From an uncultured Gammaproteobacteria bacterium (GTDB lineage: Bacteria; Patescibacteriota; Microgenomatia; UBA1406): a DNA stretch of 64,000 nt. The translations under genes and the position numbers were made by a program. The stretch is from contig CAYPVH010000001.1 in NCBI GenBank assembly GCA_964414145.1, positions 82,816-146,815 of the forward strand, read 5' to 3'. How positions within the stretch are numbered: position 1 is the stretch's first letter; each line of letters starts with the position of its first letter. Under the pieces are notes generated by a model. The model did no database searches and had not been told where the DNA came from. It saw only the letters and a program-made list of their open reading frames with translations. This document shows, one piece after another, positions 1 to 64,000 of this stretch.

Positions 1-75
1 GCCAATAAACCAGCAACTCATTGCTGCTGTTAATAAGTAAAAAAGAATAATATTACGTTTCTTGGATTGCCACAT
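1..75 (-). CDS. partial CDS, N-terminus only (MWQSKKRNIILFYLLTAAMSCWFIG...), runs off window start
   Basis: ATG at 75-73 on the minus strand. It is preceded by TGTTATAAT (82-90, minus) with a 6-nt spacer. The ORF is open to the window edge. Confidence 0.3.
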   Translation of the reverse strand, partial: MWQSKKRNIILFYLLTAAMSCWFIG

Positions 76-97
76 TACAATATTATAACACAGAAGC

Positions 98-538
98 TTA
101 TTTCCTCACCATTAATATCCTTGGTTGATTATCATTAAAATAGTTATCTAACCAACCCTTAATTAAGAACTTTTGTTTTAAATAGAATATCACGGCTCCA
201 CTATTTTCCGGATGAACCACTAAACTAAGTGTCTTTCCTTTCTCTATTTCCAAAAGCTTGCCAAACAAAGCAGACGCTAAACCTTTCCGCTGGTACTTAG
301 GTAATACCGCAAGCGCTACTATTTCTATTGTATTTCCTCCTTTCTTTTTATAACCAATATATCCAACTGCTTTCTTGTTTACCTTTGCTATATAAACAGT
401 AACTTTGCCAAAGTACTCCTTAAGTTCTTGTATGTTTTGAAAAACATTATCAAAATAGCGGTTAAAACACTTCTCCTCAAAGCTATATAAAATTTGCGAG
501 TCTTTTTGAATATCTGCCTGTTTAATAACCGGTTGCAT
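98..538 (-). CDS. GNAT family N-acetyltransferase
   Basis: 146 aa. Acetyl-CoA binding motif A-like segment VALAVLPKYQRKGLASALFGKLLE. Confidence 0.7.
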   Translation of the reverse strand: MQPVIKQADIQKDSQILYSFEEKCFNRYFDNVFQNIQELKEYFGKVTVYIAKVNKKAVGYIGYKKKGGNTIEIVALAVLPKYQRKGLASALFGKLLEIEKGKTLSLVVHPENSGAVIFYLKQKFLIKGWLDNYFNDNQPRILMVRK

Positions 539-540
539 TT

Positions 541-1296
541 TTAAGAGTGGAAGCCTTCATATGGCTCTCTACCTTTTTTTATTACAAATACTTTTCCGGT
601 AATTTTGTTGCCCGAATCAGAACACAAATATATAACCTGGCTAGCAATTTCTGCCGGGTTTACTGCCTCATCCATGTATTGCGGGAAATATTTTTTGTAT
701 GCATTTGTTGCAGTGTCAGAAGGAGAAATAGCATTAACCTGTATGTCTTTTCTTTTTAACTCATCTGCAAGACCAATAGTTAAATCTTCAATACCTCGCT
801 TTGAAACATAATAGGGCAACCAACCCTTAGCTCCGTTTTCAAATGTTCCCGAAATATTTATTATTTTCCCCCCGCTTCCCATTAAAGGAATAAAGCCATG
901 AGCCAATAGCGTTGGCGCAACTAAGCCTACCGCAAAGGTGTCTAAAACTACTTCTTCTGAAAAGTTTTCAAAATCAATACCAGCGTACACTTCATCTTTT
1001 CCGTGCCAAATGCCGGCTACATTAACCAAAATATCTACTCTCTTTGTTTTTTGTTTAACTGTTTTAACTAAGTTATTAATTTCCTTAGTATCCGCCAAAT
1101 CGGTAGTTATCATTTCACACTTGCCATTTACTTCTTCAATCAAAGCTTTTGTTTCAAGTAAACCAGTTCTATTGCGGGCAACTAAAAATACAACCGCCCC
1201 CGCTCTTGCTAATTCCAAAGAAATTACTTGTCCAATTCCTGTACTTGCTCCAGAAACTACAGCTACTTTTCCCAAAAACTTTGCTTCATTTTTCAT
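541..1296 (-). CDS. short-chain dehydrogenase/reductase (SDR)
   Basis: 251 aa. Cofactor motif VSGASTGIGQ (TGxxxGxG), catalytic YYVSK (YxxxK), NISG and NAISP segments. Confidence 0.85.
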   Translation of the reverse strand: MKNEAKFLGKVAVVSGASTGIGQVISLELARAGAVVFLVARNRTGLLETKALIEEVNGKCEMITTDLADTKEINNLVKTVKQKTKRVDILVNVAGIWHGKDEVYAGIDFENFSEEVVLDTFAVGLVAPTLLAHGFIPLMGSGGKIINISGTFENGAKGWLPYYVSKRGIEDLTIGLADELKRKDIQVNAISPSDTATNAYKKYFPQYMDEAVNPAEIASQVIYLCSDSGNKITGKVFVIKKGREPYEGFHS

Positions 1297-1422
1297 ATTT
1301 ATTACTTCTAATTATACCTCTCGCTTTTAATTATTCTATTATTACATATCTCACTCTTTTTACTCACATATATAACCCAAAATTTGCATTAACATGAAAA
1401 ATTAATAAGAAAGGAGAGATTA

Positions 1423-1743
1423 ATGGAAAACGCAATAAAAGACACAATGGAGTGTTACAAGGTTTGTGAAGAAACAATGAAATATTGTCATGAAATAGGT
1501 GGTAAACATGTAGAACCAATGCATATGCAAGCAATAATCGATTGCAAAGAAGCTTGCCAAATGGCTACTAGTTTTATGATTCGTGAGTCTGTAATGCACG
1601 GCGATGTTTGCCAACTTTGTGCCGATGCATGCAACAGTTGTGCAGAATCTTGTGAAAAATTTGAAAGCGACAAGGTTATGCAAAAATGTGTCGAAGTTTG
1701 CCGTAGATGTGAAGAATCGTGCAGAGAAATGGCTAGTATGTAG
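1423..1743 (+). CDS. Cys-rich four-helix-bundle protein (DUF326-like, putative metal-binding)
   Basis: 106 aa with repeated C-x3-C / C-x2-C helical spacing (CYKVCEETMKYC, CKEAC, CQLCADACNSCAESC, CVEVCRRCEESC). Strong SD AAAGGAGAG lies upstream. Confidence 0.6.
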   Translation: MENAIKDTMECYKVCEETMKYCHEIGGKHVEPMHMQAIIDCKEACQMATSFMIRESVMHGDVCQLCADACNSCAESCEKFESDKVMQKCVEVCRRCEESCREMASM

Positions 1744-1856
1744 AAAGCCATTTAGCTAATTTCTTGCTCAACAATAACGAATTACGTCCTTGTGCCACAA
1801 CATAGCACGATACAAGGTTGAATGTTTATGGATTGGTTAAATAATTTGATAATTGA

Positions 1857-1872
1857 TCCGCCAACTGGCGGA
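1857..1872. repeat. solo GC-rich hairpin TCCGCC-AACT-GGCGGA, same family as the hairpins flanking the GIY-YIG gene at 35.97 kb
   Basis: 6-bp GC stem in an otherwise AT-rich 345-bp intergenic region. It shares ATCCGCC-N4-GGCGGA and a nearby GAGCT with 36252-36275. Confidence 0.5.
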
Positions 1873-2089
1873 CGAGCTTAAAATTAGTTATTCGTATTCA
1901 ACAATAAAGCAATGTAACAATGAAACAATTGTATTTATCCTAACTCCTATTCCATATTCTTATATTCTTAAATTCATATCTTTTTTTGTTATTTGATGTT
2001 TGATTTTGATTTGTTATTTGTGTAATTTGTGAATTTGAATTTTCCCTTTATCTTAACTCTTAACTCCTAAATCTTAATATAATACTCTT

Positions 2090-2596
2090 ATGACCTATAC
2101 CATTCGCCACACAGTCCGTGTTATTTTAATAAACCGGCACAACCAAATTCTTCTACAGTTAATCGACACACCTCATGTCACCACAGAAAAAGGGGAGTAC
2201 CGCGGCCCATTTTATACTCTCTCTGGCGGGCAAATTGAACCGCGCGAAACGCCTCAGCAAACAGCAGTTCGCGAACTATACGAAGAAACAGGTATTAAAG
2301 CCAAATTTATTACTCTTGGCCCCATTATTTGGCACGAAGAATTAAAACTAATTCTCTTCGGCACTCCCACTCTGCTCAAGCAAAAATATATTGTTGCGTA
2401 CACCAAACAAATCAATACCACCTCAATCAACCAAGAAAACACCGAAAAAGAATTTACCAAGGGCCTTGAATGGTTAAATCTAACCCAAATTCAGCAAAGC
2501 CCTATTCCAATTTACCCTTCTAATCTGGCAAAATTGTTATCACCGATTCTCAAAAAACATTACCCAAAAGAACCTTTAAATATAACCAGTGGTTAG
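2090..2596 (+). CDS. NUDIX hydrolase
   Basis: Nudix box GGQIEPRETPQQTAVRELYEETGI. TATAAT at 2078-2083 sits 6 nt before the ATG. Confidence 0.8.
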   Translation: MTYTIRHTVRVILINRHNQILLQLIDTPHVTTEKGEYRGPFYTLSGGQIEPRETPQQTAVRELYEETGIKAKFITLGPIIWHEELKLILFGTPTLLKQKYIVAYTKQINTTSINQENTEKEFTKGLEWLNLTQIQQSPIPIYPSNLAKLLSPILKKHYPKEPLNITSG

Positions 2597-2611
2597 TAAA
2601 TATTCAAATTT

Positions 2612-3727
2612 TTACTTTCTAAACAAATATATCGGGTCAAATATATTGCTTTCTGCCTTGCCAAGATCGCTACTGGTTTCTACCAGCCCTTCCTTTAAGT
2701 TTACTTCGTTAAATATTGTTCTATTGTCTTTTCTAAATAAAAATAAAAACTTATGGTTAAAAATAACCGGGTAATTTATATATAAAAAATCTTTATGCTT
2801 CAGTTTAACTACCCCGTCTGCAAGTCCCGCCTTTGTAAAATGCAACAGGATTATATTATCATGGTTTGCGAGTACTACCATATTTAACTTTTCGTCAACA
2901 GAAGCAGAGTAGGCGTACTGCACTCCAATTTTTTTGCTTAAATTTTCTGGAATATTTATTACTTTTTTACTAATTTTTTCACCCACGCTTACAATCACAA
3001 TATTCGGGTGTTCGTCTATATTCTTGGGAACAAGCAAAAAATGCTTGTCAAAGTAATGAACCATTATTAAGTCCCACCAATTTACCTCTTCTACTCCAAA
3101 ATCATCAAAAGACGAAATTATTTCTCTTTTTTTTGTATTTAAATCATACGTTTCCAGCGGAATCATTGAAGGAATCGGTTCGCCCGACTGCCAAATAAAT
3201 AATCTGGAATACTTAGAATCATATTCATAAACTGTGCCCAGCATTGGGTATTTTGGAAGTTCAAAACCTTTCCACTCCTTCAATTCATTTGTGTCTGCAC
3301 TGTACTTATATACCTTGTCAACTAAATAATCACCCTTCTCAAAACTATTTATTAAATTTATAGTAATTAAAAATTTATCTTTTTCCGTTATCGACTGTTT
3401 TATGGTTGCCACATTATTTTTATTAAGCTTGCCTAAATTTATCTTTCTAAGCTTTTTAGTTTTAATATCAAAACCAAAAAGTTGCCTATTTTTTTCTAAA
3501 ACAAAATAGTCCGGAAAAACAGAATAGGTGTATTCGCTAACCAAAGAATAGTTTGCTGGTATAAGTAATTCCTTTTTCGTTAAGTTTTTATTCCATAAAT
3601 ATAAGTTCTTATTCAGTTTAAAGCCAAAAAATAATGGCTTAAATAAAAAGGTATTAAATATTAATAAAAAAACAGCAGCTAATATAGCTAGCCCAATCAA
3701 AAAAAGCAATAAAGTTATTCTTTTCAT
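2612..3727 (-). CDS. hypothetical protein with N-terminal membrane anchor
   Basis: 371-aa ORF. N-terminal TM segment ITLLLFLIGLAILAAVFLLIF. No recognisable catalytic motif. Confidence 0.55.
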   Translation of the reverse strand: MKRITLLLFLIGLAILAAVFLLIFNTFLFKPLFFGFKLNKNLYLWNKNLTKKELLIPANYSLVSEYTYSVFPDYFVLEKNRQLFGFDIKTKKLRKINLGKLNKNNVATIKQSITEKDKFLITINLINSFEKGDYLVDKVYKYSADTNELKEWKGFELPKYPMLGTVYEYDSKYSRLFIWQSGEPIPSMIPLETYDLNTKKREIISSFDDFGVEEVNWWDLIMVHYFDKHFLLVPKNIDEHPNIVIVSVGEKISKKVINIPENLSKKIGVQYAYSASVDEKLNMVVLANHDNIILLHFTKAGLADGVVKLKHKDFLYINYPVIFNHKFLFLFRKDNRTIFNEVNLKEGLVETSSDLGKAESNIFDPIYLFRK

Positions 3728-3729
3728 GC

Positions 3730-4227
3730 TTAACTTAATTTTTTCAACAGTCCCACTTCGCGCTCTACAAACCCAACCGATCTGTATAGTCCTAAGGCAT
3801 TGGAATTAAAACCGTTTGTAGTTATCCATAGTGAATCACAGCCCTTTTTTTTCAGGTATTCTTCCATTTTCTTCATCATTTGCTTGCCAATCCCTTTACC
3901 TCTATGTTCCTTGTCCAAATATACGTCACTAATTATTCCCAACTGTGTTGGCACCACCTCAAGCAAGTTTTCCTCACTTTGCTTGTCTGCCACAAACCCG
4001 GCCACAAAACCAACCGGCTTGCCTGTGTCTTCCACAATATACATTTGCCCTTGGTTGTTACTAATATTTTTCATTAATTTGCCAAAAAACACCTCTACAT
4101 ACCCCGGCATTTTTCGCATTCTTTTTATAGGGTCAATACTAACCACATGGTCATGCAGCCTTTCAAATGCCGCCTTTATAAAAGGCACGTCTGCTTCTGA
4201 GTAGCTCCGCAATCGTGTATTCATCAT
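3730..4227 (-). CDS. GNAT family N-acetyltransferase
   Basis: 165 aa. Motif A HRGKGIGKQMMKKMEEYLKKKG. Confidence 0.75.
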   Translation of the reverse strand: MMNTRLRSYSEADVPFIKAAFERLHDHVVSIDPIKRMRKMPGYVEVFFGKLMKNISNNQGQMYIVEDTGKPVGFVAGFVADKQSEENLLEVVPTQLGIISDVYLDKEHRGKGIGKQMMKKMEEYLKKKGCDSLWITTNGFNSNALGLYRSVGFVEREVGLLKKLS

Positions 4228-4259
4228 TTTTGAGTATAACAGATACAGGCAGTATCTAC

Positions 4260-5039
4260 CTAACTACAAACAGCTATTAGCGTTTTATAAAACTCTTTCT
4301 TTGCATATTTTTCCACCCAAGGTTTGTGGCCACATTTTTTTAACAATATAAACTCCATATTTTCCAACACTTTTTGCAAAGGCTTTTTTACACCCTCAAA
4401 CGGGTGTGGGTCATAGTCACCATGAATTACTACAATCGGGCATTTAATGTTTTTACCAAGTTCCAATAACTTTCCATTTGCACGCATAATTGCCGCCTCT
4501 ACCCATACTTTTTGGTATATTTCCAGATTCACTTCAACTTCATTATCAACTTCTTCTGCGCTATATGAATCGGCTTTAGAAAGCAATTGCCCTAATTCCT
4601 TTAATATTTTATTATCCGTTTCCCCCTTACTTATTCTTTCCATTAAGTTTTCCACTCTGTCTTTTTCTGCCTTTTTAAGTCGAGATAGGCGAGTGGGCAT
4701 AATACTCTTTGCATAACTTTCCTCAAATGGCCCACTACTGACTAATATTAATTTCTTCACTAATTTAGGGTATTTTGCCGCCAAAATAAATGCTAACCAT
4801 GCGCCCCAAGAATAGCCAACCAAACTAACCGGGGAATTTGTGTTTTCTTCAATCTGTTCCTTTAGCTCTTCCGCCTGATCGTTTACAGAACTTTTTGTTT
4901 GTAGCGGCTCAAGAATTCCAAAATTTCTACTCAGTTTTTCGGCTACCGGTTTTATTTCACCAGCCGCCCCCGGCCCGCCATGTACTAATAAAACAGAGTA
5001 GGGTAGTTTGCCATACTTTCTTATATTTTTATTTTTCAT
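4260..5039 (-). CDS. alpha/beta hydrolase (S33 proline-iminopeptidase-like)
   Basis: HGGPG oxyanion motif and nucleophile elbow GYSWG. The start is moved to the internal MKNKN (5039) to avoid overlapping the upstream gene. Confidence 0.75.
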   Translation of the reverse strand: MKNKNIRKYGKLPYSVLLVHGGPGAAGEIKPVAEKLSRNFGILEPLQTKSSVNDQAEELKEQIEENTNSPVSLVGYSWGAWLAFILAAKYPKLVKKLILVSSGPFEESYAKSIMPTRLSRLKKAEKDRVENLMERISKGETDNKILKELGQLLSKADSYSAEEVDNEVEVNLEIYQKVWVEAAIMRANGKLLELGKNIKCPIVVIHGDYDPHPFEGVKKPLQKVLENMEFILLKKCGHKPWVEKYAKKEFYKTLIAVCS

Positions 5040-5053
5040 AAATTGAAAGTGCG

Positions 5054-5815
5054 CTATTCCAATATATCCGGATGAATACATTTAGACAATAATAGTTCTT
5101 GCGCTTTTCCTTTGTCTTCGTCACCTATTGGCAATCTAAAAGCGGCTACATTCTTGTCTACCCACTTTATTGCTCCCTCATATTGGTCATCACTATGTGG
5201 TTTTATACATAAATCAGATCCATGTTCCGAAAAAACAGATATCACCCCATCTGCCACCGCCTCAAGTATATCTGCCATTCTGGCTACATATAGCGCAGGG
5301 TTTTCTCTAAGCATTCTGCCATACCCTTCATACGCCCATCTAATAACTTTAACGTCTCCAATTAAGCCATTTCTTGGAAATGCTGAAAGAACCTGCGCCG
5401 GCCTGTTTTTCGCCATATATTCACCGCCTCTCATCCAGCATAAATTGGGGTAGCTGGTAAGCAGTTGTTTAATCGCCGCATCTATTACCAAATTTCGCCC
5501 AGCCATTGCAATAAGCCCTGGAAGTACAAGTCCAGGACCAATTCTTCTTCCTACCGATAATTCACGTATAGCCAGTGTTTTTTGTTCTGCAGGAACTGCT
5601 TCTAACAACCCCTCGTCGGCAATAGCCCTTCCTAAACACTCAATAAAAACCCTCCCAACCGGAGAAGGATCACTTTCTCTTCTTTTAAGCAGGGCTACTC
5701 CTCTTGGCAAAACACTGGCCATTTCTGTCCAGTTATATGCGCCACCCATCCTTTTCCTTTCAACAGATATTATATCTGGTTTTGGTTGTAGAAGATTACC
5801 TTCATGCTCTTCCAT
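5054..5815 (-). CDS. hypothetical protein
   Basis: 253-aa ORF, Arg/Gly-rich. No motif recognised. Confidence 0.5.
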   Translation of the reverse strand: MEEHEGNLLQPKPDIISVERKRMGGAYNWTEMASVLPRGVALLKRRESDPSPVGRVFIECLGRAIADEGLLEAVPAEQKTLAIRELSVGRRIGPGLVLPGLIAMAGRNLVIDAAIKQLLTSYPNLCWMRGGEYMAKNRPAQVLSAFPRNGLIGDVKVIRWAYEGYGRMLRENPALYVARMADILEAVADGVISVFSEHGSDLCIKPHSDDQYEGAIKWVDKNVAAFRLPIGDEDKGKAQELLLSKCIHPDILE

Positions 5816-5893
5816 AATAAATATTTAGTTTTTATTTTTAAGATTATTAATTATTACTCAACGTATAGCAAAAATTATATCAGGATTTTATTA

Positions 5894-6220
5894 TCATCTA
5901 ATGGTTCCTGGTGATTTTTTTCTTATACCTAAAGCGCTTAGTTTTGTTTGAATAAGTCGAATTATATTCGTTCCTCTACTTTTAGGAGGCAATATAAAAC
6001 TCTTCCACCATTCCGGACAATCCCTCCAAGACTGGCAGGCACCCATAGAATCAGAAAAACCAATATTACGGTCACCGCCAAGATCAGGATATTTTTTGTA
6101 TAACTTGTCAAGTTGTTCTAGAGGAACAATATCTGCAGGACATACTTCGCGTAATCTTAACTTTTCAAGAATCCTTATTATTCTACTTGGTGGATGGAAA
6201 TCAAATTCTGGAGTCACCAT
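5894..6220 (-). CDS. hypothetical protein
   Basis: 108-aa ORF co-oriented with 5054-5815. No motif recognised. Confidence 0.4.
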   Translation of the reverse strand: MVTPEFDFHPPSRIIRILEKLRLREVCPADIVPLEQLDKLYKKYPDLGGDRNIGFSDSMGACQSWRDCPEWWKSFILPPKSRGTNIIRLIQTKLSALGIRKKSPGTIR

Positions 6221-6336
6221 TTACTTAATATAACAAATTACTGCTCCTTTTTTTGAATTAGCACTTTAATCTGTTTACCTTTTTTTATCCTATAACATTG
6301 ACCATACACATTTTTTGTGCTAAAATTGTTGTTCCA

Positions 6337-6363
6337 AGCTATCCTATAGGGTAGCTTTTTTTT
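6337..6363 (+). terminator. hairpin AGCTATCC-TATA-GGGTAGCT followed by a T-run
   Basis: Imperfect 8-bp stem followed by TTTTTTTT. No plus-strand ORF lies upstream. Confidence 0.4.
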
Positions 6364-6381
6364 ATGAACAAAAACTAAAAA

Positions 6382-6414
6382 AGACAGGTCTTTATATACT
6401 GTCTTTTTTTTTTT
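6382..6414. terminator. bidirectional terminator-like hairpin AGACAG...CTGTCT flanked by an A-run and a T-run
   Basis: 6-bp stem with an 11-nt loop, A6 upstream and T11 downstream. Confidence 0.45.
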
Positions 6415-6561
6415 GCCCTTTAACAAGCAAATCTTACAGTTAGCGGCTAGTGGAGAAAACTGAGTGGCAAAGTAGGCTATTGGAATTGCTCCAATAACCG
6501 CCTTGCTTTGCTATTCTTATTCTCTACTATAGCGCAACTGCCAAATAATATACGTATTTTC

Positions 6562-6669
6562 AATTTGAACAACCACCTTAGGTGGCAATACCTATTGTTA
6601 TCTGAATGGTTGTTCAAATTCGCCCTCTTTATGAGGGCTGTCCCCAAAAAGGGGAGAAAGGTTCGAAAG
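6562..6669 (+). promoter_or_regulatory. structured 5' leader of three hairpins, the last sequestering the SD
   Basis: Perfect 14-bp stem AATTTGAACAACCA/TGGTTGTTCAAATT (6562-6620). GCCCTC/GAGGGC at 6622-6638. TCCCC/GGGGA at 6641-6655, overlapping the SD GGGGAGAAAGG just before the ATG at 6670. Confidence 0.35.
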
Positions 6670-6854
6670 ATGAAGAAAAAAACGTTGTTCTTGGCAATGG
6701 CGGCGCTTCTCGCGCTCGCCACTCTGGCCGCTGGCCAGAAGTGGTCGCCTGGAAGGAAGCCGGCCGGCCGCACACGCTGGTCTTGGTCCGGGGTGGCCAA
6801 GACCACCCAGACGACATCGCGGCGGCGTACTACGAGGCCTGCAAGGCCAAGTAG
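6670..6854 (+). pseudogene. GC-rich small secreted-protein gene, apparently frameshifted
   Basis: ATG 6670 encodes the signal peptide MKKKTLFLAMAALLALATLAAGQ. From about 6740 the GC3-rich coding frame is the -1 frame (EVVAWKEAGRPHTLVLVRGGQDHPDDIAAAYYEACKAK*), whose stop at 6852-6854 lies just before a strong terminator. Confidence 0.45.
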
Positions 6855-6866
6855 TCGCCACGCCAG

Positions 6867-6899
6867 GGGCACCGGGCTGGCCCAGCCCGGTGCCCTTTT
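6867..6899 (+). terminator. rho-independent terminator
   Basis: 13-bp GC stem GGGCACCGGGCTG/CAGCCCGGTGCCC with a 3-nt loop, followed by TTTT. Confidence 0.7.
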
Positions 6900-7010
6900 C
6901 CAAAATGGGCCAAAAGAGGCGTATAGAAATAGGCAGTTGCGCTTCTTTTGTTACTTTTTAAACATAGTTTTAAAGAGTGGCAAAAGGAAAGATAGTCAAC
7001 TTCAAAAGAG

Positions 7011-7388
7011 TTATTTGATAAACCTTTCCCCTAAGTATCCCAGAAGCACCCCAAGAAGTAATGTCATAACAAATATCGGTATTAAACTCGCTGGATTTCC
7101 CCAGCCAATAAGTATGGCCGAAGGTAATAAAACTAAAAAGGGAATTATTACGCCCTTTAGAATCCCACTACAGTTACAATCTACTTTAGTTATCAATAGT
7201 CCAGAAACTACCCAAAGTGTAAAAGCAGACAAATTCGCGTCCCATGTTAGGTTTTGTAACACCATCGGCACCACATCTATCAAGCCTATAAATGCCCCTA
7301 TCAAAATACCTCTTAAAGTTTTATTCATGCCCTTTATATTAATATCTATTTCTTTCCTGCCTCTTGTGCTAAACAATATTTTTCTCAT
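7011..7388 (-). CDS. small multi-pass membrane protein
   Basis: 125-aa ORF with about 4 hydrophobic segments. An alternative start is MNKTL at 7328. Confidence 0.55.
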   Translation of the reverse strand: MRKILFSTRGRKEIDINIKGMNKTLRGILIGAFIGLIDVVPMVLQNLTWDANLSAFTLWVVSGLLITKVDCNCSGILKGVIIPFLVLLPSAILIGWGNPASLIPIFVMTLLLGVLLGYLGERFIK

Positions 7389-7394
7389 AAATTT

Positions 7395-7802
7395 TTATAC
7401 TTCTTTTAAATTATATGCCTCATCTATCCACTTTATTAACTCTGCGTTTATCTCTTCTTTCTTGTGAATATCAATGCAATTTTTATAATATTTCTTGGTT
7501 ACTGGTACGCTCTGTTTTAATCGCTTGCTTTTTAGTACTCGGCTTAGGCCAAATCTTACTTCTATTCTGTCTTTTTTTGGCAAAATCGCCAAAAAATCGT
7601 ACTTGCCAAACAGGTGTATACAGCAGGGGAGCGAAATAACTTTACATTTGCCAATGTTACTTTCAATTTTCCGAAATAAATAATCAAACAACTCTTTAGC
7701 TTTTTCCTTATGTTTAAAATGCACTTCAATTGCAACTTTTTTACAGCTGTGTGGCTGATTTACTTTTTGGAATATTCTTTCGCACTTTGAACAAGTCCAC
7801 AT
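7395..7802 (-). CDS. DUF5655-like protein with N-terminal zinc-ribbon (MWTCSKC...HSC)
   Basis: 135 aa. The family name is recalled from the N-terminal MWTC.KC....NQ.HSC signature only. Confidence 0.45.
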   Translation of the reverse strand: MWTCSKCERIFQKVNQPHSCKKVAIEVHFKHKEKAKELFDYLFRKIESNIGKCKVISLPCCIHLFGKYDFLAILPKKDRIEVRFGLSRVLKSKRLKQSVPVTKKYYKNCIDIHKKEEINAELIKWIDEAYNLKEV

Positions 7803-7918
7803 ACTTCTATTTTATCAGTATCAAATCAGATAATACATAAAATATTATCCTTATATACCAAAGCTTTACTTAAGCCTCTATTGTGCTGCTATAATAGAGT
7901 ATCAATACTAAACCAAGT

Positions 7919-8242
7919 ATGAAAACTGTCACAAAAAAAACAATATTTAAATTAGAAAATTTAGAAGCCTTATTGCTAATACTTTGTATTATTACTACTA
8001 TCTTTGTTTTTAAATCTGTAGTCTTATATTTAAAGGTTACCGGGTTAATAATAATGTTATTTTCGGGAATTAAGTTTTATTTTGGCAAAACAAAAGCTAT
8101 CTATGCCAATTCCTGGCCAGCTGGAAAATATTTAACTGGTAAAAATGCAAGAAAATACCTGATTCAAAATTTAATTTTTGGATTAATAATTTTTTTTTCC
8201 TATGAACTAACTTTATTTATCACAAGTATTGTTGTAAAGTGA
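7919..8242 (+). CDS. small membrane protein
   Basis: 107 aa with 3 hydrophobic segments. TGCTATAAT at 7887-7895 lies upstream. Confidence 0.45.
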   Translation: MKTVTKKTIFKLENLEALLLILCIITTIFVFKSVVLYLKVTGLIIMLFSGIKFYFGKTKAIYANSWPAGKYLTGKNARKYLIQNLIFGLIIFFSYELTLFITSIVVK

Positions 8243-8284
8243 TAAGGTTTTGAATTTATAAAATCTGTATGCTATTAAGGTTAA

Positions 8285-8413
8285 GTGGAAGTGATTAACT
8301 ATATATCACCAAATTGCTTAAGAACGGCAAGCTCAGGAATCTATACAAACTGCGGAAATGAAAAATGTGGAATAGAAAACAACCCCTGCAACTGCCCAGA
8401 AGATTGTAAGTAG
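8285..8413 (+). CDS. possible 42-aa Cys-rich peptide (..CGNEKCGIENNPCNCPEDCK)
   Basis: GTG-initiated short ORF absent from the track. Six Cys are arranged in a CGxxxCxxxxxxCxCPxDC pattern. No signal peptide and only a weak RBS. Confidence 0.2.
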   Translation: MEVINYISPNCLRTASSGIYTNCGNEKCGIENNPCNCPEDCK

Positions 8414-8478
8414 AAATTTTCAGTTAAATCTAAAGTTATATTTGCTCTTATCTTTTTCTTTTTATAAACTTTTATTAT

Positions 8479-9261
8479 ATGGAAAAGGAAAGTTCAAATA
8501 CTTCAAGTTCTAGTCCTCAGGCCCTTCCTCAAAACACTCCTCCAATCAAAGAAATCCAAAGCAAAAAATCCCGTTTAACAGTTTTGCTCATTGCTCTTGT
8601 CCTTCTTTTTCTTAGCACTACCGTTTATTTCGCCTACCAAAGCTTTCAAATCAAAAAAGGGCAGAGCACTCTGGAACAGAATGCCACCAGCCCAACATTA
8701 TCCCAGGCACCAACTGTTCCTATCTCACCCCAACCGCAGAAAAAAAAGCAAACAAAAGAATCAGCTAATCTTAAAGAATATATAGACAAAAACGATGAAT
8801 ATAAATTTAGCTATCCTGATGATTGGGTTGTTGTAGACACTATCCCAGAAAAATTTAAATATAAAAAAACCTATGTAGATAATAACAACTTAGAAGAATG
8901 GTTAAGTGGAAAAATGATGATGGAAACTTGCCGTGGCCCCATTCTTCAAAATACTGCAGACAGTAACCAGCTTATTGCTATCGAAATCGTCGATTCCAAT
9001 GGAGACGGTGGGTTCTGCTGGTCGACAGGGTATTTTATGGACGAGCATAAATGGAAGGTTTCCAAGGGCTATATTTACCCAATCGGGAGCAATGTCCACC
9101 ATGAACCAGATTGGAGAGGGGATTATTTTAAAATGGAAATGGCAACCGAAAATTCCAAGTATATTGCCTTTGTAGCCCTAGCCAACTACGAAACTTTCGA
9201 ACTAAAAGGCGAATCAGCGTTTCAGACTATTATCTCTTCTTTTGAGTTTCTCAAAAAGTAA
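8479..9261 (+). CDS. hypothetical membrane-anchored extracytoplasmic protein
   Basis: 260 aa with one TM segment (LTVLLIALVLLFLSTTVYFAY) followed by a Pro/Gln-rich linker. Confidence 0.55.
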   Translation: MEKESSNTSSSSPQALPQNTPPIKEIQSKKSRLTVLLIALVLLFLSTTVYFAYQSFQIKKGQSTLEQNATSPTLSQAPTVPISPQPQKKKQTKESANLKEYIDKNDEYKFSYPDDWVVVDTIPEKFKYKKTYVDNNNLEEWLSGKMMMETCRGPILQNTADSNQLIAIEIVDSNGDGGFCWSTGYFMDEHKWKVSKGYIYPIGSNVHHEPDWRGDYFKMEMATENSKYIAFVALANYETFELKGESAFQTIISSFEFLKK

Positions 9262-9601
9262 ATTTTGGCTTTGCTTTGAGTAGGCTTATAAACAAAAATA
9301 GCGAAAAGACAATATAAGCCATATCTATCCAGCCTACTTGGTCAAATATAGAGGCCACTATACCCGCTCCAACCAGGCATAGTGCTCCCCACCAAGCCCA
9401 CGCTTTCTTTTTTCCAACAAAGTGAGCCAATATAAATACTGCCAAAGAGTATCCTGTACCAAGAATAGAATACAAATATCGGAAAGGGGAGTCGCGAAAA
9501 AACCAGATAATGGCAAAAGCTAGCCAAAAAAAGGCAAATACATACAGCCACCTTGTTAGCGCCTGCAGCTTCATTATAAAAACAGTATAACTTTTTACCA
9601 A
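9251..9601 (-). CDS. small membrane protein
   Basis: 116 aa with 4 hydrophobic segments. Confidence 0.45.
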   Translation of the reverse strand: MVKSYTVFIMKLQALTRWLYVFAFFWLAFAIIWFFRDSPFRYLYSILGTGYSLAVFILAHFVGKKKAWAWWGALCLVGAGIVASIFDQVGWIDMAYIVFSLFLFISLLKAKPKFTF

Positions 9602-9618
9602 AATACAAGGGTTGGTAA

Positions 9619-10134
9619 TTATTTTTTCAGCGCCTTTTTCAATATTTCTTGAATAATTTCTCTTTTAGCACTCATATACGAAAAAACATCTTGCTTCCCC
9701 TCGTTTACCGCTTTCTCTTTTACATCTGCATATTTTTTTGCCTCTTCTGGATTACTTCGAAGAAAGTTTCTAAAAGCCATTGCTTGTTTAAAGTCCTCTG
9801 CTTCAAAATGGTTTAAATGAATATGGTACTTTCTTGTTTTATCAATAGGGTCGGGTAGGTCAGTACTAAAAAAGGGGTGTCCGGTTATTTTGGTTCCTCG
9901 TGGTTTGTATTCATATCCTGCTCGTTCTATTTCTTGAGATATTTTTTTTAGATTTTGCTTTAAAGCTACAATAAAAATATCTATTACTCCTTTTCCTCCC
10001 AAGCCAGGAACGGCAGTACTACCGCAGTGTTCTATTTTATAAACTCCAGACAAATAATTAGATAGTCGTTCTTTCTCTTTCTTAAAAAGCTCGGGAAAAA
10101 TCGGGTTATATGTTTTGAAAACGTATTTACTCAT
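9619..10134 (-). CDS. GrpB (UPF0157) family protein
   Basis: EHCGSTAVPGLGGKGVIDI and HIHL motifs typical of GrpB nucleotidyltransferase-fold proteins. Confidence 0.8.
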   Translation of the reverse strand: MSKYVFKTYNPIFPELFKKEKERLSNYLSGVYKIEHCGSTAVPGLGGKGVIDIFIVALKQNLKKISQEIERAGYEYKPRGTKITGHPFFSTDLPDPIDKTRKYHIHLNHFEAEDFKQAMAFRNFLRSNPEEAKKYADVKEKAVNEGKQDVFSYMSAKREIIQEILKKALKK

Positions 10135-10176
10135 AAGTTAAATATAACCAAAATTTCTCGGCTTCAATCGGACTGC

Positions 10177-11253
10177 TTAAGCATGAATAATTTTTAGTAA
10201 ATTAACGTTTGCATATAAATGATATTTTCCAACTTTTTTACTCTTTAAAAAATCTGCTTTTTCAAGAGCTTCTAAATATCTGCTTGCAGTTGTGTAATGT
10301 ATTCCCAGCTCATTCGATAATTTTACAGGTGAGATGATAGGGTAAGCAAAAAGCGCTTCAACCAAATCGGCAGAATAAATTTTTTTATTATTTGTTTTTA
10401 GTAGTTTTTTAGTACGGTAATAAAGACTCATTATTTTAAATACCATTTCTTTTGTCTCTTTTGCTTGCATGTAGAACCCTTTTATCATGAAAAATAAATA
10501 GTCATACCAATTATTTTTTTCGGTCACCTCTAGCAGCAATCGATAATAATCACTCTTTTTTTTATTGATATAACCACTGATATATAAGATAGGCAAGTTT
10601 AGAATTTGTTGTTGAACAAGATCTAATACCATTAGCATTCTTCCGACTCTTCCGTTTCCGTCTGAAAACGGATGAATTGCTTCAAATTGATAATGAGCAA
10701 TTGCACATCTAACTAAAGGGTCTGCTTTTAAATCTACATGACCATTCATAAATAATTCTAAATTACTCATATAATCAGGAATTTTTGCAGCTTCGGGTGG
10801 AGTATAAATAATAGTTCTTGTATGTGTATTTTCAATTCCATTCTGAGTTTTACGATAAACTCCCCCAATTCTTGGCGCAATAACTTTATGCATTGCTAGA
10901 ATAATCCGAGTCGAAAGGGAATATTTATTTAGTTTTTCCTGACCAAGTAGTATAGCATCCCTATACCTAAGTACTTCTTTATCAGGTATTTTTTGTTCTG
11001 CCTCTGGAAAAAGTTGATTCTCTAAAACTTCCACCATTGTAGTTTTAATATTTTCTACTTCCGAGCTTGCAAGTGATTCTTTAATTATTGCTGGAGATAG
11101 TAATAGAAGTTGATTTGGCATTGAAAAACTATATCCTTTTAGTTCACCAAGTTCTGATCTAGCTTTTATCAGTAGGTCTGTTATTGTTTCTGTTTTATAG
11201 TCTAATTTTGGAGGTAATTTTGCCAACATATGAGGCCTATTTGGGTTAAACAT
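10177..11253 (-). CDS. Fic family protein (AMPylase-type) with N-terminal inhibitory helix
   Basis: Fic motif HPFSDGNGRVGRM. SSEVEN matches the (S/T)xxxE(G/N) auto-inhibition motif. A wHTH-like C-terminus is present. Confidence 0.9.
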   Translation of the reverse strand: MFNPNRPHMLAKLPPKLDYKTETITDLLIKARSELGELKGYSFSMPNQLLLLSPAIIKESLASSEVENIKTTMVEVLENQLFPEAEQKIPDKEVLRYRDAILLGQEKLNKYSLSTRIILAMHKVIAPRIGGVYRKTQNGIENTHTRTIIYTPPEAAKIPDYMSNLELFMNGHVDLKADPLVRCAIAHYQFEAIHPFSDGNGRVGRMLMVLDLVQQQILNLPILYISGYINKKKSDYYRLLLEVTEKNNWYDYLFFMIKGFYMQAKETKEMVFKIMSLYYRTKKLLKTNNKKIYSADLVEALFAYPIISPVKLSNELGIHYTTASRYLEALEKADFLKSKKVGKYHLYANVNLLKIIHA

Positions 11254-11440
11254 AAAATTAATATATCATAATTATTCTAATTTTGCAATATATCAGTAGA
11301 ATCATGTTGCTCTATGTTATATAACACTTGTCATTGTTACAAATGCATAAATTCAATCTTGCATAAAACATTTGCCCTTTTTTCTTCAATAATAACGGTC
11401 GCTTTCATCCTTAGCTTTAAGCTAGTGATATAATTTTAGA

Positions 11441-11827
11441 ATGCTAGGCGTTGATCATGAACAGCACAGTCAGGCTTCTGAACTAGTAAAAAAACCAAAA
11501 TCATTCACCAATATCCCTATGGTTTCGGCAGAAGGCGCATATAACAACTATATGGCAGCCATACAAGAACCGTTACCAGAACAGCAAAAAATGTTTGACG
11601 TTTTCTTTGAAGCATTACAATTAGAAGCACAAGGGTTGGGTGAATTTAAGGATTTATGGCTCAATTACCAGTTAATCATTGCCTACATCAATTCAGGGCA
11701 ATGGGAATTTGCACTTCAAGCCATAGATGACGCTCTGCTTCTTGCAGCAAATTTAGGTAAGGGTGAAAGTATTTTTTCTAAACTTCTAGATCAAGTTTTA
11801 GCAAATATTGGAAATAGTGGAGAATAA
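11441..11827 (+). CDS. hypothetical protein, paralog of 38446-38976
   Basis: C-terminal block DLWLNYQLIIAYINSGQWEFALQAIDDALLLAANLGKGE aligns with the 38446 product. TGATATAAT lies 6 nt before the ATG. Confidence 0.55.
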   Translation: MLGVDHEQHSQASELVKKPKSFTNIPMVSAEGAYNNYMAAIQEPLPEQQKMFDVFFEALQLEAQGLGEFKDLWLNYQLIIAYINSGQWEFALQAIDDALLLAANLGKGESIFSKLLDQVLANIGNSGE

Positions 11828-11862
11828 TAGACCAACAATTACTGAATCTAAACTACTTAAGG

Positions 11863-12780
11863 TTACAGCGAACTAACAACAATTCCTATTATAATACTGG
11901 CTATACCCAGTAGCTGGGTTTTGCTTACTCTTTCCTTAAGTAAAAAATAAGCCAATACAATAGTTGGCAGCGTATATGAGTTGGCTATTAATGTAATTAA
12001 ACTGGTGGTATTGGTAGAAATTGAATAGCCCCAAGTAGTACCCAAATATGCAATAGCATCAAGAAGCGCAACAGGAATCAGTATTGCAATAACACCTTTG
12101 TAGCCACTTAGTAAATTCTTGTTTTTATTGGTAGCAAAAAAATACAAGCTTAACAGTATGCCAATTACCAGCTTCAGTGCTATCAACCAAAAAAGCCACT
12201 CCACGCCACCCACAAACCTGTCCCAAAGAGGAAACCAAAATCCAAGAATAATCAATGCGCCAATGGCTTCGGGAATCCCTTTTTTTAGGTTGCTTCTTGA
12301 AAAGCTCTTTTTTAAGTCATTAAAATCGGTTGAAGTAATTAAAATTCCTAAAAATATCAAAATTACACCAATCAATCCGGTACTGGAAAGGCTTTCTTTA
12401 AACAGGAAAACGGCAACAAGAACAGAAAAGCCGGCTGCGCTTGAAGCAATCGGGCTAACAATAGACATCACTCCTTTTTGAAAAGCACGGTATAAAAGTA
12501 AGTAGCCCGCGCCGTCGAGCGCCGCTAAAGCTACCAAATAAACAAGCGCAACTGAAGTTATGGTTGGAATAGGTGAGCCGGTAAATAGAAAATAGATAAG
12601 CAGGGCAATGCCCCCAATAATTTGCGAGCCGATCAGTGTTTTTAAGTCACCTATTTTATCTATTGTTTTCTTGGCAAAAAAGTCTGAAATGCCCCAACCA
12701 AGCATTCCCGACAACCCAGCTATAATGGCAATCATAATGTTATTCATGATAATTCTACAAATACTATACCAACTTAGCAC
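11863..12780 (-). CDS. EamA/DMT family transporter
   Basis: About 10 TM segments in two EamA-like halves. The start is uncertain (GTG 12780 or ATG 12747). Confidence 0.75.
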   Translation of the reverse strand: MLSWYSICRIIMNNIMIAIIAGLSGMLGWGISDFFAKKTIDKIGDLKTLIGSQIIGGIALLIYFLFTGSPIPTITSVALVYLVALAALDGAGYLLLYRAFQKGVMSIVSPIASSAAGFSVLVAVFLFKESLSSTGLIGVILIFLGILITSTDFNDLKKSFSRSNLKKGIPEAIGALIILGFWFPLWDRFVGGVEWLFWLIALKLVIGILLSLYFFATNKNKNLLSGYKGVIAILIPVALLDAIAYLGTTWGYSISTNTTSLITLIANSYTLPTIVLAYFLLKERVSKTQLLGIASIIIGIVVSSL

Positions 12781-12839
12781 CCAAAAAGCATATAAGCATA
12801 CAATAATTTATTCATTGTTTTGCAGTTTGGCTTAGCATA

Positions 12840-13115
12840 CTAACCTATCTTATCCCAATATTCTTCTGCCTCCTTTTCCATTTTTTCCAGCCTGGTATAG
12901 TAGTCGGGAAACTCATTAAGGTGGGCGAGGGCAATCTTGCCGGTTGTGAGTGGGTCGTCGTTGCTCACATTAGTATGTGGGTCAACCAGTCCATGTTCAA
13001 GCTCTACATCCATCCCAGCCCGAAATTGCTCCACATCATATTTATCCCATTTTATCCCTAGTTTCTCGCCTATTTCTTTTGCTTCTTCCGTTGTGAAATG
13101 TTTTTTTGTACTCAA
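12840..13115 (-). CDS. conserved small protein (ELEHG / AHLNEFPDYY motifs, DUF5661-like)
   Basis: 91 aa. The family name comes from memory of the ELEHG...AHL.E.PDYY signature. Confidence 0.5.
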   Translation of the reverse strand: MSTKKHFTTEEAKEIGEKLGIKWDKYDVEQFRAGMDVELEHGLVDPHTNVSNDDPLTTGKIALAHLNEFPDYYTRLEKMEKEAEEYWDKIG

Positions 13116-13182
13116 AATATACTCATCTCCTTTTTATCTATTCTATCTTATTAATATCTTACAGATCGAGGTTGTTACTTGT

Positions 13183-14022
13183 TCATTTTACATTAAAAAC
13201 AATATCGGCTAAAGCCTGGTGGTTCAATAAAAATCGGTATCTATATTCCCCAGCGGCCAAGTTGAGCATTCCCGGCTCCTCCCCAAAATCATCGCAATTA
13301 ATGTTGGGTTTTGCACGAACATTAAAAACAATCTGCTTACCTAAGTTAACAGCTTCTTTCGTTTGAGAATTAATAATTTCAATATCTACAAAGGCTAACT
13401 CTTTTTTAGGCACCACCACCATACAAAATTTATCTTTATCTTTCAAAAATGTATCGGTCTTTTTTACTTCTGCCATTTCTTCGCCATATCCTCTGGGGAT
13501 TTTGCCCAAATACAACTCATGCACATATTCATCCTTATCAAGAATTAGTGAGTCCAAGTCTTGTGGCCCCTTATATACAGACTTACTGGTATCAATTTCT
13601 TTATTTATCGCCACTATCTCGGCCAACACCATGTCTTGCAGCCTTTCATTAGGTCTCTCATTCGAAATTTTATATATAACCGGATCAAGGGGAAGAATAT
13701 GGCGAATTATCCCCAAATGATAATCTTCATTTTTCCCAAAAAGCACTACCGTCCCTGCAGACAAGTCTTCCTCCCTAAAACAACGGTTGAGTACTAGATT
13801 GGTACCCGAAGAAATTACTGGCGCCATAGAGTCTCCGGCAACTTTTATAGAATAATTGCAAATATACTTGTCAAGAAGTTGTGTTTTACCAATAAGGGAG
13901 GATAATTTTCCCAGGGGTACTTGGCCAATCCACAAAGGAAAAGAGAAGAGTAAAATCAAAAATACAAAAACAAGATATTTAAGTAGTTTCCCAACAACCT
14001 TCATTAATATTATTTTACACAA
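13183..14022 (-). CDS. membrane-anchored S24/S26 (signal-peptidase/LexA-like) peptidase-domain protein
   Basis: N-terminal TM segment followed by VAGDSMAPVISSGTNLVL (the GDSM.P serine motif). Confidence 0.5.
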   Translation of the reverse strand: MCKIILMKVVGKLLKYLVFVFLILLFSFPLWIGQVPLGKLSSLIGKTQLLDKYICNYSIKVAGDSMAPVISSGTNLVLNRCFREEDLSAGTVVLFGKNEDYHLGIIRHILPLDPVIYKISNERPNERLQDMVLAEIVAINKEIDTSKSVYKGPQDLDSLILDKDEYVHELYLGKIPRGYGEEMAEVKKTDTFLKDKDKFCMVVVPKKELAFVDIEIINSQTKEAVNLGKQIVFNVRAKPNINCDDFGEEPGMLNLAAGEYRYRFLLNHQALADIVFNVK

Positions 14023-14044
14023 ACAGATATTTCATTGAGAATAA

Positions 14045-14227
14045 TTACTTTAAAATAAAAAGCACAAATACCAAGATTACTAATCCCAATACTCCGCCAG
14101 CTAATAGGGCTAATCTTTTCTGCCTGTCTCCTGTAGACATTTTATCCCAAGATTGCTGTTCTTTGTTTATTAGCGGAATTAATGCAGTTATTAATATAAT
14201 AGGGAAGAGCCAAAAAGGAAACTTCAT
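14045..14227 (-). CDS. small two-TM membrane protein
   Basis: 60-aa ORF with two hydrophobic segments. Confidence 0.35.
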   Translation of the reverse strand: MKFPFWLFPIILITALIPLINKEQQSWDKMSTGDRQKRLALLAGGVLGLVILVFVLFILK

Positions 14228-14297
14228 CGTCTATGGCTAAGCTTATTTGTAGAGCTACTCCAATATCTCCTTGCAAGTCTCAACATATACAATGCCA

Positions 14298-14589
14298 AAA
14301 AATATTCAGCTTAATCTGATAAACTTTGCCTTATGACACTACTTGCAAGTTTAGCAACAGTAACGGGTGTGTTTTTAGGCTTAGGCAGTCTTCCTCAGGC
14401 AATTAAAATATACCGGACAAAAAGCGCTATAGACATTGCTCCTTTGTCATATGTAATCATGATTTTGGGGTCATCAATCTGGATTTTGTATGGGCTAGAA
14501 CTAAAAAGCTTGCCTATTGTAATTCCTAATGTATTAGGAGTTATTCTTGGATCAGTAATACTTATCGGTTGGCTAAAATACGGAAAACC
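14298..14589 (+). repeat. 292-bp direct repeat copy A (promoter plus SemiSWEET gene)
   Basis: Aligns base-for-base with 20321-20612. 77 nt are identical (14496-14572 = 20519-20595); the rest is about 85-90% identical by eye. Confidence 0.85.
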
Positions 14590-14611
14590 AGTAAAAAAAC
14601 ATCATAATTGA
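14333..14611 (+). CDS. SemiSWEET (PQ-loop) sugar transporter
   Basis: 92 aa, 3 TM segments, PQ motif LPQAIKIYRTKS. Confidence 0.8.
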   Translation: MTLLASLATVTGVFLGLGSLPQAIKIYRTKSAIDIAPLSYVIMILGSSIWILYGLELKSLPIVIPNVLGVILGSVILIGWLKYGKPVKKHHN

Positions 14612-14727
14612 ATATTCTAAATGGCTCACCACAGCTAATTTAAGATGAAACTAATCCAATAATTCACTATAATATGCTTATTTAATAGGCCTATATCAAA
14701 TTTTAGTAAGTATATTATTACACTAAT

Positions 14728-17700
14728 GTGAATAAAACTATAAAACTCATTATCCTCACTCTTCTTATTTCCCTCATTGCATTTCTTTCTTTCTCAAAGC
14801 CTGCCCAAGCCGAAGTCCAGTCGAAAGACCTGTGCTACTCCCAATGCGCCGCCTATAAATTTGTCTGGCAAGGAGACTATTGTTGGGATACCTTTCAGCA
14901 GCAATGCTCTTCTGGCAGTGGTAAAACTTTGCAGGATACAATTAAGTTCTTAAAATCCATTTATAGCGTCATCAAAAGTGGTAAGAATGTAGACACCGTT
15001 TTCAAGGCCTGGTTTGTATGCAAACCGCTTATAGAAAATTGTATTGCCCCTCAGCTCAACCAATGCCAGCAAACTTGCCAGGTTGATCAATATTTCTATG
15101 CCCCCGATCTGTCGGTTGGCCATCCAGATAGTCGGTTTCACGGAGTTGTATACAACCAAAACACACATGAGTTAAACTTTAAATTGGTCAACAATGGCCG
15201 CGGTTATGCTTGGAATATCGACGTTGCAGCATCCTATGGCCATACTCCAAACCGAAATGGCAGTATTCAGACAGGTCAGCAATTATTCCAAGAACAAGTT
15301 GAGCATTTAATCTACTTAGGCGCCCGCAATGGCCCGCCCAAAACATTAACCGATCACATCACCGATTTTCTTATAGAAGAAAGCAATTTTTCAAGTTGGC
15401 TTCAGGACCTTAAGTCTGATGCCAATAACTACAATGTCCCTGTTTACTGGGTAAAGACCATTCCTTTTATTCCGATTGACGGCGAACTCAATCGGATCAT
15501 TTTCAATGTTGATCCCAGCCAACTCATACCTGAGTCAAATGAGAATAATAATACCTATGTACTAGATATCGATCTTAGACCCACACCGGCAAAGTTTATG
15601 ATTAACAGCGTATCGCAACAGTTAATTGATCAAACTCTAAATTCGTTTGCAGTAGATTTTACAGTTAAAAACACTGGGGAAGAAAGTGGCAATGCTACTG
15701 CCAAAATCTACGAAGGAAAGTATCAAAACGGCAAAACGCCCATATATGAATCAACCCAAACTGTTGCCGGACTCAGCCAGGTAGATTTCACTGCCACCAT
15801 AGATATCAATTTAGCAGATGAACTCAGTGCCTACTGCGGTAAGCGCAAAAAATACACAATCGTTATCTCCGATCAGAATAATGAGTCAAGTAGTAGGGAA
15901 TTAACTCTACCCCTATACATTGGTTCAGTCCGGGGTCATGTAGCAGATCTGTTTGGCCATAGAGTGAAAGGAGCTACTATCAAAGCAAGTACTGGTCAAC
16001 AAACCACTACTAACAGTTTCGGCAACTATTACCTCACAGGTATCTCTTCTCCTGGCAGAATCAGTATTACTGCTTCTAAGCCAGAATTTTCACAACCCGA
16101 TTCACAGACTTTAGACTTTAAATATGTCGATGAATTCCAGGCCTGTAATACAGGTAATCTAACTTTTGGTAGTATTAATTTTGTACTAAAAGATCAAGAC
16201 GTGCTATTCACTGCCACAATCACTGATCCATCAGGTAATCCGATTAATGCTCATTTGATCGCCGCTAACCAGTTATTTCGTACTGAAGCAGATATTGCAG
16301 GCAGTGGTCCACTGAACGAACTACAGCCTGGCCAGTATGTTTTTACCATTACTGCCCCTAGCTACAAAACCATCAGCCAAGATATAAACGCCGTACCCAA
16401 CAATCAGGATCTAAAATTTATACTAGAACCATTAAACGGCCGATCCGATGACACTTCACTTGTTATTACAGAACCACAGCTCTTATGGGAAATGGATCGT
16501 GGCTCAGAAATATATAGCGATATGAGAGCTACCAAAGACGGAAACACAGTTATTATCTACACTACTCAAAATCAACCGAATACTGGTAAGCTCTATTTCC
16601 TAGACAGTCTCACAGGCGCACAGCGAGCTGTTGTTGCAACTATTGCCAATAGTGGTGAATCGCGCTCAGCAATCGATACTTCTTACGACGGCAATACCAC
16701 CGCTCTTTGCTCCAATGATGGTAAATTAAGTGGCCGAGACAGAGGGCACAACTGGCTAAAGCTTTTTTCTGCCGCTGGTGAATTATTTGGCGAACTGGAG
16801 TTTAATAACTCTCTCAGTACCGAGCGCTGCGAAGTTTCACCAGACGGCTTTTTTATCCTGCCGAATGGTCTAACCAATAAAGGCCTCCATGTCTACACCG
16901 ATTGGGAGGTGCTGGGCCACAAAAACAATGAAAGTCGTGTCAGCTATGGTTCATATCGGGGCACCATCTTTACACCGGTAAATACAATTCTAGCTGGCTG
17001 TCCCGAAGGTGGCGGTCTTTGCACCCAAACTATCAATAAAACAGTTGTCAATCAGTTAGGTAATGTAAGCGGCGCTCCGGTTTTTTCCGATAGTAGTCAA
17101 AATGGGGCAGTCATCACCACTATCACCGGAAACAAAGTTTATATGATTGGTGCCGGAGGCATTCTCTGGGAAAAAGAGGTACAAACCAAAAAAAATAGTT
17201 TATCCACCGCTGTCTCTCCTGGCGGCAACTTTGTTATCTACTCCACCTATACTCCCACTTCTCACCGTACCATCAAAATTTATACCGCCGACAATCTCGA
17301 TCAAACCCCATCCAATGTACCGGTTAATACAAATGCTGATGTGATTTATGTTAGCGCTAACGACCGTGGATTGTTCTACATGGTAGCCAACGGCAAAAAA
17401 CTACAATACTACCAAGTGGGCCATTATGAGACTGAGTATTTACCAGAAACAACAAACACAATAAATGAAGAGTGGACAACTGGGTTATCGGCGCTAGGCT
17501 GGGCTGAGCGATTTTCTCCCATTGGCAACAAGCGTTTCGCCGACCTCAACACTGGTACTATCTACCGTGCCGACAGAAATATACAGTTAGCAATTATTCT
17601 TCCCTTTACCCAAACATCTCTCGGCACATTAACTATCACTCAAGGCACCTTATTTTCTGTTAACAACCAGCATCAGCCAGTACTGCTTAAAGGCCAACTC

Positions 17701-18261
17701 ACAGCCAACTTTGGCTCACCGGCTACTGTTTATGCCATCAAGTTTGATAAATATAATTTAGGAGAATTTCAAATTAAACTAAATGAATTCATTCATGGTC
17801 TGCTGGCAGTCGATGAATATTTTGTAATTAATAATATTCATACTCAATTTGGAATCACAAATAAATCAAACAAGGTTGAAGTATTTGTTTCCGACGGTAC
17901 TGTTAGCGTTTTAGTTAATAATCAAAAAAAGCTTATCGAATCCGGCCGCAAAATTACTATCAACGCCGCTAATCAAATTCATGAATCTCGCTACTTAAGT
18001 GTCCAGCAAAAAGCCATTCTCATTGGTATATTAATTGCAGCTACCGGCATTATCTTATTTGTCTTTCGTAAAACTGCTATCGTAAAAAAGATACACGCCA
18101 TATCCCTTTTCATCGGCAAAAATATATTAAAACTGTGCAGACAACTCTGTTTGGGAATTTATCAAACTGCCAAGATTGTTTTCCCCTGGGCCGGGAGAAA
18201 ACTCAAAACCTTGTTATTATTAATTATTAAAAATATTAAATCTAAAAAAGGAGGTAAATAA
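14728..18261 (+). CDS. giant secreted/anchored surface protein (CARDB-like, carboxypeptidase-regulatory-like and beta-propeller-like regions)
   Basis: 1177 aa. Signal peptide ends AQA-EV. ESNENNNTY matches a CARDB-like signature and VRGHVADLFGHRVKGATI...NYYL matches CarboxypepD_reg. C-terminal TM segment AILIGILIAATGIILFVF. Confidence 0.8.
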   Translation: MNKTIKLIILTLLISLIAFLSFSKPAQAEVQSKDLCYSQCAAYKFVWQGDYCWDTFQQQCSSGSGKTLQDTIKFLKSIYSVIKSGKNVDTVFKAWFVCKPLIENCIAPQLNQCQQTCQVDQYFYAPDLSVGHPDSRFHGVVYNQNTHELNFKLVNNGRGYAWNIDVAASYGHTPNRNGSIQTGQQLFQEQVEHLIYLGARNGPPKTLTDHITDFLIEESNFSSWLQDLKSDANNYNVPVYWVKTIPFIPIDGELNRIIFNVDPSQLIPESNENNNTYVLDIDLRPTPAKFMINSVSQQLIDQTLNSFAVDFTVKNTGEESGNATAKIYEGKYQNGKTPIYESTQTVAGLSQVDFTATIDINLADELSAYCGKRKKYTIVISDQNNESSSRELTLPLYIGSVRGHVADLFGHRVKGATIKASTGQQTTTNSFGNYYLTGISSPGRISITASKPEFSQPDSQTLDFKYVDEFQACNTGNLTFGSINFVLKDQDVLFTATITDPSGNPINAHLIAANQLFRTEADIAGSGPLNELQPGQYVFTITAPSYKTISQDINAVPNNQDLKFILEPLNGRSDDTSLVITEPQLLWEMDRGSEIYSDMRATKDGNTVIIYTTQNQPNTGKLYFLDSLTGAQRAVVATIANSGESRSAIDTSYDGNTTALCSNDGKLSGRDRGHNWLKLFSAAGELFGELEFNNSLSTERCEVSPDGFFILPNGLTNKGLHVYTDWEVLGHKNNESRVSYGSYRGTIFTPVNTILAGCPEGGGLCTQTINKTVVNQLGNVSGAPVFSDSSQNGAVITTITGNKVYMIGAGGILWEKEVQTKKNSLSTAVSPGGNFVIYSTYTPTSHRTIKIYTADNLDQTPSNVPVNTNADVIYVSANDRGLFYMVANGKKLQYYQVGHYETEYLPETTNTINEEWTTGLSALGWAERFSPIGNKRFADLNTGTIYRADRNIQLAIILPFTQTSLGTLTITQGTLFSVNNQHQPVLLKGQLTANFGSPATVYAIKFDKYNLGEFQIKLNEFIHGLLAVDEYFVINNIHTQFGITNKSNKVEVFVSDGTVSVLVNNQKKLIESGRKITINAANQIHESRYLSVQQKAILIGILIAATGIILFVFRKTAIVKKIHAISLFIGKNILKLCRQLCLGIYQTAKIVFPWAGRKLKTLLLLIIKNIKSKKGGK

Positions 18262-18263
18262 TT

Positions 18264-18593
18264 ATGCAACCAGAACAAGCAGTGATCTTTGCGCCTATCA
18301 TTATTTTCTTTTTGATTTTCATAAGTTTGATTATTGGTTTTTTGTTAGTAGTAGTTAAGTTGGTATTGAAAGCAAAAAAATCAGCCTGGCAGGGAATAGT
18401 AGTCGACAAAATCTATAAATCCAACAGAGATTTTGACACCAACTATATAAAACATTACTACACCATCGTATTTGAAGTCGCTAAAGGCAAAACTATCAAA
18501 GTAGGTGTTGACAAGAAAACATATGACAACTATCAAATCGGTGATAAAGCCGAAAAAAAATCTGGTGAACTGTGGCCCAAAAAAATCAGCTAA
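18264..18593 (+). CDS. small single-TM protein
   Basis: 109 aa, translationally coupled to the giant protein by a 2-nt gap. Confidence 0.5.
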   Translation: MQPEQAVIFAPIIIFFLIFISLIIGFLLVVVKLVLKAKKSAWQGIVVDKIYKSNRDFDTNYIKHYYTIVFEVAKGKTIKVGVDKKTYDNYQIGDKAEKKSGELWPKKIS

Positions 18594-19329
18594 GAACACA
18601 AGAGCACTGCTTCTTATCGTTAGGCACAGCGGTCTGATCGGTTTCCTGTTGACAATACTGGGTTTAGTATTGATTCCCTTTTTTATTGGTATCCCTATTT
18701 TGGTAATTGGTTTACTGTTCCAAGTATTCAGTTTTTACCGCAAATGGTTTATTAGATTACTGCCTGCTTCGCTTAGGCAAATAATTAGTGATAACCTTAT
18801 TAAATCGTATCAGCCATACCAACCAGCCCTGCATAGCTTCAAAAACATTCTCTGGGAAATTGGCAAAATCACCGCTATTACTTTGAGTATTCTATTAGTC
18901 ATTTTTTTGTCGTTCATTTATTTTTCATACGCTAAGCAAAAAGGCTATTGGGAATGCAACAAAAACAATAAATGGACAAAACACGGCCTTCCGGATTATC
19001 CTGCCCCAGTTATTTCCTGCCCCAACTCCAATTCACTGCCACAAGACAAAGCATCCTGTTTAGCCCAAGGCGGAATCTGGTCACAGCAAGGACTAGCTGC
19101 TAAGGCAACCTGCAATCGCAAAGCCGTTGATCAGGGAAATATGTGCCGCGACAACGCAGAGTGCGAGGGCTGGTGTCAGGTGGAACTAACCAATAATGAA
19201 CTAAAACAGGGGATGAGCGGTCAAGTCCAAACTAGCAAACAGTATGGTCAGTGCTCTACATGGGTTTTAAGAGTTGGCTGTTTTGGCATGCTGGAAAAAG
19301 GTAAAATTAAAACAATCTGTATCGATTAA
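18505..19329 (+). CDS. membrane protein with Cys-rich C-terminal ectodomain
   Basis: 274-aa ORF with 3-4 TM segments and 10 Cys in the last 130 aa. The 5' end overlaps the preceding ORF, so the true start is uncertain. Confidence 0.5.
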   Translation: MLTRKHMTTIKSVIKPKKNLVNCGPKKSAKNTRALLLIVRHSGLIGFLLTILGLVLIPFFIGIPILVIGLLFQVFSFYRKWFIRLLPASLRQIISDNLIKSYQPYQPALHSFKNILWEIGKITAITLSILLVIFLSFIYFSYAKQKGYWECNKNNKWTKHGLPDYPAPVISCPNSNSLPQDKASCLAQGGIWSQQGLAAKATCNRKAVDQGNMCRDNAECEGWCQVELTNNELKQGMSGQVQTSKQYGQCSTWVLRVGCFGMLEKGKIKTICID

Positions 19330-19356
19330 TTGCATTATAAATTATATAATTTAAAT

Positions 19357-20322
19357 ATGAGAAAAGGCTTCTCACCAATTTTTATCATCCTCATTATTGC
19401 TGCAGTTGCCGGCATTGGCTTGGTTTCATATCAAGTTATTAAAAAAAACAACTCACAGGGCCAGCAAGAGACCAACAACAATACCAAACAGACAGCGGTG
19501 AATATTTTTCAAGACCAGCCAAATCTATGTATATCTATCAGTCAAGCTACTGTTGGAGAATTGTTGGGCAAAACAATAATTAAAACCGAGTCTCTCTCAA
19601 GCGGTAGTTTAGCAAGCTGTCAATATTACTTAGACAACACTCACGCACTTGTACTCAACCACGATCATAGTAGCATTAACAGTAAAATCAAGGGCCACGA
19701 GTTTCTAGAGCGTACAGTTAGCTCAGATAACAGTATCCCAATGAAAAACTACGTAGTAATACAAAAAGATGGGCTCATCAATGAAATATACCTGGTGTTT
19801 AGCGACAATGAATTTGTATCTATCAATCGGCCCAATGGCAAGCTAATTTCTGAAGAAGAAATAATGAGCTTCGCCCAAAAGCTGGCAATCTTTTTTACAA
19901 ACGGCGAGCCAGATACGGCGCCAACCACTCACAACAAAACCAAAGATAGTATTGTGCCTAAACCGCAAGAAACAAATATTATTAATAATTTTTTTAGCTT
20001 AATAGACAATAAAGATATTCCTGCCGCTATTTCTATGATGTCAACTACCGCAGTAAAAGATAACTCGGCTAAGCAAGCTTGGGGTGTCCAATTTAACAAC
20101 ATTAAGTCTATTAATGTCTTGCAAATAGAACCATCCATGCCAGAGAACTGGACTCCAGACCGGCACATCTATAAGGTTACACTAGAGGCATATGTTTCAT
20201 CAGATTCAGCTAACGCTCCTATTCCTTACTACGGTTGGGGAGACAATCCCAATATCCGCTGGGTTGAGTTGGTTAAAGAGAATAATTTGTGGAAAATCAA
20301 TGCCCTGGCTACCAGTCCATAA
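19357..20322 (+). CDS. membrane-anchored extracytoplasmic protein
   Basis: Start moved to ATG 19357 (MRKGFSPIFIILIIAAVAGIGL). One TM segment followed by a soluble domain. Confidence 0.6.
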   Translation: MRKGFSPIFIILIIAAVAGIGLVSYQVIKKNNSQGQQETNNNTKQTAVNIFQDQPNLCISISQATVGELLGKTIIKTESLSSGSLASCQYYLDNTHALVLNHDHSSINSKIKGHEFLERTVSSDNSIPMKNYVVIQKDGLINEIYLVFSDNEFVSINRPNGKLISEEEIMSFAQKLAIFFTNGEPDTAPTTHNKTKDSIVPKPQETNIINNFFSLIDNKDIPAAISMMSTTAVKDNSAKQAWGVQFNNIKSINVLQIEPSMPENWTPDRHIYKVTLEAYVSSDSANAPIPYYGWGDNPNIRWVELVKENNLWKINALATSP

Positions 20323-20612
20323 AAATATTTGGCCTAATCTGATAAACTTTGCCTTATGACACTACTTGCAAGTTTGGCAACCATTACAGGTTTCTTTTTA
20401 GGGTTAGGTAGTCTTCCTCAGGCAATTAAAATATACCGTACAAAAAGTGCTCGAGACATTGCCCCCGTTTCATATGTAATCATGGTTTTGGGATCATCTA
20501 TCTGGATTTTGTACGGGTTAGAACTAAAAAGCTTGCCTATTGTAATTCCTAATGTATTAGGAGTTATTCTTGGATCAGTAATACTTATCGGTTGGTTAAA
20601 ATATGGAAAACC
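20321..20612 (+). repeat. 292-bp direct repeat copy B
   Basis: See 14298-14589. Confidence 0.85.
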
Positions 20613-20616
20613 CTAA
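20356..20616 (+). CDS. SemiSWEET (PQ-loop) sugar transporter, paralog
   Basis: 86 aa, near-identical to the 14333 product, with the same LPQAIKIYRTKS motif. Confidence 0.8.
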   Translation: MTLLASLATITGFFLGLGSLPQAIKIYRTKSARDIAPVSYVIMVLGSSIWILYGLELKSLPIVIPNVLGVILGSVILIGWLKYGKP

Positions 20617-20675
20617 TTTTGGCAAACCTTTTTTAGGAAAGGCAACTTTTTCCTTGCCTGATATAATTTTCCTTG

Positions 20676-21491
20676 ATGATCAATCTTGTAGATAATCCTC
20701 CTGGTCCTTTCATAGACAGCAAAACAGGTGTTTGGCAATCGCGCGACTCATGGGAAAGAAGGTTAAAAGACCAGCTTAGGCCAGAAATGCATGCTGCCTT
20801 AGCAGAATCAACACACAAAGCAGCTTCAGAGGGAAAAGTGCCAATCGGAATCGAAATTGGCCCTGGCAATGGCTACGAAACAGCAGAGCTAATTCGACTT
20901 TCACACCCTGCTACACAAATCATTCCCATAGATCCCGATCCAAATCAAAAAAACGTTGCCGTGTATACATGGATATTGCAAAGCTGCGGAATTTCAAGAA
21001 TTCCAAGCATATATAAAGGAAATGGTTGGTTTTTTGAGCAGGTTATGCAAAAAGAAGAGCGGAGAAGAGAAATATTAGAGCATATGTCCGATCCAAGATT
21101 AGCTGGCAAAATTAGTTTTATCTTAGCTGCGAATAATCTGGCTATAGCTGTTCACCAATCAGACCAAGTTACCGCCAATTCATGGATTTCCAACTTTTTA
21201 TCAAACTCTGCTAGATATCTTTCACCCGATGGAGTATTGTTATTAACTGCAGGCACAGCAGCTTTATTAGTAGAAAAAAGAAATGGCAACTTAGTACTAA
21301 ATCCAGGTAATCATATCGAAGCAAGATTTCTTAAAGAAGGATTCTCAGATTCTGTTTTTTGTAGAACTCATGTTTTTCAGCCATGGTTACCTTACTTAAC
21401 TGTAGACGCTCCTGTTGAACCAGCATACACAGATGTTTATTCCACTCTAAACTTTACACCATTAGTCCCGTATACTTACGAGGCTCGATAA
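20676..21491 (+). CDS. Rossmann-fold methyltransferase-like protein
   Basis: IGIEIGPGNG (motif I-like), IIPIDPD (acidic beta-2 end), LSPDGVLLL. TGATATAAT at 20659-20667 lies upstream. Confidence 0.45.
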   Translation: MINLVDNPPGPFIDSKTGVWQSRDSWERRLKDQLRPEMHAALAESTHKAASEGKVPIGIEIGPGNGYETAELIRLSHPATQIIPIDPDPNQKNVAVYTWILQSCGISRIPSIYKGNGWFFEQVMQKEERRREILEHMSDPRLAGKISFILAANNLAIAVHQSDQVTANSWISNFLSNSARYLSPDGVLLLTAGTAALLVEKRNGNLVLNPGNHIEARFLKEGFSDSVFCRTHVFQPWLPYLTVDAPVEPAYTDVYSTLNFTPLVPYTYEAR

Positions 21492-21605
21492 ATAGGAAGT
21501 GTACCCGATATATTTTCTTGATCCCTAATTCTAGAGTTATAAATGACTCGATAAATAAGATACTATCAGCATTTGTTTATACTGTAAAAGTAGAATTGCT
21601 GCAGC

Positions 21606-22262
21606 TTATTTTTTATTCCCCGGCTTAGTAATTTCGTGGCTTACACTAAACCAGTCGGTTAGACCATCATATAAAACATCAACAATATCGTCCTGACGAC
21701 TACCTGCTTTTAGTGCACTACACTCATTAGTGTTAGATATAAAGACAGGTTCTACAGTAACTGCTGGCCCAGTAAACTTTAGAGTTACTCCAGACATAAA
21801 GTTTGTTGTTCCCAAATCCGGAACATTAAGATACTCAGCCATCCCACTGTCGATTACAGAAGTAAATTCCTTATCTTTCCATGGTTTTGTATATAAATTC
21901 ATAGATCCGTTATACTCTGGATCAGTTGATCCATTAAGGTGGATCGACACCAATACTTCGCCATCTGTACTGTTTGCATAATCATATCTAGTTGCATTGT
22001 CCTTATAAACATCTTCAGTTCTGGTCATATACACAGTAGCTCCATCACCTTCAAGCCGAGATTTCAACCTTTCTGCAATATCAAGATTTGCATCACTTTC
22101 ATTAAGACCGTCACAAGCTGTAGAGCCTGAATCAGTTCCTCCATGTCCAGCGTCTAGAATAATCTTATGTCCAGTTAAGGGGGTTGCGGCAGTGGCTTTA
22201 GATATAAATAATGGCGCAATCAGTAAAATACCCGCCACTAAAACTAGTAATTTTTTACTCAT
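21606..22262 (-). CDS. N-acetylmuramoyl-L-alanine amidase (Amidase_3)
   Basis: ILDAGHGGTDSG and VSIHLNGS motifs plus a signal peptide. Start set at MSKKLL, preceded by the SD GAAAGGAGAT. Confidence 0.9.
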   Translation of the reverse strand: MSKKLLVLVAGILLIAPLFISKATAATPLTGHKIILDAGHGGTDSGSTACDGLNESDANLDIAERLKSRLEGDGATVYMTRTEDVYKDNATRYDYANSTDGEVLVSIHLNGSTDPEYNGSMNLYTKPWKDKEFTSVIDSGMAEYLNVPDLGTTNFMSGVTLKFTGPAVTVEPVFISNTNECSALKAGSRQDDIVDVLYDGLTDWFSVSHEITKPGNKK

Positions 22263-22499
22263 TTTGTATCTCCTTTCAATCATTATATACAACTCGAGAG
22301 AAAATAAACATTCACAAATAATTAGAAATTATATCGGCTTGGAATAGTTTGGTAGCTATTCATAGGCTCCCTAGCTCTAGAGTTCTGCAAATCTCGGTAT
22401 ATAGGCTTATATCAGTATTTAATGATGCCTGCCCGCCTTTAGTGGGTGATGCAGGTGGAGTTATTAAAGACGAGGTGGAGGGAAATTAAACCACACATA

Positions 22500-22730
22500 T
22501 TACCAAGAAAAATCGATAAAAGAAGCTACAATCAACACAAGTGCGAAAGTGAATGGATACAACATAAGATTTCCTATATTCTTTGTAAACCAATTATCTA
22601 CCTTGTCATCTTTTTGTATTACTTCCTCTAATTTCTTTTTAAAATCTAAGAATTTAATTGCCTCATCATGAGAGTTTTTTTCTAAAGCTTTATCTATCTG
22701 ATCTCGTACTTTTGAAATTGCAGAATGCAA
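22500..22730 (-). CDS. small C-terminally anchored protein
   Basis: 76 aa, lying 3 nt downstream of the GIY-YIG gene. Confidence 0.4.
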   Translation of the reverse strand: MHSAISKVRDQIDKALEKNSHDEAIKFLDFKKKLEEVIQKDDKVDNWFTKNIGNLMLYPFTFALVLIVASFIDFSW

Positions 22731-22733
22731 AAT

Positions 22734-23003
22734 CTATTTTTCCCAGGGTTTTCTTTTAAAATAACTTTTTAAAATCTTCTCAAGTTCTTTCTTGCCATTT
22801 CCGCCTTTTAAGTATACCTCTCTTCTTTTTGCATCTTGTTCAATAATAAATGCTTCATAATATATTAAATTAAAAGGAAGTCTATATTTGGTGGCTTTCA
22901 CAAACCCACCTTTATGTGCTTTTATTCTATTTCTAAGGTTGGGGGAATATCCTGTATACAACTTGCCATCTTTTTCACTATGGAGCACATAAATATAAAA
23001 CAT
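22734..23003 (-). CDS. small free-standing GIY-YIG nuclease-domain protein
   Basis: MFYIYVLHSEKDGKLYTGYSPNLRNRIKAHK, giving the GIY (YIY)...YTG signature plus R and E residues. 89 aa, catalytic domain only. Confidence 0.85.
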   Translation of the reverse strand: MFYIYVLHSEKDGKLYTGYSPNLRNRIKAHKGGFVKATKYRLPFNLIYYEAFIIEQDAKRREVYLKGGNGKKELEKILKSYFKRKPWEK

Positions 23004-23069
23004 TGAATAAATTATATGAATACAAAATGTGTTTGTCTGTCGACTAAAATCTACTTTTTCTTAAAAAAA

Positions 23070-23213
23070 CACGCTCACTGTGCGTGGGTGAATTATTTGC
23101 CTGCTCCCACGCTGAGCGTGGGTCTAAAAAGAGGCTGCTCCCACGCTGAGCGTGGGTCTAAAAAGAGGCTGCTCCCACGCTGAGCGTGGGATGAGCAGCG
23201 CTGAGCGCTGCTC
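23070..23213. repeat. tandem GC-rich palindromic repeat array (five hairpins, 34-bp unit, core CGCTGAGCG)
   Basis: The unit CTGCTCCCACGCTGAGCGTGGGTCTAAAAAGAGG occurs at 23101-23134 and 23135-23168, with a partial third copy to 23190. Degenerate hairpins sit at 23070-23086 and 23193-23213. Confidence 0.8.
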
Positions 23214-23314
23214 CCCCTAAAGGACTTATTCTGCAACCACAAATTAGAGTTTGACTTTACCTTGAGCGACCTCAAAATAATGTTTGAGACGCTACAATTA
23301 CAACCTGCTTTCAC

Positions 23315-23791
23315 TTAAACTACCACGGGGTCATCAGACACTTCAATAACCGTACTGTTGGGGATTTTCTTCAAGTCATCGGTTTTGTACTTAAAAGTAC
23401 AGACAAAACTCCCTGTACCTCCATTAAGGTATTCCTTCTCAAACACTCTTTGGTCAATGTAAGTGTCTAACCCAGGGATATACACTCTAGCCGCTCCGAA
23501 GGGAAGATTAGTGGTCTGCTCAAACTCCTCCTTAGTGGCAAACCTTAAATCACCAACTTTTAAGGTCTTTTTAATTTTCTTAAAACTCAAATGGTCATTT
23601 CCTTTTTTAAGAATAACGACAAATTTATCGTCAGCTTTCATAACCAATGAAGCCACGCAATCGGCAACTGTTTCCCCAAGATAACCTTGTACTTCTTCGG
23701 GGTTTACTAAATGCGGGTGCTCTAAGATTTTATGTTCAATGCCTAGGGACTTAAGTGCCTCACTGTATTCAATAACTGATTGCTCAATCAT
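23315..23791 (-). CDS. YbaK/aminoacyl-tRNA deacylase-like domain protein
   Basis: 158 aa. LVMKADDKFVVILKKGNDHLSFKKIKK...FATKEEFEQTTNLPFGA matches the YbaK/EbsC pattern from memory. Confidence 0.6.
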   Translation of the reverse strand: MIEQSVIEYSEALKSLGIEHKILEHPHLVNPEEVQGYLGETVADCVASLVMKADDKFVVILKKGNDHLSFKKIKKTLKVGDLRFATKEEFEQTTNLPFGAARVYIPGLDTYIDQRVFEKEYLNGGTGSFVCTFKYKTDDLKKIPNSTVIEVSDDPVVV

Positions 23792-23796
23792 AAGTT

Positions 23797-24507
23797 TTAT
23801 TCGTCTTTATCGTAGTAATAATCGACTATCCCTTCGGCCAATACTTCATCAGAGCTAATTGTCCTATTACCAAGCGCCTCGTAATTGATAGCTAAAGGTA
23901 ATTCGGTACACCCAAGTATTATTGCTTCAGCTCCACGGCTAAATAGGTCATTTAACGCTCCTATATACTCAGTTTTCTTATCAAACGACTTATTACCCGC
24001 TAGCACATCACGGATAATACTGTCGGCTACTTCAATTTCGTTTTCAGTTGGCAAAACAAGCTCAATTCCATTCTTTTTTAACTCCTGGTCATACAAACCA
24101 GATTTAATAAGAACGGGTGTCCCCAGCAATCCCACCTTCTTAAAACCGTGTCCAACACATTTTTTAGCGACCAATTCAATCATTGAAATAAACTTAACCT
24201 CGGTACTTTTTTGTAACTCATCAAGTAAGATATGAACTGTATTGCTTCCGATGCACAATCTTGTTGCCCCAGCGTTAGTAAGCGATTGAACTGATTTAAT
24301 TAACATTGTTTTTGCGGTTTCAATTTGGCTTGTGTCAGATATAAAATCAGGTACGGGTACACTTTCTATAAGTATCTGTGGGTAGTCATTATTATTTTTT
24401 GCTCCATATTTTGACTGGGCAAATTCAATGATTTTGCCATAGATAAACTGGGTAGCTTGTGGTCCTACGCCCCCGATAATTCCAACTTTTTTATTTACTT
24501 GGTTCAT
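23797..24507 (-). CDS. aspartate/glutamate racemase family protein
   Basis: GIIGGVGPQAT, CIGSNTVH and ILGCTELP supply the two catalytic Cys motifs. Confidence 0.85.
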   Translation of the reverse strand: MNQVNKKVGIIGGVGPQATQFIYGKIIEFAQSKYGAKNNNDYPQILIESVPVPDFISDTSQIETAKTMLIKSVQSLTNAGATRLCIGSNTVHILLDELQKSTEVKFISMIELVAKKCVGHGFKKVGLLGTPVLIKSGLYDQELKKNGIELVLPTENEIEVADSIIRDVLAGNKSFDKKTEYIGALNDLFSRGAEAIILGCTELPLAINYEALGNRTISSDEVLAEGIVDYYYDKDE

Positions 24508-25402
24508 AGTGATTTTTGGAAATAAACAATATACCTAATATAACAAAAACTGCACCAGCTAAGTAGGACAGATTAAAAGGCTCTTTCAAAATAAAATAAC
24601 TAAGTATTAGGCTACTTACTGGCACTACTCCCATAAATACACCTGCTGACGAAGCGTCAACCTTTGATAAACCCTTAAACCATAGCTGGAACGAAATAAC
24701 GGTAACAAATAATCCGTAATAAACTATTGACACCCAATCAGCTATTCCAACTGACGTAAAATTAAATCTTAAACCCTCTACAATCGAAAAAGGCAAAAAC
24801 ATTACAAAGCTAAAAAACGTAACATATGCAGCCATAATAAGAGGTGTGACCTTCGTAGAAACCAGCTTAGCCAAAACACTAAACAGTGCCTCAACGACAA
24901 CGCTTCCCATTACAAGACCCGCACCAATTAGCATTGCTGTTTTTTGCTCAGAAGTAGCATTTACGCTATTTAGGTTGATTATTAAAACACCTAAAACTGA
25001 TGAGGCAATACCAATCAGCTTATTTCTGGTAATAGCTTCTCTTAAGAGAATAAACGATAGAATACCAACCACAGCAGGACCTGTACTGGTAATAATTCCA
25101 GATTGCGTAGCTGTTGTATAGCGCAAACCATATAACAATAAAATCCTGTAGATGAAAGTTCCCAAAAAGGCCTGCAACAAAATTACCAGCAAATCTTTAC
25201 CTTTAAGGACTAGTAGCTTATTTCCTGAACTAGCCAATAACGTCAAAAAAATTAGCGACGCAATTCCTAGGCTTAAGCCAGATGCCAGAAAAACAGGGAA
25301 ACTTGAAGTAATTATCTTACCCACAACCATAGAGCTACCAACGATGGTCATAGCCGCGGCTAACTGCAAATACGCAACAATACTTTTATTACTTCGTTTC
25401 AT
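24491..25402 (-). CDS. EamA/DMT family transporter
   Basis: 303 aa with 10 TM segments. Confidence 0.8.
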   Translation of the reverse strand: MKRSNKSIVAYLQLAAAMTIVGSSMVVGKIITSSFPVFLASGLSLGIASLIFLTLLASSGNKLLVLKGKDLLVILLQAFLGTFIYRILLLYGLRYTTATQSGIITSTGPAVVGILSFILLREAITRNKLIGIASSVLGVLIINLNSVNATSEQKTAMLIGAGLVMGSVVVEALFSVLAKLVSTKVTPLIMAAYVTFFSFVMFLPFSIVEGLRFNFTSVGIADWVSIVYYGLFVTVISFQLWFKGLSKVDASSAGVFMGVVPVSSLILSYFILKEPFNLSYLAGAVFVILGILFISKNHYEPSK

Positions 25403-25650
25403 ACATTCTTAAATCTTCCTTTTTTAATTTCTTTAGAACCTCTGGTAACTGTTGCTATACCAACTTTCAGCTTATCAACAATCTCTCTCTGAGACACGCC
25501 TGCTTTTAACATTTTTACTATTTGAAGCCGACGAGCAACCTCATCCAGCTCTTGAGACGTCAAAAGTCCTTTAAGCAGGTCAAGCGCACCTTCACGGCTT
25601 TTAACCTTAAGCAAAGTCTCTACAAGCTCATTTATGTTCTTATCTTTCAT
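25399..25650 (-). CDS. TrpR-like (YerC/YecD family) DNA-binding protein
   Basis: LLTSQELDEVARRLQIVKMLKAGVSQREIVDKLKVGIATVTRGSKEIKKG. Confidence 0.75.
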   Translation of the reverse strand: MKDKNINELVETLLKVKSREGALDLLKGLLTSQELDEVARRLQIVKMLKAGVSQREIVDKLKVGIATVTRGSKEIKKGRFKNV

Positions 25651-25657
25651 AAAATAC

Positions 25658-25683
25658 GCACTATTGTACTAGTGCGATAGTGC
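25658..25683. promoter_or_regulatory. 26-bp imperfect palindrome centred on ACTAGT (candidate TrpR-type operator)
   Basis: GCACTAT-TGTACTAGTGCG-ATAGTGC lies immediately upstream of the TrpR-like gene and overlaps the candidate -10 boxes TACAAT/TAGAAT on the minus strand. Confidence 0.35.
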
Positions 25684-25840
25684 ATTCTAGCAAACACTTT
25701 GTGTTCTGTCAATCTGGGGTTATTAAGCAATGGTAAACTCCTTTGTAAACGCATTTAGTACCGAAAATGAGCCTGGATTTGGTTTACAGAACATTCAAAC
25801 AGTGTTTGACACTTTCCAAATTTGACCAACGCACGCCTAA

Positions 25841-27223
25841 CTACTCAGTGTCAGTTTTTGGCACAATGTTTTTTAAGTACTCGTCCGCTATATCAAGCAC
25901 TTCATTAAATGTAAGGATTTCTATATTATGTAAGCTATTCCTAAGTTTCGTAAAATCCCTCTTCAATTTTTCTTTCTCGCCCTTCTTAGTCGTTAGCTTT
26001 GACTGAGACGAAATAACTATAATGCCTCGTGGATGGTACAGGTTTTCTTCATCGGTAAACTGAGTTATCTTTTTCCTATCATCAACCTGCTTAAAACGCT
26101 CTTGCATAATAGCGTCCATATAGTTTGTGGTTTGGACAATCGCTTTACTTAATTCTGGAGAAAAATAAAAGTTTTGATGACTTTTATCCCAGTTTAGTGC
26201 ATTCTTAAGATGGGTTTTAATCTCTATAACATCTAACCCGTTATAGTGGTTAATACCAATAAAATCAGGATATTTTTTATCACCCTCAATATCTTTAAGT
26301 TCTACTTTCGAGAATATCTTTTTATAAGTAAAAATCAGATACAACAAATTTCTTTCAAAATATCTTTGCCAAACAGTTTCAAGCTGACCGATATTTGTTT
26401 CACCGATACGATTGATGACTTTCCGTGCGGGTGCTGTATTGAGATTTGTTGTCCCAAGTGCAAGGATTTCTCTGCCCAGCTCAATGATGTCTTTTAGCCT
26501 TTCTTTAATAAAGTAGTCATTTAGTTTTCTCAAAAATCCGTCAGACAGCACATCGTATCGCAATAGTTCTGTTATCAGTTCTTCAATAGAAGCAATGTCG
26601 CTTCCATCCAAATAACGCAAGAAGTCTTTTTTATTTCTCTTAGTCTTAAGGTAAAGGCGGTCAACTAAAAAACTAAACTCACCTTTTTCAAGATATGTTG
26701 TCCTTTTTCTTGTATTTTTACTGTAGTCGTGAGATTTGATATTAGATAAGTAATTTTCAGTAGAACTTCTATAGGATTGGCTCTTTTGGTAAACATATTC
26801 AGCGTCAGCCATTACCTTATCAAATATACTTTGTGGCAATGACAAAGTGCCTTTAACCAACACCATCTTTTTCGAGGTAGAACTGATTTTTATTTTCGTT
26901 ACCTCTTTTCCAAGAGGATTGATAATGTTTTTGAACTGTTGTTCACGGGACAATTTGTAATTCCCGTTATTACTCCTGAAATATAACCAGTTTCTAATGT
27001 TGTAGTCTTTCGGAAATGTTATCGTGCCGTATTTTTCTCTTTGGCTATAAGTCTTGTCATTAACAGAATACCAATAGAAGTTCAGTTGATATTCGCCTCG
27101 CTTTAAGCTCAATATGTCTCCACTTGGGATTTTTACACTTTGTTTTTCTTCATCAAGAGTAACGCCAGTCCATCCGCCTTGAGTAAGGTTGTCATATATA
27201 TATTTAGCTAATGTTATTGGCAT
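25841..27223 (-). CDS. DUF4263/Shedu (SduA)-like PD-(D/E)xK nuclease-domain protein
   Basis: C-terminal WQRYFERN...KYPDFIGINHYNGLDVIEIKTH...SPELSKAIVQTTNYMD...RGIIVIS...IEILTFNEVL resembles the DUF4263 nuclease core as recalled. 460 aa. Confidence 0.55.
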   Translation of the reverse strand: MPITLAKYIYDNLTQGGWTGVTLDEEKQSVKIPSGDILSLKRGEYQLNFYWYSVNDKTYSQREKYGTITFPKDYNIRNWLYFRSNNGNYKLSREQQFKNIINPLGKEVTKIKISSTSKKMVLVKGTLSLPQSIFDKVMADAEYVYQKSQSYRSSTENYLSNIKSHDYSKNTRKRTTYLEKGEFSFLVDRLYLKTKRNKKDFLRYLDGSDIASIEELITELLRYDVLSDGFLRKLNDYFIKERLKDIIELGREILALGTTNLNTAPARKVINRIGETNIGQLETVWQRYFERNLLYLIFTYKKIFSKVELKDIEGDKKYPDFIGINHYNGLDVIEIKTHLKNALNWDKSHQNFYFSPELSKAIVQTTNYMDAIMQERFKQVDDRKKITQFTDEENLYHPRGIIVISSQSKLTTKKGEKEKLKRDFTKLRNSLHNIEILTFNEVLDIADEYLKNIVPKTDTE

Positions 27224-27240
27224 ATTTTCTATTGTCTAAA

Positions 27241-28692
27241 CTATTTTTGTTTGATATACAAAGGTTCGTCGACCTTATACCCTTTGTCATTTTTATCAAG
27301 GTATGGATAACCTAACTGGTTCACATAGCCGAACCCGTTTACATACACCTCTTGTACCAATTGACCTGCAAAATAAGAAGGATGCCTATCGTCTTCTAGT
27401 TTAACCTCGACTTCCCATTTGTCCTGTTTAATGACATCGGTCAAAGCATGGAAGATGCCCTGAATGTGAGGTGGAAATAAGAGTTTAGTATTGCTCCCAG
27501 CGTTCAGAAATCCAGCTTCAACCTCATAATCGCTTTTTATATTAAAAACCGTTTTGAATACTTCTAAGGTTTGAAAGAAACTATCGATATACTCTGTTAG
27601 GGCAAACGCATTTACTACGTTGAATTTTTCATCCGTTTTATAATCGCTGACACCCCAATTTAAGAACTCGTCTATTGAACCAGCACTAAACAACCTACCT
27701 CGAATATCAAAACTCGTGAGCTTGCGGTTACCGTTTGTGATTTCCCATTTGTTTTTATTGGGATATGGATATTCAGATTGGGCTACACGTAAATCCCAAC
27801 CCATCTCTCTTAAATGTGGCGTATTTTTAATAAAGTGGTAAACAGATTTATCGCCTTGCTCCCAGAAATCTTTGACAACCGCATCTTTAATAGGGAAAGC
27901 AAAAAGGTAAAAAAGACCTTTTGAGCTATCTAGTTTTTGTATAGCGTAATCAACAATCTCATCTCTTAATGTAGTTTTTATTTGTTTCGCATCTTCTTTA
28001 CTTATTTTTTTTGAAAGTAGGTCTATTTTTGTGTCAATAGCTTCCAGCATTGATTTGAGGTATCTTGCTTGACCGTTATCATCTCCCCTAAACCCTGCCT
28101 GGATGAAAGTATGCAGTTTTTCAAGAGAATATGGAACGTTGACTGAACGGTCTCTAAAATATAAACCGAAGTTCTCTTTAATTGTTGATACACCCTCTTC
28201 ATATTTCTTAGATAAACTCACCAGCAACGGATATTCAGCAGTTTCACGAATATCTGCAATCTTTATCCAAAAGACTTTTTCATTCGTGCCACTATATCCA
28301 TATTCAAGCCACTGTCTCTTAAAATTGGGGATGCTATAGCCGAAAAGTATATCTTCCCAGCTCTTCATTTGAATATGGTCTTTAGGAACTGGCGCAATCT
28401 CAGTAATATATTCTGTTTTTTCGTTCGACTTTTTCAAAGTCTTAACACCGATACAGATAATCCCTCCACCTGAATTAGCAATCGAAACCACATCTTTAAC
28501 CAAATTAAACTTATGTCTTTCTTTGTCTGATTGCTCGCCAATAGAAGTTAAATAAGAAACCTCTCTGCATTCAAAATATGCCGTTTCTTCTACTCCAATC
28601 AATTCTTCGGGCTTGTTAGACGAAAGAATAGCAATCACCTCGTCAAGTGAAATGCTTCTGGTTTCTATAGCATCTTTTGCCTTGTCTCCCAT
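27241..28692 (-). CDS. AlbA_2 (Schlafen-like) N-terminal domain protein
   Basis: ETAYFECRE...LVKDVVSIANSGGGIICIGV resembles the AlbA_2 E..EFK...AFAN..GG.l.iGV signature. The C-terminal 330 aa or so are unassigned. It lies 17 nt upstream of the Shedu-like gene. Confidence 0.5.
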   Translation of the reverse strand: MGDKAKDAIETRSISLDEVIAILSSNKPEELIGVEETAYFECREVSYLTSIGEQSDKERHKFNLVKDVVSIANSGGGIICIGVKTLKKSNEKTEYITEIAPVPKDHIQMKSWEDILFGYSIPNFKRQWLEYGYSGTNEKVFWIKIADIRETAEYPLLVSLSKKYEEGVSTIKENFGLYFRDRSVNVPYSLEKLHTFIQAGFRGDDNGQARYLKSMLEAIDTKIDLLSKKISKEDAKQIKTTLRDEIVDYAIQKLDSSKGLFYLFAFPIKDAVVKDFWEQGDKSVYHFIKNTPHLREMGWDLRVAQSEYPYPNKNKWEITNGNRKLTSFDIRGRLFSAGSIDEFLNWGVSDYKTDEKFNVVNAFALTEYIDSFFQTLEVFKTVFNIKSDYEVEAGFLNAGSNTKLLFPPHIQGIFHALTDVIKQDKWEVEVKLEDDRHPSYFAGQLVQEVYVNGFGYVNQLGYPYLDKNDKGYKVDEPLYIKQK

Positions 28693-28759
28693 AACACTAT
28701 TCTATCGCAAACTGATAAAATATGATAAACAAACATAAGTATTGAAGATGTAATGAACT

Positions 28760-29473
28760 ATGCCGAAACTATCTGATAAAAAACTAACTCTTGGCCAAAT
28801 AAGTAAACTCTCGACAGAGGAGCAAACAAAGATTTTTGAACCAGTCGTAAAAGCAAATGAAAAGCAATTTAGGCAAATTGCCAGCACAATTATTGATGCT
28901 ACTAGTTTCGCCAAATCAATATCTGCTATAGCCTCAACTTTCAAGTTGCCCAATCTGGACTTTATCAAGAACTTCCAATTACCAGAAATTCCCCTATATG
29001 AACCACCCAAACTTGATATAACCAGCTTTGAAAGGTATGACCCACCTGTAACAATTAAAAAGACGCAACAAGAGTTAGAGCAAGAAGCAAGAGAGGCATA
29101 TAGAACCGAGCTTCAAATTCAAGTTCTTGAACAGCAGTTAAATATCTACAAAGGTATGCTTGCCCCTCAGTACGACATAAATACGGGTATTATTACATTT
29201 TTTGGTAAACAGATAGTAATTCCGTTAAATACAAAGCTCGAAATGGTGTGTCGTGTCGTTTTGAAAAATTCAAAAAATATGAAGCGAAAATGGTCTTGGG
29301 ACGAAGTGGTTATTGAAAACAGAGAGGAACCAGAAAACTTCACAGCCCGACAGATATACAATGCTACTCGCTCAATTAATGATAAAGTAGCCATCGAAAC
29401 ACAAATTAAAGATTTTCTACTGGCAAAACCCTTTACCACAGTTCAGTTAAACCCCAAATTCCTTCCTAAATAG
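28760..29473 (+). CDS. hypothetical element protein
   Basis: 237-aa ORF transcribed divergently from the defence-like operon. Confidence 0.55.
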   Translation: MPKLSDKKLTLGQISKLSTEEQTKIFEPVVKANEKQFRQIASTIIDATSFAKSISAIASTFKLPNLDFIKNFQLPEIPLYEPPKLDITSFERYDPPVTIKKTQQELEQEAREAYRTELQIQVLEQQLNIYKGMLAPQYDINTGIITFFGKQIVIPLNTKLEMVCRVVLKNSKNMKRKWSWDEVVIENREEPENFTARQIYNATRSINDKVAIETQIKDFLLAKPFTTVQLNPKFLPK

Positions 29474-29516
29474 TTAGCTAACTATAGCTACAACCCCGTT
29501 TTATATCCTTTCGGTA

Positions 29517-29702
29517 ATGGATACCGAAAAAGTAACGACGAGTAAACGGAGTTTCACCCTTACTTCAGAAGAACTCAGCAGGCTGACTGAGTTTTTTTCG
29601 TTGCTCATCCAAATCGATAGAAGAAATAGAGCCAGAAAGGAGGTGAACCGTTATGAAAATCAAGGCATTCGGAAAGATGATAGACCGAGAACGGGCTTAT
29701 GA
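29517..29702 (+). CDS. possible small element protein
   Basis: 61-aa ORF that overlaps the next gene by 50 nt. Confidence 0.3.
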   Translation: MDTEKVTTSKRSFTLTSEELSRLTEFFSLLIQIDRRNRARKEVNRYENQGIRKDDRPRTGL

Positions 29703-29871
29703 AATCATTATCAATGACAAAATTACTGATATTTGCCACGCCAGAAACACAGATACACTCGAAGACCTACTTATGTATGGTTGGGTTTCTCTGGAAAAGT
29801 GGACAGATAAAGAATTAGAGGAATATATCAGCGAGTTACTTGTCGAAAATCAGCCAGAAGGGAAAGTATGA
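29653..29871 (+). CDS. small acidic element protein
   Basis: 72 aa, with the strong SD AAAGGAGGTG upstream. Confidence 0.55.
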   Translation: MKIKAFGKMIDRERAYEIIINDKITDICHARNTDTLEDLLMYGWVSLEKWTDKELEEYISELLVENQPEGKV

Positions 29872-30161
29872 AAGCAACTATAAACGAAGTTCAAATAACT
29901 CCAGTTAAAGCAAACGAAGGACTCGTGGGTTTTGCCAGCTTCGTTTATAACAACAGCTTTTATTTTGGGTCAATCGGTATCTACACGCGACCACAAGGAG
30001 GGTATCGATTGACCTATCCCACTCGTAAGAGTACGAATGGCAATTTTAATATATTTCACCCAATTAACCGAGAAGTGGCAGAAGAAATCGAAAGAGTAAT
30101 TATTTCCAAGTTTGAAGATGTAACGAAAATGTATGTTGGACACAATAGTTTTAACCCTTAA
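29868..30161 (+). CDS. SpoVG-like protein
   Basis: ITPVKANEGLVGFASFVYNNSFYFGSIGIY...YRLTYPTRKS...FHPINREVAEEI parallels the SpoVG sequence pattern. Confidence 0.7.
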   Translation: MKATINEVQITPVKANEGLVGFASFVYNNSFYFGSIGIYTRPQGGYRLTYPTRKSTNGNFNIFHPINREVAEEIERVIISKFEDVTKMYVGHNSFNP

Positions 30162-31302
30162 ATCAGGTATGTTTACGATACTTGACCACGACAAATTTAG
30201 TCCATCAACCAAAGGGCTTTATGACCCTTCTGGTTACTATCGCTTGGGTGGTAGGTCTAACATAACTTGTAAGCAAAACCCGACCCCAAATGAGCTTAAA
30301 AACGGAATTTACAAACCAAGACTGACAGTTACCAAAAGAATGAACCGAGCGGGTAATTTTGAGATACCATTAAAAATTGAGTTTTCTGTTCCAAAACTAC
30401 TCTACGGCAATAACTTTGACGAGCTAACTGACGCTGATTTTCCCGCAGTCATCCAAAAACTTAAAATCGTCTTAAAAGAAATGGGTGTTAGAGTATTTGA
30501 GCAATTTCTAATCAATGCTCCCGTCTCATCGGTCCACTACTCCAAAAACATCGCCCTGACCGATTACACAACGCCCTATACCTACCTATCCCAGCTAACC
30601 AAGCTCAACATCAATAAGCGACTGGACACCAACAGAACAGACTTTAGGAACGAGGGGCACAGCTTCAAGTATCGGGCAAACTCGTTTGAGGTAGTTTTTT
30701 ATGACAAAATCAAAGACTTAGAGCAAGCTAAGGTTAGCGAGAAACGGGCTGAAGAAGAAGATAATGCCTTACAGCTTAATTTATTTGATGTGCTGACCAA
30801 GCAGAAACCGCTTGAGGTGTTGCGAGTTGAGATAAGACTAAATAGACGACAAAAAATCAACCAAATCCTCAAGAAAATAGGCAAGGAAGTAGAACCAACT
30901 TTTACAAACATATTTAGCCAAGACACAGCCAAAAAGGTCTTGCTTCACTACATCAGCGAAATTGAGGAAGCATACCCGCCTTTACTGGCATATCAATACG
31001 ACAGTCCCAAAAAGTTTTTTTCTTGCTTTTTAACTGCAAATCCTAAAATCAAGCTAACGCCTATCTTGAAAATGCTGGGATTGAGAGCATTGCTTGAGGA
31101 AATTGGCATAAGAGAGTTTAGGGAAATGACCAAGCGATACGGCAATTCTACTTGGTATAGTTTGAATAAGGAAATGAAAGAGCTGGGTAAGACTGATGAG
31201 GTTAGCGTGTTCTCACTTCTTAGAAAGCAAATAACCGAGTTTGAGCCATTAAAACTACTTGCAATTCAAGACCAGATGTTAAATAATGATAAATATAACT
31301 AA
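30133..31302 (+). CDS. rolling-circle replication initiator, filamentous-phage gene II/X (Phage_CRI)-like
   Basis: The N-terminus MLDTIVLTLKSG and the block LKIEFSVPKLLYGNNFDELTD parallel M13 gpII MIDMLVLRLPF and VEIKASPAKVLQGHNVFGTTD, as recalled. Confidence 0.65.
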   Translation: MLDTIVLTLKSGMFTILDHDKFSPSTKGLYDPSGYYRLGGRSNITCKQNPTPNELKNGIYKPRLTVTKRMNRAGNFEIPLKIEFSVPKLLYGNNFDELTDADFPAVIQKLKIVLKEMGVRVFEQFLINAPVSSVHYSKNIALTDYTTPYTYLSQLTKLNINKRLDTNRTDFRNEGHSFKYRANSFEVVFYDKIKDLEQAKVSEKRAEEEDNALQLNLFDVLTKQKPLEVLRVEIRLNRRQKINQILKKIGKEVEPTFTNIFSQDTAKKVLLHYISEIEEAYPPLLAYQYDSPKKFFSCFLTANPKIKLTPILKMLGLRALLEEIGIREFREMTKRYGNSTWYSLNKEMKELGKTDEVSVFSLLRKQITEFEPLKLLAIQDQMLNNDKYN

Positions 31303-31480
31303 TATGAAACAAGACCAGTATTACTCGATTGAAGAAGTTGCCAAAACCCTAAAAGTTGCCTATTTGACCGTGTATCGTTGGGTAAGAGCTAACCGCCTAA
31401 CTGCATACAAAGCGGGCAAACAATACAGAATAAGCAAGGATAATTTATCTCAGTTCTTAAAGAAATATGAAGCAAGATAG
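31286..31480 (+). CDS. excisionase-family HTH DNA-binding protein
   Basis: YYSIEEVAKTLKVAYLTVYRWVRANRLTAYKAGKQYRISKDNLSQFL. Confidence 0.75.
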   Translation: MINITNMKQDQYYSIEEVAKTLKVAYLTVYRWVRANRLTAYKAGKQYRISKDNLSQFLKKYEAR

Positions 31481-33416
31481 TCTTTATGAAAATAACAAAG
31501 CAGATTTGCTCGACATCTTTGGAGCGAGTGAGTTGTTGGGTGTATCTACTGCTACCGTAAGGAATTGGATTAAAACAGGTCAGCTTGCTTACTCCCCTAA
31601 TGAAAGAGGAAAACTGTTGGATAAAAAACAAATTGAACAACTTAAAACCGACATTCAGAACGGAAAAACTGAACGACTAAATAATCGAGCAAATAAAAGA
31701 AATTCAAAATCTACCTTCATCCCGATTGAACAATTAAGCCATAAAGACAAACTGCCACTTTTACAGTCATATATCAAACAGATAAATAAACACCAAATAT
31801 CGCTTCAAACCGCCCTGCTCATTCACAGCCTTTCGGTATTAAAAAAAGCCAAACTAGCGACTTTCGATGAACCTGTTTCAACCCTAAATGAAGTCAAATT
31901 TAAGAACAAAAATATAGAGAAGGTAATACTTGAATGGCAAGAAAAAATAGGAAGGATAAATCTATCTAACCTTCAAGAATTGTTAAACATAGAAGATGTA
32001 TTCAGCTCTGATAGCCTTGGTGTTTTATATCAATCCTTGCTTGATGAGGGCAAAAAGTCCCAAGGCGGTTCTTATTACACCCCCAAAACACTAATTGATG
32101 ATGTTGTTAAAGATTTATCTAGCCAGATAAAGAAAGGCTCAAAGGTTCTCGACCCTTGTTGTGGAACAGGACAGTTTCTGGTTGCTTTTTCAGAACATAT
32201 CTCCAACCCATTACTTTTATGGGGTTACGATATTGACCCGATAGCAGTACAAATTGCAAAAATAAATCTTGTTACAAGCTATCCAGAAATTGATTTTTAT
32301 CCGAATATATTCGTGGCAAACAGCCTCAGAGAAAACCCTGATGGTAAATTTGACATTATTGCAACAAATCCACCTTGGGGTTATCACTTTTCAATAGAGG
32401 AAAGCGAAATTTTGAGAAAGGCTTATCCAAATATCATTTCGAACGAGGCTTTTTCATACTTTTTAGTAAGAGGGACAAGTCTATTAAATGATAACGGTTC
32501 ACTTTGTTATGTGCTACCAGAGGCAATTACAAAGATAAAACAGCATCGAGATGTTAGAGGTTTTTTGTTAAGTGGTAGTGCTATTAAAAGCATTAAGCAT
32601 TTAGGAAATGTTTTTAGCAAAGTGTTATCACCCGTAATAACATTGACCGTCCAAAAAACAAATGGTCTTCAGAACGAAATTGAGGTTACACAAAAAGATG
32701 GACTAATGTCCAAAATCAAGCAAAGCAGATTTTTAAGCAACTCTGACTACACATTTGATACAAGTATTACCGAAAAAGACGAACTGTTAATAGCAAAAAT
32801 TTACAAAAATTGTTTTACAACATTAAAAGATAATGCAGATTGGGCATTGGGTATCGTTACAGGCAATAATAGTAAGTTCATTTCGACAACCAAAACAGAC
32901 AATAACGAGAAGGTGCTGAAAGGTGCAGACATACAAAAATATACTTTTAATCCTGCTACTTCGTTTGTCAAATTTACACCTGACGAATTTCAACAAGTCG
33001 CCCCTGTATGGAAATATCGAGCTAAAGAAAAACTAATTTATAAATTCATTTCAGGTGAGCTCGCCTTTGCATATGACGACAAACAAACATTAACTCTCAA
33101 TAGTGCAAATATACTCATTCCGAAAATTCCAGAAATCCCTACAAAAGTTGTGTTAGTTTTTCTCAACTCAAATATCTTTCAATACTTGTGGAAAAAGAAA
33201 TTTAATACGGTCAAAGTATTAAGAGGCGACCTTGAACTTTTACCCTTCCCACGAATTGATGATAAAACTCTTGCAGAAATCGAAAAAGATGTAGATAGTT
33301 TGTTATCTGGTATTGAAAGAGATAAACTCGAAGATGAACTAAATGAGTTCGTTTTTGATGCGTTTGGTTTAACATTAGATGAAAAACAATATATTAAAAA
33401 TTTTATAAGAAAATAA
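31467..33416 (+). CDS. N6-adenine DNA methyltransferase (Eco57I/TaqI-like, gamma class) with N-terminal HTH
   Basis: GGSYYTP, VLDPCCGTGQFLV (motif I), IIATNPPWG (motif IV NPPW). TaqI_C-like segment ALGIVTGNNSKF. N-terminal HTH LLGVSTATVRNWIKTGQL. Confidence 0.9.
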   Translation: MKQDSLYENNKADLLDIFGASELLGVSTATVRNWIKTGQLAYSPNERGKLLDKKQIEQLKTDIQNGKTERLNNRANKRNSKSTFIPIEQLSHKDKLPLLQSYIKQINKHQISLQTALLIHSLSVLKKAKLATFDEPVSTLNEVKFKNKNIEKVILEWQEKIGRINLSNLQELLNIEDVFSSDSLGVLYQSLLDEGKKSQGGSYYTPKTLIDDVVKDLSSQIKKGSKVLDPCCGTGQFLVAFSEHISNPLLLWGYDIDPIAVQIAKINLVTSYPEIDFYPNIFVANSLRENPDGKFDIIATNPPWGYHFSIEESEILRKAYPNIISNEAFSYFLVRGTSLLNDNGSLCYVLPEAITKIKQHRDVRGFLLSGSAIKSIKHLGNVFSKVLSPVITLTVQKTNGLQNEIEVTQKDGLMSKIKQSRFLSNSDYTFDTSITEKDELLIAKIYKNCFTTLKDNADWALGIVTGNNSKFISTTKTDNNEKVLKGADIQKYTFNPATSFVKFTPDEFQQVAPVWKYRAKEKLIYKFISGELAFAYDDKQTLTLNSANILIPKIPEIPTKVVLVFLNSNIFQYLWKKKFNTVKVLRGDLELLPFPRIDDKTLAEIEKDVDSLLSGIERDKLEDELNEFVFDAFGLTLDEKQYIKNFIRK

Positions 33417-33418
33417 TT

Positions 33419-34165
33419 ATGCAATCACTAAAGCACCAATTAGACAGCTTAATCTCTCAACTATCAAAAGAGGATGAAGCAGTTTTGAGGCAAAAACTGG
33501 ATAACTTAATGTCTGTATATCCTTTTAACGAGTATGAATTTATCATTTCTACGCTCTTAGGATTAAAAAAACTTAACCTTGATGATTATTACTTAATGAG
33601 AGATGAGTATATTGCAAGAAATATGTATCTTCATATCTTCGAGATAAGTGCTCCGAGAGGTTTTGGGGAATTATGGGCTCAAGGGCATTTGAAGGAGTTA
33701 GTACCTGACTTGGTCAAACCAACAAAAAAAATCGACCCTAACTATGCTGGGCAATATGACTTTATGTTAAATGTAGATGATAGCAAGTTCGTTACAATCG
33801 AAGTAAAAGCATCAAGAGCTGTAGATTTTAATAGCCACGAACCCTTATACATAAAAGCTCTATCAAAAGATGAAGATATGCCTTTTGATATGAACTTTCA
33901 ACAAGTTAAGCCCAAATGTTGCGATGTTTTTGTATGGATGGGCGTTTGGAGAGATGTTATTAGATATTGGGTCTTTTCTTCGAATGAGGTAGCGTCAAAC
34001 AAATACTATTCAACAGGGCAACACAGGGGTAATGTTGGAGAGGGACAACTGCATTTCAACAGAGAAAATATAGGCGAATTTGCAAGTTATGAGGCAAAAT
34101 CCGACAGCTTAAAGCAAGCTATTCTTGACGCATACCTAAGACAAATTGCCCCAATTAAGAAATGA
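33419..34165 (+). CDS. candidate cognate restriction endonuclease (PD-(D/E)xK-like)
   Basis: YDFML...FVTIEVKASR fits D...E-x-K. It starts 2 nt after the MTase stop. Confidence 0.5.
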   Translation: MQSLKHQLDSLISQLSKEDEAVLRQKLDNLMSVYPFNEYEFIISTLLGLKKLNLDDYYLMRDEYIARNMYLHIFEISAPRGFGELWAQGHLKELVPDLVKPTKKIDPNYAGQYDFMLNVDDSKFVTIEVKASRAVDFNSHEPLYIKALSKDEDMPFDMNFQQVKPKCCDVFVWMGVWRDVIRYWVFSSNEVASNKYYSTGQHRGNVGEGQLHFNRENIGEFASYEAKSDSLKQAILDAYLRQIAPIKK

Positions 34166-34168
34166 GCT

Positions 34169-35683
34169 ATGAAAGCAGTCATAATTGCACGAGTATCAAC
34201 AGAAGAACAAAAAGACGCAGGAAATTCCCTGCCAGCTCAAATAGTTCGCCTTGAAACTTATTGCGAAAGAAAAGGCTTTGAAGTTATCAAGAAATTCAGC
34301 TTTGACGAGAGTGCATATAAAAACAACCGAGAAGAATTTGACAGTATCTTGGACTACATAATCGGGCTAAAAGAGACTATAGCCGTTTGTTTTGACAAAG
34401 TAGACAGGTTATCAAGAAATGTTTTTGATATGCGGGTTGCCACTCTTTACGAGAAAGCACTTAAAGACGAGGTTGAGTTACATTTTCCCTCAGACGGACA
34501 GGTTATCAACAGTAAAATCTCGGCAGTTGAGAAGTTTCAGTTTGGTATTAGCTTAGGACTGGCTAAATACTTCTCAGACGCCATTAGCGACAATGTTAAA
34601 CGGGCACAGGAACAAATGGTTAGAAGCGGTATATTCCCTGGCAAAGCTCCTTACGGCTATCGCAACATAGATAAAGAGGACGGCAACAAATGGATTGAAA
34701 TTGACCCAATAAAAGCTCAGGTTGTAGAAAAAATGTATGAGTGGTATTCAATAGGTAGTTATTCAATGAACGAGATAAGAGCCGAGCTTAAAAAGGTGTT
34801 TAATGTTGATTTCTCAAAGGGTTATATTGACGCAATTTTGAAAAATCCCTTTTACTGCGGGACAATGGTTTACAACGAAAAAGAATATCCTCACTATTAC
34901 GACAGGGTAATTACCCAAGAGCTTTTTGACAAAGTCCAAGAAATTAAAGCGGGACACCATAAAAAGCACTTCAAATATGCTGGTTTACCCTTCTTATACC
35001 GAGGTCTAATCAGATGTGCCGATTGTGGTTGCCTGATAACCCCTGAAAGGAAAACCAAGAAAAGCGGTAAGACTTATCATTACTACCACTGCACCCAATA
35101 CAACGGCAAGCACGGGGCAGAGTGGCTGACAGAGGACGACCTGACCAAACAGTTCTCGGCAGTCTTTGACAAGCTACAAATGCCACAAGAAGCCGTAGAC
35201 GATATTGTTGAAGCACTACAGACTAACCATAAGCACAAATCAGACTTTTACCACGACTTGCTAAATCGCTATCAGACTGAACACCAAAAGTATGAGACAG
35301 GCATTGAGAAAGCCTATGACGACTACCTGCTCGGTAGTATTACTAAGGACAAGTATGAGGAAAAACGAAAAGAGTATCGGGCAAATCAGAAAGCAATAAC
35401 CAAGAAAATTGAGAAACTACAATTTGCCGATGAGGAATACTATATAACCTCAGAATACCTGCTAAAACTGGCTTCTAACGCAGGAAAATTGTTTGAAAGT
35501 TCTGAAGCCCACGAAAAACGGCTACTTTTGAAGATGGCACTTCAGAACTTGGAGTTGAATGGCAAAACAGCCCGATATGACTGGATAAAACCCTTTGACA
35601 AGATAGCTTTTTACGCCTCTCGTCAAGCTTGGCTCCCCCGCCTGGACTCGAACCAGGAACCTACCGATTACATTTATCTCTAG
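34169..35683 (+). CDS. large serine recombinase (integrase)
   Basis: N-terminal resolvase domain VIIARVSTEEQ...DRLSR. Recombinase domain and zinc ribbon CADCGC...YHYYHC. Coiled-coil C-terminus. The last 18 codons are antisense to the tRNA 3' exon. Confidence 0.9.
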   Translation: MKAVIIARVSTEEQKDAGNSLPAQIVRLETYCERKGFEVIKKFSFDESAYKNNREEFDSILDYIIGLKETIAVCFDKVDRLSRNVFDMRVATLYEKALKDEVELHFPSDGQVINSKISAVEKFQFGISLGLAKYFSDAISDNVKRAQEQMVRSGIFPGKAPYGYRNIDKEDGNKWIEIDPIKAQVVEKMYEWYSIGSYSMNEIRAELKKVFNVDFSKGYIDAILKNPFYCGTMVYNEKEYPHYYDRVITQELFDKVQEIKAGHHKKHFKYAGLPFLYRGLIRCADCGCLITPERKTKKSGKTYHYYHCTQYNGKHGAEWLTEDDLTKQFSAVFDKLQMPQEAVDDIVEALQTNHKHKSDFYHDLLNRYQTEHQKYETGIEKAYDDYLLGSITKDKYEEKRKEYRANQKAITKKIEKLQFADEEYYITSEYLLKLASNAGKLFESSEAHEKRLLLKMALQNLELNGKTARYDWIKPFDKIAFYASRQAWLPRLDSNQEPTDYIYL

Positions 35684-35950
35684 ATTTCTCTAAAGCATGG
35701 ACTATCTCATCACCCACATTGCTGTGGGGTAGGGCGCTCGTGGAGAGGTTATTGGTTGAACTCCTCACTCTCTAGTCTCTGCACCTTCTTGGCTACTTCT
35801 ATGTTCTTTCACCAAACTTGGCTCAGGATTACCATATTCCATAAAAGGAACTTAGGCTTCCCTGAATTCACCCTATTTTTCCTTGAGTGTTACCACTCAA
35901 GGCTGCAATCTTTGTTACAGTCGGTTGCTCTACCATTGAGCTACAGGGGA
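35630..35950 (-). tRNA. tRNA-Asn(GUU), interrupted by a group I intron; exons 35950-35917 and 35670-35630
   Basis: The joined exons give a 75-nt cloverleaf. Acceptor stem UCCCCUG/CGGGGGA, D stem GCUC/GAGC, anticodon stem ACCGA/UCGGU, loop CUGUUAA. T arm CCUGG-UUCGAGU-CCAGG, G73, encoded CCA. Confidence 0.85.
35671..35916 (-). ncRNA. group I (IC3-like) self-splicing intron, ORF-less, 246 nt
   Basis: The 5' exon ends in U and the intron ends in G. Guide sequence GAUUGCAG pairs with both exons. Three GNRA-capped hairpins are present. Core strings are GCCUAAG, CCUGAGCCAAG and AAGGUGCAGAGACUAGA. Confidence 0.8.
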
Positions 35951-35952
35951 AA

Positions 35953-35970
35953 TTCCGCCGGTAGGCGGAT
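35953..35970. repeat. left arm of perfect 18-bp inverted repeat (TTCCGCCGGTAGGCGGAT), itself a hairpin
   Basis: Exact reverse complement of 36252-36269. It lies 2 nt from the tRNA 5' end and 1 nt from the GIY-YIG stop codon. Confidence 0.9.
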
Positions 35971-35971
35971 T

Positions 35972-36232
35972 TTAAACGCCTACTGACTTAATCAATCTTT
36001 TAATGAACTGCCTTCCTTGATAGCTTTTCAATTTCTTTTCTCTTTCTACTGCTCTATATCTTGAGATAAGCTTTTCTTTAAAAATTAACTGCCATTCACC
36101 GTCAAATCTCGCAGTATAACTTCTTTTTAAAACTCTGCTATTGTGTTCTTTTACCCTCTTAATCAAGCTATCAGTCTGACCAATATATATTTTGTTATAC
36201 TTTTTGTTATATAAAGCATATACCCAAAACAT
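35972..36232 (-). CDS. small free-standing GIY-YIG nuclease-domain protein
   Basis: MFWVYALYNKKYNKIYIGQTDSLIKRVKEHN, giving a GIY-like VYALY...YIG signature. 86 aa. Confidence 0.85.
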   Translation of the reverse strand: MFWVYALYNKKYNKIYIGQTDSLIKRVKEHNSRVLKRSYTARFDGEWQLIFKEKLISRYRAVEREKKLKSYQGRQFIKRLIKSVGV

Positions 36233-36251
36233 AGTACAATTATACTAGATC

Positions 36252-36269
36252 ATCCGCCTACCGGCGGAA
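36252..36269. repeat. right arm of perfect 18-bp inverted repeat (ATCCGCCTACCGGCGGAA)
   Basis: Exact reverse complement of 35953-35970. It lies 19 nt upstream of the GIY-YIG start. Confidence 0.9.
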
Positions 36270-36393
36270 AAGAGCTATGCGAACTTAAGTATATTACCAT
36301 AAAAAGGAGAGAGTTTGAATATGAAGTAACCATTAAAGCTTCTGTTTATTAATGTGGTTGAAATATTACTTATAATATCTTATAATATTTGCT

Positions 36394-37464
36394 ATGGTTA
36401 CTATTGAATCGATGCTCAAGGGGCGTTTAGGTTATGCTCCTACTCCTATGGAGCCCCCTCCTTCTGAAACTAAAGACAATGTCGTTCAATTTTCATTAAC
36501 AGAAGGCTGCAATCACAATTCCTGCACCTACTGCACTATGTATAAAGATGGTCGAGTAGTTTATAGCGTAAAATCAGAGCAAGAATATTATGACCATGTA
36601 AGGCAGGTTCTAGCCTATCTAAGAAGATATCCTAGTGCCTTAAATCAAATCGATAGAATTTTTATTGGGGCAGGCAACGCTCTCAGTGCCGATTTCGATA
36701 CTTTGTTTTTTGCATCACAATACTCTTTACAAGCTGTACTACAAGCAACTGGAAGGCTACCAAGAAGGGTAGCTGTTTATGGTAATACAAAAGATATTCT
36801 AAAACAAGGAGAAGAAAATCTGCACATGCTATATTGTGGTGGCACTTGTGGCAACTGTTCTATACAACGACTGGGTGGAAGACGTGGTTTAGAAGTAGTT
36901 TACTGGGGTCTTGAAAGCGGAAGCGATAAGGTTTTGAAAATAGCAGGTAAGGGCTATGATAGTAATGAGGCATATAGAGCAGGCAAAATTCTTGATTATT
37001 CTGGAATACGAGCATCCGTAATGGTCATGCCAGGTTTAGGTGGTATTACTCATTCATACGATCACGAAGTAGACACGGCAAATTTACTAAACTACATACG
37101 GCCAGAATGGATAACCTTTATGGCTCTAACCATTTGTAATGGTACTCCATATGCCAGATGGATAGAAAGAGAAGAAGCAGGAAACAGAAATAGGCGATTA
37201 ACACCAGCAGAAATTGCAGAGCAAACAGCCAGAATTATCGAAAGATTAGATTTCTCCACCAGTATTGGAGTTCATGGGCAAGATATCCACCCAACATTAG
37301 ATGGAAACCCTGTTCCTATTGGGGTATGTCAGATAGAAGATCGATTTGATGCGCAAGATGTTGCCACTCAAATTAGAGCAGGAATCCAAGGCTTAGAAGA
37401 CAGAAGAACAAGAAGGTTCCAAATACCATTTAGTTTTACACCATTAAGACGATCTAGAAGCTAA
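36394..37464 (+). CDS. radical SAM-like enzyme with non-canonical CX4CX2C cluster motif
   Basis: EGCNHNSCTYCTMY, FIGAGNA and GLESGSDKVL resemble radical SAM core motifs. TATAAT at 36381-36386 sits 7 nt before the ATG. Confidence 0.65.
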   Translation: MVTIESMLKGRLGYAPTPMEPPPSETKDNVVQFSLTEGCNHNSCTYCTMYKDGRVVYSVKSEQEYYDHVRQVLAYLRRYPSALNQIDRIFIGAGNALSADFDTLFFASQYSLQAVLQATGRLPRRVAVYGNTKDILKQGEENLHMLYCGGTCGNCSIQRLGGRRGLEVVYWGLESGSDKVLKIAGKGYDSNEAYRAGKILDYSGIRASVMVMPGLGGITHSYDHEVDTANLLNYIRPEWITFMALTICNGTPYARWIEREEAGNRNRRLTPAEIAEQTARIIERLDFSTSIGVHGQDIHPTLDGNPVPIGVCQIEDRFDAQDVATQIRAGIQGLEDRRTRRFQIPFSFTPLRRSRS

Positions 37465-37858
37465 ATATATCGTTATTTCTTAATATCACCTCCTTGTGCC
37501 CTAAGCCAATCTCACCAGAGTTTTTTACCTCTTCTTCACTAAAAAACCTGTATTCCAGTATCTCGCTGTTTTGCTCCTTTATTTCTCCAGTAAAGGCACC
37601 GGTAAAAAACAGGGTAATGTAGTAAACACTTTCACTGCTTTCTCTGTCTTCATGATAGGCTAGGAATTTTGGCTCAAACTCTAGCCCCAGTTCTTCCCTT
37701 ATCTCCCGTTGTATAGCATCTTTTGAGGGCTCCTTAAACTCCACCTTTCCACCAGGCAGTACCCACTTGTCTTTATGAATACCATGGTGGTTTTTCACCA
37801 GCAACACCTTATTATTTTTTTTTAATATTGCCCGTACTCCCAACTCTATCATTGCCAA
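37454..37858 (-). CDS. NUDIX hydrolase
   Basis: Nudix box GGKVEFKEPSKDAIQREIREELGL. Confidence 0.85.
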   Translation of the reverse strand: MAMIELGVRAILKKNNKVLLVKNHHGIHKDKWVLPGGKVEFKEPSKDAIQREIREELGLEFEPKFLAYHEDRESSESVYYITLFFTGAFTGEIKEQNSEILEYRFFSEEEVKNSGEIGLGHKEVILRNNDIFSF

Positions 37859-37907
37859 TAATTTTACCTAAATTATTATTTTTAAATTAAATAGTAAAAT
37901 ATTGTAT

Positions 37908-38411
37908 ATGGATTTCTCAAAAGTAACTCATCCGAAAGCAAAGTTCTTTTTACAGAGTTTCTTTGCCAATAGAGAGATAAACAGAGAGTTTTATCAACTT
38001 GTTCCCGAGGAAAGCTTCGACTTTCGCATGATAAACACCCCAGATCGCAAATCCGACTCTCCCAAAGAAAGCTTAGCTCACCAAATCAATGTGCAATATA
38101 CCTATATGCAGGCAATAGATAAAGGGAAATTAAGCTTTGGTGCCTACTCCAACCAAAAGCTAAAAGTCCAAACAAAGGCAGAACTGCTCACCGAGCTCAA
38201 AAAAGCCGACCAAGAGCTTATACAAATACTTTCCAATAAAGAGAACTGCAATAAAAAAATAAAAGTTCCCTGGAGCAAGGAGCCAATTTTTGCCGTAGAT
38301 ATGCTTTGGGCACTCGATCAACACGAGGTGCTGCATACCGGCTGGAACTTGGCCATTATGGACCACTTGGGTATTGAGCGCTTCCCCTCGCTCAAGAAAA
38401 TGTGGGGTTAA
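37908..38411 (+). CDS. DinB-family (four-helix-bundle) protein
   Basis: H...HEVLHTGWNL pattern and matching size. Start set at ATG 37908, 7 nt after TAAAAT. Confidence 0.5.
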   Translation: MDFSKVTHPKAKFFLQSFFANREINREFYQLVPEESFDFRMINTPDRKSDSPKESLAHQINVQYTYMQAIDKGKLSFGAYSNQKLKVQTKAELLTELKKADQELIQILSNKENCNKKIKVPWSKEPIFAVDMLWALDQHEVLHTGWNLAIMDHLGIERFPSLKKMWG

Positions 38412-38445
38412 ATATAGAAATATAAACAATTGCTATAATTTCTAT

Positions 38446-38976
38446 ATGCAAGAGACCGAACAAGAAAGGCAACCTCAACATACAGCTCCTGGCCCAGTTC
38501 CCGAAGCCGTTACACCAGTACCTGGTTCTCAAGATACTCCTGCTGGAGCTGCTACTCCTGTTCCTGGAGCAATTACACCAGTACCCGGCTCTCAAGAGCC
38601 TGTACCTGGCTCTCAAGATACTCCTGAAGGCGCCAAAGCTCCAGAATCTCAACAGCAGCCTTTTACCGACATCCCTTTGGGTGAAGCCGGTGCTCTTTAT
38701 AAAGAATACATAAATAGTCCACAACCAGAGTATGAGGCAGAATTGTTTGGCAACCTTGTCGACTCACTGCAAAGAGAGGCCGATCAACACGGCCCTGCAA
38801 GAGATTTATGGTTCAACTACCAACTAGTTAGAGCTTATCTCCGTACCAGACAATGGGAACGAGCACAAGAGGCTATAGACGACGCCCTGCTTCTTACAGA
38901 AAATATCGGAAAAGGGGAGGGAGTTTTCTTAGAGCTTCAGAACCAAATTTTAGAAATAAGCAAAGAAGATAAATAA
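38446..38976 (+). CDS. hypothetical protein with Pro-rich repeat region, paralog of 11441-11827
   Basis: PVPGSQ(D/E) repeats followed by RDLWFNYQLVRAYLRTRQWERAQEAIDDALLLTENIGKGE. Start set at ATG 38446, 6 nt after TGCTATAAT. Confidence 0.6.
   Translation: MQETEQERQPQHTAPGPVPEAVTPVPGSQDTPAGAATPVPGAITPVPGSQEPVPGSQDTPEGAKAPESQQQPFTDIPLGEAGALYKEYINSPQPEYEAELFGNLVDSLQREADQHGPARDLWFNYQLVRAYLRTRQWERAQEAIDDALLLTENIGKGEGVFLELQNQILEISKEDK
38512..38627 (+). repeat. in-frame tandem repeats encoding TPVPGSQD/E units
   Basis: ACACCAGTACC(T/C)GG(T/C)TCTCAAGA recurs at 38512 and 38575, with a third copy, CCTGTACCTGGCTCTCAAGATACTCCTG, at 38599. Confidence 0.7.
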
Positions 38977-39042
38977 AAGATTCTTTGTAAATATCAAGCA
39001 TAAACTCTGGCACACTACAGCAAATTAAAATAAAATTAAACT

Positions 39043-40200
39043 ATGACTCTCTCAAAGTTCACTAAGCTTTTCTATGTATTCCAGTTTTTTTTCGACTTTA
39101 TTCTAATCTATGCAGTAGAAAAGCTCTTTATGCAGAGTCGTGGTATAAATATCAGCCAGATCGGTATACTGCTCTTTATTTGGTCAATTTTAACTCTTCT
39201 TTTAGAAATGCCAAGCGGCGCTCTCGCCGACAGATGGAGCCGAAGAAAAATTCTTATTCTCTCCGGTTTATCTTTTTCTCTTTGCTATATTATTTGGTTT
39301 TTTAGCCATTCTTTTTTGCTCTTTCTTTTGGGTTTTGTCTTTAGAACTATCGGGGGCACCTTCGCTTCTGGAACACTCCAGGCCTATGTATACGACTATC
39401 TCAAACAAGCCAAAGCAGAGTCCAGCTTTGAACAAATCTGGGGCAGAGGCAATGCTCTGCGAACTCTAGGAATTGGTCTGGCTGTAGCATTAGGTGGATT
39501 TTTAAGCGAAATCTCTTTCTCACTTCCAGTGCTTATTTCTGCCTTGTCCGTTCTTATTGTTTCTCTAGTAGCTTTTATGTGGCCAGAAGTAAAAGCAGTT
39601 AAGTCTACTGGAGAAGTAGGCTACTTCCAGTTTATAAAAGACTCACTCAAAGCCGTTGTGCAAAACAAAACTCTCATGCAAATTATGTTTTATTCAGCCA
39701 TTGTGCTGGCTTTGTTAGCCAACCTTGAGGAATTCAACGATATCTACTTAAATTTTCTGGGCTTCTCAAGAACTACTATTGGTCTAGTTTTCGCATTTGC
39801 CGCTCTTTGCCAAAGTTTAGCTAGCAGTATTGCCTACAAATTCAAAAAATGGGCCTGGCCGATAATAAACATCTCAGTAGTTGCAGCCGCCCTTATTTTG
39901 TTTATTGCAGCATTCACAAAAAGCTATCTTACAGCTTTCCTTATTCTATTTTTGGGAATAATACTCGAATTTGTTTCAGTATTAAAGGAGGGCCTAATCC
40001 AGAAGGAAATCAAATCTCATCAAAGAGCTACTGTTTCCTCAGTTAGTGGCTTAATTATGAATCTACTCCCGTACCAGCTAATTTTTGGCTTTATCGCTCT
40101 TAAGTACGGTTTACAAACCGGATACTTAGTATTTGCTGGCTTTGTTCTCAGTTATTTCGTTACATATATACTAAACAAAAAAATAGATTACCAAAGTTAG
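39043..40200 (+). CDS. MFS transporter
   Basis: 385 aa, 12 TM segments, MFS signature GALADRWSRRKILIL. Confidence 0.85.
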   Translation: MTLSKFTKLFYVFQFFFDFILIYAVEKLFMQSRGINISQIGILLFIWSILTLLLEMPSGALADRWSRRKILILSGLSFSLCYIIWFFSHSFLLFLLGFVFRTIGGTFASGTLQAYVYDYLKQAKAESSFEQIWGRGNALRTLGIGLAVALGGFLSEISFSLPVLISALSVLIVSLVAFMWPEVKAVKSTGEVGYFQFIKDSLKAVVQNKTLMQIMFYSAIVLALLANLEEFNDIYLNFLGFSRTTIGLVFAFAALCQSLASSIAYKFKKWAWPIINISVVAAALILFIAAFTKSYLTAFLILFLGIILEFVSVLKEGLIQKEIKSHQRATVSSVSGLIMNLLPYQLIFGFIALKYGLQTGYLVFAGFVLSYFVTYILNKKIDYQS

Positions 40201-40236
40201 TAAGCTCTTCCTTGCTGCCTTTGTTAGAATAAATTT

Positions 40237-40722
40237 ATGCGAAAAGGCGATAGTATAGGTTTTTCTACATTTCTTGCCGCAGTTATCTACGGCTTGTTTA
40301 TCTTGCTTGTTTTTCCTCTCTTGTTTATTAAATTAAACAACATGTTCTCTCTGCCAAAATTCTCATTCTTTTCTTTCAAAATACTCGGCCTTGCCTTGAT
40401 TATCGCTGGATCAATTTTCTGGCTCTATTGTATAGGTATTTTTAAACTAATCGGCAAAGGCACGCCCGTTCCTATTCAACCTCCAAAAGCCCTGGTAGTA
40501 CAAGGACTATATAAATATACAAGAAACCCTATGTATATAAGTACTTTGGCAGTGGTACTGGGTTATTTCTTTTTCTTTGGCCACACCAGCCTGGTTGTAT
40601 ATTTGTTTTTACTATTTATTGGCCTGCATCTCTTTGTAGTTCTCTACGAAGAGCCTACCCTTACCAACAAGTTTGGTAAACAATACAAAAATTACTGTAG
40701 TAAAGTAAAACGCTGGATTTAG
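40237..40722 (+). CDS. membrane methyltransferase family protein (ICMT/PEMT-like)
   Basis: GLYKYTRNPMYIS motif and 4 TM segments. Confidence 0.75.
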   Translation: MRKGDSIGFSTFLAAVIYGLFILLVFPLLFIKLNNMFSLPKFSFFSFKILGLALIIAGSIFWLYCIGIFKLIGKGTPVPIQPPKALVVQGLYKYTRNPMYISTLAVVLGYFFFFGHTSLVVYLFLLFIGLHLFVVLYEEPTLTNKFGKQYKNYCSKVKRWI

Positions 40723-40727
40723 TATTT

Positions 40728-41546
40728 CTATACTAAATTATTTATTACTGCAGCCTCAATTTCTGCAGCCTGTAGTTGCTTCTGTTTTTGATAAAAATAC
40801 ACTCCAGCTGCTTCAGCCACAAAATCTAGCCCCAATGCTTCACAATTTCCATTTAGCGGCAATGGTGTGTTTAAAACATCCGCGCCGCCTCCTCGGCTAA
40901 TCTCTGGAGAAAAAGCTCGAGTATGATACCCTGGAACCTCTATTAGCCGACCATATCCGCTAGTAATCACCATCCCTCCTAGTTTTAGCCGCTCAATCAA
41001 TGCCCCCCACTCTTCTGCAGAGGGGAAAATCCGCCTAACAACTAAGTTGCCGTAGTCACTATTATCATCTTCTGCTAGCCATTCAGAGGCAGCTACTGGT
41101 AGCAGTTCAATTCTTCTCGGTTTATTTTCTCTCACTCCTTCTATAACTGTTAGATAACAATTCCAAACAGGATTCGGAAATCTAAGTTTGTCCAGAGCTT
41201 TTCTCGCTAGTCTTTTCATATGTCGTTTATTTTCTACCCCTCCTGCCACACTAGGGGCAAAAGGGTAATTGTTGTTTGGGTCCCTGTAGTTATACCAACG
41301 GTATGCTGGATCTACACAGCGAATAGTAATTGCATCCAACCACAAAAGAGCAGGATATGGGTTGTAGCCAGCCCCAATATCTATTGTGTCTACAAACTTT
41401 ACTCTTTCCCTTATAGCTTGCTGTAGTTTAATAAATTCTTCCCTATCATATTCCTCATAAACTCTTCTTTCTATGTGTTTAGACAATCTATAATCGTCTC
41501 CTATATAAGCACTAAATATCCTTTCTGCTGTTTCTCTAAATACCAT
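40728..41546 (-). CDS. Rossmann-fold methyltransferase-like hypothetical protein
   Basis: VDTIDIGAGYNPY (motif I-like), IRCVDPA, LKLGGMVIT. Confidence 0.45.
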   Translation of the reverse strand: MVFRETAERIFSAYIGDDYRLSKHIERRVYEEYDREEFIKLQQAIRERVKFVDTIDIGAGYNPYPALLWLDAITIRCVDPAYRWYNYRDPNNNYPFAPSVAGGVENKRHMKRLARKALDKLRFPNPVWNCYLTVIEGVRENKPRRIELLPVAASEWLAEDDNSDYGNLVVRRIFPSAEEWGALIERLKLGGMVITSGYGRLIEVPGYHTRAFSPEISRGGGADVLNTPLPLNGNCEALGLDFVAEAAGVYFYQKQKQLQAAEIEAAVINNLV

Positions 41547-41640
41547 TTTTCAAATAACTACTATAGTTATTATTATAGCAACCAACCAGTCATGTTTATT
41601 AACACAAGAACTTTAAAACATGCCTTGCTATACTTTTCCT

Positions 41641-42045
41641 ATGAAGCCAAAAATAAGCATCATCACTCTTGGAGTTTCCAATTTTCAAAAATCTCTCTCT
41701 TTCTATCGAGACGGTTTGGGCTTTAAACCACATAACTACAAAGAAGGGGAAGAACACATAATGTTCAAAATGAAAGGTACCTGGCTCTCACTTTTCCCTA
41801 TTTCCAAACTCGCCAAAGATGCTACTGTAAAGAGCAACCACTCCGGCTTCTGCGGTTTTACTTTAGCCCACAACACAAAATCCGAAGATGAAGTAAATAA
41901 AGTCTACCAAGAAGCACTCCAGGCTGGCGCCAAAGCCGTAAAAGAACCAAGCAAGGTCTTTTGGGGCGGCTATAGCGGCTACTTTGCCGACCCCGACGGC
42001 TACTTGTGGGAAGTAGCCTACAACCCCTTCACCAATCTTACCTAA
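41641..42045 (+). CDS. VOC (glyoxalase/bleomycin-resistance) family protein
   Basis: ISIITLGVSNFQKSLSFYRDGLGF and GYFADPDGYLWEVAYNP. Start set at ATG 41641, 6 nt after TGCTATACT. Confidence 0.85.
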   Translation: MKPKISIITLGVSNFQKSLSFYRDGLGFKPHNYKEGEEHIMFKMKGTWLSLFPISKLAKDATVKSNHSGFCGFTLAHNTKSEDEVNKVYQEALQAGAKAVKEPSKVFWGGYSGYFADPDGYLWEVAYNPFTNLT

Positions 42046-42072
42046 GCTATACTACCTGCTATACTTACTATA

Positions 42073-42960
42073 ATGGAAGAATTTACAGAAACTCCCTTAA
42101 GCCCAGTAGCAGATACTACTCCTAAACCTGCTCAAATTGATCCCTTAATACGCGCCAATTCATCTTTAACTATTTTAGGCAACAGTCCGCTTGGTCAGTT
42201 TCCTCAAGCATTCTCAGCTAACTTACTTCAAACCCTTTCAAGCTGGGTTAATATCGGCCAAGCAACAAGTCTTGAACAATTAATCATTATCGCTTCTCAC
42301 CAGATTCAAAGTGCACTTACAGAAGAAATTATTAGTGGTGCAGAAAGTCAAGCCACTCTAGAATTAAGGTATAGAGCTTCTCGGACGTCTCTTAGTTTTC
42401 CACTTGAAGCAGGATACTCATTTGAAGAACTTAGCCAAATTGTTCCCTTTGCGCTAGAATTAACCGAAGTTGCTGGTAAAACAGCACAATTTAAACTTTA
42501 TCTCCACAATACAGGTTACTTTTACATTGTTGAACACCAAGACGGCAAAAGAGAAGTACTCCGCCTCTTTAATACCGATAGACCGGATAGTCAAATCACC
42601 GCAGATTTAGCCACCGCTCCCAGCGCTCTTCCTGCTATGCGTTACCATCGGTTTACTGATGGAATGCTCGGAGTACTCCAAGAATGGGTCCAAGGACATC
42701 AACCAGAAACCAAAGAAGAACGTACTATGTGTCGTTCTGCTGCCGCTTCTCTTCTGACTATCCCATGGGAAGCTGAACACCCAAACACTCCCTACGACTT
42801 TAATCCAACTAACTTTTTAGTTTCAGCAGGTATCAACCCATGTGCACACTATATTGATGGTGACATTATTGGCATACTTATACGTCACGGTTTATCTCCA
42901 TATATTCCACAACAAAGAAGAGACTTACATAGTAGGGGACTAGATAAGCTGCAATCATAA
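42073..42960 (+). CDS. hypothetical protein, possible kinase-like (APH/ChoK-type) fold
   Basis: YDFNPTNFLV...HYIDGD resembles a catalytic-loop D....N plus metal-binding D pair. This evidence is weak. Confidence 0.4.
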   Translation: MEEFTETPLSPVADTTPKPAQIDPLIRANSSLTILGNSPLGQFPQAFSANLLQTLSSWVNIGQATSLEQLIIIASHQIQSALTEEIISGAESQATLELRYRASRTSLSFPLEAGYSFEELSQIVPFALELTEVAGKTAQFKLYLHNTGYFYIVEHQDGKREVLRLFNTDRPDSQITADLATAPSALPAMRYHRFTDGMLGVLQEWVQGHQPETKEERTMCRSAAASLLTIPWEAEHPNTPYDFNPTNFLVSAGINPCAHYIDGDIIGILIRHGLSPYIPQQRRDLHSRGLDKLQS

Positions 42961-42966
42961 AAACGT

Positions 42967-43797
42967 GTGATATCATATATTCAAATGTTCTCCACCAAAG
43001 AATCTCATATTCGCGGCCTCCTAAACTATCTAGATGCTCAGTCAAGAATCAAAACTAACTGTGGCGATGTCTGGGGAATAGACACCGACCGAACAGATTC
43101 GGATACAGTAGCAATCAACGAAATCCATCCCTACGAAAGAACTTTTGCCTCGCTCCTCACACCATTTACCTGTTTCGCCGCACTGGCACATGCACGAAGA
43201 CAGGAAGGGCAGAGTGCCTATTTTCTCGATCTTTTTGGCTCAGGCAAATTTGTCGCAGAATCTGGTCAGGCTTCCGGAGTAGTCGGTATTCGTAGCAAAG
43301 ACATTATGACACCAGAAGAAGTTGCAGCCCGCCCCCCCTCGTGGGAAATAATCGAAGGAAATATCTATGAGCTCTACCCCGGAAGAAGTAGCCAGCATAT
43401 CTGGGACAGATTAGGCGAGTATTATCAAAGGCAAGGAATTCGCTTCTTTGATATCATTACTTGCCGCCCTATTGGCCCTTTTGAGCACGATATGGACAAC
43501 CACTTTCCTTTTCAAACTCCTGCATACTTAGCTGTCTACTATCAGCTTTTTAGAGCTTTCTATAGCTTACTTACTCCATATGATGGGTATATCTTTACAA
43601 ATTTACCAAATCTAAATGGCTCAGTAACTGCATATAGTCAATTTCAAGCATTCTTACGAGACTGTGGCTGTGAAGTTGTACTGGACCAGGTAGACGCTTT
43701 CTATCTAAACAAAAAAGATACTGTTATGCGACTCAGAAAAACCCCCGATTCTCTAAGAAGATTACCAGAAACAGCCCCATGTATTGAAATAGTTTAG
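42967..43797 (+). CDS. Rossmann-fold methyltransferase-like hypothetical protein
   Basis: YFLDLFGSGKF (motif I-like), VVGIRSKD, LTPYDGYIFT. GTG start lies 6 nt after the preceding stop; an alternative ATG is at 42985. Confidence 0.45.
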   Translation: MISYIQMFSTKESHIRGLLNYLDAQSRIKTNCGDVWGIDTDRTDSDTVAINEIHPYERTFASLLTPFTCFAALAHARRQEGQSAYFLDLFGSGKFVAESGQASGVVGIRSKDIMTPEEVAARPPSWEIIEGNIYELYPGRSSQHIWDRLGEYYQRQGIRFFDIITCRPIGPFEHDMDNHFPFQTPAYLAVYYQLFRAFYSLLTPYDGYIFTNLPNLNGSVTAYSQFQAFLRDCGCEVVLDQVDAFYLNKKDTVMRLRKTPDSLRRLPETAPCIEIV

Positions 43798-43847
43798 TAA
43801 AGTGCCATTGCCTAGAAAATCTCCTCAATCATGGCTATAATCATATA

Positions 43848-45140
43848 ATGGCATTTTTAAATAAAATCACCGCTATTCCTAAAAAATTATTCAGTTGGCT
43901 CAAAAAAACCAGCTGGAAAAAGCGGATATTCGTTATTTTTATTCTCATTATCTTAATTCTAATCTTTCTTGTTAAAAGCAAGAAAAACGGAGAAAGTGGC
44001 TATGTTTTTGCTACTGTAAAAAGGCACAATATCACCGAAAAGGTCTTAGAAAGCGGTAACCTCACCACTGCCGGCCTCACCAAAATATATTCTCCTTCAA
44101 CTGGTATAGTCGAAGAAGTCTATGTAAAAAACGGTGATTTGGTTGGTATAGATCAAGAGCTCTTCAAAGTAAAAAGCACTGCTACCCCCGACGAAGTCGC
44201 TCAAGCCTACGCCAGTCTAGCCGCCGCCCAAAGCTCGCTAAAAACAGCCGAACAAACTAAACTCACATTGCAGTCATCGTTGGAACAAGCCAGGAAAGCC
44301 GTACTCAACGCCCAACAAGCAGTAGATGATATGAAAGATGCTCGAACCCACAATCCAGACGTTTACACTCAAAATGAAATCGATAGTATTGACTCAACCC
44401 TCACTAGTGCCAGGCAAACTTTTAACGCCGTTGAGAAACAGTACGTCGAAGCCGATACAGCAATTAATGCTGCCCGAGCCGCCCTTACAAGCAATCAACT
44501 GAATTACCAGTCTACTCAAGACCGTACCGTAATCTCACCCACGATTGGTACGGTTTCCAATTTGTCTATATCAACAGGTAGCAGTATTCTTGCAGGAAGT
44601 AACGCTGCCTCTGTGGCTGCTCTTTCAGCTACAACCGCCCAGCCAGCTCTTACTATTGCCAACTTTTCTTCAAATCAGGTTGTTTTATCGGTAAGCGAGT
44701 CCGATATTTCCAAAATTAAAGTGGGTCAAAAAGCTATTGTCGAACCCGATGCCCTTAACAACATTAAGTATCGGGGTAATGTTAATCGCCTCGACAATAT
44801 CGGTCACAGCGATCAGGGTGTAATTGTTTATAGTGTTTATATTGATATTGAGAACCCAGACGAACAGTTACGCTCCGGCATGACGGTAGACGTAGATATC
44901 ACAACCAAAGAACTCAACCAGGTTTTAGCTGTCGAAAACAGCGCTGTTAAACCATACAAAGGTGGGCGAGCTGTGCGCGTACTAGACCCCAAAACCAAAG
45001 AACTTAAGTACGTTCCAGTTACTATCGGCACTAAAGGCAGCGAATATACCCAGATTGTCTCCGGGCTAAAAGAAGGTGAGAAGATTATTGTTTCTCTGGC
45101 CAACGAAAAAATCAAAAGAGCCGGAGGCTTTGGCTTTTAA
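43848..45140 (+). CDS. efflux transporter periplasmic adaptor (HlyD/MacA-like)
   Basis: N-terminal TM segment, coiled-coil Ala/Gln-rich hairpin region and a beta-barrel C-terminus. It lies upstream of the ABC pair. Confidence 0.8.
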   Translation: MAFLNKITAIPKKLFSWLKKTSWKKRIFVIFILIILILIFLVKSKKNGESGYVFATVKRHNITEKVLESGNLTTAGLTKIYSPSTGIVEEVYVKNGDLVGIDQELFKVKSTATPDEVAQAYASLAAAQSSLKTAEQTKLTLQSSLEQARKAVLNAQQAVDDMKDARTHNPDVYTQNEIDSIDSTLTSARQTFNAVEKQYVEADTAINAARAALTSNQLNYQSTQDRTVISPTIGTVSNLSISTGSSILAGSNAASVAALSATTAQPALTIANFSSNQVVLSVSESDISKIKVGQKAIVEPDALNNIKYRGNVNRLDNIGHSDQGVIVYSVYIDIENPDEQLRSGMTVDVDITTKELNQVLAVENSAVKPYKGGRAVRVLDPKTKELKYVPVTIGTKGSEYTQIVSGLKEGEKIIVSLANEKIKRAGGFGF

Positions 45141-45147
45141 ACAAACT

Positions 45148-45849
45148 ATGGTAAAACAAGTTCCTCATATTGAGTTAGAAAATGTTGTAAAGCGCTATCC
45201 TGTCGGTAAAAATGAATTCTACCAAGCTTTAAATGGCGTTAGTTTAAAAGTAAATCAAGGCGACTTTATTGCCATTATGGGCCCCTCGGGAAGCGGCAAA
45301 TCTACCCTAATGCATATAATGGGCGCTCTCGATACTCCCACTTCTGGCAATCAATATTTTAAAGGCAAAAACATCGCCAGCTACAGCGAGAATCAACTCG
45401 CCGAAGTAAGAAATAAGGAAATCGGCTTTGTTTTTCAGTCTTTTAATCTTCTCTCACGCACCAGTGTGCTTAAAAATGTAGAACGCCCCATGATGTATGC
45501 TGGCATCCCTCCCAAAGAACGGAACAATAGAGCTCTAGCCACACTCGCTCAAATGGGAATTGCCGACAAGGCAGAGAATCTTTCCAATCATATTTCTGGT
45601 GGTCAAATCCAAAGAGTAGCTATTGCCCGTGCTTTAGTTATGAACCCCTCAATTATCCTTGCCGACGAACCCACCGGCAACCTCGATACCAAAACCGCCA
45701 CCGAAATTATGAATATTTTTACCAATCTTAATCAAAAAGGCAGCACGGTTGTGGTTATCACTCACGAGCCAGATATCGCTGCATTCGCCAAAAGCAGAAT
45801 TCACCTTGTCGACGGAAAAATCGTTAAAAATATAATAAACAGCAAATGA
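45148..45849 (+). CDS. ABC transporter ATP-binding protein (MacB/LolD-type)
   Basis: Walker A GPSGSGKST, signature ISGGQIQRVAIARAL, Walker B ILADEPTGNLD. Start set at MVKQV. Confidence 0.95.
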   Translation: MVKQVPHIELENVVKRYPVGKNEFYQALNGVSLKVNQGDFIAIMGPSGSGKSTLMHIMGALDTPTSGNQYFKGKNIASYSENQLAEVRNKEIGFVFQSFNLLSRTSVLKNVERPMMYAGIPPKERNNRALATLAQMGIADKAENLSNHISGGQIQRVAIARALVMNPSIILADEPTGNLDTKTATEIMNIFTNLNQKGSTVVVITHEPDIAAFAKSRIHLVDGKIVKNIINSK

Positions 45850-47060
45850 ATTACTACCAAGAAATCATTAGCTCTGCTCTCCAATCTCTGCAAAAAAACA
45901 AACTGCGTACCGCGCTTACAATGCTTGGAATTATCATTGGTATTACCTCAGTTATCCTTATTGCTTCACTTGGTCAGGGTTCAATTAAATTTATTACCAA
46001 TGAACTTAGTGTTTTTGGCACCAACTACTTTCAAATTGCCCCCGGAAACTCCATGATGGGAACAGTAGCCGGCTCAGCCAATCCACTTACTCGCGCAGAC
46101 GCAGAAGCTATTACAGAAGAAAACATTGCCAACGTTCAAAGCGTAGCCCCCTTTGCCTTCACATCTCGTAAAGTATCAGCCAACGACGAAAGCGGTACTG
46201 TTTATATCTATGGCCTCACTTCAGCCGCTCAAGCTATGCTTAAGCCCGATCTTCTTTATGGTGAGTTTATTGGAGAAGAATATGACGAAAGCCGCGCCAA
46301 AGTGGCTGTTATTGGCACCGAAGTTGCTGAAGAATATTTTGGCGAAGATACCAACCCTGTAGGCGAGTCTTTACGTATTGAAAACGACCGCTATCGTATA
46401 ATCGGTGTTTCCAAAACTACCGGTACTTTCGCTGCCGGTTTTATGAATAAAGCTATAAGCGTGCCTTTAAACACAGTCATCAGCGACATCACTGGAAAAG
46501 ATGAGCTGATCGAAATCGATATTAGCGTAGAAAACGAAGACCTTATCAACCAAACAATAGAAGATGTCGATGCCTTTATGCGCGACCGGCACAATCTCAA
46601 ACCAGATGATGACGCTGACTTTAATATTCAAAGCTTCATAGATATTCTTAGCACCGTTCAAACGGTTACCGGTCTCTTAACCACTCTCATTGCTGCTATT
46701 TCGGGAATTTCTTTAATAGTTGGTGGTGTTGGAGTAATGAATATTATGCTGGTTTCGGTTACCGAACGTACTCGCGAAATCGGCTTGCTTAAAGCCATTG
46801 GTGCCAAGCAAAAAGATATTCTTATGCAATTTCTGCTTGAATCTATGGTTATGACCATTATCGGCGGTTTAGTTGGTATAAGTATTGGTATAAGCGGTGC
46901 TTTTCTTATTTCTATTTTAGTTGGAATTCCTTTCGTACTAAGCCTGCCATGGATTGTTTTGGCAGTAGCTATCTCTTCAATAGTCGGTATTGTGTTTGGT
47001 CTTTACCCAGCGCGCCGCGCTGCCAAACTTTCCCCAATAGACGCCCTCCGGCACGAATAA
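45846..47060 (+). CDS. ABC transporter permease (MacB_PCD + FtsX domains)
   Basis: 404 aa with 4 TM segments and a large periplasmic domain. C-terminal GLYPARRAAKLSPIDALRHE. Confidence 0.9.
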   Translation: MNYYQEIISSALQSLQKNKLRTALTMLGIIIGITSVILIASLGQGSIKFITNELSVFGTNYFQIAPGNSMMGTVAGSANPLTRADAEAITEENIANVQSVAPFAFTSRKVSANDESGTVYIYGLTSAAQAMLKPDLLYGEFIGEEYDESRAKVAVIGTEVAEEYFGEDTNPVGESLRIENDRYRIIGVSKTTGTFAAGFMNKAISVPLNTVISDITGKDELIEIDISVENEDLINQTIEDVDAFMRDRHNLKPDDDADFNIQSFIDILSTVQTVTGLLTTLIAAISGISLIVGGVGVMNIMLVSVTERTREIGLLKAIGAKQKDILMQFLLESMVMTIIGGLVGISIGISGAFLISILVGIPFVLSLPWIVLAVAISSIVGIVFGLYPARRAAKLSPIDALRHE

Positions 47061-47113
47061 ATTTTTTAGTCATTTTTGCTATACTGATTGCCAATATTTC
47101 TTGTTATTTATAT

Positions 47114-48067
47114 ATGGATTACCAACACTACACTCCATTAAAAATTAAAAGAAGGGGAAAGGCGAACCGTCCTAAAGTTTTTATTTTGGCTCTTTTTATT
47201 ATTGGTGCCTACATTCTTTTTAACCAACTTAAGCCCACCCCAAATACTAATATATCTCCTAACACCACCGCTAAGGTTCTCTCTGAAAGCACATCAAAAC
47301 AACCTTCCCAGCTTAAAGATATTGTGCTGCAAACAATTAAAAACAGCAAGGGTGAGTATGCTGTAGCCATCATACACCTTCAATCTGGAGAAACCTTTCT
47401 TTTCAACCAAGGTCAGTCCTTCAATTCCTTTAGTCTCTACAAACTCTGGACCATGGCAACAGTTTTTGAGCAAATAGAAGCTGGCAAACTGCAAAAAGAT
47501 CAAGTATTAAAAGAAGAAGTACCCATTCTCAATGAAAAGTTCCAAATTGCTACCGAAGAAGCCGAACTCAAAGAAGGCACGGTTGAACTCTCTGTAGAAA
47601 ACGCACTCTACCAGATGATTACTATTTCAGACAACTACAGCGCTTTACTTTTATCATGGAACGTTGGCCTAGCCAACATTCAGGAATTTCTTAAAGAATA
47701 TAGCTTTTCTCATTCATCTGTAGGTATAAGTGGTGGTTTTCCCCAAACCACAGCTCTCGACATTGCCCTTTTCTTCGAAAAACTCTACAATTTAGAGCTT
47801 GTTAGCCCTCAATCATCAAAAGAGATGCTTTCCCTGCTCAAACAGCAAAGGCTTAACCAAAAAATCCCTAAATACCTACCCAAAAATACTCTAGTTGCGC
47901 ATAAAACCGGTGAATTTGGTGAATATTCGCACGACGCTGGCATTGTATACAGCCCATATGGAAACTATATTTTGGTAGTCCTCTCTAAAAACAGCAATCA
48001 AGCAGAGGCCTCCGAACAAATTGCTGTTCTCTCCAAGAAGATATTTGATTACTTTAATACTAAGTAA
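47114..48067 (+). CDS. class A beta-lactamase-related serine hydrolase, membrane-anchored
   Basis: SLYK (SxxK), ISDN (SDN) and HKTGE (KTG) motifs. Start moved to ATG 47114 to clear the permease gene. Confidence 0.8.
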   Translation: MDYQHYTPLKIKRRGKANRPKVFILALFIIGAYILFNQLKPTPNTNISPNTTAKVLSESTSKQPSQLKDIVLQTIKNSKGEYAVAIIHLQSGETFLFNQGQSFNSFSLYKLWTMATVFEQIEAGKLQKDQVLKEEVPILNEKFQIATEEAELKEGTVELSVENALYQMITISDNYSALLLSWNVGLANIQEFLKEYSFSHSSVGISGGFPQTTALDIALFFEKLYNLELVSPQSSKEMLSLLKQQRLNQKIPKYLPKNTLVAHKTGEFGEYSHDAGIVYSPYGNYILVVLSKNSNQAEASEQIAVLSKKIFDYFNTK

Positions 48068-48079
48068 CACTAAGTTTTC

Positions 48080-48958
48080 TTAGATTACCAATCTGCTCTC
48101 TGCTAACTCCACCAATTGGTCTAGATTTACACCCAATCTTCCCTCTAACCATTCTCCTAAATTTCTATATAGGTTGTTTGTGGCCTCTCTATGCCCAGGT
48201 AAATTAGTGGCAAGCATACGCATAGCTTCAGAAGGAAAAATATGTGGTACTTGATATTCCTTTTTTACTCCTACATGAGCCGTACTATATAAATCTTGCC
48301 AGCGTCTAAGTCTGTCTCCATTAAATTTTCCCAACATATCGGCAGCTAGTACATAACCCATGTCCTCGTCCCTTCCCACTACTCTATTTATATCTGCAAT
48401 CTGCCTATTTACCTCTTCTATCAACACTCTTGTCGGTTCATGACTAGTCCAAAGCACTCCTTCAGGTAGATTTCTAAATGCTCGTACTGCCGCTACCGCT
48501 CGATCAGGTATAAATATACTGTCTGGCGGCAATTTAGCTACTAATTCTTCTCTTATGCCAATTCTTTCCGCTAATCGGGCCGCCAGCAATTCATTTCTTC
48601 CTTTTCTATGGTTAAATGTTCTACCCAAGTCGTGCAGTAAGCCAAGAAGCTCCAATTCAAATATATTCTTCTCCTCACTCTGCACACAAAGTACCTCTCC
48701 CATTAGTCTTGCATAAAGAGCTGCTAAAGCAATGTGTTCTTGTGTACTTTGGTTTAGTATAGCGGGGTTTATCTCTGCCGCTTTTTTTAGAAACTCTCTT
48801 GCCGCTGTTACTTCTTCTTCTCCAATTGCACCTGGTACCAAAACTGTAGTACCAGCAAACTCTTCTTTTCCAGCTCTTATAATTTCTTGCCATATTCGAA
48901 TTGCATCTTTTGGGTCAACGTCTTTTCCTGGTAAATACCGAATTCTTGTTTCTGTCAT
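48080..48958 (-). CDS. HD-domain phosphohydrolase-like protein
   Basis: EHIALAALYARL...LLGLLHDLGR gives the H...HD pattern. It starts 2 nt after the upstream radical-SAM-like gene. Confidence 0.65.
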   Translation of the reverse strand: MTETRIRYLPGKDVDPKDAIRIWQEIIRAGKEEFAGTTVLVPGAIGEEEVTAAREFLKKAAEINPAILNQSTQEHIALAALYARLMGEVLCVQSEEKNIFELELLGLLHDLGRTFNHRKGRNELLAARLAERIGIREELVAKLPPDSIFIPDRAVAAVRAFRNLPEGVLWTSHEPTRVLIEEVNRQIADINRVVGRDEDMGYVLAADMLGKFNGDRLRRWQDLYSTAHVGVKKEYQVPHIFPSEAMRMLATNLPGHREATNNLYRNLGEWLEGRLGVNLDQLVELAESRLVI

Positions 48959-48960
48959 TT

Positions 48961-49863
48961 TTATAAATAAGTATAAACTGGCTCAACAGCCATATTGCTT
49001 GTTAACGGTTCAAAAATACTACCCACTCTTTGTGCATCTCCATTAATCTTATATTTAAAATTCAACCCTCCATCAGCGTCAATATAATATCCGCACCAAG
49101 GCTCACTGCCAATAACCGGCAATGGTGGACAAGGTTCAATCTGCATCGCCCTTCCCATAGCAATTATTGGTTCATAGAACACCCTATTATCATCAATCTC
49201 TCCTGGAAGCACACTTCTTACCATTCTTCCTACATACTCTAACCCTCCAAACCCACCTGCACAGTTTTCGTTATAAAACGCAGATATACTTGGGTTTAGA
49301 AAAAGAAGTTCGGCTATATTTCTCCTGAGTCTTTCTATGTGGGCTGCCATTTGTCCTGGATCTGTTTCATGCTCTGAACCAATTGCTCCATAAGGATCTA
49401 AACTATATGATACTCCTAGTCTTTTCTTTGCCGCATTTCTAAGTTTTTTTGAATGTCTGAATGCTTCTGCCAATTTTTGCACTGTAATATGCGCTACTTC
49501 GTCGTTATCATCATACATATATCCATGAGTCCTAAAGTAAATCTCCAAATCCGTCTCTTCTAAGGCAAAGATGATAACTTCGGCTAAAGTTTTTTCCTGC
49601 CAACTATAATATATCGGGTCACCTCGATTAAAAAGCATCAAACTTTTTCTTGGAGAATCACTTTTTAACCTAAATATTTCCGTTATTGTGTCAAATGGTA
49701 GTGAACTGGTAGAGTAGGGAGAGTTTACCATACATATCCTACAGGGTCTTCGACCACATCCCTTATGAACTTCTAGTAGATTAAGGTGCTTCATTACTGT
49801 TGCCACAGCTTCAGCACTGCTCCCAGGAAACAATTCCGTCTGTGAAGTAATTAACTCTCCCAT
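48961..49863 (-). CDS. radical SAM-like protein with CX4CX2C motif
   Basis: HKGCGRRPCRICMV and LFNRGDPIYY (GGE-like). The assignment is weak. Confidence 0.4.
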   Translation of the reverse strand: MGELITSQTELFPGSSAEAVATVMKHLNLLEVHKGCGRRPCRICMVNSPYSTSSLPFDTITEIFRLKSDSPRKSLMLFNRGDPIYYSWQEKTLAEVIIFALEETDLEIYFRTHGYMYDDNDEVAHITVQKLAEAFRHSKKLRNAAKKRLGVSYSLDPYGAIGSEHETDPGQMAAHIERLRRNIAELLFLNPSISAFYNENCAGGFGGLEYVGRMVRSVLPGEIDDNRVFYEPIIAMGRAMQIEPCPPLPVIGSEPWCGYYIDADGGLNFKYKINGDAQRVGSIFEPLTSNMAVEPVYTYL

Positions 49864-49968
49864 AGTATAACCTTATTTTTTAATATATAGGTTATTATAA
49901 CATGAAACAATATTCCTCAACTTATCTCATATTTTCAAAATACTAAAAAAAACATATACAATTTATCT

Positions 49969-50190
49969 ATGAAAATCAATGTTATTGCCCATCCCAATTC
50001 CAAACACCCCAGAGTAGAAACAGACTTACTCGGACGCATGCATGTCTATGTAGCCGCCCCGCCGCTCGAAGGCAAGGCCAACAAAGCCATAATAGAAATA
50101 CTTGCCAAACATTTCAAGGTACAAAAATCTAAAGTCATTCAAGTTAACGGGTTTAAAGGCAAAAACAAAACCTTCGAAATAAATAGGTAG
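49969..50190 (+). CDS. DUF167 (YggU) family protein
   Basis: HVYVAAPPLEGKANKAIIEILAKHFKVQKSKVIQVNGFKGKNKTFEI. Confidence 0.85.
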   Translation: MKINVIAHPNSKHPRVETDLLGRMHVYVAAPPLEGKANKAIIEILAKHFKVQKSKVIQVNGFKGKNKTFEINR

Positions 50191-50228
50191 TCTTGTGATA
50201 TGTAGTCCTATAATATATAATTCTAAAA

Positions 50229-50993
50229 ATGGTTGTAGAACAAGGCATAATTAATGGCTTAATAATTGCCGGTGGTTTTGGTACTCGTTCTGGCTTAGAA
50301 AATCTCCCCAAAGGTCTGGTTGAACTTGGAGACAGTACAACAATTATTGATCATATTATTAAAGAAATGCTTCAACTTCATGCTTTAGGGCAAAGAGCGC
50401 TTATTAGTAACGCCAAATTCTATGGCGCTTATAAAGCTTGGTTAGAAGAAATGGGCTACAGCAGGCAAATAACACTAGTAAATAACGGTGTTAGTGAGCC
50501 CGAAAACCGCCTTGGGGCAATAGGCGACATTCTTTTTGCCCTAAACCAGCTTGATTGGCCAGTCAATCAGGGCCTACTGGTTTTGCCAAGCGATACTCTT
50601 TTTCAGTTTGCCCTTGCTCAATTTATCAAGTTTGCACAAAACAGATCCGGACTAAGCACGGTTCTTTACAGAACTGAGCCTGAAATAATTGCCAATCGCC
50701 TTGGCTGTGCCACAATCAACCAGAGAGGAGAAATTGTGGCTTTTCAAGAAAAACCAGCCCAACCGCAGTCAAACCTAGCCGTAGCTCCTTTTTATTTTTA
50801 CCACCCCAAAACGCTACCCGAGCTTAATAGATTTGCAGAACATGGTGGTAATCTCGATGCCCCCAGCAATATTATTCCATATCTTTTAGCAAACAGGGTG
50901 CCCGTATCTGCCTTTGTTACAAACGCCCCTGTAAAAGACATCGGCACACAGGCAGACATCCAAGCTCTAATGCTTGCAGAAGTAGTAAAATAG
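50229..50993 (+). CDS. sugar-phosphate nucleotidyltransferase-like protein
   Basis: N-terminal LIIAGGFGTRSG...LPKGLV resembles the NTP_transferase G-loop. Confidence 0.6.
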   Translation: MVVEQGIINGLIIAGGFGTRSGLENLPKGLVELGDSTTIIDHIIKEMLQLHALGQRALISNAKFYGAYKAWLEEMGYSRQITLVNNGVSEPENRLGAIGDILFALNQLDWPVNQGLLVLPSDTLFQFALAQFIKFAQNRSGLSTVLYRTEPEIIANRLGCATINQRGEIVAFQEKPAQPQSNLAVAPFYFYHPKTLPELNRFAEHGGNLDAPSNIIPYLLANRVPVSAFVTNAPVKDIGTQADIQALMLAEVVK

Positions 50994-51027
50994 TAAATCT
51001 TTATGTTCTTTTATATAATCTAGACAG

Positions 51028-51840
51028 ATGAAATTTGCCTATAAAAATTTTATTAGTTCTGTATTAGGTACTGCCGCCAAAATTGCCAGCCAAAATTTTG
51101 GCCTGGTTACCAGTTCTGTTAAGGCTGCAGACAGTAATCAAGTGTTAACCAAAACAGATATCGAAATTGGCCAGCTAATTGTAACTAGTATTCAACAACA
51201 ATTCCCCATGCATAATATTATCGATGAAGAAGCCGGGGTCATCAATAAAAATTCTGATTATACTTGGGTTGTTGACCCAATAGACGGTACCAGCAATTTT
51301 GCTGCTGCTATTGCAACCTATGGGATTTTGCTCGGGCTTCTTAGAGAAGGTCTGCCTCTAGCTGGTGGGGTAGTATTGCCTGCATCTAAGGAACTCTATT
51401 ATGCCGAAAAAGGTAGTGGTGCCTATTGCAACGGCGCGCCTATTTTTGTAAGCAAAGAACAAAAACTTATTAATGTGCTCGTTGCCTACGGAATAGACGG
51501 CCATCAGGAAAATCCAGAATTTACTCAAAAAGAATGCGAAATTCTGGCAGAAATAGTTCTTAATATTCGTAACCTGCGCTCCAGCAATAGCTGTTTTGAC
51601 TTTATGCAAGTAGCCAAAGGAAAGTATGGGGCTTATCTCAACCAAACCAGCAAAATCTGGGACAACGTAGCCCCGCAAATTATTATTGAAGAAGCCGGCG
51701 GAGTTTATACCGACTTTTTTGGCAATCCTCCCGACTACTCCAGCCCCCTTGAAAAAACCGAAACTAACTTCACATTCTGCACAGGAGCACCACAGCTACA
51801 TCAAGCTTTACAAAAAATAATCAAACATAAGCACAAATAG
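51028..51840 (+). CDS. inositol monophosphatase family protein
   Basis: IIDEEAG and WVVDPIDGTSNF motifs. Confidence 0.9.
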   Translation: MKFAYKNFISSVLGTAAKIASQNFGLVTSSVKAADSNQVLTKTDIEIGQLIVTSIQQQFPMHNIIDEEAGVINKNSDYTWVVDPIDGTSNFAAAIATYGILLGLLREGLPLAGGVVLPASKELYYAEKGSGAYCNGAPIFVSKEQKLINVLVAYGIDGHQENPEFTQKECEILAEIVLNIRNLRSSNSCFDFMQVAKGKYGAYLNQTSKIWDNVAPQIIIEEAGGVYTDFFGNPPDYSSPLEKTETNFTFCTGAPQLHQALQKIIKHKHK

Positions 51841-51857
51841 TAATATATTGAATTCTC

Positions 51858-52199
51858 TTATCCATTAATGGCATTTTGATCCAAAAGTGCTTCATAAAAA
51901 GTCACTATATTTATGGCCTCTTCTCCACTAACAAAATTGTTTACTAACTGAATGTAAGTAGCAAAGCCGGTTCTTCTCACTATTTCATATACTGCGTCAA
52001 ATAGATCTTCTGCTATCCCTGCACTACGCGGAGAATTTAAAACAACTAAGTTTAGCAATCCTTCTCGACCATAAAAATATTCCTCGCTAAGAGCTCCTTT
52101 ACTCACAAATATATAGGGCAGATACTTCCCAGGGAGAGCTCGGTAAAGTTTTATCATTACATCCAACAATGTAGGCGCTTCTTTATGTTCTGCTGTCAT
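51858..52199 (-). CDS. hypothetical protein
   Basis: 113-aa ORF. No motif recognised. Confidence 0.45.
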   Translation of the reverse strand: MTAEHKEAPTLLDVMIKLYRALPGKYLPYIFVSKGALSEEYFYGREGLLNLVVLNSPRSAGIAEDLFDAVYEIVRRTGFATYIQLVNNFVSGEEAINIVTFYEALLDQNAING

Positions 52200-52269
52200 A
52201 CGGGCTATTATATCATAATCTATTATAGGTCTATTATTTATTTAAACATTCCTCTATAATCTACTAACA

Positions 52270-52698
52270 ATGAAAAAGGGTGTTGACTATATTGGTGTTT
52301 CCGTTGGGGCAATAATTGTTAATGATAAAGGAGAGGTTTTTCTTTCACTACGAAGTAAAAATTGTCGTAATGAAGTTGGTCACTGGGAAAACCCAGGTGG
52401 CGCAGTAAAGTTTGGCGAGTCGCTTGAGGAAGCGGTAAGACGCGAGATTAGAGAAGAGTATGGCGTGGAGGTGAATATAATTAAACAATTTCCCGCCGCC
52501 GACCATTTTATTCCAGCAGAAAAACAACACTGGGTAGCCACTACTTTTTTAGTAAAAATAAAGACAGGTCAAAAACCAAAAATCATGGAACCGAATAAAT
52601 GTGATGCTGTGGGGTGGTTTAAATTAAGCAAACTCCCTAAACCTTTATCTATAATTACCAAACACAACCTACAAAACTTTAAAAAATTAGGGTCTTGA
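52270..52698 (+). CDS. NUDIX hydrolase
   Basis: Nudix box GGAVKFGESLEEAVRREIREEYGV. Confidence 0.9.
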   Translation: MKKGVDYIGVSVGAIIVNDKGEVFLSLRSKNCRNEVGHWENPGGAVKFGESLEEAVRREIREEYGVEVNIIKQFPAADHFIPAEKQHWVATTFLVKIKTGQKPKIMEPNKCDAVGWFKLSKLPKPLSIITKHNLQNFKKLGS

Positions 52699-53451
52699 CG
52701 GAATCAGTAAACTCGTTTTTCTTCTATAATCCAGGTACTGCTTGTTGTTTTTATATTTTTCCTTATACCGCTTTTCAAGTGGGGGAATGCCCGAAACAAA
52801 AATTAAAATATAGCTAATAAAAAGCGGCCCAATTACAGTTAAATAACCCCAGCCCTGTAGTAAAGGCCAGCTGTAAACAAACACTCCCCACCAAAGCAGC
52901 ATTTCGCCAAAATAGTTGGGGTGCCTTGAATAACGCCACAAGCCACTTTCAATCCATTTATTCTTGTTTTGCGGCTTGTTTTTAAATCTAAACTTTTGCC
53001 AATCGGCTACCGTTTCTATAGCCAGTCCGGTAAACCAAATAAATATACCCGTCCCCATTAAGGGTGAAACTGCATATGGCTGATTGCTACTTAACACATA
53101 AATTACCGGCAACATAATTACCCAGACCGCCAGTCCCTGAAAAATCCAAAACTGCAAAAAGGCCAATACGTTACCCCTCATCTTGTTAAAGCGGTTGTCT
53201 TTTTTAATTCGTAATATTCTAATCACCAAATAAGTTACCAATCTTGCCGCCCAAATAATCACCATTGCCGCTAAAATTATTTGGTAGGCATAAAAGGTTT
53301 GATTAAAAAAGAGCAAAAATAGTGAAATAGCAGCAAAGGTGAAGCCATAGGTAAAATCGGTAAATTTATCTGTTTTCCAAGCGCTCGCAAAAACAAAAAA
53401 GAATAAGTTTATTAAAACACTTCCTAAAAGAACCCACAAATATATTACCAT
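52687..53451 (-). CDS. DUF1295 / steroid-5-alpha-reductase-like membrane protein
   Basis: WRYSRHPNYFGEMLLWWG motif and 6-7 TM segments. Confidence 0.8.
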   Translation of the reverse strand: MVIYLWVLLGSVLINLFFFVFASAWKTDKFTDFTYGFTFAAISLFLLFFNQTFYAYQIILAAMVIIWAARLVTYLVIRILRIKKDNRFNKMRGNVLAFLQFWIFQGLAVWVIMLPVIYVLSSNQPYAVSPLMGTGIFIWFTGLAIETVADWQKFRFKNKPQNKNKWIESGLWRYSRHPNYFGEMLLWWGVFVYSWPLLQGWGYLTVIGPLFISYILIFVSGIPPLEKRYKEKYKNNKQYLDYRRKTSLLIPSRP

Positions 53452-53544
53452 TCTTATTCAGTTAATTTTCTGTAATCATTATATATATATTTTACTTTCT
53501 TCTCATCTTAATTTGTCATCCTAAATTTATATAATATATCTCTT

Positions 53545-54600
53545 ATGGCAAAACTAACTAACAAAACCACTCCCGCCTTTATGCTTTTAATTCTAGCTGT
53601 AGTTGTTTACTCTCTCTTTTCTTATGTCTTTAAAAACACAACAACGGTCAAGTTGCAAAATAACAAAAATAATCCGGTAATTAACAGCCCCACTCCTTTT
53701 CCTTTTCAAGAATTATCCATTCCATACCTTCGCTCTCGCGCCTTCAATAGTCAATTAACAAAACCCCAGAAAATTAGCCAAAACAATAGTTATACTAGCT
53801 ATTTAACCAGCTATAAATCAGACGGCTATAAAATCAACGCCCTTCTTACTAAACCAAACAAAAAGCAACCAGAAAACGGTTTTCCGGCTATTGTTTTTGT
53901 TCATGGTTATATTCCACCGGAAGAGTACAAAACAACGGAAAAGTACGAAGATTATGTTGATTACTTAGCCAGAAGCGGCTTTGTTATTTTAAAAATAGAT
54001 CTTCGTGGCCACGGCCAATCTGAAGGTGAACCAAGTGGTGCTTACTATTCGGGCGATTACGTTATAGATACCTTAAACGCCTACAGCGCCCTTGAAAATA
54101 GCGATTTTGTAAACAATAAGGCCATCGGTCTTTGGGGCCACAGCATGGCTGGCAATGTTATTTTACGCGCTGTTGCCGTCAACGCCAATATTCCAGCCGT
54201 TGTAATTTGGGCTGGAGCCGTTTATACTTACCAAGATTTTCAAGAATATGGCATTCAAGACAATTCCTATCAACCCCCCTCACCTAGTTCCAAAAGAAAA
54301 GAAAAAAGAGAAAAGCTCTTTAACCTGTATGGTGGCTTTTCCAAAAGTAGCCAGTTCTGGCAAAGCGTAGTTCCAACCAACTACATAGCAAACTACCAAG
54401 GCGCCATTTCCCTCAATCATGCTAAAAATGACCAAGTAGTCGATATTCGTTTTAGTACCAATCTAAAAAAAATCTTAGAAAACCAAAATATTGAGCATGA
54501 ACTTAATATTTATAATGATGGCGGTCATAATATTGATGAACCCGCCTTTTCAAACGCCATGCAAAACACTGTTTCGTTTTTTCAAAAACACCTGCTTTAA
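53545..54600 (+). CDS. alpha/beta hydrolase (S9/dienelactone-hydrolase-like), membrane-anchored
   Basis: Nucleophile elbow GLWGHSMAGN. D and H residues near the C-terminus (NDGGHN). Confidence 0.8.
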   Translation: MAKLTNKTTPAFMLLILAVVVYSLFSYVFKNTTTVKLQNNKNNPVINSPTPFPFQELSIPYLRSRAFNSQLTKPQKISQNNSYTSYLTSYKSDGYKINALLTKPNKKQPENGFPAIVFVHGYIPPEEYKTTEKYEDYVDYLARSGFVILKIDLRGHGQSEGEPSGAYYSGDYVIDTLNAYSALENSDFVNNKAIGLWGHSMAGNVILRAVAVNANIPAVVIWAGAVYTYQDFQEYGIQDNSYQPPSPSSKRKEKREKLFNLYGGFSKSSQFWQSVVPTNYIANYQGAISLNHAKNDQVVDIRFSTNLKKILENQNIEHELNIYNDGGHNIDEPAFSNAMQNTVSFFQKHLL

Positions 54601-54629
54601 ACTAACTTAGGGTTTATAATTTGAATACG

Positions 54630-55760
54630 ATGAAAAAGTTTTGTTTTTACATCAGCAGCATTCTTTTTCTACTGATTCTTGCCATTAAAGTTGACACCCC
54701 TTCCTTTGCACAGCAAAATACCGGCGAAACACTAGAAGCCGTTGTTATGGAGGTCGTTGAACAAAATACTGTTAGTAACCAATTTAGTCCTGAACTGCAA
54801 ACTTATCAGAAACTAAAACTAAATGTTACAGCGGGTTCGCTTAAGGGTAAAAACATTGTGGTAGAGAATGGAAATATAAATATTGCCAACAATCAAATAT
54901 ATGATAAGGGGGACAGGGTAATAGTAAATTACAGTAAAGCAGCTACCGGTCAACCTAATTTTTACATAACCGGTTATATTCGCCGAATGCCTCTTACGGT
55001 ACTTTTTTTAATATTCGTTTTGTTTGTTGTTTTAATCGGTAAAATAAGAGGTATTAGCTCACTTTTGGCAATGATTGCTTCTTTTGCTGTTATTTTTGTT
55101 TTCATTTTACCCCGAATCAACAATGGGCAAAACCCAGTTGTTACCGCCATTACCGGATCAGCACTTATTATTCCTCTTACCTTCTATCTGTCTCACGGTT
55201 TAAGCCGAAAAACAACAATCGCCATATTAGGTACTTTTATTGCCCTCATCATTACCAGCATTCTGGCAACGTTTTTTGTAGACGCTGCAAAACTCACTGG
55301 CTTTGCTTCTGAAGAAGCCGCCTTTCTCCAGTTTAGTAGTGGTCAACTGATTAATATGAAAGGCTTGCTTTTAGCTGGTATCATAATCGGTTCACTTGGG
55401 GTACTTGACGACATTACTATTTCCCAATCATCAATTGTATATGAGTTAAAAAACACCAACCCCAATCTTAGTCAAAAACAACTCTACCAAAAGGCAATGA
55501 ATATCGGGCAAGATCATATTTCTTCTATGGTAAATACACTGATTCTGGTCTACACCGGCGCCGCCCTGCCGCTTCTTTTGCTTTTTATTAACAACCCACA
55601 CCCATTTACCGAAATTATAAACTACGAAATTATTGCCGACGAAGTGGTTCGCACGCTTGTGGGCAGTATTGGCCTAATTTTAGCCGTCCCCATTACTACC
55701 GCCCTGGCTTCTGTCTATTCTGTCGCAGATGAAACACAAAAAGAGGCTGCAAATAATTAA
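54630..55760 (+). CDS. YibE/F family membrane protein
   Basis: Signal/anchor segment, an extracytoplasmic domain, then about 7 TM segments with GVLDDITISQSS. The start is either ATG 54630 or TTG 54621. Confidence 0.6.
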   Translation: MKKFCFYISSILFLLILAIKVDTPSFAQQNTGETLEAVVMEVVEQNTVSNQFSPELQTYQKLKLNVTAGSLKGKNIVVENGNINIANNQIYDKGDRVIVNYSKAATGQPNFYITGYIRRMPLTVLFLIFVLFVVLIGKIRGISSLLAMIASFAVIFVFILPRINNGQNPVVTAITGSALIIPLTFYLSHGLSRKTTIAILGTFIALIITSILATFFVDAAKLTGFASEEAAFLQFSSGQLINMKGLLLAGIIIGSLGVLDDITISQSSIVYELKNTNPNLSQKQLYQKAMNIGQDHISSMVNTLILVYTGAALPLLLLFINNPHPFTEIINYEIIADEVVRTLVGSIGLILAVPITTALASVYSVADETQKEAANN

Positions 55761-55810
55761 AAATTACCCATCACCAACCTTGTGTACTGCTTTCAAATAA
55801 GGTATAATAG

Positions 55811-56104
55811 GTTATCGTAAAAACTAAATTACCTCAAAAAACATCAAGAAAATGCCATAAATGCGGCAGCCCGCTTTTACTCGTTGATACCTTTGTTGAA
55901 AAAGTTCAAGGTCAATACGGCGACATCACAACTTCTATCTACAACTGCTCTAACCCGGAATGCAAAAAAGCAACCGACGCTAAAATAATCGAACTAAAAA
56001 ATAAGAAAGAAGAAAAAGAACAGTTGCAAAAAGACAGACAACAAAGAATTCAAGAAAGCCGAGTTCGAGCTAAAAAAAATAAAGAAAAAAACCAATCTCA
56101 ATAA
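55811..56104 (+). pseudogene. zinc-ribbon ORF (CHKC...CSNPEC plus a Lys-rich tail) with no canonical start codon
   Basis: A 97-codon open frame follows the TAG at 55808-55810. TATAAT lies at 55803-55808. There is no in-frame ATG, GTG or TTG before the zinc ribbon. Confidence 0.3.
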
Positions 56105-56185
56105 CCATTGCTCTCTGTATACCTACCGTCTCCCCGAAATACACTAAGCCTGTATTTAAAATATATGTATTTAGCAAGTTTTCAG

Positions 56186-56476
56186 TTAGGCTTTGTTTTT
56201 TATCCTTAAAAAGAAAGTCGAGATAAATAAGAAAATAAACAGTCCGTATGGCGATAAAAACAAGCTAAAAAGCAAACCAAATATACCAATACCAACCAGT
56301 TTCTGAAAATTTTCACCAGACATAAAGATTTTTAATATTAAAAAATAAAGAAATAAAACTATCAAAGACTCGAACCGAAAAGGGGAAAGGGGAATTTGCA
56401 TCAAATGTGTTGCTAACAAGAAACCACCAAAAATCAATGTTGCCGCATTAAATTTATTACTAAGTTCATTGTTCAT
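56186..56476 (-). CDS. small membrane protein
   Basis: 96 aa with 3 hydrophobic segments. Confidence 0.4.
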   Translation of the reverse strand: MNNELSNKFNAATLIFGGFLLATHLMQIPLSPFRFESLIVLFLYFLILKIFMSGENFQKLVGIGIFGLLFSLFLSPYGLFIFLFISTFFLRIKNKA

Positions 56477-56679
56477 ATTTACCTCCTAAACAACTCAAAT
56501 AAAAAAAACCAACCCTTGTCTAAAACATAATACTGGTCAATAAAAAAAGCCACAATAAAAGCCGTTAACAGTAATAAAAAAGGCTTTACCCATCGAATTA
56601 TCATTTACTTTATATTCTAATTGATTATAAATAATCTGCAAACTTTTCGATTTCTCAAAAAACATACTATAATTAAGTC

Positions 56680-57714
56680 ATGCGCCCAAGCTTTTTGAAA
56701 TTATTAATTATTATTTGTGCTGGTTTTGCTTTATTGGGGGCTAAATCTGTTATTGCTTCTGTCTCTATTGAAAGCTATTGCAGTAACGGCTGGTATCAAA
56801 ATCCCAGCGAACCACAATACGACTCCTGTAGTCGCGCCCCATATTGCGGCGGTGTGCAATACCAAGAACTGTGTACCGACGATCAGCTGCCAGACGCCCA
56901 GCGCTGTGTTGGTGACGACCAGGCTTGTCAGGGTTATGTACCGTATTGTTGTTACGAAATGGCCCGAACTGGTGATTACAGTAAATGCATTGGTTATTGG
57001 GAACGTCTTTGGTGCGCCCCCGTACAATGCGCCGAAGCTAAAGCTAATGGCGCCAAAAACAGTCAGTGCCCAGAAGAAGCCTGCAATTGCGCCCACGCCT
57101 TTAAATATTACTGTGGCGACCGTCCGGTGATTCCGGTTGAAACCCGCTTTGGTCTACCGTATCAACCACCCAGCCCTACATCGCCACCAGCTCAACCGTC
57201 AACCACCCCACCCTCAACCCCTCCTCAAATAACCAACTCTCCTTCTCAGCCAATACCGACTCCTGCAAATCAACCGGGAATTAATCACCCCTTTGAAGTT
57301 ACTTACCCAACCGCTTCTCCTCAAAAAAGCAGCGGCAGTTTTACTGACGCTTACTTTTATACCCAAAACCAAATTGCAAAGGGTAGTTATAATCAGTCTC
57401 CGCTTCCCCAAAAATCCAACAATCTGCTTCCAAGTTCTGACTTGGTAAATAACCCCAATTCCAATGTATTTGCCGACCTTTTAAAAGATGCTCAAAACAG
57501 TTCAAAACTGCCTCAAATTACATTAAAATTACCAAACATTCAAACTCTTAAGAACGAAATTTTCTTTAGTCTGTTACCCCAGTTGTTAAAAACTCAAAAA
57601 CTACTTGCACTGCCAAAAATAATGTTTAACTATGTTTATAACCTTGATAATCGACTCAATACCGTACTTTCCGGCTCTTTGCACTCTCTCATAAACAACA
57701 TGTCAAGTCCTTAA
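56680..57714 (+). CDS. secreted Cys-rich / Pro-rich protein
   Basis: Signal peptide, then 22 Cys within the first 145 aa, then a PPSPTSPPAQPSTTPPSTPP linker. Confidence 0.65.
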   Translation: MRPSFLKLLIIICAGFALLGAKSVIASVSIESYCSNGWYQNPSEPQYDSCSRAPYCGGVQYQELCTDDQLPDAQRCVGDDQACQGYVPYCCYEMARTGDYSKCIGYWERLWCAPVQCAEAKANGAKNSQCPEEACNCAHAFKYYCGDRPVIPVETRFGLPYQPPSPTSPPAQPSTTPPSTPPQITNSPSQPIPTPANQPGINHPFEVTYPTASPQKSSGSFTDAYFYTQNQIAKGSYNQSPLPQKSNNLLPSSDLVNNPNSNVFADLLKDAQNSSKLPQITLKLPNIQTLKNEIFFSLLPQLLKTQKLLALPKIMFNYVYNLDNRLNTVLSGSLHSLINNMSSP

Positions 57715-57841
57715 ATTTAACGTGTTAATATACAGCTCTACAAGAATCTATATTCAGTAGCTACATTTTCTTTCTGCCTTAGCCATATTGTTATAATTTC
57801 AGCTCTCTTGTTGTAAGTAAATTATTAGTTGGGGGTAAAAA

Positions 57842-58900
57842 ATGAGTAAGAATAAAAGATTAAATATACTATTTGGAATATCATTATCAATATTTCTAAC
57901 AATAAACTTTTTTATAAGTAACAAAAATAACTCTTCTACTGAGTTAACAAAACCCAACTACTCACCCGTTCTGTCACCTCTTAGTAATGACTATCAAAAA
58001 CAAACCAAAACCAACAATAGTCAAAAAAAACCAAACTTCATTGTTTATGATAACGAAACTCTCGAAACAACCGCAAAACGGCTTTACCAATCCGGTTTTA
58101 TAACAAATAAAGCATCGTTCCTTAACTCTTGTCATCATGATTATAACCTCAACTTTATAAGGCCAGGTGGTTACCAAATAAGTAAAAAAGAAGGGGATAA
58201 CCAAATTATTCAAATATTGAATAGTTCGCCCAAGTATTACTGGGTCAAAATTTTGCCGGGAATGCGCAAAGAGCAAATTGGCGAACTTCTGGCGGCAACT
58301 TTTAATTGGTCAAATAACGAGCTATACAAATGGAACACCGAATATACAACAAAAAAACAAGAGTACCTAGAGGGAGTATATTTTCCCGACGACTATTTAA
58401 TCGCCCGTGATGCTAGTGGTGAGCAGATTGCTCAACTGATGATTAACCGTTTTTATGAAAAGATCGCTCCTCTTGCCCCTGAGTTTAAAGAAAAAAACAT
58501 TCCCTGGACAAAAGTAGTCAACATGGCCTCTTTAATACAACGTGAAGCTGGTGGACATCATGATATGCCTATTATTGCCGGCGTTATGTGGAATCGGTTA
58601 AATATTGGAATGCGTTTACAAATAGACGCTACCACTCAGTACGGTAAAGGCTACAGTCCATATCAAGGTTGGTGGCAAACCGTTTATGTTAGTGACTATT
58701 CCCTAAACTCACCCTTTAATACTTATGTAATCGATGGTTTACCACCGCACCCAATTTCAAACCCTAGTCTAGAAGCAATTATTGCTGTTTTACGCCCTCA
58801 AAAAACAGAATATTTTTATTATCTTCACGACTATCAAGCTCAAATTCACGGCGCCAAAACCTATGAAGAACACTTACAAAATATTCAAGCTCATTTGTAA
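57842..58900 (+). CDS. mltG: endolytic murein transglycosylase MltG (YceG-like)
   Basis: SLIQREAG, IDATTQYG and FNTYVIDGLPPHPISNPS motifs with an N-terminal TM segment. Confidence 0.9.
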   Translation: MSKNKRLNILFGISLSIFLTINFFISNKNNSSTELTKPNYSPVLSPLSNDYQKQTKTNNSQKKPNFIVYDNETLETTAKRLYQSGFITNKASFLNSCHHDYNLNFIRPGGYQISKKEGDNQIIQILNSSPKYYWVKILPGMRKEQIGELLAATFNWSNNELYKWNTEYTTKKQEYLEGVYFPDDYLIARDASGEQIAQLMINRFYEKIAPLAPEFKEKNIPWTKVVNMASLIQREAGGHHDMPIIAGVMWNRLNIGMRLQIDATTQYGKGYSPYQGWWQTVYVSDYSLNSPFNTYVIDGLPPHPISNPSLEAIIAVLRPQKTEYFYYLHDYQAQIHGAKTYEEHLQNIQAHL

Positions 58901-58928
58901 AGTTATTGTTTTTTAGTACAATAACTCT

Positions 58929-59306
58929 GTGTTAAAACAATTTGTTCTAACTCTAGTTGTTTTTCTTTCAATAGATTTTATTTGGTTGGGGTTTGTTGCT
59001 AAAAAAACATATGATCAACTACTTCTTCCTTTTGAACGAACCCTAAACTGGTTACCAGCCATACTTACCTACCTTTTGCTGGCATTGGGAATCTTCATGT
59101 TTGTATTACCCCGTGCAACCAATAGTGCCAAGGCTCTTTTATTCGGAGCATTATTTGGTCTTATTACTTATGGTGTTTACGACCTAACCAATCTAGCCAC
59201 TTTAAAAAATTGGTCCACAAAGCTGGTTATTATAGACATGATCTGGGGGTCTTTTTTGTGTGCCACAACCGCCTTTATTGTCGTTTATTTAACTAAAAAA
59301 TGGTAA
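58929..59306 (+). CDS. DUF2177-like membrane protein
   Basis: 125 aa with 4 TM segments and an N-terminal ..LSIDFIWLGF.. signature. GTG start. Confidence 0.55.
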   Translation: MLKQFVLTLVVFLSIDFIWLGFVAKKTYDQLLLPFERTLNWLPAILTYLLLALGIFMFVLPRATNSAKALLFGALFGLITYGVYDLTNLATLKNWSTKLVIIDMIWGSFLCATTAFIVVYLTKKW

Positions 59307-59761
59307 AAAAAACTATTGAGTTAATTATTTCAATACTAATCTGTCAGGGGGTTGGGCTCTTGGGTGCTCTTTTTACAGCTCCCGCCATTTCCTCCTGGTA
59401 TAGTACAATTTCAAAGCCTTGGTTTACCCCTCCAAATTGGCTTTTTGCCCCAGCCTGGACACTTCTTTACCTACTTATGGCAATAGCACTTTTTATTATT
59501 TGGCAAAAAAAAGAAAAAAGGCGGGCACTAACTATTTTTTTTATCCAGCTTTTTCTTAACTTTTTATGGTCAATGTTATTTTTTGGTCTTAAAAATCCTC
59601 TACTTGCCTTTTTAGATATCTTACTGCTTGTTCTCACTATTTCCTTAACCGTCAAAATATTTTATTCAAAATCAAAAATAGCAGCGTTCCTTTTGTTGCC
59701 CTACTTGCTCTGGACAATCTATGCCAGCTTACTAAATCTAGGAATTATTATTCTTAACTGA
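59300..59761 (+). CDS. tspO: TspO/MBR family tryptophan-rich sensory protein
   Basis: WYSTISKPWFTPPNWLFAPAWTLLYLLM and 5 TM segments. Confidence 0.9.
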   Translation: MVKKTIELIISILICQGVGLLGALFTAPAISSWYSTISKPWFTPPNWLFAPAWTLLYLLMAIALFIIWQKKEKRRALTIFFIQLFLNFLWSMLFFGLKNPLLAFLDILLLVLTISLTVKIFYSKSKIAAFLLLPYLLWTIYASLLNLGIIILN

Positions 59762-59827
59762 TTACCCCTACAATAGGTGCACTCTGCCACTTAAATTAGC
59801 TACTTCTTACACCCAGCCTACCTACCC

Positions 59828-59857
59828 TTGACATCCCATTTACAAAAGTGGTATGTT
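59828..59857 (+). promoter_or_regulatory. sigma70-like promoter TTGACA-N18-TATGTT
   Basis: Exact -35 hexamer at 59828-59833 and TATGTT at 59852-59857. Confidence 0.4.
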
Positions 59858-59895
59858 ATCATCTCTGGTTTTACTTTATAAATTTATTAATTTTC

Positions 59896-60039
59896 ATGAA
59901 AATAAAAAACACCGACTACACAATAGAAATTGACAAGCAAAGCATTAAACTAATTAATTGGATTCCGTTTTGGTTCGGTCTAGTCGCCGGTTTGGTTGTG
60001 GTTGTTTTAACTAAGCTAGGTATATTCGGCGGCACATAA
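59896..60039 (+). CDS. possible 47-aa membrane peptide
   Basis: ATG lies downstream of the 59828 promoter. C-terminal TM segment WIPFWFGLVAGLVVVVL. Confidence 0.3.
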   Translation: MKIKNTDYTIEIDKQSIKLINWIPFWFGLVAGLVVVVLTKLGIFGGT

Positions 60040-60155
60040 CTTAACTACTCTCGCAACAACTTTTCAAAAATAAGACCTTTTGAAAAGTCATACCTCATTA
60101 TTTTTCAATACCCCCAAGCCGTAAACAAGACAAATCTAAAAAGTAAATAAGAAAA

Positions 60156-60183
60156 TTGTAAAAAAATATAGCTATGCTATAAT
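60156..60183 (+). promoter_or_regulatory. promoter TTGTAA-N16-TATAAT with extended -10 (TGCTATAAT)
   Basis: Lies upstream of the RRM gene and would give a 5' UTR of about 85 nt. Confidence 0.45.
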
Positions 60184-60275
60184 GTTTTTTGACTTGATAA
60201 AATTTCTTTATAAACATTCAAACAAAGATCTATAAAATTTAATTTATTTCCACACTAGAAAGGCGATGACTCATA

Positions 60276-60542
60276 ATGGATCAAAAAAATAAGCTTTATG
60301 TCGGCAACTTACCTTACAATATAACCCAAGAACAATTAAAAGAAATTTTCGAAAAGTTTGGAGAAGTTATCGAAGCCATAATTATTACCGATAAATTTTC
60401 CGGACGTTCAAAAGGATTTGGTTTTGTTACTTTCGCCGACGAAAAAGCAGCTGAAGAAGCACTTAAAATGAACGAAGAAGAAGTAATGGGTAGAAAAATT
60501 GTTGTTAATATTGCCAGACCAAAAAAAGAAACCGTCAGATAA
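60276..60542 (+). CDS. RNA-binding protein (RRM domain)
   Basis: RNP2 LYVGNL and RNP1 KGFGFVTF. Confidence 0.95.
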   Translation: MDQKNKLYVGNLPYNITQEQLKEIFEKFGEVIEAIIITDKFSGRSKGFGFVTFADEKAAEEALKMNEEEVMGRKIVVNIARPKKETVR

Positions 60543-60597
60543 GTTGCAACACCATAAAGTAGAATTAACGTACTAAATAAAAAATAGTTATATTTTT

Positions 60598-60636
60598 AAG
60601 GAGTATAAGTACTGGGTATTTATACTCCTTTTTTTT
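60598..60636 (+). terminator. rho-independent terminator
   Basis: AAGGAGTATA/TATACTCCTT 10-bp stem followed by T8. Confidence 0.8.
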
Positions 60637-60767
60637 CGGTTCTTACCTGCATCTTACAAAACTACTACACAACACCACTAACTTTAATTCTATAATTCAA
60701 ACTTATACAGTTCATAAACTAGTTAAAAAGTACATACTAACTTTGATATTATTATTTTTGTTATTTA

Positions 60768-61133
60768 ATGAATAAACTTATGCCAAAAAAAATCTTAATA
60801 ATCGATGATGATCCTGCTATTTTAGAAAGTTTGGCAGACGTTCTTGAAGATGAGGGTTATACCGTTATTTGCTTGCCAAGTGCCGAAAACATAGATAAAG
60901 CATTAGCCTCCTACAATATCGATCTTTTAATTGTCGATATGTGGTTACCGGGTAAAAAAGGAAATCAAGTAGCAAAACACGTCAAGCAAAACGGAAATAG
61001 TAAAATTCCAATCGTTTTAATCTCGGCTCAAGATAATGTGGTACCAGACGAAGATGAGCAATACATTAGTGCTTTTATCAGGAAACCTTTCGATATTGAT
61101 TACTTAATTGAACAAGTAAACAATCTCGTTTAG
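60768..61133 (+). CDS. stand-alone response regulator receiver (CheY-like)
   Basis: ILIIDDDP, LLIVDMWLPG and a conserved K (FIRKPF). Confidence 0.9.
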   Translation: MNKLMPKKILIIDDDPAILESLADVLEDEGYTVICLPSAENIDKALASYNIDLLIVDMWLPGKKGNQVAKHVKQNGNSKIPIVLISAQDNVVPDEDEQYISAFIRKPFDIDYLIEQVNNLV

Positions 61134-61801
61134 TCTTTTACTAAATAGCCAAACCCCTTAACAGAATGGATCAGTTTTTTATTATAGTCCTTATCTATTT
61201 TTTTTCTCAAATAACCAATATAAACGTCTACTACTCTTGTTTCCACGTCTAGCGAATAATACCAAACCTTATTTAAAATTATTTCTCTTGTCAAAACCCT
61301 ACCCTTATTAATCATTAAAAACTCAAGTAGTTGAAACTCTTTTTTAGTTAAGGAAATTTCTTTGTCGCCCCGCTTAACCTGAAGCGCTTCCCTGTCTAAT
61401 TCAAGGTCTGCCACCAATAATTTGCTGTTGTGATTATTGGATTCTCTTAATCTTGCCTTAACTCTAGCAATTAATTCTTCCCCAGAAAATGGCTTGGTCA
61501 TATAGTCATCAGCCCCTAACTTAAAACCACTAACAATCTCTGCTACTTTTGTTTTTGCCGTAAGCACAATAATGGGCATGTCGGGAAAGATATCTTTAAT
61601 TTGCTTTAAGACTGTTTCACCCTTAACGTCTGGCAAACCAAGATCTAAAACTACAAGGTCGGGTGGGGTTTTTTCAACCAGTTTTAAAGCCCGCACTCCG
61701 CTAGTACTACTTAAAACACTAAAACCGGCTTCCACAAACAATTCTCTTAAATATTCGTTCAAGTCAACTGTGTCTTCAACTATAAGAACAGTTTTAATCA
61801 T
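61130..61801 (-). CDS. OmpR-family response regulator
   Basis: Receiver domain (LIVEDT...VVLDLGLPD...YMTKPF) plus a winged-helix output domain (LTKKEFQLLEFLM...GFGY). Confidence 0.95.
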   Translation of the reverse strand: MIKTVLIVEDTVDLNEYLRELFVEAGFSVLSSTSGVRALKLVEKTPPDLVVLDLGLPDVKGETVLKQIKDIFPDMPIIVLTAKTKVAEIVSGFKLGADDYMTKPFSGEELIARVKARLRESNNHNSKLLVADLELDREALQVKRGDKEISLTKKEFQLLEFLMINKGRVLTREIILNKVWYYSLDVETRVVDVYIGYLRKKIDKDYNKKLIHSVKGFGYLVKD

Positions 61802-61849
61802 TGTTAACGAATTATACCATAAGTCAATTCCAATGTAAGAAATGTTAAA

Positions 61850-62917
61850 ATGTTTAACATGACTTACAAGAATAACGGTTTAAACCTAAAGAGCTTTAAG
61901 TCTGTTATGGACTCACTTGGCGACACAGTTGTTATCACCAGCAAAAAAGGTGTTATTGAGTATGTCAACCCCGCCTTCGAAAAGATTACCGGCTACTCAA
62001 AAAAAGAGGTTTTAGGAAAAACCCCAGCAATTCTAAATTCAGGAAAACACAATAATAATTTCTATCAAAACCTCTGGAAAACTATTCTCAGTGGCAAAAC
62101 GTTCAAGGGCACCTTTACCAATAAAAAAAAAGACGGTTCACTTTACTATACCGAAGAAACCATAACCCCGGTTAAAGACACAGAAGGAAATATCCAACGT
62201 TTTGTTTCCGTTGGTAAAGACGCCACAATAAGAAAGGCCATTGAAAAACGTAAAGACAACCTAATCAGTTTTGCCAGCCATGAACTAAAAACACCTCTTA
62301 CTAGTCTTAAAATTTACATTGATTTACTTAAAAAAAAATTTGACCGACTAGATAAGGTAAAAGCTGTTCGATATTTAAGCAAAATCGACACAAAAGCTAA
62401 CGAACTTAATAACTTAATAAATGACTACCTTGATCTAAATCGTCTTAAAGCAGGGCAGTTACAGTTGAATATCGAAAAAGTTAATGCCGATTTGCTGGTT
62501 GACCAACTTGTAGAAGACTTGGGACAAATGTACCCCAAAAGCTTTATTGTTGTTGAGGGTAGTTTTGGTAAAGAAATACCTCTCGACAAATTCCGATTCC
62601 AACAAGTTGTAAACAATTTAGTTATTAACGCCATTAAATATTCACCCAAAAACAGTCAGATTGTTGTAAAGAAAGATTTAAAAAATAACCAGGCACATTT
62701 CTCGGTTAAAGACAATGGCATTGGTATTACTAAAAAAGACCAAAGCAAACTATTCAGATCTTTTTTCCGTAGTCAATTTGTTCAGAAAGAGAACATTCCG
62801 GGTAGCGGCCTGGGCTTATCTTTAACACAAGAAATTATCAAGCTTCATAAGGGTAAAATCATATTGAAAAGCGCCCCTAAAGAAGGAACCGTTGTTACTG
62901 TAAGTCTGCCTCTTTAA
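61850..62917 (+). CDS. PAS-domain sensor histidine kinase (cytoplasmic)
   Basis: PAS segment (IEYVNPAFEKITGYSKKEVLGK), H-box SHELKTPLTSL, N box NNLVINAIKYSP, G boxes DNGIGI and GSGLGLSL. Confidence 0.9.
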   Translation: MFNMTYKNNGLNLKSFKSVMDSLGDTVVITSKKGVIEYVNPAFEKITGYSKKEVLGKTPAILNSGKHNNNFYQNLWKTILSGKTFKGTFTNKKKDGSLYYTEETITPVKDTEGNIQRFVSVGKDATIRKAIEKRKDNLISFASHELKTPLTSLKIYIDLLKKKFDRLDKVKAVRYLSKIDTKANELNNLINDYLDLNRLKAGQLQLNIEKVNADLLVDQLVEDLGQMYPKSFIVVEGSFGKEIPLDKFRFQQVVNNLVINAIKYSPKNSQIVVKKDLKNNQAHFSVKDNGIGITKKDQSKLFRSFFRSQFVQKENIPGSGLGLSLTQEIIKLHKGKIILKSAPKEGTVVTVSLPL

Positions 62918-62971
62918 TTTTTTATTATTTTTATTTGGCTCTTAATTAGCCAAAGTGGATTCAATATCAGC

Positions 62972-63000
62972 TTGACAAAGAATAATGCCGGGTGTATTAT
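62972..63000 (+). promoter_or_regulatory. sigma70-like promoter TTGACA-N17-TATTAT
   Basis: Exact -35 hexamer with optimal spacing, upstream of the DUF5320 gene. Confidence 0.55.
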
Positions 63001-63042
63001 GAATATATATTCGTTAGTAATTGAAAGGAGGTGATGGGAAAA

Positions 63043-63285
63043 ATGCCAGGATTAGATCAGACAGGACCAATGGGAATGGGTAAAAGAACCGGTCGCGGGC
63101 TCGGGTCTTGCGGCCCCGGTCTTAATTGGAGACGTAGTAACGTTAATCGGGGTCTTGGTCAATATTTTAGCAGCTTCTGGCCACAAAACCAGGAAGACCA
63201 GAAGAAAACCTTAACCGATTATCAAAAAGCGCTTGAAGAAGAACTTGAAGACATAAAAAAAGAAGTCTCCAAACTTTCTAAATAA
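63043..63285 (+). CDS. DUF5320 family protein
   Basis: MPGLDQTGPMGMGKRTGRGLGSC N-terminus with a coiled-coil C-terminus. SD AAAGGAGG lies upstream. Confidence 0.8.
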   Translation: MPGLDQTGPMGMGKRTGRGLGSCGPGLNWRRSNVNRGLGQYFSSFWPQNQEDQKKTLTDYQKALEEELEDIKKEVSKLSK

Positions 63286-63323
63286 AAGCCGATTTAATAG
63301 CGGTTTTTTATATAATAGGTAAA

Positions 63324-63614
63324 ATGACCCGACCAGAAAAGCCAAGAAGAATAGACTTTGATCCCAAAGTTTTATACTTTAAACCAAGGGGTATACCCCT
63401 AAGCAATATTGAAGAAGTTGAACTTAAACGGGACGAAGTAGAAGCGCTCCGACTTCACGACTTAAATGGTTTTGATCAAACCGTGTCTGGTAAAAAAATG
63501 AATGTGTCACAACCAACCTTCGCCAGAATCCTAAATCGAGCCTATAAGAAATTAGCGATTGCCATATTGAAGGGGCAGGCAATTAAAATTAAAAATGAAC
63601 CAACCAACAAATGA
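63324..63614 (+). CDS. DUF134 (UPF0251) DNA-binding protein
   Basis: YFKPRGIPL...EVEALRLHDLNG..Q...A..MNVSQPTFARIL. Confidence 0.85.
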   Translation: MTRPEKPRRIDFDPKVLYFKPRGIPLSNIEEVELKRDEVEALRLHDLNGFDQTVSGKKMNVSQPTFARILNRAYKKLAIAILKGQAIKIKNEPTNK

Positions 63615-64000
63615 TAAGGTTTTTTTCAAAAACAGTTTTTGTTGTGTTTTTATTGCTAACTCTTTTTTCAAATATTGCAAAAGCTTCTGAAAAAGAAGTT
63701 AATCTTTATTTTTTTTGGTCAAGTGGTTGTCCACACTGCGCTACTGAAAAATTGTTTCTTAATAGACTAGAACAGAAATACAAAAATTTAAACATAAAAT
63801 CATACGAGGTTTCTCAAAGTGCAGAAAACGCCAAAATTCTGTTAAAAACCGGTCAAGTATTGTCGGCTAATGTTAGCGGTGTTCCTTTTACCGTTATTGG
63901 CAATAAATACTTTACCGGTTACCTAAGCGACGATACCACCGGTCAAGAAATAGAAAAATCTATAGTAAGTTCAATTAAGGGTAAAAATCCAGAATTTCTA
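63611..64000 (+). CDS. partial: secreted thioredoxin-fold protein (CPHC active site), runs off window end
   Basis: The ATG overlaps the preceding stop (ATGA). Signal peptide MIRFFSKTVFVVFLLLTLFSNIAKA, then YFFWSSGCPHCATEKLFL. This ORF is not in the supplied track. Confidence 0.7.
   Translation, partial: MIRFFSKTVFVVFLLLTLFSNIAKASEKEVNLYFFWSSGCPHCATEKLFLNRLEQKYKNLNIKSYEVSQSAENAKILLKTGQVLSANVSGVPFTVIGNKYFTGYLSDDTTGQEIEKSIVSSIKGKNPEFL

Follow-up and report, generated by a model that had tools for sequence, protein, structure and literature searches.

In REPtrons and in IS200/IS605 elements, one gene lies within inverted hairpin repeats, copies of the hairpin are dispersed, and the enzyme acts on folded single-stranded DNA. 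A comparable arrangement has been described for the Ssn nucleases, and the REP/RAYT analogy was drawn by the authors of that study (Chenal et al. 2025, PMC11893778). SsnA is a single-domain protein of 94 aa that binds its hairpin only as single-stranded DNA, cuts upstream of it, and reads both sequence and structure; Y6, Y17 and E64 were mutated to kill its activity, and the authors contrast Ssn with GIY-YIG enzymes that carry a DNA-binding domain (PMC11893778). Hairpins flank 42% of ssn genes on both sides, an organization termed IS-like, and 81% of the genomes with >200 repeats encode Ssn, with no lower limit set on repeat number (PMC11893778). The NTS repeats are rarely found inside genes and reach hundreds of copies in Ssn-rich genomes; differing specificities among Ssn-hairpin pairs are expected (PMC11893778). 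Two other systems touch on tRNA genes: SegB of phage T4/T6, a free-standing GIY-YIG homing endonuclease in tRNA clusters (PMC2330249, PMC13096335), and the group I introns at position 35/36 of Patescibacteria tRNA-Asn, a published class whose homing endonuclease genes are HNH and lie inside the intron (PMC13011429).

The locus described here lies in a 64-kb stretch of DNA, which we call the window, and belongs to a family of small cassettes that is spread across the ultra-small Patescibacteria at one address, between tRNA-Asn and the tRNA promoter. The closest known system is the Ssn family (cd10448), of which the nuclease looks like a relative. The palindrome shared by the family, TCCGCC-N4-GGCGGA, is referred to as H. 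The features of the locus, in window coordinates, are as follows:

1857 to 1872, no strand assigned: third hairpin copy with the same stem, TCCGCCAACTGGCGGA, intergenic, a common family variant
35630 to 35670, minus: tRNA-Asn 3' exon with CCA encoded (ARAGORN, introns allowed)
35671 to 35916, minus: group I intron in the anticodon loop, outside the cassette (Rfam RF00028, ARAGORN)
35917 to 35950, minus: tRNA-Asn(GTT) 5' exon (ARAGORN, introns allowed)
35953 to 35970, minus: downstream hairpin arm, ATCCGCC-TACC-GGCGGAA on the minus strand, inverted relative to the upstream arm
35972 to 36232, minus: gene for an 86-aa single-domain GIY-YIG nuclease, Ssn-like (Pfam, predicted structure, paralogue identity)
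35977 to 35985, minus: ORF 3' end, CAGTAGGCG, encoding the atypical C-terminus SVGV-stop; similar to H in its right half
36239 to 36244, minus: TATAAT box, 6 nt ahead of the ATG (read from the sequence)
36252 to 36269, minus: upstream hairpin arm, TTCCGCC-GGTA-GGCGGAT on the minus strand, the window copy of H
36272 to 36283, minus: decayed leftover of tRNA-Asn nt 1-13, TTCGCATAGCTC against TCCCCTGTAGCTC in the tRNA (position and relatives)
36292 to 36297, minus: TAATAT, possibly the -10 box that served tRNA-Asn originally (position only)

An earlier note on this DNA, made from the letters alone, had read the 86-aa ORF as a GIY-YIG gene and remarked that a bare catalytic domain is unusual for a homing enzyme. 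The identity is confirmed by a match to Pfam PF01541 (E = 1.2e-11; 45.1 bits, where the cut-off is 22.6), which covers profile positions 1-70 of 78 and is the only significant Pfam match of the protein; no HUH/Y1 transposase-like domain was found in it. The AlphaFold model has a pLDDT of 93.7, and the Foldseek search with it returned the GIY-YIG domains of UPF0213, Slx1, I-TevI and UvrC, the nearest being UPF0213, Slx1 and the I-TevI catalytic domain. The three-strand-plus-helices GIY-YIG fold and the catalytic residues (two Tyr, Arg and Glu) are present. Across 50 homologues there is no variation at Y16, G18, R26, E53, R64 or E65, and conservation reaches at least 90% at Y5 and H30; the spacing of Y5, Y16 and E65 is close to that of Y6, Y17 and E64 in SsnA. 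A dN/dS of 0.05-0.35 among relatives shows purifying selection on the protein. The domain fills the 86 residues and leaves no room for a DNA-binding domain, and relatives are 82-105 aa long. The remark on the bare catalytic domain was thus correct, and the Ssn precedent accounts for it, since there specificity is supplied by the DNA hairpin.

The gene is flanked by a perfect inverted repeat of 18 nt, as had been noticed: TTCCGCCGGTAGGCGGAT at 35953-35970 has its exact reverse complement at 36252-36269, with a gap of 281 nt, and a shuffled window yields 0.01 expected matches with up to 3 mismatches. Each arm is also a GC-rich hairpin on its own, for when folded as single-stranded DNA it forms a stem of 6 bp closed by a loop of 4 nt (-7.3 to -8.0 kcal/mol), a stability that none of 200 shuffles equalled. 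The downstream arm lies 1 nt past the stop codon and, as first described, 2 nt ahead of the tRNA-Asn 5' end at 35950; the upstream arm lies 19 nt before the ATG, so that the gene is flanked by hairpins at its 5' and 3' sides. The earlier note had proposed a search for further copies of the arm, and these exist: the third hairpin at 1857-1872, which brings H to 3 copies in the 64-kb window, and H in the loci of >70 relatives. Four independent metagenome assemblies contain the same structure (99.5-100% identity), which excludes an assembly artefact. The samples that carry this population are JGI 3300076594, 3300076584, 3300076591 and 3300076261.

The neighbouring tRNA-Asn(GTT) runs from 35950 to 35630 on the minus strand with a 246-nt insert when ARAGORN is run with introns allowed, and this insert is a group I intron (Rfam RF00028, 105.5 bits). 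The standard ARAGORN scan of the window, without introns, returned no tRNA because the intron hides the tRNA-Asn. The intron is of the same kind as those published at position 35/36 (PMC13011429), whereas the cassette is independent of it. On the 3' side of the tRNA-Asn lies a large serine recombinase element, and a second copy of the tRNA 3' half, marking the other end of that element, was not found in the window.

The promoters may be placed by comparison with relatives. At empty tRNA-Asn loci a TATAAT-like box precedes the tRNA by 15-25 nt, and at filled loci this promoter and its leader continue straight into the leftover 5' tRNA fragment. In the window, the TAATAT at 36292-36297, which a simple promoter scan did not call, is possibly the original -10 box of tRNA-Asn, now ~340 nt away from the tRNA. 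A TATAAT, often as CTGTTATAAT, also stands 6-8 nt before the ATG in relatives. The window copy at 36239-36244 likely promotes a leaderless nuclease mRNA together with the downstream tRNA; the promoter scan did not call it because it has no -35 box.

In the family, tRNA-Asn follows immediately 3' of the ORF in 78/78 assessable Patescibacteria loci. The usual order upstream of the ORF is the leftover tRNA nt 1-13, then H as a 16-nt palindrome, then GGTAGAGC, and H occupies this upstream position in 71-73 related loci. The leftover is identical to the resident tRNA at 13/13 positions in 48/73 related loci (the window has 7/13 in the best ungapped register); it is often longer, covering tRNA nt 1-25 or more, with H replacing the D-loop. 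The ORF stop codon falls inside the tRNA in ~60 loci. Most members carry H on the upstream side only, and an extra H between ORF and tRNA was seen directly before the tRNA in one locus (L019) and 24 nt upstream of it in two (L030, L071). Mirror-image GIY-YIG elements exist as well: they lie 3' of tRNA-Asn, and behind each of them comes a displaced fragment that runs from the T-loop to the tRNA 3' end. One distant subfamily (L100) uses the same tRNA-Asn address with a different palindrome, a CCTGCCTGCC..GGCAGGCAGG stem; the word-indexed search with its protein returned only L100 itself, so that covariation of nuclease and palindrome rests on few loci.

A 95-aa paralogue (L067) suggests a link between this family and Ssn. 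It has the same hairpin-gene-inverted hairpin layout, its arms are oriented as in the window, and the inverted copies of CGTCATTCCCGCGCAGGCGGGAATC that flank it are the published NTS/SRM consensus. The window protein is 31% identical to this canonical-NTS-flanked paralogue (BLASTP, E = 2e-9), and the family profile scores 44.8 bits for it against 26.4 bits for UPF0213 EF2693. As in Ssn, a single-domain GIY-YIG protein of ~90 aa without a DNA-binding extension is encoded between two GC-rich hairpins of roughly 16-28 nt that are inverted copies of each other, their sequence is kept and not their structure alone, and extra copies lie elsewhere in the genome. Unlike in Ssn, the hairpin is TCCGCC-N4-GGCGGA instead of ATTCCCGCG-N3-GCGGGAAT, and comparison of the flanking repeat with the SRM/NTS consensus CGTCATTCCCGCGMAVGCGGGAATCYRG gave no match; H is low-copy, and its distant copies lie mostly within ORFs, where NTS repeats are rare. 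The Patescibacteria family further differs in its fixed address at the tRNA-Asn 5' end, where the 5' segment of the tRNA is duplicated and the ORF terminates within the tRNA, and in its clear insertion polymorphism. The Ssn paper does not mention Patescibacteria or a tRNA linkage (PMC11893778). REPtrons differ by their enzyme, as the nuclease here is a hydrolytic GIY-YIG protein and not an HUH tyrosine transposase (RAYT), with no rejoining by itself. Integrative elements that target tRNA genes and bring a replacement tRNA segment, to which the large serine recombinase element of the window belongs, likewise have a displaced partial tRNA on one side and the intact tRNA on the other; in contrast to them, the cassette has no integrase, duplicates the 5' segment and is only ~300 bp long.

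Occupancy varies among loci. An unbiased sample of 64 tRNA-Asn sites comprises 57 empty ones, 5 with the cassette and 2 with remnants (occupancy ~8%), and an orthologous pair downstream of rpoD, one filled (L079) and one empty (L140), is homologous up to the tRNA leader. Empty sites had been named in the earlier note as something to look for in relatives, and a gene that is always present as what would speak against its proposal; the gene is not always present. Comparison with the empty orthologous sites shows that the cassette is an insertion, and that the original tRNA nt 1-13 are left upstream with a complete tRNA after the ORF. H is located exactly at the junction of leftover fragment and element in filled loci, and the first 24 nt of the intact tRNA beside the cassette are the same as at empty sites. 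Solo remnants or units and tandem copies were also found, including two identical 300-nt units in tandem (L080). The description of the locus as a compact nuclease cassette with terminal inverted hairpins therefore largely holds, as regards the conserved gene-hairpin unit, which is present or absent at orthologous loci, occurs in solo and tandem copies, and has a layout that recurs at the L067 paralogue and in Ssn genes. The termini fit it less well across the family: with the hairpin on the upstream side only in most members, in the D-loop position of the leftover, terminal inverted repeats are not the defining anatomy.

Two simpler histories of the insertion were considered and rejected. An insertion in the anticodon loop with a wholly host-derived leftover half does not fit the variable part of the leftover, which matches its own tRNA at a mean of 3.6/6 positions against 1.9 by chance, with one locus (L029) carrying an element-type segment that mismatches its own tRNA. 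A plain target-site duplication would not put H within the duplicated segment.

The palindrome itself is constrained. There are 98 exact-stem copies of H across hosts whose synonymous sites are saturated, and 7/44 two-change variants are compensatory; the sequence of H is under purifying selection. One locus (L040) has the same H variant (TCCGGC..GCCGGA) at its canonical and at a distant site. Single-change variants of the G-T wobble type number 5 on the sense strand and 3 on the other. H also occurs away from tRNAs, nested in H itself, and in the tips of intron hairpins. Its density in related contigs, ~0.5-0.9 per 100 kb, is well above chance but low, and it is similar in contigs with an empty tRNA-Asn site, so a dependence of H on the nuclease gene cannot be claimed. 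Viral contigs gave no family homologue, only weak N-terminal matches to the protein, and their 55 exact H matches are uninformative for a 16-mer in that much sequence; a phage vector is thus unsupported.

We propose that an Ssn-like single-domain GIY-YIG endonuclease and its cognate hairpin H together form a small selfish cassette of a Patescibacteria family, and we put the probability of this reading at roughly 0.6. By analogy with SsnA, the nuclease would bind H only as single-stranded DNA, which might be offered by the non-template strand during the heavy transcription of this locus, by replication, or by incoming transforming DNA, and it would cut a few nucleotides 5' of the hairpin. With the two H copies inverted as they are here, both cuts would lie immediately beyond the cassette, one at either end. 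Because hydrolytic nucleases do not join DNA, the insertion step calls for host repair: copying from an allele that holds the cassette, with homology provided by the conserved initial 13-25 nt of the tRNA, would spread the cassette and regenerate the duplication. The tRNA-Asn would be transcribed with the cassette or from a promoter within it and released by RNase P, and in most relatives the RNase P cut would remove the ORF stop codon, which may keep nuclease expression low. Several observations weigh against this reading. The strand and substrate preference are taken entirely from the SsnA analogy; the nearest solved structures are those of UPF0213 and Slx1, H differs from the Ssn hairpin consensus, and it is low-copy, at a density that is much the same where the tRNA-Asn site is empty. 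The one-sided H of most members, the location of distant copies mainly within ORFs and the need for host repair at the insertion step count against it too. Moreover, tRNA nt 1-24 next to the cassette equal those of empty sites, which leaves a nuclease that cuts empty alleles without obvious self-immunity.

A more general proposition, that Ssn-type nuclease-hairpin pairs are currently active site-specific mobile elements rather than domesticated repeats and that this Patescibacteria lineage inserts in tRNA gene loops, is possible but to be taken as tentative. In this case, the non-template strand folded as a cloverleaf would be cut, and host repair would duplicate part of the tRNA in such a way that the essential gene survives. 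A class of mobile elements would then be driven by a hairpin-guided single-stranded DNA nuclease without transposase or integrase, and the small GIY-YIG genes of several subfamilies beside tRNA genes would be explained.

Next comes a free-standing homing endonuclease of the SegB type, which would cut the double-stranded tRNA-Asn gene where the cassette is absent, within the D-loop or close to it; break repair would copy the cassette, and the palindrome would be an immunity scar in the leftover target. SegB, itself of the GIY-YIG type, reads a stem-loop motif that is conserved among tRNAs, and both homing and the segmental amplification of tRNA regions are driven by it. Here too a GIY-YIG gene sits among tRNA genes with tRNA stem-loop sequences at the site of action, the tandem units of L080 recall the amplified nuclease-tRNA units, and presence or absence at a fixed site, the filled and empty pair, the solo units, the position of H at the leftover junction and the mirror-image elements all speak for it. 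However, SegB is a multi-domain phage enzyme for double-stranded DNA with a 27-bp recognition site, and SegB and I-TevI require a DNA-binding domain, whereas here a bacterial chromosome encodes the catalytic domain alone, together with a dedicated palindrome. The functional tRNA beside the cassette would be re-cut, being identical to empty sites in nt 1-24, and H is conserved far beyond the needs of a scar and is present off tRNAs, nested, and in intron hairpin tips. We hold this explanation to be unlikely.

Less probable still is a domesticated host function, in which the nuclease modulates recombination or transformation at a hot spot of invaders, or RNA hairpins couple expression of the nuclease and tRNA-Asn through stabilising or processing signals. 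SsnA modulates natural transformation in Neisseria, the tRNA-Asn is also hit by the group I intron and the large serine recombinase element, wobble variants of H are commoner on the sense strand, and the protein is under purifying selection. Against this, occupancy of ~8% and the decayed remnants fit a cycle of gain and loss better, SsnA does not act on RNA, and no T-run terminator signature was found.

The earlier note had also raised collaborative homing, in which the nuclease cuts intron-less tRNA-Asn and so mobilises the adjacent ORF-less group I intron. Gene and intron adjoin in the window, and in relatives the leftover 5' half reaches as far as the anticodon loop, to within 2-3 nt of where the intron inserts. 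The co-occurrence expected from such a partnership is missing: the intron is present in 7-9/80 gene-bearing loci against 15-23/80 tRNA-Asn loci of the unbiased sample, where 0/5 gene-bearing loci have it. The intron is therefore not more frequent at loci that have the gene than at loci that lack it, and collaborative homing is unsupported. The endonucleases published for this intron site are, besides, intron-internal HNH genes (PMC13011429), and three gene-bearing loci carry long introns with an ORF of their own; we consider this explanation very improbable. That the arms have nothing to do with the gene, being common transcription terminators or hairpins that arose by chance, is scarcely credible: a TTTT does follow the 35953-35970 arm on the plus strand, but the terminator scan of 35400-36600 made no call, chance predicts 0.01 such repeats, and in >70 genomes the gene comes with this 16-nt sequence, where H precedes GGTAGAGC and not the T-run that follows the GC stem of an intrinsic terminator.

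Literature searches on GIY-YIG proteins with tRNA-Asn, Patescibacteria, YhbQ or RAYT gave no description of such an arrangement; new are the hairpin specificity and the stereotyped tRNA-Asn insertion with partial tRNA duplication. The Ssn paper left open the role of Ssn outside Neisseria and the mobility of hairpin-ssn-hairpin units, and the family is a natural experiment on both: it offers one fixed address, a filled and empty pair, solo and tandem derivatives, and a duplicated segment that records where DNA broke and rejoined. The 82-86-aa protein with TCCGCC-N4-GGCGGA is a new enzyme-hairpin pair for the development of single-stranded DNA tools. Recurrent annotation artefacts are explained as well, namely ORFs extended through the hairpin (..SPPAGGG..) and tRNA-Asn genes that are missed or truncated. 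If the selfish cassette is the right reading, transcription of tRNA-Asn in these reduced genomes has been put behind a selfish nuclease gene.

In relatives, the C-terminus of the nuclease reads ..IPL-stop or ..IPR-stop, or ..SPVAQW-stop, and is read from the tRNA itself. The atypical ORF 3' end in the window, CAGTAGGCG, may derive from half an H copy, which its resemblance to the right half of H suggests. It is also complementary to the neighbouring downstream arm (repeat I13).

The cassette upstream of tRNA-Asn is an insertion polymorphism: the 5' segment of the tRNA is duplicated, a 16-nt palindrome of the form TCCGCC-N4-GGCGGA (H) lies at the junction, and a complete tRNA follows the ORF. 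In the window, the perfect inverted repeat first read from the sequence alone stood up (0.01 expected by chance), and as single-stranded DNA each arm, an 18-nt copy of H, folds by itself into a hairpin with a 6-bp stem and a 4-nt loop, whose folding energy is about -7 to -8 kcal/mol. The ORF between the arms carries the GIY-YIG domain, and the end of the inner arm is 2 nt from the tRNA 5' end. The standard tRNA scan detects no tRNA in the window; tRNA-Asn emerges once ARAGORN allows introns, and its insert is a group I intron by Rfam (105.5 bits).

35950 to 35630, minus strand: tRNA-Asn(GTT) with a 246-nt insert (ARAGORN, introns allowed)
35953-35970: inner arm, the 18-mer TTCCGCCGGTAGGCGGAT
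35972..36232, minus strand: 86-aa GIY-YIG ORF
36252-36269: outer arm, exact reverse complement of the 18-mer

The cassette structure was found again at 99.5-100% identity in four independent assemblies. The earlier note had asked for further copies of the arm, and there is one: a third hairpin stem (TCCGCCAACTGGCGGA) at 1857-1872. No tRNA is near this copy, and the 346-nt intergenic region that holds it separates a Cys-rich ORF from a Nudix-like one.

Source names of homologues place the host among the Patescibacteria (CPR). The scan for relatives took one genome per species and found 458, of which the best 80 were examined. In 78 of these 80 loci, the ORF is followed on its own strand by tRNA-Asn sequence, which starts at the ORF end or at most a few tens of bases from it; contig ends truncate the remaining two. 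About 60 of the 78 ORFs have no stop codon of their own and read into the tRNA, stopping at the TAG of tRNA nt 8-10 (..IPL or ..IPR, then stop) or at the D-loop GGTAG (..SPVAQW, then stop). The order upstream of nearly every ORF begins with the native promoter and leader, followed by tRNA nt 1-13 and then H, which replaces the D-loop in this leftover tRNA fragment and is most commonly TCCGCCAGCTGGCGGA; after it come GGTAGAGC (nt 18-25), variable further tRNA sequence reaching the anticodon loop at furthest, and lastly TATAAT, with the ATG 6-8 nt beyond. Despite host-to-host differences in the acceptor stem, 48 of 73 loci have a leftover 13-nt fragment identical to their resident tRNA, and beyond nt 25 the match is partial (mean 3.6 of 6 versus 1.9 by chance). 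Some relatives have an additional H between ORF and tRNA: in L019 it abuts the tRNA, and in L030 and L071 it stands 24 nt further upstream. The window ORF is atypical, ending at its own stop codon with a second hairpin after it, and the upstream arm is the family's upstream H element with a decayed tRNA 5' fragment (TTCGCATAGCTC). Both arms have the unusual loop GGTA/TACC; therefore, one was copied from the other rather than separately acquired. Gene callers set the starts of family ORFs too far upstream, taking in the hairpin and the tRNA fragment and giving spurious N-termini such as FPGSSPPAGGGRA in the protein entries P0022, P0045, P0052 and many further family entries.

An exact-match metagenome scan with the first 24 nt of the window tRNA, in which the gene was not considered, gave an unbiased sample of 80 loci, and occupancy was counted in the 64 with sufficient upstream sequence. 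The empty tRNA-Asn sites that the earlier note proposed to look for are abundant: 57 of the 64 are empty, and in these a TATAAT box stands 15-25 nt before the tRNA; three carry the family gene and H, two a distant GIY-YIG subfamily, and two hold remnants. One remnant is reduced to an ORF 3' end; the other, a solo fragment, has a decayed hairpin. The filled locus L079 and the empty locus L140 are 76.6% identical across rpoD, promoter and leader up to the tRNA, and compared with the empty site L079 has an additional block of 308 nt following tRNA nt 13, with H at its start and a second copy of nt 1-13 at its end. The sigma-70 gene rpoD is the upstream neighbour of tRNA-Asn in many Patescibacteria loci (e.g. 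L140 11261-12290), and this conserved neighbour is a convenient anchor for comparing filled and empty sites; in the window, a divergent radical SAM gene lies upstream of the cassette instead. Solo units without an ORF occur between ORF and tRNA in L030, L031, L034, L044, L053, L071 and L080, the last with two identical 300-nt units. In L029, the segment after the hairpin is the same as in related elements but does not match the resident tRNA, a pattern that favours transfer from one host to another. Many contigs stop within about 30-130 nt of tRNA-Asn (L008, L012, L014, L020, L040, L052, L056, and 16 loci with short upstream sequence among L085-L164), which would fit presence/absence differences between strains or repeats that break assemblies there.

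Both the nuclease gene and the hairpin are constrained. Close pairs of nuclease genes have dN/dS of 0.05-0.35 at dS of 0.07-1.6, and the exact H stem is present in 98 copies across hosts with saturated synonymous sites. Compensatory changes appear in 7 of 44 two-change variants of H (chance about 3% by rough estimate), and L040 carries one variant stem at both the canonical and a distant site. H is low-copy, its frequency is equal in contigs with empty tRNA-Asn sites, and it is also found nested within H. Other positions of H were observed. H, exact or nearly so, caps a peripheral hairpin of the tRNA-Asn group I intron (L033 about 6326-6343, L071 about 1146-1161). It takes the place of the T-loop in pseudo-tRNA-Asn copies or 3' fragments just past the real tRNA (L045 6347-6362, L062 about 1417-1432, L107:115), and L015 (6345-6447) has, just past the real tRNA-Asn, a full-length pseudo-tRNA in which both the D-loop and the T-arm are replaced by H. 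Distant copies lie in frame within long ORFs (L025:937, L027:1321 and 1396, L032:3297, L044:4563, L072:5503, L077:3297), where they translate as ..PPAGG.. or ..RQLAD.. and recall the in-frame gene insertions of palindromic elements.

The structure model of the window protein (pLDDT 93.7) is a bare GIY-YIG domain, and the closest solved structures are UPF0213 BH0048 and EF2693, the Slx1 nuclease domain, At-HIGLE and the I-TevI catalytic domain. Among known systems, the closest is Ssn, a family of single-domain GIY-YIG proteins of about 94 aa. These recognise a hairpin repeat by both sequence and structure, bind it solely when it is single-stranded DNA and cut a few nucleotides upstream; 42% of ssn genes have the hairpin on both sides (Chenal et al. 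2025, PMC11893778). That paper makes no mention of tRNA or Patescibacteria. For the tRNA link, the nearest functional analogue is the phage homing endonuclease SegB (PMC2330249, PMC13096335). L067, a locus of a Patescibacteria MAG that has the tRNA-Asn cassette, also holds a paralogue with Ssn hairpins:

2277-2562 of L067 (reverse-complement coordinates), minus strand: 95-aa GIY-YIG gene

On either side of this paralogue stands CGTCATTCCCGCGCAGGCGGGAATC, the published Ssn consensus, in inverted copies (ATTCCCGC-GCAG-GCGGGAAT and ATTCCCGC-CTGC-GCGGGAAT), and its full-length identity with the window protein is 31% (E = 2e-9). The window layout, a gene with a hairpin on both sides, matches the Ssn architecture; the window hairpin differs from the Ssn consensus, and membership of the Ssn family is not justified yet. 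By analogy, the best-supported reading is that the window protein may work like Ssn. We propose that the nuclease would bind H in single-stranded DNA and cut on its 5' side, which at the inverted copies of the window would place the cuts just beyond both cassette ends. Host repair may then copy the cassette, finding its homology in the first 13-25 nt of the tRNA, which are conserved. The tRNA would be co-transcribed with the cassette and freed by RNase P, and in most relatives this cut would strip the ORF of its stop codon.

Collaborative homing, in which the nuclease would serve the adjacent group I intron, had been offered beside the mobile cassette and is not supported: the intron is Rfam-confirmed in 7 of 80 gene-bearing loci (9 at most) and is not enriched with the gene. 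In the unbiased sample, at least 15 of 80 loci have it by Rfam and 23 of 80 are flagged by ARAGORN, with none among the five gene-bearing loci. The intron is a bystander. Patescibacteria tRNA-Asn genes are already known to carry group I introns at 35/36, and the homing endonucleases of these introns, where present, are HNH genes within the intron (PMC13011429). Three gene-bearing loci (L022, L035, L083) have a long insert at the intron site that opens with its own ORF (ATG..YAD/PTAA..), probably one of these HNH genes. The idea that the arms act only as terminators fails, neither window arm qualifying in a terminator scan.

Besides the cassette on the 5' side, a second element adjoins the tRNA on its 3' side:

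34169-35683, plus strand: 504-aa large serine recombinase gene, running antisense into the tRNA-Asn 3' exon and intron
31467-34165, plus strand: N6-adenine DNA methyltransferase with a TaqI-like specificity domain and an unannotatable 248-aa ORF, adjoining the recombinase gene

The final residues of the recombinase (..WLPRLDSNQEPTDY..) are encoded by tRNA sequence. A homologue in the same place, its overlap with the tRNA running from the anticodon loop on, is present in 22 of 83 gene-bearing loci and in 19 of the 80 unbiased ones. The recombinase looks like part of a separate integrative element targeting tRNA-Asn, with the methyltransferase and the 248-aa ORF probably its cargo; within the window, there is no second tRNA 3' half marking its far end.

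The broader family comprises 12,660 clusters at E <= 1e-3, and several GIY-YIG subfamilies adjoin tRNA genes. In L162, L089 and L043, other subfamilies lie 3' of tRNA-Asn, each followed by a displaced fragment from the T-loop to the 3' end; these elements are mirror images of the 5'-side cassette. Upstream of tRNA-Asn in L100, a distant subfamily (36% identity) has the same architecture as the cassette with a different palindrome, the 20-nt CCTGCCTGCCGGCAGGCAGG, at nt 22/23 of the displaced tRNA 5' half. More small paralogues stand beside tRNA-Ser, tRNA-Met and tRNA-Arg (L008, L045 1964-2203, L052, L084, L088 10494-10773), and the true tRNA-Met of L045 has a pseudo 5' fragment ahead of it. A paralogue in L048 (9337-9588, minus strand) is bracketed by another inverted repeat, ACCCCCACACCAATT / AATTGGTGTGGGGGT.
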